From the sequence record SRR20825019_641: 41,067 nucleotides of DNA, one strand, 5' to 3'. The position numbers and the translations under genes are program-made. The first letter of the stretch is position 1. Each line of letters opens with the position of its first letter. Under the pieces are notes generated by a model that had not been told where the DNA came from, did not search any database, and saw only the letters and a list, made by a program, of their open reading frames with translations. Below, piece after piece: positions 1 through 41,067 of the stretch.

Positions 1-945
1 TCCTGTAATGGTTGCTCCAGATTCTTTTTTAAACTGGAGGGCTGTACCTCCAACGGAAGAAACAGCGGTCAAATTAACCAAACTTGGGTTTTTGTTCTCT
101 CCATCTGCTTCAACAACAGTAGAGAATCCAGAAGTGTGAACTACATAAGCGTTTGTCAATGTACCGTTCCATCCTTCAGTCCAATCAATAGCGTCGTCTT
201 CGTTGTTTTCCAAATAGAAGTTGGAAGCGGAAACAGTTCCGCCGAAAAACTCAACACCATCATCAGTACCGTTAAGTACGGCAACATTGCTTATTGTGGT
301 ACCTGAACCAACTGCGTAAAGAGTAAGACCATTGTACTGAGATTCTGTACTGATCTGTGCGCCGGCATAGTTGATGATCAAGTAATCGATACTACCAGAA
401 TTGTCGGCATCGTCAGTACCTCCATAGATGATACCGCCTACTTCAGCTTCGGCATCCACGCCTTCGGTAGTGGTTGCGTTACCAGCAAGAATTAAACCAC
501 CCCAATCACCTGGCTCTTCGTTTGCAGAAGTAAGGATAACAGGGTTGGCCTCGGTACCTTGAACATCAATCATACCTCCTTTTTGTACAACGATGTAAGT
601 TTTGGTTTCGGTACCATCTTCAACCTCGGCTGTAATTGTTGTTCCAGCAGGGATGGTCAAAGTAGCTCCGGACTCCACGCTAAAAGAACCTTGTAGAACA
701 TAGGTCTCAGCTGGGTCTAGGGTCATATCCTCGGATATTGAACCTGTAAGCGTTGTAGCTGGATTTTCACATGGCTCGCAAGAACCACCACAGTCTACTC
801 CTGTTTCATCCCCGTTTTGGATATTGTCATCACAGGTAGGCGTGGTTGGATTATCCCCGCCATTATCATCACCACTACAACTGGTAAAAACCAGTGCCAT
901 TGTGGCTAGCGATAACATTGAAAGTTTCAAAATTTTCGTTTTCAT
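1..945 (-). CDS. Surface lipoprotein (3' end runs off the window), probable beta-helix/pectin-lyase-like fold; partner of the adjacent TonB-dependent transporter
   Basis: Not in the ORF track because there is no stop in the window; translated by hand from ATG at 945: MKTKILKLSMLSLATMALVFTSC-SGDDNGGDNPTTPTCDDNIQNGDETGVDCGGSCEPC...GATLTIPAGTTI...GTEANPVILTS...PGDWGGLILAG...DNSGSIDYLIINYAG...NGLTLYAVGSGT...DDGVEFFGG...DDAIDWTEG. Lipobox FTSC; frame is open for 315 codons to the window edge. Confidence 0.85.
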   Translation of the reverse strand, partial: MKTKILKLSMLSLATMALVFTSCSGDDNGGDNPTTPTCDDNIQNGDETGVDCGGSCEPCENPATTLTGSISEDMTLDPAETYVLQGSFSVESGATLTIPAGTTITAEVEDGTETKTYIVVQKGGMIDVQGTEANPVILTSANEEPGDWGGLILAGNATTTEGVDAEAEVGGIIYGGTDDADNSGSIDYLIINYAGAQISTESQYNGLTLYAVGSGTTISNVAVLNGTDDGVEFFGGTVSASNFYLENNEDDAIDWTEGWNGTLTNAYVVHTSGFSTVVEADGENKNPSLVNLTAVSSVGGTALQFKKESGATITG

Positions 946-993
946 AAAAGAAATGGATTTAGATTAATTATTAGACTATTGTATTGATTAGCG

Positions 994-3897
994 TTAAAAA
1001 GTATATTTAAGTCCAAGGCTAAATGTTCTGCCCAAAGTATAAGAGCGAACTACATCGGTAATAGTCTCTCTTTGTGGGGCGCCTGGTCCCAAACGTACTT
1101 CTCTGTCATCTGAAAATGCTTCCAATTCCGCTCTACTTTCAGAAGTCAAGTAGTTTATGGACTGTTCTATTTTTGGATTTAACAAGTTTTGTCCGGATAA
1201 CGATACTTGAAAGTTTTGTCCAAACTGCTTACTGATTTTTGAGTTCAACACCACGAATCCTTTTTCCAAAATGGCATCATTATAACGGGTATCCCAATCT
1301 TCTTGAGCTCTTGCAAATCCCATGGCAAAAATCTTGTCCGAAGCATAGCTTGCTGATACGTTGGCTACCCAATTGTTGGAGGTTTCCAAGTTTAAACTAC
1401 TGTTCATGATCCAATCGGAAGCACCTTGTAGGGGGGCATTTTTATTGGTTCCGTATCTAAAAGTTTCTATAATTGCACCTTCTTCCGTGGTTCTTTCGAT
1501 AAGGTCTTGCTCGTGCCACATTCTACTGGCGTTTAGTACCAAACTTAGTGTTGGTCCTAATGGGTTGCCGTTCTCATCGTTCATTTCAGGAGTGATGATA
1601 TCTATTTTGGATTCTATCTCGATACCATAGATAGTGGCTTCTTCCCCTGTGTTTCTAAAGGTGAACAAGGCACCATCGGAACCACGTGCACGTACTTTGT
1701 TGATGGGGTCTTCTATGCTTTTATAAAACAAGGAAGCAGAAACCAGCTGACCCCTAGTTGGAAAGAACTCCCATTTAAGGTCAAAGTTGTTGGCGAACGA
1801 AGCTTCCAATGCATTATCTCCAACAGTACCAAAAACTTGTTGCCCTGTGGGGGAAATGTATCGAAAAGGAGCAATTTCCTTAAACTCTGGAAGTGTGATG
1901 CTGCGGCTGGCAGCAAAACGAAGGGCATGTTCTTCGTTAAGTGCATATTTTATGTTCAAACTAGGATAAACGTTGGTATAATCCCTTGAAACGGAACCAA
2001 CTTCACCGCCAGGTGCATTGGCCACATCATAGTTTACTACGATTTCATCTTGTTGTGCCCTAAGTCCGGCGTTAAAGTTCCAGTTTCCAAAGCCAACGTT
2101 AAAAAGAGCAAACCCTGCAATGGATTCATACTCACCGGTATATTCATCCTTTACTTCTCCAGCTTCGTTGGACTGGAAAGCGATGATTTCCAAAATATTG
2201 TTATTGAAGTTGGCATCTGTAAAAATCTGATCAAGATCATCCAATGAAGTGGAGCTTGGTCTATTGTCATCTACGTTGGAAACTCCATAAAAAGTAGATT
2301 CAAAATCTCTTGTCTTTTTTCTATAGTTCGCCCCAAGGTCAATGTAAAATTTTTTATTTTCTTCATCAATGATTTTCAGCCTATCTTTTAAGAGACCGTT
2401 GTACTCTTCATCATCAATTGTCTGGGAAAGTTTTCTTGATTCAAAGGCACTGTTTTCGTAGAGAAAAGCATTTACGGGGTCTGAGGTAAAGTTGATGATG
2501 TTACGAATCCTGTTCGGCTCATCGGCGTTAAGTTTGTTATAACTAACGGCCCAGTCCAATACATTTTTTTCTCCAAACTTGTGGTTACCGATTAATTGGG
2601 TAACAAACAAACGGGTCTGCTTGGTGTTTTGATCTCTTAAAAAATCAGAAAAATCTCCTATGGTCTCTTCCTGAATGTTACCAAAACCGTTTCTACCTCC
2701 TTCTGACACTACATCATTTAATGTATTTACAAAAAGCGTTACAGATTTTATTATGTTTTTTTCATCTTGGTAGGTAAGGTCCAACATGGCATTGTTTACA
2801 TGCTCTGTTTCCCACTGTTGAAAATCTGTAATGGAATCTGTAACCGTTACCTGATCATAAATCAAAAATTCGCCAGGGCTGTAATATTTATGATTTTTGG
2901 AGTTGGACAATGTACCAAACACTTTGAACTTGTTGTCAAAAAAGGATTTTCCACCACTAATGTTGACGCCCATATTGGCTGGTGTTTCAACAGTACTGGC
3001 GTCCCATGATTGGTTGGTGATTTGATCTCTAATGTCGATATCGGTATCGTAAAATCCGAGAGAGGTATCTTCGTAGTTTGCTGTTACCTTAAAACCTTGC
3101 CCGTCCGATCCATCGCCAATAGCATTGGTGTTGGCTCCAATGGAAACACCCACTTCCAATTCACTGGTTCCGGACAATTCCCTTGAGGCAATATTTATAT
3201 TACCGGAAGCTTGGTCGGCAGAAGTGGCAGCAGAATAGGTTTTGCTAATACTCACGTTTTGGATTACCCTAGTTGGGAACAAGCCAAGGTCTATGTTTTT
3301 TTTCTCGATGTCATCGGATGGAATAGGAAGACCATTAAAGGTAGTGGTCAAATATCTATCTCCAAGACCACGAACAAATACATCTCCAGAAGCTTCACTT
3401 TCAGTAACACCGGAGATTTTAGTAGCGGCAGATTTTACATCGGAGATTCCTAAATTTCCTAATTCTACAGCGCCGATACTTTCCTTTATTTCAATTGCTC
3501 TTTTTTGATCTAATAGTAAGGCAGTCTCGGAATCTTTCCTGGCTACAGTGGTAACTACTACTTCATCTAGTGCCATTCCCTGTCCAGCACTCATTGGAAC
3601 GTCTACGCTAGTAACTTTTCCAGCTTCTACTGTTACATTTGGGATTTCTACGGTTTCATAACCTAAATAACTATATACTAAAATGTAAGTGCCCGGGGCA
3701 ATCCCGGAAACTTCATAAAGGCCATCAAAATCGGAAGTAGTTCCAATAGTGGTACCCTTAATTACCACATTGGCAAAAGCAAGTGGCTCATTGTTGTACT
3801 CTTGGTCGGTTAGTTTACCGACAATGCTACCCGTGGATTGCTGGGCGCTGCTCAGTGATGTTGCAAACAAGGCAAAAATCAGTAAAAAATATTTCAT
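994..3897 (-). CDS. TonB-dependent outer-membrane transporter with N-terminal carboxypeptidase-regulatory-like domain, likely Pho-regulated
   Basis: Signal peptide from the ATG at 3897 (MKYFLLIFALFATSLSSA), preferred over the upstream GTG at 3930; EPLAFANVVIKGTTIGTTSDFDG N-terminal domain; LDEVVVT TonB-box-like segment; plug motif VFVRGLGDRY; C-terminal GRTFSLGLKYTF beta-signal. Confidence 0.92.
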   Translation of the reverse strand: MKYFLLIFALFATSLSSAQQSTGSIVGKLTDQEYNNEPLAFANVVIKGTTIGTTSDFDGLYEVSGIAPGTYILVYSYLGYETVEIPNVTVEAGKVTSVDVPMSAGQGMALDEVVVTTVARKDSETALLLDQKRAIEIKESIGAVELGNLGISDVKSAATKISGVTESEASGDVFVRGLGDRYLTTTFNGLPIPSDDIEKKNIDLGLFPTRVIQNVSISKTYSAATSADQASGNINIASRELSGTSELEVGVSIGANTNAIGDGSDGQGFKVTANYEDTSLGFYDTDIDIRDQITNQSWDASTVETPANMGVNISGGKSFFDNKFKVFGTLSNSKNHKYYSPGEFLIYDQVTVTDSITDFQQWETEHVNNAMLDLTYQDEKNIIKSVTLFVNTLNDVVSEGGRNGFGNIQEETIGDFSDFLRDQNTKQTRLFVTQLIGNHKFGEKNVLDWAVSYNKLNADEPNRIRNIINFTSDPVNAFLYENSAFESRKLSQTIDDEEYNGLLKDRLKIIDEENKKFYIDLGANYRKKTRDFESTFYGVSNVDDNRPSSTSLDDLDQIFTDANFNNNILEIIAFQSNEAGEVKDEYTGEYESIAGFALFNVGFGNWNFNAGLRAQQDEIVVNYDVANAPGGEVGSVSRDYTNVYPSLNIKYALNEEHALRFAASRSITLPEFKEIAPFRYISPTGQQVFGTVGDNALEASFANNFDLKWEFFPTRGQLVSASLFYKSIEDPINKVRARGSDGALFTFRNTGEEATIYGIEIESKIDIITPEMNDENGNPLGPTLSLVLNASRMWHEQDLIERTTEEGAIIETFRYGTNKNAPLQGASDWIMNSSLNLETSNNWVANVSASYASDKIFAMGFARAQEDWDTRYNDAILEKGFVVLNSKISKQFGQNFQVSLSGQNLLNPKIEQSINYLTSESRAELEAFSDDREVRLGPGAPQRETITDVVRSYTLGRTFSLGLKYTF

Positions 3898-3945
3898 TAT
3901 CAGGTATATATTTGGCGCAAAGAACGCCACAGGTTGTAAAAGCCG

Positions 3946-3994
3946 TGTTAGTTGTATGTTAAGTGTTTATTTCAGTTTTGTTACAATAAGGTTA
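3946..3994. promoter_or_regulatory. Putative Pho-box array (PhoB binding), direct repeats with 11-bp period
   Basis: GTTA occurs at 3947, 3958, 3980 and 3991, with a degenerate ATTT at 3969. The minus strand reads TAACC-N6-TAACA-N6-AAATA-N6-TAACA-N6-TAACA. An 11-bp period is typical of OmpR/PhoB-family operators. Lies between the divergent transporter and phoB. Confidence 0.7.
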
Positions 3995-4041
3995 CTAGAT
4001 TAAATCAACGTTAAGCGTTTATCCCGTAAGTGTATTATCTT

Positions 4042-4049
4042 TACATTTG
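4042..4049 (+). promoter_or_regulatory. Bacteroidota housekeeping promoter -7 element for phoBR
   Basis: TACATTTG matches TAnnTTTG, 26 nt upstream of the phoB ATG. Confidence 0.6.
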
Positions 4050-4075
4050 GGCGTTTAACACAGAAATACCATCCC

Positions 4076-4762
4076 ATGAAAAACAAGGACATTAAGATTC
4101 TATTGGTAGACGATGAACCTGATATTCTGGAAATTATAAGCTATAACCTTTCTGCCGAAGGGTACGAAGTATTCACTGCCAAAAACGGAGTGGAAGGAGT
4201 TGCGAAGGCCAAGAAGAAAAGCCCCCATCTTATTATTATGGATGTTATGATGCCGGAAATGGATGGTATTGAGGCATGCGAAGTAATCCGAAGCACACCG
4301 GGGTTGGATCATACTATAATCACTTTCTTGACGGCACGAGGAGAAGATTATTCCCAAGTGGCCGGTTTTGATGCAGGGGCAGACGATTATATCACCAAGC
4401 CCATAAAACCAAAAGTATTGGTTAGCAAAGTGAAGGCCTTGTTGCGAAGGTTGAAAGATGACAAGAAGGAAGTGGAAGATATCGTCAAAGTCGGAGAGAT
4501 TATCATCAATAGGGAAGAGTACAAAATTGTGAACGATGGTGAAGAAATGGTCCTGCCAAGAAAGGAATTTGAGCTTCTTTCACTTTTAACATCCAAACCA
4601 AACAAAGTCTTTAAACGAGAAGTAATCTTGGATAAAGTTTGGGGCAACGAAGTGGTGGTTGGTGGCCGAACCATAGATGTTCATATTAGAAAATTACGCG
4701 AAAAAATCGGAGATCACCACTTTAAAACCGTTAAAGGTGTGGGGTATAAGTTTGTACTCTAA
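4076..4762 (+). CDS. phoB: OmpR/PhoB-family response regulator (PhoB/PhoP)
   Basis: Receiver motifs ILLVDDE, MDVMMP (phospho-Asp), FLTA, GADDYITKP; winged helix ...VWG...RTIDVHIRKLREKIG...TVKGVGYKF; overlaps the kinase start by 1 nt. Confidence 0.85.
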   Translation: MKNKDIKILLVDDEPDILEIISYNLSAEGYEVFTAKNGVEGVAKAKKKSPHLIIMDVMMPEMDGIEACEVIRSTPGLDHTIITFLTARGEDYSQVAGFDAGADDYITKPIKPKVLVSKVKALLRRLKDDKKEVEDIVKVGEIIINREEYKIVNDGEEMVLPRKEFELLSLLTSKPNKVFKREVILDKVWGNEVVVGGRTIDVHIRKLREKIGDHHFKTVKGVGYKFVL

Positions 4763-5847
4763 TGGCCATAAAACTAAAGAAATCATACAAATTTGCACTT
4801 CGATCTTCTTTGGTTATCACCATTTTGATCACTCTGGTATTTATAGGATTTCATATGGATGTTGACCATATAGATTGGTCGCACACCCTACTTTTTGCCT
4901 TGATAAGTTTTGGTATTTGTTTTGCCATCATTCAAATCCGTGTAGAACGCTTCATTTATAGGCGAATCAAAAGAATTTATGATGATGTCTCCCTTCTGGA
5001 GTCATCTTCCTTCTCCTCAAAACCTGTAACCACCGATATGCGCACCTTGGTACAGGAAATTGAAAAATTTGCCGAAGGAAAGAAAATAGAGATAGATACT
5101 CTTAAAATCCGTGAAGAATACAGAAAGGATTTTCTGGGCAACGTTTCCCACGAGCTAAAAACACCACTATTTACGGTCCAAGGTTATATTTTGACCTTAC
5201 TCGATGGTGCCATGAAGGATAAAAAGCTGCGAAAAAAATATCTGCAACGTGCTAACAAGGGTGTAGAAAGGCTCATATATATTGTAAAGGATCTTGATCT
5301 TATCACCAAACTGGAAGCAGGTGAACTGAAATTGGAAAGAGAGGATTTTGATATCATCGAGCTTATACAGAACACCTTTGACCTATTGGAAATGAAAGCG
5401 GCCAGAAAGGAAATCTCACTCACCTTTGATATGGAATACCCAAACCCTGTCTACGTGAACGGGGACAAGGAAAAGATACAACAAGTAATAAGTAACCTTT
5501 TGGTGAACTCTATTAAATATGGGCTGCCCAAAGGAACCACGGAGGTAAGTGTAGAAAACTTAATTAAAAATAAGGTGATCGTTCGGGTAACTGATAATGG
5601 AGGGGGTATCCCCAAACAGCATATTCCAAGATTGTTCGAACGATTTTATCGTGTGGACCAAAGTGGCAGCCGAGCCGAGGGAGGGTCCGGTCTTGGACTT
5701 TCCATTGTGAAGCACATTGTAGAAGGCCACGGCGAAAAAATTTATGTGGAGAGCGAGGTCGATGTAGGTTCCGAATTCTCATTTACATTGGAAAAAGCTA
5801 AGGCTCCGGTATCCGTAGCAGAGAAAACTTCAAACAAGGAAGAATAG
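4762..5847 (+). CDS. phoR: Sensor histidine kinase (PhoR-like), two N-terminal TM helices
   Basis: H-box FLGNVSHELKTPL, N-box NLLVNSIKYG, G1 DNGGGI, F-box LFERFYRVD, G2 GGSGLGLSIVKH; translationally coupled to phoB. Confidence 0.85.
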   Translation: MAIKLKKSYKFALRSSLVITILITLVFIGFHMDVDHIDWSHTLLFALISFGICFAIIQIRVERFIYRRIKRIYDDVSLLESSSFSSKPVTTDMRTLVQEIEKFAEGKKIEIDTLKIREEYRKDFLGNVSHELKTPLFTVQGYILTLLDGAMKDKKLRKKYLQRANKGVERLIYIVKDLDLITKLEAGELKLEREDFDIIELIQNTFDLLEMKAARKEISLTFDMEYPNPVYVNGDKEKIQQVISNLLVNSIKYGLPKGTTEVSVENLIKNKVIVRVTDNGGGIPKQHIPRLFERFYRVDQSGSRAEGGSGLGLSIVKHIVEGHGEKIYVESEVDVGSEFSFTLEKAKAPVSVAEKTSNKEE

Positions 5848-6884
5848 TCAGTGGTCGATTCAAACTGAGCCAAACCCGAGAATTTTTCGATTCTGGATAA
5901 ATCTTTCACAGTAAAATCCTCTTGACTGGAAAAAGGGACAAGTCCTTGTTTTTGCATTCGTTTGGCCAAGTATTCTTGTTCATATTGCCCTGGAGTAGGA
6001 ATAAAAAATGCCTTTTTCTCCAATTTTGCTAGATCCATAACCGTGGTGTATCCCGATCTACATAGCACTTTATCACTCTGGTTTATGGCAGTTTCTAGTT
6101 CGGCGGATTTCATAAAATTGTAGTGCCGTATTTTTCCTCTTGGGGTTTGAATCTCTTCCACAACCTGTTCGTCCTCTATTTTACCTTTTACAAAGAGAAT
6201 ATTGCCTTCAAATGGTTGTAATTCACTAAGTAGTTTCTCCTCCAGCATTGTTCGTTGAGGTTCCGGACCGGATAGTAAAACCATCAAGTCATTGGTGATG
6301 GCAAGTTGTTTTTTTTCAAACCGGCTTAAAGGACCCAAATACACAATGTTCAATTTGGATTTTTTTAAGTGGCCCAATTTTCCGGTCAAGTTGGGTTTGT
6401 CCTTTACATCGGGTACCCAGCAAGCATCAAATTTTTTAATGATTTTTTGATGTGCTTTGGAACTCATCCAAGTCGTGTTACCGGAAAGTACATTGAGTTG
6501 ATGCGTAATAAATACACAGGGCACTTTTTTATAGTAGGCACCCAATCGGTTATCGGAGATAATTCCGTCCAAACCATGTTCTTTCACCAATCTTTTCACC
6601 GCTTTTTTCTCCTTGGCCATGGCCTTCAGCACCTTTGGTGAGTCCCAGATCATTTTTATTTTGAAGTTCTTCCCCTTTTCTGCGTAAGAAATCTTGTAAG
6701 AGGGGAGTTCAAATGCCGGGATATGGGGGAACTCTTTCTTCAACAGTGATAGTGCAACGCCGTCCGATGCGATATGGGGTTGATGACCGTGCCGCAATAA
6801 TTCATGAATAATAGGGATACACCTAGTAGCATGTCCCAGTCCCCAATTCAATGGAGCTACCAGAATACGTTTGGAAGAATTCAT
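5742..6884 (-). CDS. GT-B glycosyltransferase (GT28 C-terminal / MJ1255-like)
   Basis: N-terminal LNWGLGHATRC, IISDNR, C-terminal CRSGYTTVMDL...IPTPGQYEQ; ATG at 6884 preferred over GTG at 6890; 3' end overlaps phoR. Confidence 0.85.
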   Translation of the reverse strand: MNSSKRILVAPLNWGLGHATRCIPIIHELLRHGHQPHIASDGVALSLLKKEFPHIPAFELPSYKISYAEKGKNFKIKMIWDSPKVLKAMAKEKKAVKRLVKEHGLDGIISDNRLGAYYKKVPCVFITHQLNVLSGNTTWMSSKAHQKIIKKFDACWVPDVKDKPNLTGKLGHLKKSKLNIVYLGPLSRFEKKQLAITNDLMVLLSGPEPQRTMLEEKLLSELQPFEGNILFVKGKIEDEQVVEEIQTPRGKIRHYNFMKSAELETAINQSDKVLCRSGYTTVMDLAKLEKKAFFIPTPGQYEQEYLAKRMQKQGLVPFSSQEDFTVKDLSRIEKFSGLAQFESTTDYSSLFEVFSATDTGALAFSNVNENSEPTSTSLST

Positions 6885-6925
6885 ACCCACAAAAAAACAA
6901 AATGCGAATTGCTTTTAGATTTCCT

Positions 6926-6933
6926 TAGTTTTG
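6926..6933 (+). promoter_or_regulatory. Putative -7 promoter element for trmB-lysE-atl
   Basis: TAGTTTTG matches TAnnTTTG, 36 nt upstream of the trmB start. Confidence 0.5.
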
Positions 6934-6969
6934 CCAAATCATTAATTTTTTGCTCAATCAAATACCAAA

Positions 6970-7638
6970 GTGGGAAGTAAAAACAAATTAAAAAGGTTCA
7001 AGGAGAACGAAACATTTACCAATGTGGTGCAACCCGCGCGGGAAGAGGTTTTGGATGGATTCGAATACAAAGGCAGATGGGCCTCTTTTTTCGGAAACGA
7101 TAACCCCATTGTATTGGAATTGGGTTGTGGTAAGGGCGAATACACCGTTGGACTTGCACAAATAAATCCGGACAAGAACCATATCGGAATAGATATAAAA
7201 GGAGCACGTTTTTGGAGAGGTGCAAAAACCGCTTTGGAAGAAAAATTAAATAATGTCGCCTTTTTGCGCTCGCAAATAGAGCTGGTGGACCACCTATTCG
7301 CAGAGGGAGAGGTCAGCGAAATCTGGATTACTTTTCCTGATCCTCAGATTAAATACAAACGAGCCAAGCATAGAATGACGAACCCTGAGTTTCTGGAGCG
7401 CTACAAAAAAATTCTGGCCCCAGGAGGATTGATCAACTTAAAGACCGATAGCGAGTATATGCACGGCTATACATTGGGACTTTTACAAGGCTTGGGACAC
7501 GAAATTGTGTATGCGAATCATGATGTTTATAAGAATGAGGGAGCCCCTCAAGAAGTTCTTGGAATTCAGACTTTCTACGAAAATCAGTATCTTGAGAAAG
7601 GAAAATCAATTACCTATATCCAATTTAGGATCAACTAA
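6970..7638 (+). CDS. trmB: tRNA (guanine-N7)-methyltransferase TrmB
   Basis: SAM motif IVLELGCGKG, GIDIK, hallmark ITFPDPQ and LKTD; GTG start. Confidence 0.95.
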   Translation: MGSKNKLKRFKENETFTNVVQPAREEVLDGFEYKGRWASFFGNDNPIVLELGCGKGEYTVGLAQINPDKNHIGIDIKGARFWRGAKTALEEKLNNVAFLRSQIELVDHLFAEGEVSEIWITFPDPQIKYKRAKHRMTNPEFLERYKKILAPGGLINLKTDSEYMHGYTLGLLQGLGHEIVYANHDVYKNEGAPQEVLGIQTFYENQYLEKGKSITYIQFRIN

Positions 7639-7641
7639 CCA

Positions 7642-8277
7642 ATGACCCACGTACTCATACTCTTTTTTGCCACATTTTCGGCGGCCTTTATGGCCACCGT
7701 GCCACCGGGCTTGCTCAATATGAATGCGGCCAAGGTTAGTGTGGAAAAAGGGAAGCTGAACGGAATTATTTTTAGCTTGGGCGTTTCCAGTACCATAATG
7801 GTACAGGCATACATTGCGGTTTATATTTCCAAGTTTTTGTACCGTAATCCAGAGGTAATCGATGTTCTATTTAAGATTGCGGTCGCTGTTTTTGCCTTTT
7901 TTGCCGTCTATTTTTTTATTATGGCCAAGCGTAACAAAACTCAGTCGCAGGCTATTAAAGAGGTCAATCTGAGCAAAAAGAACAGTTTTTTTAAAGGGGT
8001 TTTGTTGGCAGCTCTCAATTTATTGACCATTCCATACTATAGTGGATTAAACGCCATGTGGAACGAGGCTGGGTGGATTAAATTCGAGGCCAAGGACATC
8101 ACTACCTTTGTTGTGGCTGCCGGGGTAGGGACATTTTCTGTTTTATACCTCTACACTTTCTATTTTGATAAGATGGAAACCAAGACCAACCGGTTCTCCA
8201 AGAACTCCAATTATATTTTGAGTGCTTTGATGCTCTTGCTATTGATCATTACACTGATTCGAATCATGTATCGCTGA
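7642..8277 (+). CDS. LysE/RhtB-family translocator
   Basis: Very hydrophobic 211 aa with N-terminal PPGLLN and central SFFKGVLLAALN, typical of the LysE superfamily. Confidence 0.75.
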   Translation: MTHVLILFFATFSAAFMATVPPGLLNMNAAKVSVEKGKLNGIIFSLGVSSTIMVQAYIAVYISKFLYRNPEVIDVLFKIAVAVFAFFAVYFFIMAKRNKTQSQAIKEVNLSKKNSFFKGVLLAALNLLTIPYYSGLNAMWNEAGWIKFEAKDITTFVVAAGVGTFSVLYLYTFYFDKMETKTNRFSKNSNYILSALMLLLLIITLIRIMYR

Positions 8278-8278
8278 T

Positions 8279-8602
8279 ATGGAAGAAAAAAACTTCTTTG
8301 ATAAAGTGTATGAAGTTGCCAAGGAGATTCCTTATGGCAGGGTTACCTCATATGGTGCCATTGCCAAATATTTAGGGGCTGCTCGAAGTGCCCGAATGGT
8401 GGGTTGGGCCATGAACAATTCCTTGGCAAAGGACGTTCCTGCACATCGCGTGGTGAACCGAGTGGGCGTGTTAACAGGAAAGCACCATTTTGATGGAAGC
8501 AACATTATGCAACAGCTTCTTGAAAATGAAGGTATCCCAGTAAAGGACAATCAAATCGTCGATTTTCGAAAATATTTTTGGGATCCTGCGCAGGAACTTT
8601 GA
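8279..8602 (+). CDS. Alkyltransferase-like protein (ATL/YbaZ-type, MGMT DNA-binding family)
   Basis: IPYGRVTSYGAIA, ARMVGWAM; active-site motif is PAHRV, with Ala instead of the catalytic Cys of PCHRV. Confidence 0.85.
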   Translation: MEEKNFFDKVYEVAKEIPYGRVTSYGAIAKYLGAARSARMVGWAMNNSLAKDVPAHRVVNRVGVLTGKHHFDGSNIMQQLLENEGIPVKDNQIVDFRKYFWDPAQEL

Positions 8603-8603
8603 A

Positions 8604-10265
8604 TCAATATCCTGGAGGATGCAATTCATCAAAAGAGGTATTGTCCTGAAACGCCTTGGCCAACAGTAGAATACTTTCCTCATCGTACAAATTGCCGACA
8701 AACGTCATACTCGTAGGATGGTTTTTGTCATCCAAGCCGGTGGGAACCGCGATTACAGGATGCCCCGTAAGGTTGGTGGCCAAAAGTTGGTCGTTTCCAA
8801 AGGTGGGTGAAATCAAAACATCATAATTCTTCATCAGATCCTGCATTTTTTGGATGAGTACCTGTCGTTGCCTATTGGCCTGGATATACTCTACCGCGGG
8901 AATAAATCTACTTTGCCTTAGGGAATTGGCACGCGAACGTTGATCTTGTTCTACCATAATATCCACACCTCCCGAACGTACCAGCTCATCAAAAAAAGCA
9001 CCTGCTTCGGCCCTCAAAATAATATCAAACCCACGATATGGAACTGCTTCGGGCATCTCCACTGCTGTGGGCTCAATACCCATTTCTTTTAGGGATTTAA
9101 GTGCATTTCTAAGATTTTTTCCAGATTCCGTAGTATCTTTTTCAATATCTTTTTTCAAATAGGCGACCCGTAGGTTTTTGTAGTCTTTTTTCCAATCCAC
9201 GCCAAAAGTAAGGTCAACCGTGGTCAGGTCGTTTTCATCCTTTCCCTGAATGGCTTCAAAAACAATGGCACAGTCCTCCGCGTTTCGTCCCAATGGGCCG
9301 ACTTTGTCCATGGACCAGCTCAAGCTCATCACTCCATGTCTGCTTACTCTCCCGTAAGTGGGCCTAAGACCTGTGACACCATTTCGCGTACTGGGTGAAG
9401 TAATCGAGCCCAATGTTTCCGTTCCCAGAGCAAAAGGCACAAGACCTGCAGACGTAGCGGAACCCGATCCAGCAGAGGAACCACTGGCTCCTTGGGTGGT
9501 ATCCCATGGGTTTTTGGTCTTTCCATCGAACCATACATCACCTCGGGCCAATGCCCCAGAAACTAGTTTGGCCACTAAAATCGCACCCGCTTCCTCCAGT
9601 TTTTTAACAACGGTAGCCGTTTCGTTGATGAATTGGTCTTTGTACGGAGCAGCCCCCCAAGTGGTGGGGTAACCAGGAACCGCCATCAAATCTTTGGTGC
9701 CATAGGGAATTCCGTGCAGGATACCCCGATATTTCCCATTTTTGATTTCCTCATCGGCACGTTTTGCCTGTTCCAAAGCCAAGCTATCGGTGATGGAGAT
9801 ACTGCATTGCAGCGTAGGCTGATATTTTTTGAGTCGTGCCAAGAAAAATTTCGTGAGTTCCGTGGACGTAATTTTTTGGTTTTTGATGAGCGATGCCAGT
9901 TGGGGAATCGTATAAAAAGCCAACAAATCATAAGGTTCTGGTACTTCAACATTGTCCGGAATGTTCCACTCGGTTCCATTTTGTTGCTCGGGCATGGTAA
10001 ATCCAAAAGGAGTTGGGTCAAAGCGAATTGCAGGGAAAACATCATTTCCTATTGGGTATTTGCGCAGGGAATCAAAACCACTACGGTTTCGCTTTAAATA
10101 GGGATAGAGCGTATCAATTTTTTTGTTGGCAAAATGAAGTCCAATCAGTTTTTCCGACTTTTTTACATCTCTTTTTGTGAAAGAATTTTTGTTGGTGGAA
10201 CATGAGAGCCACATCAACGAAATAAGCAATAGAAAAAAATGGGGGATTCTGGTTTTTGGTAGCAT
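8604..10265 (-). CDS. Amidase-signature family enzyme, probable lipoprotein
   Basis: LHGIPYGTKDL (Lys), GASGSSAGS (cis-Ser) and GTETLGSI (nucleophile Ser) give the Lys-Ser-Ser triad; N-terminal lipobox-like WLSC. Confidence 0.88.
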   Translation of the reverse strand: MLPKTRIPHFFLLLISLMWLSCSTNKNSFTKRDVKKSEKLIGLHFANKKIDTLYPYLKRNRSGFDSLRKYPIGNDVFPAIRFDPTPFGFTMPEQQNGTEWNIPDNVEVPEPYDLLAFYTIPQLASLIKNQKITSTELTKFFLARLKKYQPTLQCSISITDSLALEQAKRADEEIKNGKYRGILHGIPYGTKDLMAVPGYPTTWGAAPYKDQFINETATVVKKLEEAGAILVAKLVSGALARGDVWFDGKTKNPWDTTQGASGSSAGSGSATSAGLVPFALGTETLGSITSPSTRNGVTGLRPTYGRVSRHGVMSLSWSMDKVGPLGRNAEDCAIVFEAIQGKDENDLTTVDLTFGVDWKKDYKNLRVAYLKKDIEKDTTESGKNLRNALKSLKEMGIEPTAVEMPEAVPYRGFDIILRAEAGAFFDELVRSGGVDIMVEQDQRSRANSLRQSRFIPAVEYIQANRQRQVLIQKMQDLMKNYDVLISPTFGNDQLLATNLTGHPVIAVPTGLDDKNHPTSMTFVGNLYDEESILLLAKAFQDNTSFDELHPPGY

Positions 10266-10437
10266 GTTGGTCGGTTATTTCAAATAGCAGCTTCTAAGCT
10301 ACATTTTTTCAAAAAAACGAACACAATAATCCAGCTCTTTTGTGCCCATCGGACATACTTTATTCGATTCCCCATAATTCAAGTTCTGATTTTTTTGAAA
10401 TTCGACAGCACAACTTCTTAATCTAACGTCAACACCG

Positions 10438-10445
10438 TATCTTTG
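10438..10445 (+). promoter_or_regulatory. Putative -7 promoter element for mrp-nifU
   Basis: TATCTTTG matches TAnnTTTG, 44 nt upstream of the mrp ATG. Confidence 0.55.
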
Positions 10446-10489
10446 TAGTTTAGAACCAGTTCAAACAGTTGGTTTAAAAAAATTGATCC

Positions 10490-11629
10490 ATGAAGTTGAA
10501 AAAAACAGATATTCTTAAGGCACTGGAAAAGATCTCCGCACCCGGTGAAGGCCAAAACTTGGTCGAGAGCGGTGCAGTGACCAATGTTCAAGTTTTCGGT
10601 GATGAGGTTGAAGTGGATGTGACCATCAAAAATCCAAGTCTTCAGGCAAAGAAGAAGACCGAAGTGGAAATTTTGAAATGCATCCATAGAGAGGTATACG
10701 AAAAAGCAAAAATAAAGGTCAACCTAAAGGTTGATGCTCCTGCACAGTCCAAGGTCAATCAAATCAAGGGAAATCCAATTCCCGGAATTCAAAATATCAT
10801 TGCCGTTGCGTCCGGTAAAGGAGGTGTGGGCAAATCCACGGTAACCGCCAATATCGCCGTCACCTTGGCCAAAATGGGCTTTAAAGTGGGATTGTTGGAT
10901 ACCGATATCTACGGGCCCTCCATGCCCATTATGTTTGATGTGGCCACGGAAAAACCTTTGTCCATTAATGTGGATGGCAAAGCCAAGATGAAGCCCATCG
11001 AAAACTATGGTGTAAAACTACTTTCTATAGGATTCTTTACCCAGCCCAATCAGGCCGTAATTTGGAGAGGGCCTATGGCGGCAAAGGCATTGAATCAAAT
11101 GATCTTTGATGCGCACTGGGGAGAATTGGACTTTTTGTTGTTGGATTTACCCCCGGGAACAGGTGATATCCACCTGAGCATCATGCAATCCCTGCCCGTA
11201 ACCGGTGCCGTAGTGGTGAGCACTCCACAGGAAATTGCACTGGCCGATGCCAGAAAAGGAGTGGCCATGTTCCAGCAAGAAGCTATTAGTGTGCCCGTAT
11301 TGGGAATCGTGGAGAATATGGCGTATTTTACACCTGCGGAACTGCCCGATCACAAATACCATATTTTTGGTGAGAACGGAGCAAAAAACCTGTCCGAGGA
11401 TTTGGGAGTCCCATTTTTGGGAGAGATTCCTTTGGTACAGAGCATCAGGGAGGCGGGCGATATAGGAAGACCAGCTGCTTTGCAAACGGCCACCCCTACC
11501 GAAGAGGCCTTTGAAGAGCTTACCAAAAATGTAGTCCAAGAATTGGTGAGGAGGAACACAGACCTTCCACCGACCGAGGCAATAAAAATAACAACCATGG
11601 CAGGTTGTTCCGCTGTTAAAAAGAAATGA
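10490..11629 (+). CDS. apbC: Mrp/ApbC/NBP35 Fe-S cluster carrier ATPase
   Basis: Deviant Walker A SGKGGVGKST, DTDIYGPS, IWRGPM, DLPPGTGD, GIVENMA; N-terminal DUF59-like domain. Confidence 0.92.
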   Translation: MKLKKTDILKALEKISAPGEGQNLVESGAVTNVQVFGDEVEVDVTIKNPSLQAKKKTEVEILKCIHREVYEKAKIKVNLKVDAPAQSKVNQIKGNPIPGIQNIIAVASGKGGVGKSTVTANIAVTLAKMGFKVGLLDTDIYGPSMPIMFDVATEKPLSINVDGKAKMKPIENYGVKLLSIGFFTQPNQAVIWRGPMAAKALNQMIFDAHWGELDFLLLDLPPGTGDIHLSIMQSLPVTGAVVVSTPQEIALADARKGVAMFQQEAISVPVLGIVENMAYFTPAELPDHKYHIFGENGAKNLSEDLGVPFLGEIPLVQSIREAGDIGRPAALQTATPTEEAFEELTKNVVQELVRRNTDLPPTEAIKITTMAGCSAVKKK

Positions 11630-11631
11630 GC

Positions 11632-11877
11632 ATGACAACAATGACATCAGAAGAAACAAGGAGCAATGTAGAAAAGGCGTTGGAAGAAATACGTCCATTT
11701 TTGCAGAGCGATGGAGGCGACATTACGTTGATTTCCATCGAGGACAATACCGTAAAGGTGCGTTTGGAAGGCAACTGTATCGGTTGCAGTGTAAACCAAA
11801 TGACATTGAAAAGCGGTGTGGAAATGACCATCAAAAAATATGCGCCTCAAATCGAAGAGGTCATCAATATCTCCTAA
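11632..11877 (+). CDS. NifU C-terminal domain (NfuA-like) Fe-S carrier protein
   Basis: IRPFLQSDGGDI...LEGNCIGC CxxC motif; start ambiguous among ATGs at 11626, 11632 and 11641. Confidence 0.9.
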   Translation: MTTMTSEETRSNVEKALEEIRPFLQSDGGDITLISIEDNTVKVRLEGNCIGCSVNQMTLKSGVEMTIKKYAPQIEEVINIS

Positions 11878-11940
11878 TTGATAAAAATCATGAATCTTTT
11901 TTTGTGCATGCAGTAAGTTGCAGGCCAAAACCTCTAATAT

Positions 11941-12999
11941 ATGATCAAAACAGATATTCTGATAATAGGAGCGGGACCTACGGGTCTCTTTGCTGTTTTT
12001 GAAGCAGGCCTGTTGCAACTCAAATGTCATTTAATAGACGCATTGCCACAAGCAGGTGGTCAATGTTCCGAAATATATCCAAAAAAACCCATTTACGATA
12101 TTCCTGGGTTCCCAGAAGTATTGGCTGGTGATTTAGTAGATAACCTTATGGAACAAATCAAACCGTTCCAGCCCGGTTTTACGTTGGGTGAACGTGCCGA
12201 GACCATCGAAAAATTGGAGGATGGTTCCTTTATTGTCACCACGAACAAAGGCACCAAACACCATGCGCCCGTTGTGGCCATTGCTGGCGGTTTGGGCAGT
12301 TTTGAGCCCAGAAAGCCTTTGTTGGAAAATCTGGAAAAGTACGAGGATAACGGTGTGGCCTACATGATCAAGGAACCTGAAATCTACCGAAATAAAAAAG
12401 TGTTGATTGCTGGCGGAGGTGATTCTGCGTTGGACTGGTCCATCTTTTTGGCCGATATTGCCAAGGAAGTAACCTTGGTACACCGTAGGAACGAATTCAG
12501 GGGCGCTTTGGATTCGGTTGAAAAAGTACAGCAACTCAAGAATGAGGGTAAAATCAATTTGATTACACCCGCAGAGGTTGTTGCGCTCAAAGGTGAAAAT
12601 CGGTTGGAGAAAGTGACTGTTAAGGATACTTCTACTTCCGAAGAAACCGATGTGGAGGTGGATGACTTTATTCCATTGTTCGGATTGTCGCCTAAGCTGG
12701 GCCCGATTTCGAATTGGGGACTCGAAATAGAGAAAAATGCCATCAAGGTGGACAATACTTACGATTATCAGACCAATATTCCTGGAATTTATGCTATAGG
12801 GGATGTAAACACCTATCCGGGAAAACTAAAATTGATACTTTGTGGGTTCCATGAAGCTACTTTGATGTGCCAAAGCGCCTATCAAAGAATCAATCCAGAT
12901 AAAAAATATGTGATGAAGTATACCACCGTAGGCGGCGTTACAGGATTTGACGGAAGTAAAAAAGAAGCACCAAAAGCTGTTGTTAAGGCAATCGACTAA
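11941..12999 (+). CDS. Ferredoxin-NADP+ reductase, thioredoxin-reductase-like (YumC/type 2)
   Basis: IIGAGPTG FAD motif, GGQC...YPKKPIYDIPGFP, GGGDSALDW, HRR, YAIGD; lacks the TrxR CxxC. Confidence 0.88.
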   Translation: MIKTDILIIGAGPTGLFAVFEAGLLQLKCHLIDALPQAGGQCSEIYPKKPIYDIPGFPEVLAGDLVDNLMEQIKPFQPGFTLGERAETIEKLEDGSFIVTTNKGTKHHAPVVAIAGGLGSFEPRKPLLENLEKYEDNGVAYMIKEPEIYRNKKVLIAGGGDSALDWSIFLADIAKEVTLVHRRNEFRGALDSVEKVQQLKNEGKINLITPAEVVALKGENRLEKVTVKDTSTSEETDVEVDDFIPLFGLSPKLGPISNWGLEIEKNAIKVDNTYDYQTNIPGIYAIGDVNTYPGKLKLILCGFHEATLMCQSAYQRINPDKKYVMKYTTVGGVTGFDGSKKEAPKAVVKAID

Positions 13000-13051
13000 G
13001 AATAAAACAAACAATTAATCGTTAGGAAGCTTGATTCAGCTTCAAATAGGT

Positions 13052-13384
13052 ATGAGCGATATTAAAATAAAAATTATAGACCGTGAAGGTGTTTCGCACG
13101 AAGTGGATGCACCAACAGATATGAACATGAACTTGATGGAAGTAGTACGTTCCTACGAACTTGCTCCAGAAGGAACTATAGGTATTTGTGGTGGAATGGC
13201 CATGTGTGCGTCTTGTCAATGCTATGTGCAATCCGATCATGAACTTCCTGAAATGTCCGATGACGAAGAAGCTATGCTTTCGGAGGCATTTAATGTGAAA
13301 GACAATAGCCGTTTGGGTTGTCAGCTCCATATCACCGAAGATTTGGACGGTCTACAAGTAGAATTGGCTCCAGAAGAAGCTTAA
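13052..13384 (+). CDS. [2Fe-2S] ferredoxin (adrenodoxin/ISC type)
   Basis: CGGMAMCASC ... SRLGCQ (C-x5-C-x2-C...C); ATG at 13052 preferred over TTG at 13031. Confidence 0.92.
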   Translation: MSDIKIKIIDREGVSHEVDAPTDMNMNLMEVVRSYELAPEGTIGICGGMAMCASCQCYVQSDHELPEMSDDEEAMLSEAFNVKDNSRLGCQLHITEDLDGLQVELAPEEA

Positions 13385-15117
13385 ATCCTGGCTTGATAGG
13401 TAAACAGGTTAAAATATCTTCCTTCGGAAGCAATCAATTGTTCGTGGGTGCCCTGTTCCAAAATGTGCCCGTTTTCAATAACTAGAATCTGGTCCGCTTT
13501 GCGGATAGTGCTCAATCGGTGCGCAATCACAAAAGTGGTCCTGCCTTTGGTGAGCTCTCCCAAACTTTTTTGGATAAGTGCTTCGGATTCAGTGTCCAAA
13601 CTGGAGGTGGCTTCGTCCAAAATCAAGATTTTTGGGTCTGCTAAAATAGCTCGTGCAATGGCAATCCGTTGACGCTGACCTCCAGAGAGCTTAACACCTC
13701 GTTCCCCGATCAGGGTATCTAGCCCTTTATCAAAACGGTCCGTGAACTCATCCACATAAGCCGCCTTTACCGCTTCCAATAACTTTTCTTCACTGGCATT
13801 GGGTCTTGGGAAAAGAATATTTTCTCTTATGGTGCCCTCAAACAAAAAGTCATCTTGAAGCACGACCCCAAGATGCCTTCGGAAGCTTTTAAGATTCACC
13901 TTAGACAGATCCTGGCCATCTATTGTGATGGTTCCCGAATCAGGATTTAGAAAACTTGCCGCCAATCCTGCAATGGTGGATTTTCCAGAACCGGAACTGC
14001 CCACTAGGGCCACAACTTGCCCAGGGTCCACATCAAAGCTAATATGGTGCAACACTTCCTTGTCTTCTTCATAGGAGAAACTGACATCCGAAAATGACAT
14101 CCGCCCCAGAATTCCATCCAATTCAACCGTACGGTTTTCCTCATCGGATTCCTCTTCAAGGTTCATCAATTCTTCGGTACGGTCCAGACCTGCCAAAGCT
14201 TCGGTCAATTGACTTCCCACGCTGCTCATTTGCACAATGGGCGCGATCATAAGCCCCAATAGCACCGTAAACTGAACGAATTCACCCAAGGTAAGGGTAT
14301 CATGAATAATCTTATAGCCACCAAAACCCATAACGCTGGTGGTTGCCACGCCCAGCAAAAAGGTGGAGGAGCTCGTCATAAAAGCTGTCGTCGTCAAACT
14401 CTTTCTTACATTTTGATAGAGACGTTCCACGCCGACTTCAAAAACTTCCTCCTCTTGTTTTTCGGCATTGAAACCTTTGATCACCCGTATGCCGCCCAAG
14501 GTTTCCGTTAACCGTCCTTTTACCTCGGCGTTTATCTTGCCCCGATTCCTAAAAATAGGTCGGATGATCTTAAAGGCCTTTAGCGCGATAATGGCAAAAA
14601 TGGTCAGCGGAATGAAAGTAAAAAGCGTCATAAAAACGCTGATTTCCATGAGAAGAATCAAAGAAACAACAGCCGTTATGATACCGCCCACCAATTGCAC
14701 CAGACCCGTTCCGATGAGGTTTCGGACCCCCTCAACATCCGACATGATTCGGGATACCAAGGCTCCCGATTTGGCATTGTCGAAAAAACGGACGGGCAAA
14801 GCCAGTACCTTTTTTTGAACCTGTGCCCTTAGTTCCGAAATGAGATATTGCGCCTGTACGCTCAGAATTTTGGTCAGCAGAAAAGAAGTAACGGCTTGCA
14901 CCAGTATGGCCAGCATAACCCCTGCGACCAGATACTTGAGCATGGTCACGTCTTTTTTTACGATCACATCATCGATTAGATATTTGGATGCTATCGGCGC
15001 TACAAAACTTGCCGCTTTGCTGATGGCAATCAAAAGTAGACCAAGAAAAACGAGTTTGCGCTTCGGCCAAATTATGGTTTTGAACGCGGTAAGGATGCTT
15101 ACTTTTTTATCGGGCAT
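13381..15117 (-). CDS. ABC exporter, fused permease/ATP-binding (MsbA/MdlB-like)
   Basis: N-terminal TMD; Walker A GSSGSGKST, signature LSGGQ, Walker B ILILDEATSSLD, switch AHRLST. Confidence 0.93.
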   Translation of the reverse strand: MPDKKVSILTAFKTIIWPKRKLVFLGLLLIAISKAASFVAPIASKYLIDDVIVKKDVTMLKYLVAGVMLAILVQAVTSFLLTKILSVQAQYLISELRAQVQKKVLALPVRFFDNAKSGALVSRIMSDVEGVRNLIGTGLVQLVGGIITAVVSLILLMEISVFMTLFTFIPLTIFAIIALKAFKIIRPIFRNRGKINAEVKGRLTETLGGIRVIKGFNAEKQEEEVFEVGVERLYQNVRKSLTTTAFMTSSSTFLLGVATTSVMGFGGYKIIHDTLTLGEFVQFTVLLGLMIAPIVQMSSVGSQLTEALAGLDRTEELMNLEEESDEENRTVELDGILGRMSFSDVSFSYEEDKEVLHHISFDVDPGQVVALVGSSGSGKSTIAGLAASFLNPDSGTITIDGQDLSKVNLKSFRRHLGVVLQDDFLFEGTIRENILFPRPNASEEKLLEAVKAAYVDEFTDRFDKGLDTLIGERGVKLSGGQRQRIAIARAILADPKILILDEATSSLDTESEALIQKSLGELTKGRTTFVIAHRLSTIRKADQILVIENGHILEQGTHEQLIASEGRYFNLFTYQARI

Positions 15118-15236
15118 ATCAAAATATAGAAAGAGACCGCAAGTTACGGCAAATTAAAAGGATGCCGAACAGATTAGCTTTTGTTCATGAAAAGATTACA
15201 AACACTATATTTAGGAGCTATAATACTAAAATAGAC

Positions 15237-16277
15237 ATGTTAAAGGCGAACTGGTTCGGTTTTTTGTTCTTGATGTTCTCGTTGTGTGCTGCACAAGAGG
15301 AGTATGCTAGGTTATCTGAAATTGTTGTGGACGATGCCCAAATTTTTACCCAAGCACAGCTGGATGGGCTTCGGGACAAACTGTACCGATTTGAATCGGA
15401 GACCAGCAATCAACTGGTGGTTTTGACCATTGATAACCTGAGGGGCGAGACCATTGAGCAATATGCCTTGGAAGTATTCAATGAAAACAGACTTGGCCAA
15501 GAGGGTAAGGACAATGGGATTTTGATTTTGTTTTCCAAACTCGATAGAGAGGTACGAATTGAGGTGGGCTATGGATTGGAATCCTATATAACCGATGCTG
15601 TTGCTTCTAGAATCATTCGAAATACCATGATCCCAAGGTTCAAGGATGAAGATTACTTTGAAGGGATAGATCTTGCTACAGACCAGATCATTGAATTTTT
15701 GAACGACCCTGAAGCTTTGGAAGAGTTCAAAGCAGATATAGATGCTGAAGCCGATATGCCTTGGTGGTTATATATAATTATAGGCTTGTTTTTGATGATG
15801 TTCGTTGCAGCTGGAGGATTCGTTTTTTATAAGGGCTATTCCACACTTATTGAAATAATACGAGGCATTTTCATTGGAAAACTGGCAGTGGTACGAGGGG
15901 TGTTTATGGGAGTTTTTATGATGTTTCCCTTAATTTTTGGATTGGTTTTTATAGGTATGCCGTTGTTTTTTATGGCCATGTTGTTCGGTTTTGATGATGT
16001 ATTGAATGCACTTGCTAAAGATTTTACTTGGGTATTATTGGTCATTGCCGCATTTATAGGAGTCACCATACTCTTGGCTATCCTAAGAATCAGGAAGAAA
16101 GGAGATAAGGGTTTTAAACTGTCGCTTTTTAAATCCGATAAGGCTTACATGAAAAAAACTTTCTCCTCTTCGGGCACCCACTCTTTTGGTTCAAGCTCAA
16201 GTTCTGGTAGTAGCTCCAGTAGTTTTTCCGGTGGCGGTGGAAGTTCTGGTGGTGGTGGAGCAAGTGGAAGTTGGTAA
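15237..16277 (+). CDS. TPM (YgcG-like) domain membrane protein with Gly/Ser-rich C-terminal tail
   Basis: DNGILIL...REVRIEVGYGLE TPM motif, several TM helices, terminal FSGGGGSSGGGGASGSW; ATG at 15237 gives a signal peptide. Confidence 0.88.
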   Translation: MLKANWFGFLFLMFSLCAAQEEYARLSEIVVDDAQIFTQAQLDGLRDKLYRFESETSNQLVVLTIDNLRGETIEQYALEVFNENRLGQEGKDNGILILFSKLDREVRIEVGYGLESYITDAVASRIIRNTMIPRFKDEDYFEGIDLATDQIIEFLNDPEALEEFKADIDAEADMPWWLYIIIGLFLMMFVAAGGFVFYKGYSTLIEIIRGIFIGKLAVVRGVFMGVFMMFPLIFGLVFIGMPLFFMAMLFGFDDVLNALAKDFTWVLLVIAAFIGVTILLAILRIRKKGDKGFKLSLFKSDKAYMKKTFSSSGTHSFGSSSSSGSSSSSFSGGGGSSGGGGASGSW

Positions 16278-16328
16278 TTGTTGCCGATTTCCCGTATTTT
16301 CACACAAACTAACTAAACCAACCCCGAG

Positions 16329-18503
16329 ATGAGAATTATTGTCCTTGCAGCACTTTTTTTAGTTGTTTCCTGTTCTGAAAAGCACAAAACGGAGGTGGAA
16401 CAATGGGAAGCACAAGCTGAAAACATTACCATAATCCGGGACAATTTTGGGGTTCCCCATATTTATGGGAAAACAGATGCCGATGCCGTTTTTGGTTTGC
16501 TATATGCCCAGTGTGAGGATGATTTTAACCGTGTGGAACAAAACTACATTTGGGCCACGGGACGTTTGGCCGAAGTGGAAGGCGAGAATGCCTTGTACAG
16601 CGATCTTCGTGCAAAGCTTTTTATGACGGAAGAGGAGGCCAAGGCCAACTACGAGAATAGCCCTGAGTGGTTAAAGGAACTTTGTGATGCCTTTGCGGAT
16701 GGAATCAATTATTACTTGCATACCCATCCCGAAGTAGAACCCAAATTATTGACCCGTTTTGAACCTTGGATGCCCATGTATTTTAGTGAGGGTTCCATCG
16801 GCGGCGATATTGAGCGCATATCTACTAGAAAAATCAAAAGTTTTTATGAAAGTGGAATGGAATTGCCCGAAATGGAAGCGCTTCAAATCAAAAAAGAGGA
16901 GGAAATGGCAGAGCCACAAGGTTCCAATGGAATTGCCATTTCTGGAGACTTGACAGAATCTGGCAATGCGATGCTTTTAATCAATCCACATACGTCATTT
17001 TACTTTAGGGGCGAAGTGCACGTCGTAAGCGAGGAAGGGTTGAATGCATACGGCGCTGTTACCTGGGGGCAATTTTTTGTGTACCAAGGATTCAATGAGA
17101 GAACGGGGTGGATGCATACATCCACTTATACCGATGTGATGGATGAGTTCAAGGAAACCATCATAAAAAATGATGGGAAACTATTTTATCAATATGGTGA
17201 GGAACTACGACCAGTGGATTCCAGTTCGGTTACCTTAAAATATAAGGATGGGGAAAGTATGAAGGAGAAAACATTCCCAATGTACCGCACCCATCACGGA
17301 CCCATTACCCATCAAGTGGATGACCAATGGACGGCTTCTGCCATGATGTGGGAACCTGTAAAGGCCTTGGAACAATCCTATATCCGCACCAAGCAAGATG
17401 GTTATGATGGTTTTCGAAAAATGATGGATATCCGGACAAATTCGTCCAATAATACCGTTTATGCTGATGCCGAAGGGAACATTGCGTATTTCCACGGCAA
17501 TTTTGTACCAAAACGCGATACCATTTTTGATTATACCCAACCTGTTGATGGTAGCAATCCCAAAACGGATTGGCAAGGATTGCATACTGTGGATGAAAAT
17601 ATTTTGGTATTAAATCCAGAAAACGGTTGGATTCAAAACTGTAACTCCACTCCCTACACTTCTGCACTTGAGTTCAGCCCAAAACATGAGGATTACCCCA
17701 ATTATATGTCCAGAGACCAAGAAAATTTTAGGGGTATTCATGCCATTGGGTTGTTGACCGGTCGAAGTGGTTATACCTTGGATGGACTTATCGAACTGGC
17801 CCATGACCCTTATTTGCCCGCTTTTGAGGCGTTGATTCCTGGGTTGGTAAAAGCCTACAATGAGAATGCAAAAGCATACCCGGAACTGCAAGAACCGATT
17901 GAAGTGCTCAGGGAATGGGATTTTACCACATCAAAAGAATCCATTGCCATGACTTTGGCGCATTACTACGGTACACTTTGTTATTCTAAGGCAGAAAGGC
18001 CCGAAGGCATGTATTCCATGCAATGGGTAGAATATTGGGGCGGTGATTGGCCCGATGCTCAAAAATTGGATATGTTTCAGGAAACGTTGACCAAGCTTCA
18101 AAATGATTTTGGTACATGGAAAATGCCATGGGGCGAGGTCAACCGTTATCAGCGTTTGAATGGAGACATCCGTCAACCTTTTGATGACGACAAACCCAGT
18201 ATTCCCATTGGTTTTGCCAGTGGTACATGGGGAGCCTTGGCCGCATACGGTGCTAGATATGACAACAATACCAAAAAAATCTACGGTACAAGAGGAAACA
18301 GTTTTGTTGCGGTCGTAGAGTTTGGAGATAAGGTAAAAGCGAAAACCATATTGGCAGGAGGTCAGAGTGGGGACCCAGAGTCGCCCCATTTTGATAATCA
18401 GGCCCAACGCTACGCCGACAAGGATTTTAAAGATGCTGCTTACTATAAAGAGGATGTGCTAAAACGTGCGGAAGCAACCTACTCGCCGGGAGAGAAGTAT
18501 TGA
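16329..18503 (+). CDS. Penicillin acylase family (Ntn hydrolase) lipoprotein
   Basis: Lipobox VVSC; IIRDNFGVPHIYG; beta-chain start G/SNGIAI (Ser codon at 16923); LINPH; WIQNCN; GGQSGDPESPHF. Confidence 0.9.
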   Translation: MRIIVLAALFLVVSCSEKHKTEVEQWEAQAENITIIRDNFGVPHIYGKTDADAVFGLLYAQCEDDFNRVEQNYIWATGRLAEVEGENALYSDLRAKLFMTEEEAKANYENSPEWLKELCDAFADGINYYLHTHPEVEPKLLTRFEPWMPMYFSEGSIGGDIERISTRKIKSFYESGMELPEMEALQIKKEEEMAEPQGSNGIAISGDLTESGNAMLLINPHTSFYFRGEVHVVSEEGLNAYGAVTWGQFFVYQGFNERTGWMHTSTYTDVMDEFKETIIKNDGKLFYQYGEELRPVDSSSVTLKYKDGESMKEKTFPMYRTHHGPITHQVDDQWTASAMMWEPVKALEQSYIRTKQDGYDGFRKMMDIRTNSSNNTVYADAEGNIAYFHGNFVPKRDTIFDYTQPVDGSNPKTDWQGLHTVDENILVLNPENGWIQNCNSTPYTSALEFSPKHEDYPNYMSRDQENFRGIHAIGLLTGRSGYTLDGLIELAHDPYLPAFEALIPGLVKAYNENAKAYPELQEPIEVLREWDFTTSKESIAMTLAHYYGTLCYSKAERPEGMYSMQWVEYWGGDWPDAQKLDMFQETLTKLQNDFGTWKMPWGEVNRYQRLNGDIRQPFDDDKPSIPIGFASGTWGALAAYGARYDNNTKKIYGTRGNSFVAVVEFGDKVKAKTILAGGQSGDPESPHFDNQAQRYADKDFKDAAYYKEDVLKRAEATYSPGEKY

Positions 18504-18511
18504 GGAAAAAT

Positions 18512-19174
18512 TCAATTGTTCTTTGTAATTCCGCTGTCCTCTTCCTTAACAATAATTAGACTGGCTTTGGAGCCTGTGGATAGGTTCCAGCGGTTGTTGT
18601 GGATAACAATACCTTTATCGTCCGTTACTACTACTTGAGCGGTATTTGGCCCGGAAGAACCTTGGTTGAGGGCTTCAAATTCAATTCGGTTGAAACCTTC
18701 CACAAGGTCTAGGTTGATTCCTCTATAAGAACCTGAAAGCAGTAAATTGTATTCAACTACTTCACCATTCACGTATATTTTGATACGGTCCCCGTCCACA
18801 TACTCATGGTCCCTAGCAACGATACCGACAAATTTTGCCGTGGTTTTGAAATCACCCAGATATTGGTCACCAAAATGTTCATTGGCTCCCTTTTCACGTT
18901 TTTCGACAACCTTGGGGTCTATGACCATATCGTGACCTGCCTGAAGAAGTTCTCTGTCGGGCAACATTTTAACACCGGGTTTTTCGTTTTTGGAGGTAAG
19001 GCTTTCATCGAGTACCGAAGGCATCCGTAGCAAAGTACCCTGATTGCTTGCTTTTATATCAAGATTATTTTTCTCGCCAATCTTTAAAGGTCGCGTAGTG
19101 GGCAAGTCGCCCTGCGCGAACATGGGTAAGCTGAAAAGAACAGTTCCCAAAACGATATATATCTTCTTTTTCAT
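18512..19174 (-). CDS. Hypothetical secreted protein
   Basis: Signal peptide ending PMFA; C-terminal beta-rich domain RDHEYVDGDRI...GFNRIEFEALNQGSSGPNTA. Confidence 0.75.
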   Translation of the reverse strand: MKKKIYIVLGTVLFSLPMFAQGDLPTTRPLKIGEKNNLDIKASNQGTLLRMPSVLDESLTSKNEKPGVKMLPDRELLQAGHDMVIDPKVVEKREKGANEHFGDQYLGDFKTTAKFVGIVARDHEYVDGDRIKIYVNGEVVEYNLLLSGSYRGINLDLVEGFNRIEFEALNQGSSGPNTAQVVVTDDKGIVIHNNRWNLSTGSKASLIIVKEEDSGITKNN

Positions 19175-19255
19175 GGCTAGACGGGTAATTATCTAAAGAA
19201 TAAAGTTAGCAAATACCTTGCCATCAGCATTATAAATTGACGTTAAATCGTTAAC

Positions 19256-20389
19256 CTACATATTTTTCTTTTTTGCTTTAAGTCCAAAGAGTGGATGCAG
19301 TATCGGAATACGTAAAATAATCAAATCATAGATCAACCAACTGATACCAAAGGTACCGATTACCAATACCAATGCTTTGGGGGCCAACCCCCAATCCAGA
19401 TCTCGTACATAATAGGCAATGCCCACTGTAACGGTCTGGTGCAAAATATAAAATGGGTAAACTGCTCTATTGGAATAGGCCAATCCCTTGCTTGGCTTGT
19501 TGAGGTATTCTGAGGCGTAGGCAAACAATACCAATATCCATGACCAGATGTTCACTACTTTTAAAAATGCTTCGGTAAAATGGACAACGTAGCCATCTTC
19601 CAAAAACAGCCATATAAAAGCTTGGGAAGCAAATCCTATTATTCCTAGAATTATAGCCTTGGATTTTACTTTTGTCAGTGCTTGCCAAAAAACATCTCCT
19701 GTTGCTATCAAAATGAAGCCATAAAAGAACAGGATGATACTGAATATAAAATTGAACCAGTCATCCACTAAAGCATGAGTGACCGGGAAAAAGGGTTCCA
19801 CCAGTGATTCTACAAAGTAGAGCGGAATCACAAAGGCATAGATTCCCCAGGTTTTTTGAATCAATCGTTTGACCCATTCAATAAAAAGGGTTTGGTGATT
19901 TCTCAAATAGACGAACAACGGGGCCAAAATCCACGAAAACGCCAGAAGGTAGGGCAAAAACCAAAGGTGGTGCCAGCTTAGGTTGCCTTCGGGGTAGACA
20001 CCATCAAAAGCAACAGAGGTAAAGTATGTCCAATATGAACCGGAAAATTGTCCTTCGGCCAACCGTTCAAAATATACTTGCGGAGGTACGATCAAGATCA
20101 TACCCGCTACCAAAGGAATGCCTAAACGAAGGAAACGCTCCCACATGAATTTTCCCAAGGTTCTTTTGCCCAGGGCATAATAGGTGCCCATTCCAGATAT
20201 CACAAAAAGAACAGGGAGGCGCCATTGGTTAAGGAACATCATGGGCCAACGCAGCCAATCATAGATTTGGTTGTTTTTTACATGCCATCCCCATGGCACA
20301 AAAAACATTCCTACGTGATAAAATATGAGCAACGCAAACACAATTACCCGTAGCCAATCCAAATCATATCGCCTAATAGTGGTCTTCAT
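19256..20389 (-). CDS. Acyltransferase family 3 (OpgC/MdoC-like) membrane protein
   Basis: RRYDLDWLR, FYH, WRLPVLFVISG, ERFLRLGIP, HLWFL, YPFYILHQ; ATG at 20389 preferred over the longer ORF start. Confidence 0.85.
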   Translation of the reverse strand: MKTTIRRYDLDWLRVIVFALLIFYHVGMFFVPWGWHVKNNQIYDWLRWPMMFLNQWRLPVLFVISGMGTYYALGKRTLGKFMWERFLRLGIPLVAGMILIVPPQVYFERLAEGQFSGSYWTYFTSVAFDGVYPEGNLSWHHLWFLPYLLAFSWILAPLFVYLRNHQTLFIEWVKRLIQKTWGIYAFVIPLYFVESLVEPFFPVTHALVDDWFNFIFSIILFFYGFILIATGDVFWQALTKVKSKAIILGIIGFASQAFIWLFLEDGYVVHFTEAFLKVVNIWSWILVLFAYASEYLNKPSKGLAYSNRAVYPFYILHQTVTVGIAYYVRDLDWGLAPKALVLVIGTFGISWLIYDLIILRIPILHPLFGLKAKKKNM

Positions 20390-20478
20390 CTTAAAAATTT
20401 TTCCAAAGATGGTAACTGCCTTTAGTCTAGATGTTTTTTTTGGTCGGTAAGACGTCCTGAATTGCAATTGTGGAGAAA

Positions 20479-21642
20479 TCACTCTTTGCTTTGCTTCATA
20501 AATGCAGAGGGAGACTGACCGGTATGTTTTTTGAAGGCATTGTAAAATGCCGATTTGGACTTAAACCCGACTGATTCGCCAATGGCTTCAACAGTGAGTT
20601 GTTTGAATTCATCATCCAGCAACCTTCTTTGCGCCAAAACAATTCTTTTTTGGTTGATGTAGTCGTTGAAATTGGTGCTGGTTTCGGAATTTATGAGCTT
20701 GGAAACGGTATTGCTATTGGTACCCAACTGTTCGGCCACTTTTTTTAGACTGACTTCTTGTTGGGCATAATACTGCGATTCGGATATAAAAATTTCAATC
20801 GTCTCAAATTGAATGGAATTGTTGGCAAGGGTCTCATATTTGTCCGCAATCCAAGATTTTTCAAAAAAGCGTGATTCCGAAAGAATAAAGAATGAGGTGA
20901 TGAATATGGTGATGGTCTGTACGATGCCAATGATATGATCTCCTCCATCATCATCATAATTCAGGTAAATACATAGCAAGGTAAACATCAATACAAAAAT
21001 GAAAACAACCGTGTTTCTCGAGAAAATATATTTGTCCACTTTTATGTTTTTGGAGGAAGTCCAACCTTTTTTGCGTGTTTTGAGAACCAATTTTAGTGAT
21101 AGGAACAGATATAAAGCGAAATTGAGGAGTACCAACCATCTAAACTTGTCCTTTATAAAATGATAGGAGTAGTCCATGGTATCCGGTACATCCAAAAATC
21201 CCAAATTCCTGTAATATGCCCCTAAATATGCATTGATTTTCACCTCAACAGGACTTGTATAATAATTGAACTGGGAAATGGCGTACAGCACTGGAAGCAA
21301 AAAATGCGGCCAATGTTTTTTAAGGTTAAATGGTTTTCTGTTTAAAAGGGTGTGCAAAAAAAAGTACATGGTGGGCATTATCATCAGTACCAAGAATTCC
21401 GTGGAATCATTTAAATGGAAAGCATATTTGATGAGCCCGGTGTAGCATAGGTATACATCCAAAAAAACGAGGCACTGTATTAAAAGTGACCATCCGAAGA
21501 GATTGATGGCCGATTTCCGTTTGGCCCTTAAAAAGATGACGAATGCCAGAAAAAAACCTTGGATGATGCCCAGTAGCATGATATGCGACGATAGGTCGTG
21601 ACGGACGGGGATTTGATCAAAGATGTGTTGTACTGCCTGCAT
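20479..21642 (-). CDS. AraC-family regulator with polytopic N-terminal membrane sensor domain
   Basis: About 6-7 hydrophobic segments followed by the AraC HTH: SLKKVAEQL...NFNDYINQKRI...VGFKSKSAFYNAFKKHTGQSPS. Confidence 0.9.
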   Translation of the reverse strand: MQAVQHIFDQIPVRHDLSSHIMLLGIIQGFFLAFVIFLRAKRKSAINLFGWSLLIQCLVFLDVYLCYTGLIKYAFHLNDSTEFLVLMIMPTMYFFLHTLLNRKPFNLKKHWPHFLLPVLYAISQFNYYTSPVEVKINAYLGAYYRNLGFLDVPDTMDYSYHFIKDKFRWLVLLNFALYLFLSLKLVLKTRKKGWTSSKNIKVDKYIFSRNTVVFIFVLMFTLLCIYLNYDDDGGDHIIGIVQTITIFITSFFILSESRFFEKSWIADKYETLANNSIQFETIEIFISESQYYAQQEVSLKKVAEQLGTNSNTVSKLINSETSTNFNDYINQKRIVLAQRRLLDDEFKQLTVEAIGESVGFKSKSAFYNAFKKHTGQSPSAFMKQSKE

Positions 21643-21644
21643 TT

Positions 21645-22541
21645 TTACTCAGTCTGGTAATCAGCCAATTTTTCAGGACCTTCCAATAAGACCCGCACGA
21701 TTTGAAGAGTACCATCGGGTTTGGTATCTATGTGCCATTTGATAAGAGATACTTCCCCATTTAGAATCTCGATGCCGGTGATGCTCCTTGGATGAACACA
21801 ACTTCCATCATTAAAAAAAGGAATTTGGCCGGGCTCGGGAAACCGAGGCCTGTGCGTATGACCCGCTAAAGTGACCAGCAAGTCTTTTTTGAGTATCCAA
21901 CGTTTGATTCGTTTTTCGATACGGATAAGCTCCTTGTAGTTTTTGGCAGGGCTGGTAGGGTCGGCAATGCCGACAACTTGTAGAGGTTTCCATAAGATCC
22001 TCACCAAAAAACGACCAATGCGCCAGCACACATAATTCCACCAATCCGCTTGGTGACCGTGAACACAAAAAAGTTCCTGACCCGTTTTGGTATGTTTTAA
22101 AATAAGCGCTTCATGATAGGTGATTCCCTCAAAAAGTTCTTTGTCGGAGCCGTCGATGGGCTCAAAATAATGTGAGAGGTGTTTATCAACATATTCAGAA
22201 TCACGATAAACCATATCATGGTTGCCCCAAAGCATATGGAGGCGTTTTTCCAAATGGAACCGTTTTAATAATTGATAAACATTCTTATGCGCCTCAAAAA
22301 TGGCTTCGAAACTGATGTTTTCCCAAAGTTCATCACCATCCCCCAATTCGATATAGGTAAAACCCTCCCGGTAGTAATGATTGAGTGCATGGAAATAAAT
22401 ATTCCTGTTATTGGCAAAATCGTCCGCAAAACTATTGTCCCCCCGATGGCAGTCGCTGAAAAAGATAAACTTGGAATCTTCGTCGAATGGAATCGTCACA
22501 GCATTTTTGTAGGCTCTGTCTAATCGTTTTGATGAGGACAT
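21645..22541 (-). CDS. Calcineurin-like metallophosphoesterase (LpxH-like arrangement, substrate unknown)
   Basis: SDCH, LGDGDE, GNHD, HGH, GHTH and NDGS motifs; no signal peptide. Confidence 0.85.
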   Translation of the reverse strand: MSSSKRLDRAYKNAVTIPFDEDSKFIFFSDCHRGDNSFADDFANNRNIYFHALNHYYREGFTYIELGDGDELWENISFEAIFEAHKNVYQLLKRFHLEKRLHMLWGNHDMVYRDSEYVDKHLSHYFEPIDGSDKELFEGITYHEALILKHTKTGQELFCVHGHQADWWNYVCWRIGRFLVRILWKPLQVVGIADPTSPAKNYKELIRIEKRIKRWILKKDLLVTLAGHTHRPRFPEPGQIPFFNDGSCVHPRSITGIEILNGEVSLIKWHIDTKPDGTLQIVRVLLEGPEKLADYQTE

Positions 22542-22600
22542 CTAAAAGTTTTTGCTAAATATCCTTAAAAATGGTGATTTGTCCATAAAGAACCACAATA

Positions 22601-22632
22601 TTGGAACTGCATTTTTACTTTTTGTAACTTTG
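22601..22632 (+). promoter_or_regulatory. Bacteroidota -33/-7 promoter for the GAF-domain gene
   Basis: TTG at 22601-22603, a 21-nt spacer, then TAACTTTG at 22625-22632; 26 nt upstream of the ATG at 22659. Confidence 0.65.
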
Positions 22633-22658
22633 TTCCCTAATCCACGACTAAGTTGGGT

Positions 22659-25034
22659 ATGAATCACAACCTCAATTCGGAGAGCCCTCTGGTTCAATTG
22701 GTAAGCTTCAATAAATTGTTGGAGCATTACGATGAACAGCTTCATAGTAACAATGTACATGAAGTGGAACGCGCAAAGTATGTCTTGGCCAAACAGGCCC
22801 CATACCCAGAGTTGAGAGAAGGTTTCACCGATTTGTCCTTGTTGGAAAAGCACAAGGATGTGATTCGAGTGATTTTGGAGGATTCTTTTTCGCCCATTTT
22901 GACCAAGAACGAAATCAAGACCGCATCTACGCCATTTGAGAATTTGGTGTTCAACTCATCCGAACGTTTTCGTCAGATTTTGAAAGATGCAGGCGAAGAT
23001 TTTGATTTAACCATCACCAATATCCCTAGGGAGTTTGATTATATTATGAGGTGTACCGTGATTTTAAAATTCCATTACGGATATAACCTTGATTTTAAGC
23101 GTCCCTTCTTTTACGATATACCGGATACCAATAGTGTGATGCGCAGGTACCGTATTTTGTACAATGCGGATTTTATGGAAATCATTCCCACCGAAAATGC
23201 CAAGGAACTTACGCAGGAAGACGTGGACGAGTTGCTGGACAACTTCTACAATTTGGATATATGGAGGGAGAAAATTCCGCCAAATAGCTTTATTGCCAAA
23301 GGCTTTGTTATTTCCAATATGTTCGATGTAACGTCGGAACATTCCGTATCAGAAATAAAATCGACCTTGATAGGCCGTGCCCAAAGAGGAAAGGACACCT
23401 TTATGGAAAGTTTTGATGATACCTTTAGGTCGTTCTTCAATCTTAACGATATCAAAGTTGGTTTCTCGGGATACGATTCCAGTGCCAATCGCTTTTTTAA
23501 GATATATGGCAAGGGGATGGAAAGTTACATCCTTAATGGGAAGGATATGGAAGAATGCGATTCCATGTTCTGCAACCATACCCATGGAAAATTGTTCAAG
23601 GAGAACAAGTATTTTGCCATCTCCAATGTAGAAAAATATTTTGAAGGTTCGCACGGTGAGATTCAACCTTATAAAAGTTTGATGGAGCAAGGCATCAAAA
23701 GTGCCATATTGGCTCCCATCGCCGTAAATGGGAACCTTTTGGGCGTTTTGGAATTGGTATCGGGCAAGGTCAACGAACTCAATAGTGTTAACGCAAACAA
23801 GTTGGATGATGTGATGCCTTACATTGTCGCCGCCGTGATGCGGACCATAGAAGAAGAGGAAAACTTGATCGATGCCGTAATCCAGCATGAGTGTACCTCG
23901 GTCCATCCGTCCGTGTATTGGAAATTCCAAGAAGAAGCCAAGCGTTTTATGGCAGACGAACTTGCGGGCAACGAACCTGTGTTCAAAGAAGTGGTTTTCA
24001 AGGACGTATACCCTTTGTATGGCCAAATTGATATCAAAGATTCGGCCCAAGAGCGAAATCTCGCCATCCAAAGGGATTTAATGATTCAACTTTCGGAGAT
24101 CAACGATGTGCTGGATATCGCTTTTCAAAAATATAAACTCCCTATTTACGAAGAATTGCAATTTAGGGTGAACAATTATTTGAGCGAGGTAAAAGAAGCC
24201 TTGTACACACATACAGAGCAAGCCGTTTTTGATTTTGTGAAGGAAGAAGTAGACCCTGTATTTAATCATCTCCAAAAAGAAGATGAAGAAATTGCCGGTT
24301 TGTTGGAGCAATACAATCAAAAAATAGATAAGGCCACCGAGAGCTATTACGATCACCGTAGAAATTACGATAACAGTGTAATGGAGGCCAATATGAAGCT
24401 TGCCGCTCTTCTTGATAAAAGGCAGGAAGAAGCACAGGAAATGTTCCCGCACTATTTTGAACGCTATAAAACCGATGGCGTTGAGCACAACATGTATATT
24501 GGAAGTTCCATTACAAAGGACAGGGAGTTCAGTGAACTGTTCTTGAGCAATCTTAGATTGTGGCAGCTCCAGGTAATGTGCGAAATGGAAAATAAATACT
24601 ACAGTCTAAAGCCAAAGTTGCCTGTAAAATTGGACGTGGCTTCCTTGGTGTTGGTGTACAGCACATCATTGGCGATACGATTTAGGATGGACGAGAAGCG
24701 TTTTGATGTGGACGGTACATACAATGCACGTTACGAAGTGATCAAAAAACGTATCGATAAATCATTCATAAAGGGAACCAATGAACGTTTGACACAAAAG
24801 GGTAAATTGGCCATTGTGTACTCCCAACGTAAAGATGAAAAGGAGTATATGCGATATATTAGCTTCCTAAAGGCGAAAGGCTATTTTACCAATAACATTG
24901 AAATCGTGGAGCTCGAAGGAGTTCAAGGTGTATCTGGATTAAAAGCGATACGGGCAGAGATTCTTTATCAAAAGGACAAAAAATCGGAGCGCACCTATAC
25001 TTACGATGATTTAATGGAAGAACTAAACTCCTAG
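22659..25034 (+). CDS. GAF-domain protein with a C-terminal region resembling a divergent class III nucleotidyl cyclase
   Basis: GAF signature GIKSAILAPIAVNGNLLGVLELVS; soluble, no TM helix. The cyclase-like call is an inference from the motifs LYGQIDIKDS, YKTDG and RFDVDGTYN. ATG at 22659 preferred over TTG at 22653. Confidence 0.8.
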   Translation: MNHNLNSESPLVQLVSFNKLLEHYDEQLHSNNVHEVERAKYVLAKQAPYPELREGFTDLSLLEKHKDVIRVILEDSFSPILTKNEIKTASTPFENLVFNSSERFRQILKDAGEDFDLTITNIPREFDYIMRCTVILKFHYGYNLDFKRPFFYDIPDTNSVMRRYRILYNADFMEIIPTENAKELTQEDVDELLDNFYNLDIWREKIPPNSFIAKGFVISNMFDVTSEHSVSEIKSTLIGRAQRGKDTFMESFDDTFRSFFNLNDIKVGFSGYDSSANRFFKIYGKGMESYILNGKDMEECDSMFCNHTHGKLFKENKYFAISNVEKYFEGSHGEIQPYKSLMEQGIKSAILAPIAVNGNLLGVLELVSGKVNELNSVNANKLDDVMPYIVAAVMRTIEEEENLIDAVIQHECTSVHPSVYWKFQEEAKRFMADELAGNEPVFKEVVFKDVYPLYGQIDIKDSAQERNLAIQRDLMIQLSEINDVLDIAFQKYKLPIYEELQFRVNNYLSEVKEALYTHTEQAVFDFVKEEVDPVFNHLQKEDEEIAGLLEQYNQKIDKATESYYDHRRNYDNSVMEANMKLAALLDKRQEEAQEMFPHYFERYKTDGVEHNMYIGSSITKDREFSELFLSNLRLWQLQVMCEMENKYYSLKPKLPVKLDVASLVLVYSTSLAIRFRMDEKRFDVDGTYNARYEVIKKRIDKSFIKGTNERLTQKGKLAIVYSQRKDEKEYMRYISFLKAKGYFTNNIEIVELEGVQGVSGLKAIRAEILYQKDKKSERTYTYDDLMEELNS

Positions 25035-25035
25035 G

Positions 25036-26229
25036 TCAGAAAATCAACCTTTCCGGGCCAAAATACCTAAAGGCGATTATAAAAGAGATTACGGAGATGA
25101 TCATGCCCAACATAAAAATGTTATAGGTAATCCGTAGTATTTTATATTTTTTGTTAAGGACAATGCCCAAGTAATACAGGTCTTTGGTCAAGGAAGAGTA
25201 TACATAGTCCTTATCCTTTACCAGCTCTTTCAGTGCCCATTCGTATTCGGAAAGCTCCATTTGGTGAAAGTTTCCGAAAAACAGGAGGTTAACCTTTCTT
25301 TTTTCCACATCATCCTTGGTGAATTTACCACTCGTAACATTGGGCCTGGTGGCCAATACGGAAAGTACCATGGAAACAATACTGAACATAATCAAAATCA
25401 AGGTAGGATAGATCATATAGGTATTGGACGGATTGTCCAACTTGGTCAATAGATTGGCAAGCACCAAAGAAATGATTATGGCGTTGACCGAAAGTAAGAT
25501 GTTCGCTTTGGTATCGGCAATATCGCTCAATTTTAAATGATTTTTTAGCGTGACCCGGTATAGGGTTTGAACGCTTCTATCGGGACTCTCATTTTTGTAC
25601 TTGGCCTTCAAGGCTTCTTTTTTGGCAATCTTTTTTTCTTCTTTCTTTTCTTTCAACAATTTTTTAAGGTTTTGTTGTTTGCCTTCTTCCCAATTTTCCT
25701 TGGCATAGTCGGTGAAGAAATTATGTTTGGTGCGGAACATTTTAATGTTTTTGTCCCGCCATTCCTTGTTCGAATAATCGGCGATATCCAAAGCTTTGAG
25801 TTCTTCTTTTAAGAAATCGGTGGTCTCCCAATAGCTTTTTTTGGCAAAATGGGATATGTCGGCATCCCTGATAATTCCTTCCATCAAATTGGATGGCTCG
25901 TTGCACATTTTAGTGACCATGATCAAGGAGCAGACCTGTTCAATCCCTTCCGGGTCATAGTCGTTCTTTTGGAGAAAATCCCTGGCAATCTCACAACTGT
26001 TTTCCTCATGGTTTTCCCAATCTTTGGTGTGCCCCGTATCGTGTAGCCAGGCAGCTAGCATTAACCTTTCGTTTTCAACTTCGCTCATGTTATAATAGTT
26101 GAGCAATTCTTTAGTACTTTTGACTACTCTTTGGGTGTGTCGCAAGTTGTGGTACAAGAACCTTGCATCTAGTTCTTTTGTTAGTAGTTCAGAAACAAAG
26201 TGTTCAGTTTTTTCAACGATTTCCGACAT
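25036..26229 (-). CDS. HD-superfamily phosphohydrolase fused to a Pycsar-effector-like (DUF5706/PycTM) membrane domain
   Basis: YHNLRH...AAWLHDTGH...HEENS...IRDAD HD motifs; Lys/Glu-rich linker; ADTKANILL followed by a TM pair, NLLFFGNF, and KKYKILR plus a terminal TM. Confidence 0.82.
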   Translation of the reverse strand: MSEIVEKTEHFVSELLTKELDARFLYHNLRHTQRVVKSTKELLNYYNMSEVENERLMLAAWLHDTGHTKDWENHEENSCEIARDFLQKNDYDPEGIEQVCSLIMVTKMCNEPSNLMEGIIRDADISHFAKKSYWETTDFLKEELKALDIADYSNKEWRDKNIKMFRTKHNFFTDYAKENWEEGKQQNLKKLLKEKKEEKKIAKKEALKAKYKNESPDRSVQTLYRVTLKNHLKLSDIADTKANILLSVNAIIISLVLANLLTKLDNPSNTYMIYPTLILIMFSIVSMVLSVLATRPNVTSGKFTKDDVEKRKVNLLFFGNFHQMELSEYEWALKELVKDKDYVYSSLTKDLYYLGIVLNKKYKILRITYNIFMLGMIISVISFIIAFRYFGPERLIF

Positions 26230-26282
26230 AGTTCCAGATTAGAGCATCCAAATTACAAAATTTTGGAATCAACCTCGTGTAT

Positions 26283-29200
26283 ATGAAGAAACATTACTTT
26301 TTACTGTTTTTAATGGTCTTGGCCTCTGCTTGTGCAACATATGAAGTCAAATATGCAGAGCCTTTTTCCGCACACAATGTTCTAATCGAAAAGGAGGTCG
26401 AACATACGTTTTATTTGATTGGCGATGCAGGGAAATCCCCGATGGGTGATGTAAACCCTACTCTAAAAGCGTTTAAAAAAGTTTTAGATCAGGCCGACGC
26501 CAATAGTACCGCCATCTTTTTGGGAGATAATATTTATCCTGCTGGCCTACCCGATAAAAAGGATTCCACCATTGCATATCTGGAAGCCAAAAACCATTTG
26601 GATGCCCAATTGAGCACTTTGGAGAACTACAAGGGAAAAAAGCTTTTTATCCCGGGAAACCACGATTGGTATACCGAGGGGCTCAAAGGACTAAAGCGTG
26701 AAGAGAAATACATAGAGGATGCATTGGATGATAATGATGCTTTTCAGCCGGAGAACGGATGCCCCATCGAGGAGATAGAGGTCAATGACAAGGTCCTGCT
26801 CGTCGCCATTGATACAGAGTGGTACATTGTAAATTGGGACAAGCATCCCACAATAAATGATGATTGCGAAATAAAGAGCAGAAACCGTTTTTTTGAGGAA
26901 TTGGAGAGCATAATCAAGAAAAATAGGGACAAAACCATCATTTTGGCCATGCACCATCCTATGTTTACCTATGGCTCGCACGGTGGTCAATTTTCATTTA
27001 AGCAAGGCATATATCCCAACGGAGGAAAAGTTCCGTTGCCTATTTTGGGGTCTGCCATTAATCTGCTGCGAAAAACTTCAGGAGCCACTTCGGAAGATAT
27101 ATCCAACAGAAAGTATAACGAGCTTAAGCAAAGAATTGTGACCCTTTCCCAATATTCCGATAAGATCATATTTGCGTCCGGTCATGAGCATACGCTTCAG
27201 TACATCGAGGAATATGGGAAACCTCAAATTGTAAGTGGTTCGGGAGCCAAAACAGGTACCACCCGACTGTTGAACGGCAGTAAATTTTCAACAGGTAAAA
27301 CTGGCTATGCAATTTTGAGGGTGTATAAAGATGGCTCGTCCCAAGTCGAGTTTTATGGTGCCGATGCCAATGCAACTGCACTGCTATATCAAACTGAAGT
27401 GCTACCTCCCGATAGGTCCACGGAACGAATGGGACTGTCCGAAGATTTTCCTCCGTATAAAATGGCGTCCGTATACGAACCGGAAGAGATCGAGAAGAGT
27501 GGGTTTCACAAGTTGCTTTGGGGCGAACGGTACAGGAAGTATTATGGGACCAAAGTAAAAGCACCCACCGTTCGGTTGGATACCCTCTTTGGAGGGCTGA
27601 CCGTTGTTCGAAAAGGAGGCGGGAATCAATCTAACTCATTGCGATTGGCCGATAAAGATGGTAGGGAGTATGTAATGAGGGGCTTGAGAAAAAGTGCAGA
27701 GCGATACCTTCAGGCCATAGCTTTTCAAGATCAATACGTCATTGGAAAGTTCGAGGACACATACCCCGAAAAATTGTTGTTGGATCTATATACAGGTGCG
27801 CATCCGTATGCACCATTTACCATTGATAGACTATCGGACGCGCTTGGAATTTACCATACCAACCCTAAGCTGTACTATGTGCCAAAGCAATCTGTTTTGG
27901 GAGATTACAACAAGGAGTTCGGTGATGGCCTGTACATGATAGAGGAGCATGTTTCCGATGACCACGATAATCTGGAAAGCTTCGGATACACCAAGAAAAT
28001 AGAAAGTACCTACGATTTGATGGACAAGCTCCGGGAAGATGAGGAGTACAGTATTGATCAAAAGGAGTATGTAAAGGCCAGATTGTTCGATATTTTGATC
28101 GGGGATTGGGACAGGCATGTGGATCAATGGCGTTGGGCAGAATTTAAAACCGAAGACGGAAACAAGGTATACAAACCTATTGCCCGTGATAGAGATCAGG
28201 TATTTTCCCGTTGGGGAGATGGCCTCATCATGAACTTTGGATCCAGGGCAGTTCCGGCGCTTCGTATTTTTGAAGGATTCCATGAAGAGGTTAGAAGCGT
28301 GAAAGGGTTGACATCTTCACCCAGAACCTTTGCCTTGGATATGGCCTTGCTTACAGAAACCGATATGGAAATGTGGGTAGAGCAGGCCAAGTTTATTCAA
28401 CAAAACCTGACAGGTGAAATAATCGACGAGGCTTTTTTGGCTTTTCCCGAAGAGGTAAGGGACGAAACCTTGACAGAAATCAAAAGAATTCTTTTGGCCC
28501 GAAAAGAAAACTTGGTGCAAACGGCACGTGAGTACTATGCCGTTTTGAACAAATACAGCGTAATTACGGGCACGGATAAAGATGATTATTTCAATATTAC
28601 TTCTCTTTCCAATGGTGATGTTGAGGTGAGGGCGTACCGAATCAAAGGCGGGGAGTATACGGATCTGTTCTTCAATAAGGTGTATAGTCTCGATTATACC
28701 AAAGAAATATGGATTTATGGACTTGATGATGGCGATGTTTTTGAGGCCAACACGGAAACATCAAAAATAAAAGTGCGTATCGCTGGAGGTCAAAACAATG
28801 ACGTTTATAAGGTCTCGGAAGATTCCAAACGGCTTTTGATCTATGATTTTAAATCAAAGAAAAACACTTTGGAGGAAGCCTACGGCGGTAAGGTAAAATT
28901 GGTTAATGATTACGATACCAATACGTACGACTTTCTGAACATAAAGGGCAGTAACAATCAAACGTTGCCTACTGTAGGATTCAATCCAGACGATGGCGTT
29001 AGGATAGGCTTGGCCAATACCTATACCTTTAATGGATTCAGAAAAAATCCATTTACGCAGCAGCATACGGTAAGTGCAGCCTACTATTTTGCCACGGATG
29101 GTTTTGATTTGGGCTATCGCGGAGAATTTGCACATGTTTTCAACAAGGTGAATTTGGAGCTTCGAGCAAGGTTCACAAGTCCTAATTTCACCCAAAACTT

Positions 29201-29996
29201 TTTTGGTTTTGGGAACGAGACGGTCAATAATGATGATGAAGAACCCTTAGAGTTGGATTATAACCGGGTCCGTATCCGAAACTTGAGATTTGCACCATCA
29301 TTGGTGTGGCGCGGATTTTTTGGTTCCAAGGCACGATTGGGAGTATCCTATGAGAACATTGAAATCGAGGAAACCGAAGACAGGTTCATTAATGAATTTT
29401 ACTTAGAAAATGGAGAGGAAAACCACCTGAGCTTTTTTGGGGTCGATGGCAAATACAGCTATTCCAATACCGATAACGAGGCCTTTCCGACTTTGGGAAT
29501 GGCATTTGCCCTCGAAGGTGGGTTTAAGACCAATTTGGATGATTCCTCCAAGTCGTTCGGATATGTGGTTCCATCATTTTCTATAGATCACAAACTTACC
29601 GCAGATGGCATGTTAGTGCTCGCTACCAAGTTCAAGGGACATTTTATTATCGGGGATGGCTACGAATTTTACCAAGCTGCCAGTATTGGTGGAAACAATG
29701 GGTTGCGAGGATTCCGTTTCCAAAGATTTTCCGGCAAAACAGCCTATTTTCAAAATACCGACCTTAGGTATAGCTTTAGAAGTATGAAGACCGGCCTGAT
29801 GCCAATAACACCAGGAATTTATGGAGGGTTTGACTATGGCCGCGTTTGGTATCCCGGTGAAGAATCGAATAAATGGCACAATTCGTACGGAGGAGGATTC
29901 TTCTTAAATGGAGTGGATGTGCTTACGGCCAACTTTGGGCTTTTCAACAGTGTGGATGGGCTACGTTTTGCTTTTGGGCTCGGATTTGGGTTTTAA
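26283..29996 (+). CDS. Lipoprotein fusing a metallophosphoesterase, a kinase-like middle domain and an Omp85/BamA-type beta-barrel
   Basis: Lipobox LASAC; phosphoesterase motifs GDAG, GDNIY, GNHDW, HHP, GHEH; middle domain KGGGNQS, GDWDRH, RDRD; barrel with LRGF motif and C-terminal FAFGLGFGF. ATG at 26283. Confidence 0.85.
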   Translation: MKKHYFLLFLMVLASACATYEVKYAEPFSAHNVLIEKEVEHTFYLIGDAGKSPMGDVNPTLKAFKKVLDQADANSTAIFLGDNIYPAGLPDKKDSTIAYLEAKNHLDAQLSTLENYKGKKLFIPGNHDWYTEGLKGLKREEKYIEDALDDNDAFQPENGCPIEEIEVNDKVLLVAIDTEWYIVNWDKHPTINDDCEIKSRNRFFEELESIIKKNRDKTIILAMHHPMFTYGSHGGQFSFKQGIYPNGGKVPLPILGSAINLLRKTSGATSEDISNRKYNELKQRIVTLSQYSDKIIFASGHEHTLQYIEEYGKPQIVSGSGAKTGTTRLLNGSKFSTGKTGYAILRVYKDGSSQVEFYGADANATALLYQTEVLPPDRSTERMGLSEDFPPYKMASVYEPEEIEKSGFHKLLWGERYRKYYGTKVKAPTVRLDTLFGGLTVVRKGGGNQSNSLRLADKDGREYVMRGLRKSAERYLQAIAFQDQYVIGKFEDTYPEKLLLDLYTGAHPYAPFTIDRLSDALGIYHTNPKLYYVPKQSVLGDYNKEFGDGLYMIEEHVSDDHDNLESFGYTKKIESTYDLMDKLREDEEYSIDQKEYVKARLFDILIGDWDRHVDQWRWAEFKTEDGNKVYKPIARDRDQVFSRWGDGLIMNFGSRAVPALRIFEGFHEEVRSVKGLTSSPRTFALDMALLTETDMEMWVEQAKFIQQNLTGEIIDEAFLAFPEEVRDETLTEIKRILLARKENLVQTAREYYAVLNKYSVITGTDKDDYFNITSLSNGDVEVRAYRIKGGEYTDLFFNKVYSLDYTKEIWIYGLDDGDVFEANTETSKIKVRIAGGQNNDVYKVSEDSKRLLIYDFKSKKNTLEEAYGGKVKLVNDYDTNTYDFLNIKGSNNQTLPTVGFNPDDGVRIGLANTYTFNGFRKNPFTQQHTVSAAYYFATDGFDLGYRGEFAHVFNKVNLELRARFTSPNFTQNFFGFGNETVNNDDEEPLELDYNRVRIRNLRFAPSLVWRGFFGSKARLGVSYENIEIEETEDRFINEFYLENGEENHLSFFGVDGKYSYSNTDNEAFPTLGMAFALEGGFKTNLDDSSKSFGYVVPSFSIDHKLTADGMLVLATKFKGHFIIGDGYEFYQAASIGGNNGLRGFRFQRFSGKTAYFQNTDLRYSFRSMKTGLMPITPGIYGGFDYGRVWYPGEESNKWHNSYGGGFFLNGVDVLTANFGLFNSVDGLRFAFGLGFGF

Positions 29997-30014
29997 TGAT
30001 TTTTAAGTGTCTTA

Positions 30015-32099
30015 TCAATCCGGGTTTTCCAAAAGATAGAGTGCCATTCTAATTTTCCAATAAGGTATCTCTTCCTTAAAATGAATAAAATAAGGTTTCA
30101 GGCCTTCCACTTCATCACCAAGCTCGGCTTTGGCCGATTGGATTTTATTGATATCTTCTTTGGATATGAATTGATGTAAATCAATGGACCCACCCTCTTC
30201 GTGGACTTTAATAAAATGATTATAAATGGTATCTTCCTTCAATTCCCGTTGTCTAGAAATATCGGAGACCTTCATGCCTTTTTCAAATAGTGAAAATGAG
30301 AGCTCATGAGTGCTTTTCTTGGATGCCGACCAAGCATTGATGACTGTAAGGAAGCGTGCGCCATATTTGTTCTTTTTTGCTTCGCCCACGCCACTTACTT
30401 CCATAAAATCTGTAATTGTTTCGGGTAGTTTGGCTTCCATATCCCGCAACGTGTAATCGCTGAATACGATGTAGGCAGGTACTTTTTCTTCAACGGCTAT
30501 TTCTGTACGGAGAGCTTTTAATTTATCGAACAGACCGGTGGATTGCATTCTTTCGGTTTTTTTGCCATGGGAAGTTTTTTCCACTTTCCGGAATAACGCA
30601 AGCTGGACTTTTCGACCTTCAAATAAAATTTGATTGGCCAAAGGGGTAAGCAGCAAGCGCCCATTCTCATGAAAACGAATCTCCAAAATACCTTGATTGA
30701 CCATTTGGATGATATACTGTTGCAAATCCTGCCAAGAAATGTCCTTAACAGCACCAAAGGTTTTTATATTTTGATAGCCTTTGTCATATACTCGGGCATT
30801 TTGAGAACCACGGAGTACATCTACAACTATGGTTATAGCTTCTTGTTGCTTTAACCGATATACTGCCGAGCAGACTTTCTGTGCCAATATGGTACCATCG
30901 AAATATTGGGGAGGGGATTTACAATTGTCACAATGACCGCAATTTTCCGAAACATGTTCGCCAAAATAGTTCAACAAGGCAACACGACGACAGCTTAAGG
31001 CTTCGGCAAACTGTTGCATACGTTCTAATTTGGCTAGCTGTACATCCCTTGTGGGTGAATCTTCTATAAATTTTCGCAGTTGGATCACATCGGAAAAGCT
31101 GTAAAACAACAAAGTGTCTGCGGGCAGACCATCGCGCCCACTTCGACCAATTTCCTGATAGTACCCCTCAATATTTTTAGGCATGTTATAATGGATTACC
31201 CACCGTACATTGCTTTTGTCAATACCCATCCCAAAAGCAATGGTCGCCACGATTATTGATGTGCGGTCATTGACAAAGTCTTCTTGCACCCTGTTGCGTG
31301 CCTCTGCTTCCATTCCGGCGTGGTATGCCTTGGCGTTCAATCCATTATTGTTTAATTTTTCAGCTAGTTTTTCAGTGCCTTTTCGGCTCAGACAATAAAT
31401 AATTCCATTTTGGTCTGTCCGTTGTTCCAAGAATTGGATTATTTGTTGAAACCGATTCGTCCCGGGACGTACTTCGAGAAATAGATTCTTTCGGTCGAAA
31501 GAAGCAATGTGCCTTTCTGCATTTTTTATATTGAGCTGTTCAAGAATATCGTTTTGCGCTGCACTATCGGCAGTGGCAGTAAATGCAGCTATTGGAACGT
31601 TTGGGAAAAGTTCCTTCAGTTGATTTAACTGCGTGTAGGCTGGACGAAAATCGTGTCCCCAAGCCGAAATACAGTGAGCTTCATCCACTGCGAACAAACT
31701 CACATTGTCATCGGTTAAATATGGTAGCAAATGTGGTAGGCTTTCGGGAGCTATGTATAGAAGCTTGATTTGCTGCGACTGAAGTTTTTTTAAAATTTCG
31801 TTTTGTGTTGCATGCGCCTGGCTGCTATTGTAAAATGATGCTGCAATACCGTTGGCCCGGAGTGCATCCACTTGATCCTTCATTAAGGCTATAAGGGGGG
31901 AAACCACAATGGCCGTCCCATTAAGAAGAAGTGCAGGTAACTGAAAACAAATAGACTTTCCACCACCGGTGGGCATTATGCACAAAAGGTCCGATCCTTC
32001 TAAAATACTACTGACAATGGCTTGCTGATTGGGCAAAAAGGAATCAAAACCAAAGTGCTCTTTTAAGAGCTGTAGGCTAAGTTGTTGTTTGGGAACCAT
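30015..32099 (-). CDS. recQ: ATP-dependent DNA helicase RecQ with HRDC domain and C-terminal HTH
   Basis: MPTGGGKS, DEAHC-ISAWGHDFRP, TATA, ATIAFGMGIDK, QEIGRSGRDG, Zn motif CRR...CGHCDNC, HRDC VPAYIVFSD. Confidence 0.95.
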   Translation of the reverse strand: MVPKQQLSLQLLKEHFGFDSFLPNQQAIVSSILEGSDLLCIMPTGGGKSICFQLPALLLNGTAIVVSPLIALMKDQVDALRANGIAASFYNSSQAHATQNEILKKLQSQQIKLLYIAPESLPHLLPYLTDDNVSLFAVDEAHCISAWGHDFRPAYTQLNQLKELFPNVPIAAFTATADSAAQNDILEQLNIKNAERHIASFDRKNLFLEVRPGTNRFQQIIQFLEQRTDQNGIIYCLSRKGTEKLAEKLNNNGLNAKAYHAGMEAEARNRVQEDFVNDRTSIIVATIAFGMGIDKSNVRWVIHYNMPKNIEGYYQEIGRSGRDGLPADTLLFYSFSDVIQLRKFIEDSPTRDVQLAKLERMQQFAEALSCRRVALLNYFGEHVSENCGHCDNCKSPPQYFDGTILAQKVCSAVYRLKQQEAITIVVDVLRGSQNARVYDKGYQNIKTFGAVKDISWQDLQQYIIQMVNQGILEIRFHENGRLLLTPLANQILFEGRKVQLALFRKVEKTSHGKKTERMQSTGLFDKLKALRTEIAVEEKVPAYIVFSDYTLRDMEAKLPETITDFMEVSGVGEAKKNKYGARFLTVINAWSASKKSTHELSFSLFEKGMKVSDISRQRELKEDTIYNHFIKVHEEGGSIDLHQFISKEDINKIQSAKAELGDEVEGLKPYFIHFKEEIPYWKIRMALYLLENPD

Positions 32100-32160
32100 A
32101 ACTCCCAAATGTCATTAATTAAATGATTAAAAGCAAATTAGAAAGGTTACAGGGAAATTG

Positions 32161-32187
32161 TTTTATGACCAAGAGAGCGTCATAAAA
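32161..32187. terminator. Inverted repeat; possible weak terminator or operator between the propeller-lipoprotein gene and recQ
   Basis: TTTTATGAC-N9-GTCATAAAA, perfect 9-bp arms; AT-rich stem, no clear minus-strand U-tract. Confidence 0.35.
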
Positions 32188-32222
32188 ATAGTATGTGTGA
32201 ACGTTATATCAATATAATTGAC

Positions 32223-33080
32223 TTATCGAAATCGGTATTGATAAAGCTTTCTACCTCCGTGCTTGTTTTCCTCATCGGCGACCAAGAGGGTTTTATCATC
32301 ATAAAAGCACACTGATTCAATCTGGGTGTCGGTCTGTAGATCAATGACCTCAATAGAGGCTTTTGTAAAATCCGGAGCGGTGAAATCCGTCAGTAGAAAA
32401 ATATATCCATAGCTTAACAGGGCAATGGTTTTGCCATCGGGAGAAATATCCGCACTGGTCACCGAACAATGATCCTGATCTCCGCATAGGAACAAGTCAC
32501 CTAAAAATTCAGCCTCATATTCCCCTTTTTTATCGGGCACACGGTACATCAAAGTTTTTCCAGAATAGGGTCGTGTACGGTTTTTGGTAAAAATGTAGAG
32601 GTAATCGTTCAGATGGAAAAAGCCTTCTGTATCAAAATAAAGGCTGTCCTTCTCTGGTGGGAAGTTGGTTTGCTGAGGGTAAGAGAACTCAATCTTATCC
32701 GAGTTGGGCTCTTTTTTCCCCATTTCATCTTTGGTAACCTTATAAATGACCAAATCTTCCCGAGCATTTTTGTTGTTGCCAAAATCCCCAATATACAGGT
32801 TGCCTTCGGTATCCATGGTCAAATCTTCCCAATCAACGTTCTTGGCATGGTCAATTTTCAGTGATTCCTTAATATCACCCTTTTTATCGACCCTATAAAT
32901 TTTATCCTTGTTACCACTATCTTCAATAACCCATATCTTGCCATCTTTGGTCACCTCCAAACCAGAAACTTCTTTGAGCTTGGAAGGGAATTTGGCCAGT
33001 TTTTCCAATTCGACCACATAGGTTTTCTGGGCACAGCCCTGCACTACAATCAATAAAAAAACAAGGGCAAGTTTATTCAT
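32223..33080 (-). CDS. Lipoprotein with predicted beta-propeller (SdiA-regulated/YjiK-like)
   Basis: Lipobox VQGC; blade motifs EVSGL, DWEDL, LYIGDFGNN, DTEG, VTSADISPDG, QIESVCF. Confidence 0.7.
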   Translation of the reverse strand: MNKLALVFLLIVVQGCAQKTYVVELEKLAKFPSKLKEVSGLEVTKDGKIWVIEDSGNKDKIYRVDKKGDIKESLKIDHAKNVDWEDLTMDTEGNLYIGDFGNNKNAREDLVIYKVTKDEMGKKEPNSDKIEFSYPQQTNFPPEKDSLYFDTEGFFHLNDYLYIFTKNRTRPYSGKTLMYRVPDKKGEYEAEFLGDLFLCGDQDHCSVTSADISPDGKTIALLSYGYIFLLTDFTAPDFTKASIEVIDLQTDTQIESVCFYDDKTLLVADEENKHGGRKLYQYRFR

Positions 33081-33972
33081 CGGATTCTTTTATGGGCATG
33101 AATACTTCGGTGGTCCAATCCAGTCCATCCCCACCCATATTGGGGTTGTTATAGAAAATCTCGATAGGTTTTTTCTCTACGGGAATGTTGTTTTTTTGGG
33201 CGTAATCCAGCAAAGCGTACCATGCACGATCTGATGTTATATAGTGTCCATGGTAAACAGCCTTGATGGCATTTTTACGGTAAATCCGTTTGTATTTTAT
33301 ATCCGGGTGATCGGGGAGTTTTTCTGAACGGATGATGGGATTGCAAAAATTAAAGGAAAGACTGTTGTTTTTCAAATCCCAATCCAATACTTCCACAAAA
33401 GGGGGGCCGTTCAACTGGACTTCATTTTCCATAAGCAATATGTCCAAAAGGTTATAATTGGCCATCATTCCCTGTGTTTTGTTTTCGGGAGCGGTGTTCA
33501 GTGTGACGCAGGCACAAAATGATGAGAATATTTCTGCTTCACCTTCAATGGAAACACTGAATTTTTTTATGTGTTCAGTCAAAAAACCGTTGAAGTCTAA
33601 AAGTCGTTTTCGGGAACCTTTCTCAAAATTGGTATCTGAAAAAGGCACGGATAGCCTATTGTTGACCGAATTTTCAATATCCTTGATGTTTACTTGAACA
33701 TCGCTCAAAGAATCGTGAATAGGGTTTATTTCCCATTCATATACATGAACGGAATCGTTCACATATATGGTTTGCTTAAAGTGACGTGGGCTTATATAAT
33801 CTATAGGGCCTACAGAGTCAAAACTGTTGTTCCATGCTTTTACGGTTTCAAATATGGTCCCAGGAATTGCCTTGGCCTTAAAATTGACCTGATAATCTTG
33901 GGGCTTTAACAACAGGTACCACAAAATTACTCCTACCACTAGGGCAAGGATCATAGAAATAATCTTCTTCAT
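33073..33972 (-). CDS. Membrane-anchored GyrI-like small-molecule-binding domain protein
   Basis: N-terminal TM anchor; C-terminal AIKAVYHGHY...AWYALLDYA...PIEIFYNNP...WTTEVFMPI, typical of the GyrI/AraC effector-binding fold. Confidence 0.78.
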   Translation of the reverse strand: MKKIISMILALVVGVILWYLLLKPQDYQVNFKAKAIPGTIFETVKAWNNSFDSVGPIDYISPRHFKQTIYVNDSVHVYEWEINPIHDSLSDVQVNIKDIENSVNNRLSVPFSDTNFEKGSRKRLLDFNGFLTEHIKKFSVSIEGEAEIFSSFCACVTLNTAPENKTQGMMANYNLLDILLMENEVQLNGPPFVEVLDWDLKNNSLSFNFCNPIIRSEKLPDHPDIKYKRIYRKNAIKAVYHGHYITSDRAWYALLDYAQKNNIPVEKKPIEIFYNNPNMGGDGLDWTTEVFMPIKESDE

Positions 33973-33994
33973 AACTAAGGAGCAAAAATACGGA

Positions 33995-35326
33995 TTAGCC
34001 TTTTGTCATATCCAATTTGTCGACTATAAATTTTCCTAGGTCCCTTCCTTGTTTAATACCTACCTCAATGGCAGCACGATAATGGATTCCTCCGTACATG
34101 CGGCTCAATGCGGCCTCGTCCGAGGCTTGGTTAAAGGATGTAAAGGAACGTACAGGCAAACCGTAGGGCACTTCGGTATCATCATCAAAGGCAAAATTGT
34201 CGCCGAATATATCGGTCAGCGCTATGGCCGCCGCACCGGATACAACACTGTGTCCACTGGTGTATTCAGGGAACGGAGGTGTTTGCAGTACGGGTTCCCA
34301 ACTGTCATCGATGTACTCGTTGATAACGGTTTCAGGGCGAATAAGGTTACTTCTGTATTTTTCGTCCCAACAGCTGATAAAACCGTCGGCGATGGCAATG
34401 GATGTCTTTGTGTGAGCGTATACTGTTTTGGCAAAATCGGCATTGGTTTTTCTTGATGCAATTTTTGTGATGCCTATCCAGTGGGCCCCGGGAGTAATCT
34501 TCTTAGTGGCAAACATTAGGTGTCCTCTGGTCACGGAAACATATGGGTTACAATCCCAAAACTGGGCAATGGCTATTTCATCGGATTTGTCGCCTTTGCC
34601 CACCATACTTTTTCTGACTTCGTATACCTCCATTACTTCTTCATAGAATTTGGAGTCTTTCTCCATGGAAAATTCTGGTGGCGGAATGGGCTTGAACTGC
34701 TGTGCGGAATCAATTGCAAAGGGGCGTATCTTCATCCAATGTGGCTCAATCCCGTTCATATAGGCCGGGGGAGTGGGCTGCCAGCGAGAAGGGTCTTCCG
34801 AATCTACGGAGAACTTGGGCATAGTACGCGTTTCCTTGTAATTGTCCTTGTTCATCCAATCCCCTACAAAGTTGGCCACTTCCACCCCGTATTCCTTACT
34901 GGCATTAAAAACGGTCTCGTTTTTGTCCATCCAAATGGTGTAGAGACTATCCCTAAAACTTTCCATTCTTTCTTCGGAAAAGATGAGTCTCTTGCTAATG
35001 TCCATATGGGCGATCAAGGCGGCCATTTCGTAGTTGATGTTCTCACTGTTTTTAGGGTCCGGAATATTTTTCAAATCGGTTACCTGCCCTGCCAAGGATT
35101 TGTAGTCATCGTTGCCCTTGGCAACAATTTCGTATGCTGCAATGTTGGAGTAGGCGAATATTCTACTGGCCACCGGTGGAGAGAATATATCGTGGATCAT
35201 TATTTCGATCACTTTGTCCACAGACGCATGGAATTCCTCTGGAGAAACTTCAACAGGTTCCTCTTTTTTTTGGCATGATGCCAAAACCAATACTACTGCT
35301 GTGATCAAACGTATTCTTTTTTTCAT
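33995..35326 (-). CDS. Vanadium-dependent haloperoxidase / PAP2-superfamily lipoprotein
   Basis: Lipobox LASC; K-x6-RP (KYRSNLIRP), TPPFPEYTSGH and SRMYGGIH vanadate/phosphate-binding motifs. Confidence 0.88.
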   Translation of the reverse strand: MKKRIRLITAVVLVLASCQKKEEPVEVSPEEFHASVDKVIEIMIHDIFSPPVASRIFAYSNIAAYEIVAKGNDDYKSLAGQVTDLKNIPDPKNSENINYEMAALIAHMDISKRLIFSEERMESFRDSLYTIWMDKNETVFNASKEYGVEVANFVGDWMNKDNYKETRTMPKFSVDSEDPSRWQPTPPAYMNGIEPHWMKIRPFAIDSAQQFKPIPPPEFSMEKDSKFYEEVMEVYEVRKSMVGKGDKSDEIAIAQFWDCNPYVSVTRGHLMFATKKITPGAHWIGITKIASRKTNADFAKTVYAHTKTSIAIADGFISCWDEKYRSNLIRPETVINEYIDDSWEPVLQTPPFPEYTSGHSVVSGAAAIALTDIFGDNFAFDDDTEVPYGLPVRSFTSFNQASDEAALSRMYGGIHYRAAIEVGIKQGRDLGKFIVDKLDMTKG

Positions 35327-35338
35327 GGCCTTGAGAGA

Positions 35339-38300
35339 TTAATCATTGATTTTATAGACTTGTGCTTTATCGTTATTGAATATAGCCAACAAATATTTTT
35401 TATGGTCGAGTGTAATTGTTCTTAAATGTCGGATTGATTTTTTGGTAAAATCCAATCCCAATTGGTTGCCCAGAATAATACTGCCATCACTTTTGATGAG
35501 GGCTCCTGGAAACGAATCCAATCTACCATGATAGGGTTTCACACCAAAATAATTGCCTCCGAGCAGCACTTCGGTATTTCCATCACCGGTAAAATCATCT
35601 ACAACAAATGCAAGAATGGGAGATACTTGAAGTTCATTTTTAAATGGAACAAAAACAAAGCTGCCGCCGTCATTCCTTAAGTATCCGGATTTTAATGTAT
35701 TTACCTGTAGTTGGGTGGACGATTTCAAAACATCCTCCCCAAATATTTCTTCCATGGTATCGCCGGCAAAGGATTTGTAGGTGGTGTATTTCTTTTTTAG
35801 GTACACCAACTGCGATGCCAATCCATCCAAAGTTTCCAATGGATAGTATTTTCCGTTTTTTTCCATGGCCGTTACCGTTTCCGTTTGACCATTATCGTCA
35901 AAATCATTGAAATACAATTTCATGGGATGCTCTTCGGAAGCTTTGAACCTAGAATTGGTGCCCCAGTTTCCAAGAAGATAATCGGTGTCTCCGTCCCCGT
36001 CAATGTCAAAGGCCTCAATGGCTTGCCACAGTCCTGGAATGTTTACGTGCTCTACTTCGGTAAACGTACCATTTTGATATTTTAAGAACTTGGGAGACAT
36101 CCATTCCCCGACCAAAATAAGGTCGGTGGTGCCATCGCCATCAAAATCGCTCCAAATGGCATCGGTTACCATTCCCTTGGAAAATTTTTCAAAACCTTTC
36201 TTTATGTTGAAGGTTCCTTTGTCATTTTCCAGCAAATAGGAAGTGGCAGGGGCTCCAAACTTTGCTGTAATGGTGTGTCCGCCGATAAAAACGTCCAAAT
36301 CGCCATCACCATCAAAATCAAAAGGAGCCACAACGGATGAGTTTTGATAGGATTCCGGTAATGCAATCCGTTGGAAAACTGAATCTTTTTGAACATAATA
36401 GGCATCCAGCAAGGCTTCCGACTTTCCAAAAAAGTCACCTCCACCCGAACTGACCATAAGGTCATTTTTACCATTATTGGTAAAGTCAGCAATGCTTGCA
36501 GAAATATTTTCCTGAATGGAGTCTTTTTGAAGGCTTTTCATTTTTTGGTTTATAAAAATGGAATCCTGTTGTACAAAAATTTGCGATGGTTCATATTTTG
36601 ATCCCCCTATGAAAATATCTTCCTTGCCATCATTGTTTAAGTCGCCCGTGGCGAACGCTGGACCTCTATCCGATAGTTGATACGGAATCAGTTTTTCACG
36701 GTTAAAGTCCGTGTAGTTGTCCTCAACATGGGTAAAATCCAGGCCTAGATTATTTTCCACTGGACTGAACAAGGGTTTTTTACCTTCATAAAGTGAATTA
36801 TAATCAAATGGTTTGGTGCCTTTTGGGGTCACCGTCAAGGTTTGGTTTACCGTAACGTTTCGTAATACTTGATAGGTCTTATCCGACCAAATGACTTTAA
36901 TGGAGTCTATTGCGGATATATTTTTATATCCAAAGTGGACCATGGGTTCGGAAGAGGCCTGAAAACCACGGGTAGGGAACAATTCCTTGAACTGAAGCCC
37001 TCCATTCGCATAGGAATATACCTTGGTACCTATTCCAAATTTATTGTTTTCGGTATAGTCGAACTGTAATTTAAGATACTTGCCCGTGTCGTTGGTTTTA
37101 TTGACGTACAAGGTTACAGGTTGGTTGATATTGTTTGTGACCAAATCCAAATCGCCATCGCCATCGAGGTCTCCCATGGCGGTTGCTCCGGAAACCAAGG
37201 TGTCCTTGGCAATCCATTTGTCGGACATGTCCTGAAAGTGGAGGTCTTCGCCGCCCTTAAAGACATAATTATGGACGCTGCCGGAAGGCATAAGGTCCAA
37301 AGCTTGTTGGTCTACCAGTTTGGTGTTGTCCATTTTGCTCTTGATCTGGTCGTTGGACACGAATTTGATAAAATCGAGGTCGTTGGGTCTTTTTGGAATT
37401 CCGTTGGAAATAAATAGGTCCTGCCGTCCATCAAGGTCGTAGTCGCCAAAAAGTGCGCTCCAGCTCCAATCGGTAGCGGCAATGCCACTCATCAATGCGG
37501 TTTCCATAAAGTTGCCATCGGGCTGGTTCACAAAGAGCATGTTGCGTGTAAACTGATAATGGTACCCAAAACGGTCAATACGCATTTTTTGGGTCTGGAT
37601 GTTGTCATCCCCTTCGGAAGATTTAAGTGCAACTTCGTCTTCAGGTAGCATATCCAAGGAAAGAAAATCCGGTCTGCCATCGTTGTTGATATCGGCCACA
37701 TCGTTCCCCATGGAGAAGCGGGAGGTGTGTCCAAAATATTTTTTCAAGCTCTCTGTAAAAGTGCCATCCCCATTGTTGAGGTAGTAGTAATCATCTTCGT
37801 GGAAATCGTTGCCTACATAAATGTCAGGATATCCGTCCTGATTGAAATCCGCTATTGCCAAGCCTAGGCCGTAACCGTTTACACCGCCATAAATACCGGC
37901 CTCCTCACTAACATCGGTAAACTTGCCATTGTCGTTTCGAAGTAATTTGTCCCCGGTTTCATACAATCTTTCGTACCTAAGGTCAAAACGCCCGAAGGAA
38001 TTTTGTGTGTGCACGGCATGGTTGAGCAGGTACATATCGAGGTCGCCGTCCAGATCATAGTCAAAAAATGCTACATTGGAGCTATAGGAGTCAAAATCCA
38101 GTCCGTACTTGACAGCACTTTCCGTAAAAGTGTTGTCGCCATTGTTAATGTACAGTTCGTTGTGCCCGTTAAAACCATTGATTCCGACTACGGCACAAAC
38201 GTATATATCCAGAAGTCCGTCCCCGTTTACATCGGCCATGGCAACACCGGTATTCCAATCGCTGTTTCCCTCGATTCCGGCCGAACTTGAGATGTCTTCA

Positions 38301-38578
38301 AACTCAAGGTTTCCTTTGTTGAGGTACAACTTGTTTTTTACTTGGTTTCCGGTAAAGAAAATATCTGGCAGTCCATCATTGTTGATATCTCCAATGGATA
38401 CGCCACCACCATTATAAAAATAGAGATAGTCCAAAATACTCAGGTCTTTGGTGGAGGTAAGGGTATTGGTGAAGTCCAACCCGGTTTTTTTGGGGTCGGG
38501 GTTTTCAAAAAGGCTACCTCCTTTATTACAGGAAATGACCAGTAAGGCAAGGGACAATATGATGGGAAACCTATTCAT
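35339..38578 (-). CDS. VCBS/FG-GAP repeat lipoprotein with central ASPIC/UnbV domain
   Basis: Lipobox VISC; 14 D-x-D/N-x-D/N-G-type repeats arranged 7+7 around an ASPIC/UnbV segment (GIGTKV...RGFQASSEPMVHFG...IKVIWSD). Confidence 0.9.
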   Translation of the reverse strand: MNRFPIILSLALLVISCNKGGSLFENPDPKKTGLDFTNTLTSTKDLSILDYLYFYNGGGVSIGDINNDGLPDIFFTGNQVKNKLYLNKGNLEFEDISSSAGIEGNSDWNTGVAMADVNGDGLLDIYVCAVVGINGFNGHNELYINNGDNTFTESAVKYGLDFDSYSSNVAFFDYDLDGDLDMYLLNHAVHTQNSFGRFDLRYERLYETGDKLLRNDNGKFTDVSEEAGIYGGVNGYGLGLAIADFNQDGYPDIYVGNDFHEDDYYYLNNGDGTFTESLKKYFGHTSRFSMGNDVADINNDGRPDFLSLDMLPEDEVALKSSEGDDNIQTQKMRIDRFGYHYQFTRNMLFVNQPDGNFMETALMSGIAATDWSWSALFGDYDLDGRQDLFISNGIPKRPNDLDFIKFVSNDQIKSKMDNTKLVDQQALDLMPSGSVHNYVFKGGEDLHFQDMSDKWIAKDTLVSGATAMGDLDGDGDLDLVTNNINQPVTLYVNKTNDTGKYLKLQFDYTENNKFGIGTKVYSYANGGLQFKELFPTRGFQASSEPMVHFGYKNISAIDSIKVIWSDKTYQVLRNVTVNQTLTVTPKGTKPFDYNSLYEGKKPLFSPVENNLGLDFTHVEDNYTDFNREKLIPYQLSDRGPAFATGDLNNDGKEDIFIGGSKYEPSQIFVQQDSIFINQKMKSLQKDSIQENISASIADFTNNGKNDLMVSSGGGDFFGKSEALLDAYYVQKDSVFQRIALPESYQNSSVVAPFDFDGDGDLDVFIGGHTITAKFGAPATSYLLENDKGTFNIKKGFEKFSKGMVTDAIWSDFDGDGTTDLILVGEWMSPKFLKYQNGTFTEVEHVNIPGLWQAIEAFDIDGDGDTDYLLGNWGTNSRFKASEEHPMKLYFNDFDDNGQTETVTAMEKNGKYYPLETLDGLASQLVYLKKKYTTYKSFAGDTMEEIFGEDVLKSSTQLQVNTLKSGYLRNDGGSFVFVPFKNELQVSPILAFVVDDFTGDGNTEVLLGGNYFGVKPYHGRLDSFPGALIKSDGSIILGNQLGLDFTKKSIRHLRTITLDHKKYLLAIFNNDKAQVYKIND

Positions 38579-41067
38579 TTAGGGCAAAGATCTTTGGTTT
38601 GTTGTTGTTGACGGCGGCAATAACATAAATTTTTCCGTTTTTGTCCTTGAACTGTTTCAAATATTTTACCTCGTCCCTGATTTTGAATCCACTGGTCTCG
38701 TAATCTTGCCAAGTGAATCCCATTTTTCCGTCTCCTAGCAACAAGTTTCCTTGGCTCGCATCCAATCGGGAAAACTGTGGCTTAAACTCGTAGTTGTTGC
38801 CTGCCATGATCAAATCCAAGTTGCCGTCGTTGTTTACATCGGTACAGGTAATGTCGCAAATGCAGGAAAGTTGTGCCTTTAGTGGTAAATTTATAATGGT
38901 AAATTTCCCCCCACCTTCGTTAATGGCAATTACCGATGCCGAGGTTTCTACCTTTTTTACAATGGATTTGTCCATCACCTCTTTAGGGAAAAGTTGGTGA
39001 ATGGTACGATGGGCATAGTCCGAAGCCTTGAGGTTTTGCTTTTTGAGCGAGGGCAATTGTCCCGTAAGCTCACTTTTTTGGTGAATTGGGTAATCACCGC
39101 CATTTTCTTGCATGGTAACGATTTGCTCTATGGTTCCGTTGTTGTCGTAATCGTTGATGTACATTTTCATTGGGGCATATTCTTTTGGCTTGTAATGAAG
39201 GTTCAGGCCTTGGTTGCCCAATATTAAGTCTTGGTCGCCATCACCATCCAAGTCCGCGGTTTCCACGGTGTTCCACCATCCGTACAAACTGTCCAATGAG
39301 GTGGACATTTTGGTCAATCTTCTACCGGTGTTCTTGTAAATTTTTGGGGTATCCCATTCGGCTGAGACAATTAGATCGCTTTTACCATCACCATCGATAT
39401 CGATCCATTTGGAATCGGTGACCATTCCAGCATCTTTTAAGTCGTAACCCAAACGTTCCGTTACGTTGGTAAAGGTACCATCTCCCATATTTTCCAAGAG
39501 GAGATGGTCTGGGGACACACCATATACACCAACAACACTCCGTGAACCGATAAAAAGGTCCACATCACCATCGTTGTCATAATCATATGGAGCTATAGTG
39601 GAAATATTCTTAAATGTTGATGGCAGTTCGTTTTCCGATTTTGAAAAGTTACCCTTCCCGTCATTTAAGTACAAACGTGCCCTGTAATTACGTTGCCTAC
39701 CCACGTCATTTCCGCCGGAGCCCACGACCAGGTCCATGTCGCCATCGCCATCGGCATCGAAAAAGGTTGCTGCGACATCCTCATGCTCCTTATCCTCTTC
39801 AAAGACCGTGTTTTTGTTGAGAGAAACTTTTCCATTTCCTAGATGGGTGTAAATGGCCCCTGGTTGACCTTTGGCCCCACCGATAAAAAAATCCTCATTT
39901 CCGTCGCCATTTACATCTGCCACTGCCAATGATGGTCCTTCTTGCGAAAGTTTATGCGAAATCAGGCCTTCATAATCAAAGTCGTTATAGTTGTCTTCCT
40001 TATGTTGGACCATTAGGTTATTGTCCAATTCTGTCAAGAATGATCTTTTGGTTTCTTTTTTAGGAATGGAGTACGTTTCGGTTGCATTGGCGTGGTTCAA
40101 GTTAAGTACCTGATTGGCTTGTACATTTTCCAATTTTTGGGTAAGGTCATCTGGCCATATAATGCGGATGGAGTCCAATTTTTCGGATTTCCCCAGTCCG
40201 ATGGTCATTTCATATTGTACAGAGGACTGGAAACCTCTTGATGGGATCAATTCTTGGTTTAAGATATTTCCATCAAAATAGACCTTGGCCAAAGTGCCTA
40301 TGGCAAAGGGGTTGTTCTTTGGTCCCTTGAACTTTAGTTGGATGAAGTTGTTGTTCAACTGGGATTCGGTATTGTTCCTATAAATAAAAGCAGGTGTGTT
40401 TACGTTGTTGATCACTATATCCAGGTCCCCATCGTTGTCCAAGTCGGCATATGCGGAACCGTTGGAGCGGGTAGGGAGTTCGAAACCCCATTCTTTGTTG
40501 GCATTTGTAAAGGAAATGTCGCCATTGTTCTTGTAGGCATAATTGGGCTGTGGGTTCACCGGCATTTTATTGATAATGGAATCAATGGATTCCTTTTTGC
40601 CTGTTAAAGCCATTTTTTGGACTATCTCATTGGCGAAGAAATCCACAAAATCCAAATCGGTGAGGTCATGATTGATACCATTGGTGATGAATATGTCCTT
40701 AAGGCCATCGTTGTCCATATCGAACATGAGCCCTGCCCAGCTCCAATCTGTGGCATCGACACCACTGTAGTTGGCGACTTCTGAGAAAGTTCCATTGCCG
40801 TTGTTGAGCTGTAATGTATTCTGGATGTATTGCTGACCAAAATCCTTGTTCTGCTTGAGGTCAAAAATGTTATATCCCTCAAATTCCATCACGGATTTTA
40901 CACGATGTTCTTGTTCTGGCAGCATTTCGGTAATAAAGATGTCGTTGTGTCCGTCATTATTGATGTCTGCAATATCAATTCCCATGGCGGAAAGGCTCAA
41001 ATGCGAGACCCATTCCTTGATTTCTTCATTGAACGTACCATCTTTTTGATTGATGTAGAGATAATCC
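38571..41067 (-). CDS. VCBS/FG-GAP repeat protein with ASPIC/UnbV domain (5' end outside the window), paralog of the downstream gene
   Basis: Frame stays open beyond 41000 to the window edge (DYLYINQKDGTFNEEIKEWVSHLSLSAMG...); 10 repeats visible; ATDWSW and RGFQSS motifs shared with the paralog; 8-nt overlap with the next gene. Confidence 0.9.
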   Translation of the reverse strand, partial: DYLYINQKDGTFNEEIKEWVSHLSLSAMGIDIADINNDGHNDIFITEMLPEQEHRVKSVMEFEGYNIFDLKQNKDFGQQYIQNTLQLNNGNGTFSEVANYSGVDATDWSWAGLMFDMDNDGLKDIFITNGINHDLTDLDFVDFFANEIVQKMALTGKKESIDSIINKMPVNPQPNYAYKNNGDISFTNANKEWGFELPTRSNGSAYADLDNDGDLDIVINNVNTPAFIYRNNTESQLNNNFIQLKFKGPKNNPFAIGTLAKVYFDGNILNQELIPSRGFQSSVQYEMTIGLGKSEKLDSIRIIWPDDLTQKLENVQANQVLNLNHANATETYSIPKKETKRSFLTELDNNLMVQHKEDNYNDFDYEGLISHKLSQEGPSLAVADVNGDGNEDFFIGGAKGQPGAIYTHLGNGKVSLNKNTVFEEDKEHEDVAATFFDADGDGDMDLVVGSGGNDVGRQRNYRARLYLNDGKGNFSKSENELPSTFKNISTIAPYDYDNDGDVDLFIGSRSVVGVYGVSPDHLLLENMGDGTFTNVTERLGYDLKDAGMVTDSKWIDIDGDGKSDLIVSAEWDTPKIYKNTGRRLTKMSTSLDSLYGWWNTVETADLDGDGDQDLILGNQGLNLHYKPKEYAPMKMYINDYDNNGTIEQIVTMQENGGDYPIHQKSELTGQLPSLKKQNLKASDYAHRTIHQLFPKEVMDKSIVKKVETSASVIAINEGGGKFTIINLPLKAQLSCICDITCTDVNNDGNLDLIMAGNNYEFKPQFSRLDASQGNLLLGDGKMGFTWQDYETSGFKIRDEVKYLKQFKDKNGKIYVIAAVNNNKPKIFALNE

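Follow-up and report, generated by a model that had tools for sequence, protein, structure and literature searches.

The window analysed here is a stretch of 41,067 nucleotides (sequence record SRR20825019_641). Its ORF listing confirms three tightly packed genes at the coordinates given in a first-pass annotation, and their products are referred to below as P0001, P0002 and P0003:

22653..25034, + strand: P0001 ORF, 793 aa from TTG
25036..26229, - strand: P0002 ORF, 397 aa
26277..29996, + strand: P0003 ORF, 1239 aa from GTG

The convergent ends of P0001 and P0002 (25034 and 25036, as first annotated) leave a single base between them. The start originally chosen for P0001, 22659, is the third codon, an ATG, of the ORF that begins with TTG; the resulting 791 aa agree with the length of its homologs. 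Residue numbers are counted from the TTG at 22653 for P0001 and from the GTG at 26277 for P0003 (1239 aa), whose alternative start is the ATG at 26283. With that ATG, the divergent starts of P0002 and P0003 are 53 nt apart, again as annotated. In the window, the genes form three separate transcription units of mixed orientation. The flanking genes are of housekeeping type, in keeping with the earlier description: the 23 ORFs scanned in the window include no integrase or transposase, and PADLOC returned only generic domain matches on the flanks. Contigs from RNA libraries of two studies map onto all three genes and, DNA carry-over being possible, give a weak indication of their expression.

Domain architecture of the three proteins

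P0001 is annotated merely as ‘GAF domain-containing’. The AF2 model of the protein (mean pLDDT 92.5, pTM 0.79) can be divided as follows:

22659..25034, + strand: P0001, predicted cytoplasmic GAF and cyclase-fold protein (ORF, 791-aa homologs, AF2 model)
22689..23324, + strand: N-terminal alpha/beta region, residues ~13-224 (AF2 model)
23325..23876, + strand: GAF domain, residues ~225-408 (fold and family profile)
23991..24968, + strand: class III nucleotidyl-cyclase-fold domain, residues ~447-772 (fold searches of the AF2 model)
24042..24443, + strand: helical insert inside the cyclase fold, residues ~464-597 (DSSP of the model)

The sequence has no Pfam match at E<=0.01 and, apart from the GAF core, no hydrophobic TM segment. 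The N-terminal region is modelled confidently, and the fold searches gave no match centred there. Despite a marginal single-sequence Pfam result for GAF (E 0.013, below cut-off), the GAF assignment is supported because the P0001-family profile matches GAF sequences in the PDB (E 4e-4) and the fold aligns with 3k2n_B (Z 12.0, rmsd 2.9, 168 aligned; VIA).

For the C-terminal domain, a Foldseek-based look and a Foldseek-independent search of 48,161 chains agree. The cyclase fold was the top match in the latter, unbiased search, with whole class III catalytic domains matched at Z 12.0-12.7 over ~180 of ~190 residues and no GGDEF domain in the top 50. Matches to 2w01 reach Z 12.4-12.7 (rmsd 3.0-3.1, 181-182 of 197-201 residues), the best being 2w01_B (Z 12.7, rmsd 3.0, 182/197); 3et6, 1wc1 and 3r5g follow at Z ~12, and the Pycsar cyclases 8jsz, 8jsf and 7r65 share the fold at Z 11.1-11.2, 10.3 and 9.4, respectively. 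The best full-length match in Foldseek is the sensor-cyclase 6fht (E 2.9e-7, 703 columns), which, like sGC, aligns over both the GAF-like and the cyclase portions.

In the model, an insert of ~135 residues lies between the first strand (448-462) and the beta-hairpin (601-617) of the cyclase fold. DSSP assigns it helices at 464-494, 497-515, 521-543, 545-557 and 567-597, and it could alter the chemistry of the fold. Of 16 residues invariant across 75 family members (29-51% identity), 12 fall in the cyclase-fold domain: D460, S464, D475, Q595, P599, D608, G609, G617, K698, R700, K703 and R712. D460 closes the first strand of the model, D608-G609 form the hairpin tip, and K698, R700 and K703 lie on the following helix.

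Sequence searches do not find this domain. P0001 has no match to PF00211 even at E<=10 and none to the PADLOC PycC models; searched against the PDB sequences, the family profile picks up no cyclase at E<=10; and a profile-profile comparison with a set of 30 canonical cyclase domains from Bacteroidota falls short of significance (P 0.39-0.63), whether the insert is in or out. Class III cyclases have a characteristic Asn/Arg spacing and a G-D at the hairpin. With the GAF-regulated members of the class (cyanobacterial CyaB-type enzymes, the engineered phytochrome-cyclase 6fht, sGC), P0001 shares the order of sensor, signalling helix and cyclase fold, but its catalytic domain has no detectable sequence similarity to theirs, a large helical insert follows the first strand, the hairpin carries D-G, and the canonical Asn/Arg spacing is absent, the basic residues being spaced otherwise. 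Judged by the model, P0001 is a GAF protein with a strongly diverged class III cyclase fold that sequence searches miss, and thus a putative cyclase. The ‘cryptic cyclase’ of the first-pass annotation therefore stands at the level of fold (residues ~447-772, matched to whole class III catalytic domains, Pycsar enzymes included); cyclase activity and cNMP gating we infer.

P0002 combines a predicted hydrolase with a membrane domain:

25036..26229, - strand: P0002, HD-PycTM inner-membrane protein, 397 aa (Pfam HD and PycTM)
25660..26172, - strand: HD phosphohydrolase domain, residues ~20-190 (Pfam HD, invariant residues)
25054..25557, - strand: PycTM domain (pJV1-SpdB3-type 3TM), residues ~225-392 (PF18967, PADLOC)

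Pfam identifies HD at residues 29-103 (E 2.5e-7, 31.4 bits against a cut-off of 22) and PycTM (PF18967) at residues 266-375 (E 7.8e-37). The PADLOC models for PycTM and 2TM effectors match with E as low as 1.5e-18, PycTM at residues 227-387. There are three hydrophobic segments (240-264, 270-296 and 364-392), and from R225 on 37 residues are invariant in 21 orthologs. In the same orthologs, H27, H31, H63, D64, H74, E75, D122, D124, H127 and H169 of the HD domain are invariant; with its metal-ligand residues invariant, the domain is likely to be active. No solved structure matches the P0002 sequence at E<=1. PgpH-type c-di-AMP phosphodiesterases are membrane-anchored HD enzymes of nucleotide second messengers. 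P0002 likewise joins an HD domain with several invariant His and Asp residues to a multi-pass membrane domain, but its two domains come in the opposite order, and its membrane domain is unrelated to theirs.

P0003 is predicted to be an outer-membrane lipoprotein with four parts:

26283..29996, + strand: P0003, outer-membrane lipoprotein with phosphoesterase, atypical kinase, beta-roll-like and Omp85-like barrel regions
26412..27266, + strand: calcineurin-like metallophosphoesterase, residues ~46-330 (Pfam Metallophos)
27444..28550, + strand: atypical kinase-fold domain, residues ~390-758 (fold search of the AF2 model)
28551..28943, + strand: beta-roll-like repeat region, residues ~759-889 (model; low confidence)
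28944..29996, + strand: C-terminal Omp85-like beta-barrel, residues ~890-1239 (NCBIfam, Pfam)

The N-terminal segment is closed by a Cys (C19) that is invariant in 21 orthologs. Pfam Metallophos matches at E 1.5e-10 (42.2 bits, cut-off 21.5), and G127, N128, H227, G302 and H303 of this domain are invariant. The AF2 model containing the kinase-fold domain has a pLDDT of 88.3. In the VIA wide search the domain matches PI4KIIalpha (4hnd_A, Z 14.7, 258 aligned) and CotH (5jda_A, Z 14.3, 250/359), followed by CtkA (Z 12.1), HipA (11.3) and Fam20 (~10); the Pfam CotH and kinase models have no match in P0003. Invariant in 72 sequences are K472, E557, R602, D605, G609, D610, D612, R613, D616, Q617, W618, D638, R639 and D640 (fragment numbering +389), and with this kinase-like Lys/Glu/Asp set the domain is likely to be active. 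CotH and Fam20 act outside the cytoplasm. P0003 shares the fold of CotH/PI4KII/Fam20-type kinases but carries it as part of a lipoprotein, with a metallophosphoesterase on its N-terminal side and an Omp85-like barrel on its C-terminal side. Residues ~759-889 are modelled as short regular strands, with a weak match to an RTX block (7usl_C, Z 7.6, 80 residues). The barrel matches NCBIfam Omp85_fam (NF047779, E 1.2e-17, 64.5 bits, below the cut-off of 200) and Pfam ShlB (E 7e-4); Pfam Omp85 exceeds its cut-off in the orthologs at loci L189 and L194. The first description of P0003 as a phosphatase-kinase-Omp85 fusion is thus upheld by the Metallophos match, the CotH/PI4K-like fold and the Omp85-like C-terminus.

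Linkage, distribution and likely further members

In a set of 151 Flavobacteriaceae genera, the genomes that carry P0001 and those that carry full-length P0002 are the same 111, counts that are not independent since the genomes are related by descent; P0003 orthologs occur in 113/151. The distance between P0001 and P0002 is <=150 bp in 96/111 and <=1 kb in 104/111, and a P0003 copy lies <=3 kb from P0002 in 84/109 and <=12 kb in 101/109. Identity is 40-75% across the 111 genera, and the divergence of the three proteins is concordant (r 0.69-0.79). Three arrangements of the genes keep the same partners together, and in two of these all genes run in one direction with little space between them: five genera have P0002>P0001>P0003, with gaps of 41-65 nt and then roughly 30-80 nt, and loci L194 and L195 have P0002>PPK1>propeller>P0003>P0001, PPK1 being polyphosphate kinase 1. 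Beyond the family, the trio is also found at L190 within the same order and at L189 in a different class. Because the cluster is kept in 111 genera whose flanking genes differ, it exceeds chance.

At 20 loci from a more distant family sample, hand-picked for carrying the trio, just two of the window's 23 remaining genes are found again:

21645..22541, - strand: MPE298, 298-aa calcineurin-like metallophosphoesterase (Pfam Metallophos E 9.8e-6)
32223..33080, - strand: hyp285, lipoprotein beta-propeller (NHL/SGL/SdiA-regulated/phytase-like; weak Pfam)

MPE298, which has no hydrophobic N-terminus and no signal peptide, recurs in 1/20 of these loci and hyp285 in 7/20. Among 63 named Flavobacteriaceae loci with full flanks, P0002 is present in 62, P0003 in 57, hyp285 in 39 (mostly directly 3' of P0003) and MPE298 in 33 (immediately upstream of P0001). 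The N-terminus of hyp285 is lipoprotein-like, and its Pfam matches (NHL, SGL, SdiA-regulated, Phytase-like) are all weak. In the window recQ separates it from the rest of the module; at L194 a homolog lies within the co-directional cluster. Both are likely module members, MPE298 the fifth, and the module reaches past the limits first annotated (22659 to 29996) to these two genes.

In a phylum sample of 301, a P0002-type match is present in 47/47 genomes with P0001 and in 95/254 without it. Near HD-PycTM at 20 hand-picked loci from genomes without P0001 (8/20 from one family), there is a P0003-like gene in 14, a hyp285-type propeller in 12, a separate MPE298 homolog in 7 and PPK1 in 3; the PPK1 of the window's own genome sits on a different contig. 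HD-PycTM, kinase-barrel, propeller and phosphoesterase, sometimes with PPK, thus form a wider and probably older Bacteroidota module without P0001. Conversely, 14 of 20 hand-picked loci of distant P0001 homologs have unrelated neighbours, with neither P0002 nor P0003 inside 8 kb; outside Flavobacteriales, the cyclase-like gene is often apart from its HD-PycTM and kinase-barrel partners. Family f16 has full-length HD-PycTM in 13/63 and P0001 in 0/63. Given such unlinked homologs and P0001-free families, neither P0001 nor P0002 strictly requires the other.

Interpretation of the locus

Linkage and co-distribution of the three genes and a cyclase fold in the GAF protein were both found; overall, the interpretation given in the first-pass annotation is partly supported, its signal writer, reader plus eraser and outer-membrane input or output being putative roles. 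That the genes are merely unrelated neighbours, held together by chance or local synteny, is barely credible. The three transcription units of mixed orientation in the window and the frequent separation of P0001 outside Flavobacteriales would fit such an explanation, but the trio is conserved where flanking genes are not, presence and absence coincide over 151 genera, and the partners persist through the different gene orders.

The closest known systems are Pycsar and Pucsar, in which a PycC/PucC class III-type cyclase is paired with a PycTM/PucTM protein of the pJV1-SpdB3-type 3TM. The likeness, a cyclase-fold gene adjoining a PF18967 gene, would, with Pycsar cyclases among the fold matches of P0001, suit a chromosomally fixed abortive infection system: phage would activate the cyclase, the cNMP would open the PycTM pore and the cell would die, while the HD domain would degrade stray signal and set a threshold. 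We consider this improbable. Defence systems have a patchy, mobile distribution, unlike the near-core, vertical inheritance seen in Flavobacteriaceae (111/151 genera with concordant divergence). No defence or mobility neighbours were found, the linkage is to phosphatases, an outer-membrane phosphatase-kinase and, elsewhere, PPK1, and P0001, with ~790 aa, N-terminal and GAF sensor domains, the insert and no match to cyclase HMMs (PADLOC models included), is unlike stand-alone PycC. The P0002 effector also differs in its N-terminal HD hydrolase, a fusion not mentioned in the available portions of the Pucsar preprint (‘HD domain’ and ‘phosphodiesterase’, 0 occurrences) or of Nat Commun 2024. The first-pass annotation had itself doubted a phage-defence island, and the chromosomal, vertically inherited locus bears this out; its other proposal, a nucleotide/phosphate-handling circuit, fits better.

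A more serious, though still rather unlikely, possibility is an envelope system for phosphate or polyphosphate only, with no cNMP signalling. P0001 would be a regulator, a pseudo-enzyme or another nucleotidyl or phosphoryl transferase, PycTM a channel or an anchor for HD, and P0003, the propeller and MPE298 would have extracytoplasmic phosphate esters or polyphosphate as their substrates. Consistent with this, the core occurs without P0001 and sometimes with PPK1, four module members are phosphohydrolase- or phytase-like, and at the level of sequence P0001 is not significantly similar to canonical cyclases. Other PycTM genes of the genome have non-cyclase partners (an Mrr-type nuclease domain), so PycTM need not imply a cNMP. 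The genome has 0 and 0 matches to canonical class III (PF00211) and class I (PF01295) cyclases, and its 12 cNMP-binding domains over cut-off lend weak support to cNMP signalling, since such domains often bind other ligands. However, the cyclase fold of P0001 is complete and tops an unbiased search, conservation centres on acidic and basic residues where an active nucleotide-using palm enzyme would have them, and in Flavobacteriaceae P0001 and P0002 sit side by side and their distributions coincide perfectly. Moreover, the characterised PycTM/PucTM proteins all respond to cNMP in the available portions of the Pucsar preprint and Nat Commun 2024, the preprint treating their mode of cNMP binding as a still open question.

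We give about even credence to a vertically inherited Bacteroidota envelope module that gained a GAF and cyclase-fold protein in Flavobacteriales and acts as a housekeeping cNMP/phosphate circuit. The module is probably phosphate-linked. Its older core would be P0002, P0003, hyp285 and the cytoplasmic phosphoesterase MPE298, with PPK1 inside the cluster in other lineages; in Flavobacteriales this core is tightly coupled to P0001. In such a circuit the GAF and N-terminal domains of P0001 would sense a small molecule, and P0001 would turn an NTP into a cyclic-nucleotide signal. If P0002 behaves like the Pycsar/Pucsar effectors, its PycTM-type membrane assembly would be the target of this signal. 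The HD domain may hydrolyse the signal or act instead on a phosphate ester or on polyphosphate, and through P0003 and its partners the output could be coupled to the handling of phosphate or polyphosphate across the envelope. The whole would serve housekeeping and not abortive infection. We found no description of the module in the literature; a co-inherited cryptic cyclase, PycTM-related protein and outer-membrane phosphatase-kinase would point to an undescribed everyday system of signalling or phosphate handling.

Gene layout and the predicted fold of P0001

The ORF listing of the window agrees with the first-pass annotation in placing three large genes side by side:

22653/22659-25034, + strand: P0001, protein with a GAF domain and a predicted cyclase fold
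25036-26229, - strand: P0002, HD hydrolase joined to a PycTM membrane domain
26277/26283-29996, + strand: P0003, outer-membrane lipoprotein

P0001 and P0002 converge with their ends one base apart, and P0002 and P0003 diverge, the start of P0002 being 53 nt from the ATG at 26283, both as first described. An ATG start of P0001 at 22659 agrees with the 791-aa length of its homologs. The motif TAACTTTG at window 22625-22632 (+), 27 nt upstream of this ATG, fits the TAnnTTTG -7 element of Bacteroidetes promoters and is a candidate for one. By the names of near-identical proteins, the organism belongs to Muricauda/Flagellimonas/Allomuricauda (Flavobacteriaceae).

The other 23 window ORFs scanned are ordinary chromosomal genes, among them those for a TonB receptor, a two-component pair, trmB-like, amidase, Mrp, thioredoxin-reductase-like, ABC exporter, penicillin amidase, AraC, RecQ, PAP2 and FG-GAP proteins. 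None of the 23 is an integrase or transposase, so the earlier remark that mobility genes are missing holds. PADLOC matches RecQ to DpdF models and the ABC transporter to mad3, but these are generic domain matches; the other Dpd and mad components are absent, and thus neither is a sign of a defence island. The recQ gene itself (30015-32108, - strand) is complete, with DEAD, Helicase_C, RQC, Zn-binding, HRDC and HTH_40 domains, and the DpdF models match it strongly (E 1.7e-222). It lies between P0003 and hyp285, a phytase-like propeller lipoprotein, and since it does so in only 3 of 63 related loci we regard it as a lineage-specific insertion into the module. Past hyp285, at 33073-35326 (- strand), are hyp299 (membrane-anchored, with a weak GyrI-like match) and a PAP2 phosphatase; they occur near P0001 in 21/63 and 25/63 related loci, respectively, and are possible further phosphate-related neighbours.

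Homologs of P0001 are annotated only as "GAF domain-containing". The family comprises at least 1454 clusters at 50% identity (E<=1e-3), or 712 at E<=1e-30, and among 150 listed clusters most members are ~790 aa and align over nearly the whole length. P0001 has no Pfam, NCBIfam or PADLOC family at E 0.01. In Pfam, PF00211 (Guanylate_cyc) does not match even at E<=10, and with 0 PADLOC families the PycC/PucC-type cyclase models give no match. A profile from the family alignment (75 members, 29-51% identical to the query) finds GAF domains only, and no cyclase, among PDB sequences. The same alignment was compared by hhalign in local mode, as residues 440-793, as residues 595-793 and with an insert left out, with 30 canonical Bacteroidota cyclase domains extracted for this comparison; the alignments were collinear and not significant (P 0.39-0.63). 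In the ESM Atlas, the C-terminal half matches only its own family, a third of whose members carry the label PF27174 'YeeD'; some P0001 homologs likewise carry this family, precomputed in Pfam 38.1.

The GAF Pfam score of the single sequence (E 0.013, 16.5 bits) is below the 22.4-bit cut-off. The assignment comes from the family profile, which matches PDB GAF domains at E 4e-4, from a distant homolog with GAF_2 at E 1.2e-9 in Pfam, and from the fold, where residues ~225-408 superpose on 3k2n (VIA-align; Z 12.0, rmsd 2.9, 168 aligned).

The AlphaFold2 model of P0001 has a mean pLDDT of 92.5 and a pTM of 0.79, and its N-terminal ~225 residues are also well modelled, with no fold match centred on them. 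At full length, Foldseek ranks sensor-cyclase or sensor-GGDEF enzymes highest, among them DosP, soluble guanylate cyclase and 6fht (E 2.9e-7), an adenylate/guanylate cyclase under phytochrome control. VIA-align was run on Foldseek's candidates and, independently, on 48,161 PDB representatives, with the same two-domain answer. Residues ~447-772 cover essentially entire class III cyclase catalytic domains: 2w01 aligns with Z 12.4-12.7 and rmsd 3.0-3.1 over 181-182 of 197-201 residues, and 3et6, 1wc1 and 3r5g reach Z of about 12. Overall, a beta-alpha-beta-beta-alpha-beta palm core is matched across the ~190-residue catalytic domain with Z 12.0-12.7, rmsd 3.0-3.2 and 178-195 aligned residues, nearly all of the ~190-residue targets (one target, 8sl4_A, is a 970-residue chain). 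The Pycsar pyrimidine cyclases match as well (8jsz Z 11.1-11.2, 8jsf 10.3, 7r65 9.4), and no GGDEF domain is among the top 50 fold matches. The guess of a cryptic cyclase was therefore a good one at the level of the fold, in both searches. In the model, ~135 residues (464-597) form a helical insert between the first strand and the beta-hairpin, which is probably why sequence methods miss the cyclase.

Class III cyclases use two metal-binding aspartates, a transition-state Asn/Arg pair with N-x-x-x-R spacing, and phosphate-binding basic residues. Of the 16 invariant residues in the 75-member alignment, 12 are in the cyclase-fold domain of P0001. D460 ends the first strand, D608-G609 form the hairpin tip, and K698, R700 and K703 are on the helix past the third conserved block; R712 is also invariant, and N691 is at least 90% conserved. 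We take D460, D608-G609 and K698/R700/K703 to sit where the metal-binding aspartates and nucleotide- or phosphate-binding residues of class III enzymes lie. The spacing differs from the canonical N-x-x-x-R. Given this spacing, and a comparison made between whole folds rather than residue by residue, we accept the class III cyclase fold as shown by the model and infer the activity, by which P0001 would make a cNMP from an NTP. A homodimer prediction with two copies of residues 388-793, run without the family alignment, gave a score of 0.00 (mark 0.32) and informs neither way.

The membrane and envelope partners

P0002 belongs to the HD superfamily by its HMM score (PF01966, 31.4 bits against a cut-off of 22) and by the H...HD...D metal ligands. 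Its PycTM domain (PF18967) scores 126.4 bits (E 7.8e-37) against a cut-off of 27.2, and PADLOC reports PycTM models (E 1.5e-18) as well as 2TM-effector models. The Pucsar preprint (10.64898/2026.08.12.744502) describes PycTM/PucTM as '3TM pJV1-SpdB3', in agreement with the three hydrophobic segments of P0002 (240-264, 270-296 and 364-392). EcPucTM is reported there to form a hexameric cylinder, and its cGMP site is stated to be unresolved. Across 21 orthologs, the HD ligands H27/H31, H63-D64 and D122/D124/H127 are invariant along with further histidines, and the membrane half has 37 invariant residues; judging from this conservation, both halves look functional. P0002 has no match among PDB sequences at E<=1, and in the ESM Atlas its HD half falls only in generic 'HD domain' clusters.

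P0003 has a lipoprotein-type N-terminus ending in the invariant Cys19, followed by a metallophosphoesterase domain; against the PF00149 cut-off of 21.5 bits, P0003 scores 42.2 and MPE298, a separate metallophosphoesterase encoded at 21645-22541, scores 26.6. The middle region was modelled from 72 orthologs (pLDDT 88.3). Residues ~390-758 have an atypical kinase fold, with best matches to PI4KIIalpha (4hnd_A, Z 14.7) and CotH (5jda_A, Z 14.3) in alignments of 250-258 residues (CotH over 250 of 359), and further matches to CtkA (Z 12.1), HipA (11.3) and Fam20 (about 10). No kinase sequence family matches P0003, so its CotH/PI3-PI4-kinase-like membership is at the fold level only. K472, E557, D612 and D638/D640 form an invariant Lys/Glu/Asp set in this fold, to whose members catalytic roles can be assigned by inference. 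Past the kinase fold, a beta-roll-like stretch leads to a C-terminal Omp85-like barrel. In the window protein the barrel is below the cut-offs (NCBIfam 64.5 bits against 200, Pfam ShlB 19.6 against 22.7), and orthologs exceed that of Pfam Omp85 (33.9 and 42.9 bits against 24). With the Metallophos HMM, the kinase fold and the Omp85-like C-terminus, the label phosphatase-kinase-Omp85 proposed earlier was apt. P0003 has no match among PDB sequences at E<=1 and a weak PADLOC match to PDC-M03A (E 1.3e-4). In several genera P0003 is duplicated or triplicated in tandem beside P0002 (loci L026, L029 and L034), and tandem copies also occur in genomes G006, G016, G075, G101 and G138.

Linkage within Flavobacteriaceae and beyond

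Linkage was assessed in 151 Flavobacteriaceae genera, each represented by one genome. Of these, 111 have P0001 (E<=1e-20), 121 have P0002 when every match counts, and 113 have P0003. If P0002 is counted only when full-length, with one case truncated at a contig end included, it and P0001 are present in an identical set of 111 genomes. In 96 of these 111 the two genes are within 150 bp (91 pairs converge and 5 are co-directional), and in 104 they are within 1 kb; of the remaining pairs, two are split between contigs and five are separated by more than 1 kb. For the 109 cases on the same contig, a P0003 copy is within 200 bp of P0002 in at least 64, within 3 kb in at least 84 and within 12 kb in at least 101, among the P0003 matches listed (there are 41 further matches). 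Among 20 listed genomes without P0001, 15 are no larger than 2.7 Mb. The five co-directional genera carry all three genes on a single strand as P0002>P0001>P0003; P0001 follows P0002 after 41-65 nt, and P0003 follows P0001 after roughly 30-80 nt. The pairwise distances of the three proteins correlate across 21 genomes (r 0.69-0.79, reached in 0 of 2000 permutations), as expected from joint vertical descent. Thus, the grouping of the three genes into one candidate system stands: they are linked and co-distributed, with P0001 and full-length P0002 in the same 111 of 151 genera and 96 of these 111 pairs within 150 bp.

As a flank control, all 26 window proteins were searched against 20 loci picked for holding the trio and biased to low identity; of the 23 non-trio proteins, only hyp285 (7/20) and MPE298 (1/20) recur. 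A second set comprised 63 named loci from Flavobacteriaceae whose 8-kb flanks are complete; these are best matches and so biased to closer relatives. Around P0001 in this set, P0002 is present in 62, P0003 in 57, hyp285 in 39 and MPE298 in 33. The commonest order is MPE298< P0001> <P0002 P0003> <hyp285 (28/63).

A relatives search with the P0001 family alignment returned only Flavobacteriaceae among the best 80 of 573 relatives, and a phylum-level profile search was used instead. Among 301 genomes from Bacteroidota, the P0001 profile matches 47, which include 21 of the 22 from Flavobacteriaceae and are patchy elsewhere. Twenty distant P0001 loci were fetched for inspection of their neighbourhoods, and the trio recurs in four: L190, from another family of the same order and with hyp285; L189, from another class; and L194/L195, where the genes are co-directional and run P0002>PPK1>phytase-like propeller>P0003>P0001. 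A further two have a P0003-like neighbour only, and 14 have neither P0002 nor P0003 within 8 kb, their neighbours being unrelated housekeeping genes. One distant homolog (L177:8586-11594, - strand, genome G186) has a long N-terminal extension in a 1002-aa ORF (1383-aa open frame reported); Pfam gives its GAF domain a significant score (E 1.2e-9), and its neighbours encode a carbamoyltransferase and a large response-regulator/LuxR protein.

P0002-type matches are more widespread, with 142 of the 301 genomes: all 47 with P0001 and 95 of the 254 without. Among the rows listed, 45 of the 47 P0001 genomes have both P0002 halves in one frame. Full-length HD-PycTM fusions also occur in families where no P0001 was found; in one of these, f16, 13 of 63 genomes have the fusion and 0 of 63 have P0001. 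In 20 hand-chosen fusion loci from P0001-less genomes, 8 of them from one family, the neighbours within 8 kb include a P0003-like protein (14/20), a propeller (12/20), a separate MPE298-like protein (7/20) and PPK1 (3/20); five loci have no such neighbour, and a contig end truncates one of these five. These loci indicate that the deeper conserved unit consists of HD-PycTM, kinase-barrel, propeller and phosphoesterase, joined by PPK1 in some cases. In Flavobacteriales and a few other lineages, P0001 has been added to this unit and is tightly bound to it.

A cyclic-nucleotide circuit, phage defence or phosphate handling

The genome from which the window comes is 100% complete by marker genes. 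A six-frame search of it gives 0 matches to PF00211, a model that does match 75 genomes out of 121 from Bacteroidota as well as 2-4 control genomes, and there is no PF01295 match; the genome is thus without a class I or canonical class III cyclase. It encodes 12 cNMP-binding domains over the Pfam cut-off and one small CYTH protein (162 aa, contig C38), and its PPK1 is on another contig than the window. RNA contigs from two marine metatranscriptome studies, mostly 100% identical, cover P0001, the P0001/P0002 junction, P0002, the P0002/P0003 intergenic region and two spots in P0003, and run X2 has no contig on the window. The runs were found with the window itself and the contigs are sparse, so bare flanks and most of P0003 carry no meaning; the coverage is a weak hint that the trio is expressed.

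The same genome has three further PycTM genes. L002:471-1863 (contig C22) and L003:405-1857 (contig C37) are paralogous pairs in which a gene with an Mrr-type restriction-endonuclease domain (and, in L003, an ATP-cone) is followed within ~10 nt by a gene for a 200-aa PycTM protein, with an adjoining SulP/STAS permease; they could be an undescribed defence pair of nuclease and PycTM. At L004:446-1941 (contig C65), the end of a gene for a 332-aa protein without a Pfam family is overlapped by the gene for a 166-aa PycTM-domain protein. Given these partners, PycTM domains here pair with non-cyclase proteins too.

The trio shares with Pycsar and Pucsar a PF18967 PycTM-type effector adjacent to a cyclase-fold gene, here 1 nt away. 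Unlike in those systems, no defence-system cyclase model recognises the putative cyclase (0 PADLOC families for P0001), and the distribution is not sporadic and mobile: 111 of 151 genera have the genes, divergence is concordant, and the flanks are without mobility or specific defence genes. The available text of the Pucsar preprint (10.64898/2026.08.12.744502) and of the Nat Commun 2024 Pycsar paper mentions no HD fusion or comparable GAF-linked cyclase, and our literature searches found no published description of the P0001 family or the module. A Pycsar-type suicide system in phage defence would account for the PycTM effector beside a cyclase fold, but in view of the breadth of genera, the neighbours free of mobility and defence genes, and the ties to phosphatases and PPK1, we consider it very improbable. 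On the same grounds we favour a housekeeping module connected with phosphate. That the three genes are unrelated neighbours would fit the distant loci where P0001 stands apart from P0002 and P0003, and is scarcely credible given their linkage across the family.

How far cyclic nucleotides enter into such a module is a closer question. A module handling phosphate with no cNMP signalling would fit the P0001-less loci, where the fusion, kinase-barrel protein, propeller and phosphoesterase occur together, and the sequence comparisons, in which P0001 has no significant similarity to canonical cyclases; we think it rather unlikely, though a serious contender. The cyclase fold, its invariant residues and the one-to-one occurrence of P0001 with full-length P0002 are consistent with the fuller model of a GAF-gated cNMP signal directed at HD-PycTM inside a phosphate-linked envelope module, and to this we assign roughly an even chance.

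A more extended proposal, a cNMP-run housekeeping trans-envelope phosphoryl/polyphosphate circuit sharing its origin with anti-phage PycTM effectors, is speculative, and we judge it improbable as a whole. P0001, the sole such enzyme in the genome, would make a cNMP upon binding of a GAF-sensed metabolite. The cNMP would gate an oligomeric channel, the HD-3TM protein, which would belong to the family of the Pycsar/Pucsar pore effectors, and the channel would feed or control an extracytoplasmic CotH/Fam20-like kinase-phosphatase anchored in the Omp85 barrel, with polyphosphate possibly replacing ATP as the phosphate donor. The anti-phage effectors and the module would then have a common origin, one being the repurposed form of the other.

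If this trans-envelope circuit exists, it would supply the missing cNMP source for many orphan cNMP-binding proteins of Flavobacteria. Independently of that proposal, if P0001 has the inferred activity, its family would be a class of nucleotidyl cyclases invisible to HMM-based surveys. Surveys of cNMP signalling would then be incomplete for Bacteroidota, of which many appear to be without cyclases. In the fuller model PycTM, a membrane domain known only as a phage-defence suicide pore, would have a conserved everyday role, which bears on whether defence effectors arise from housekeeping parts or give rise to them. Finally, P0003 unites a phosphatase with a kinase fold outside the cytoplasm, and in some lineages its gene is linked to that of polyphosphate kinase; it thereby raises the question of phosphate-donor chemistry in the envelope of abundant marine and soil Bacteroidota.
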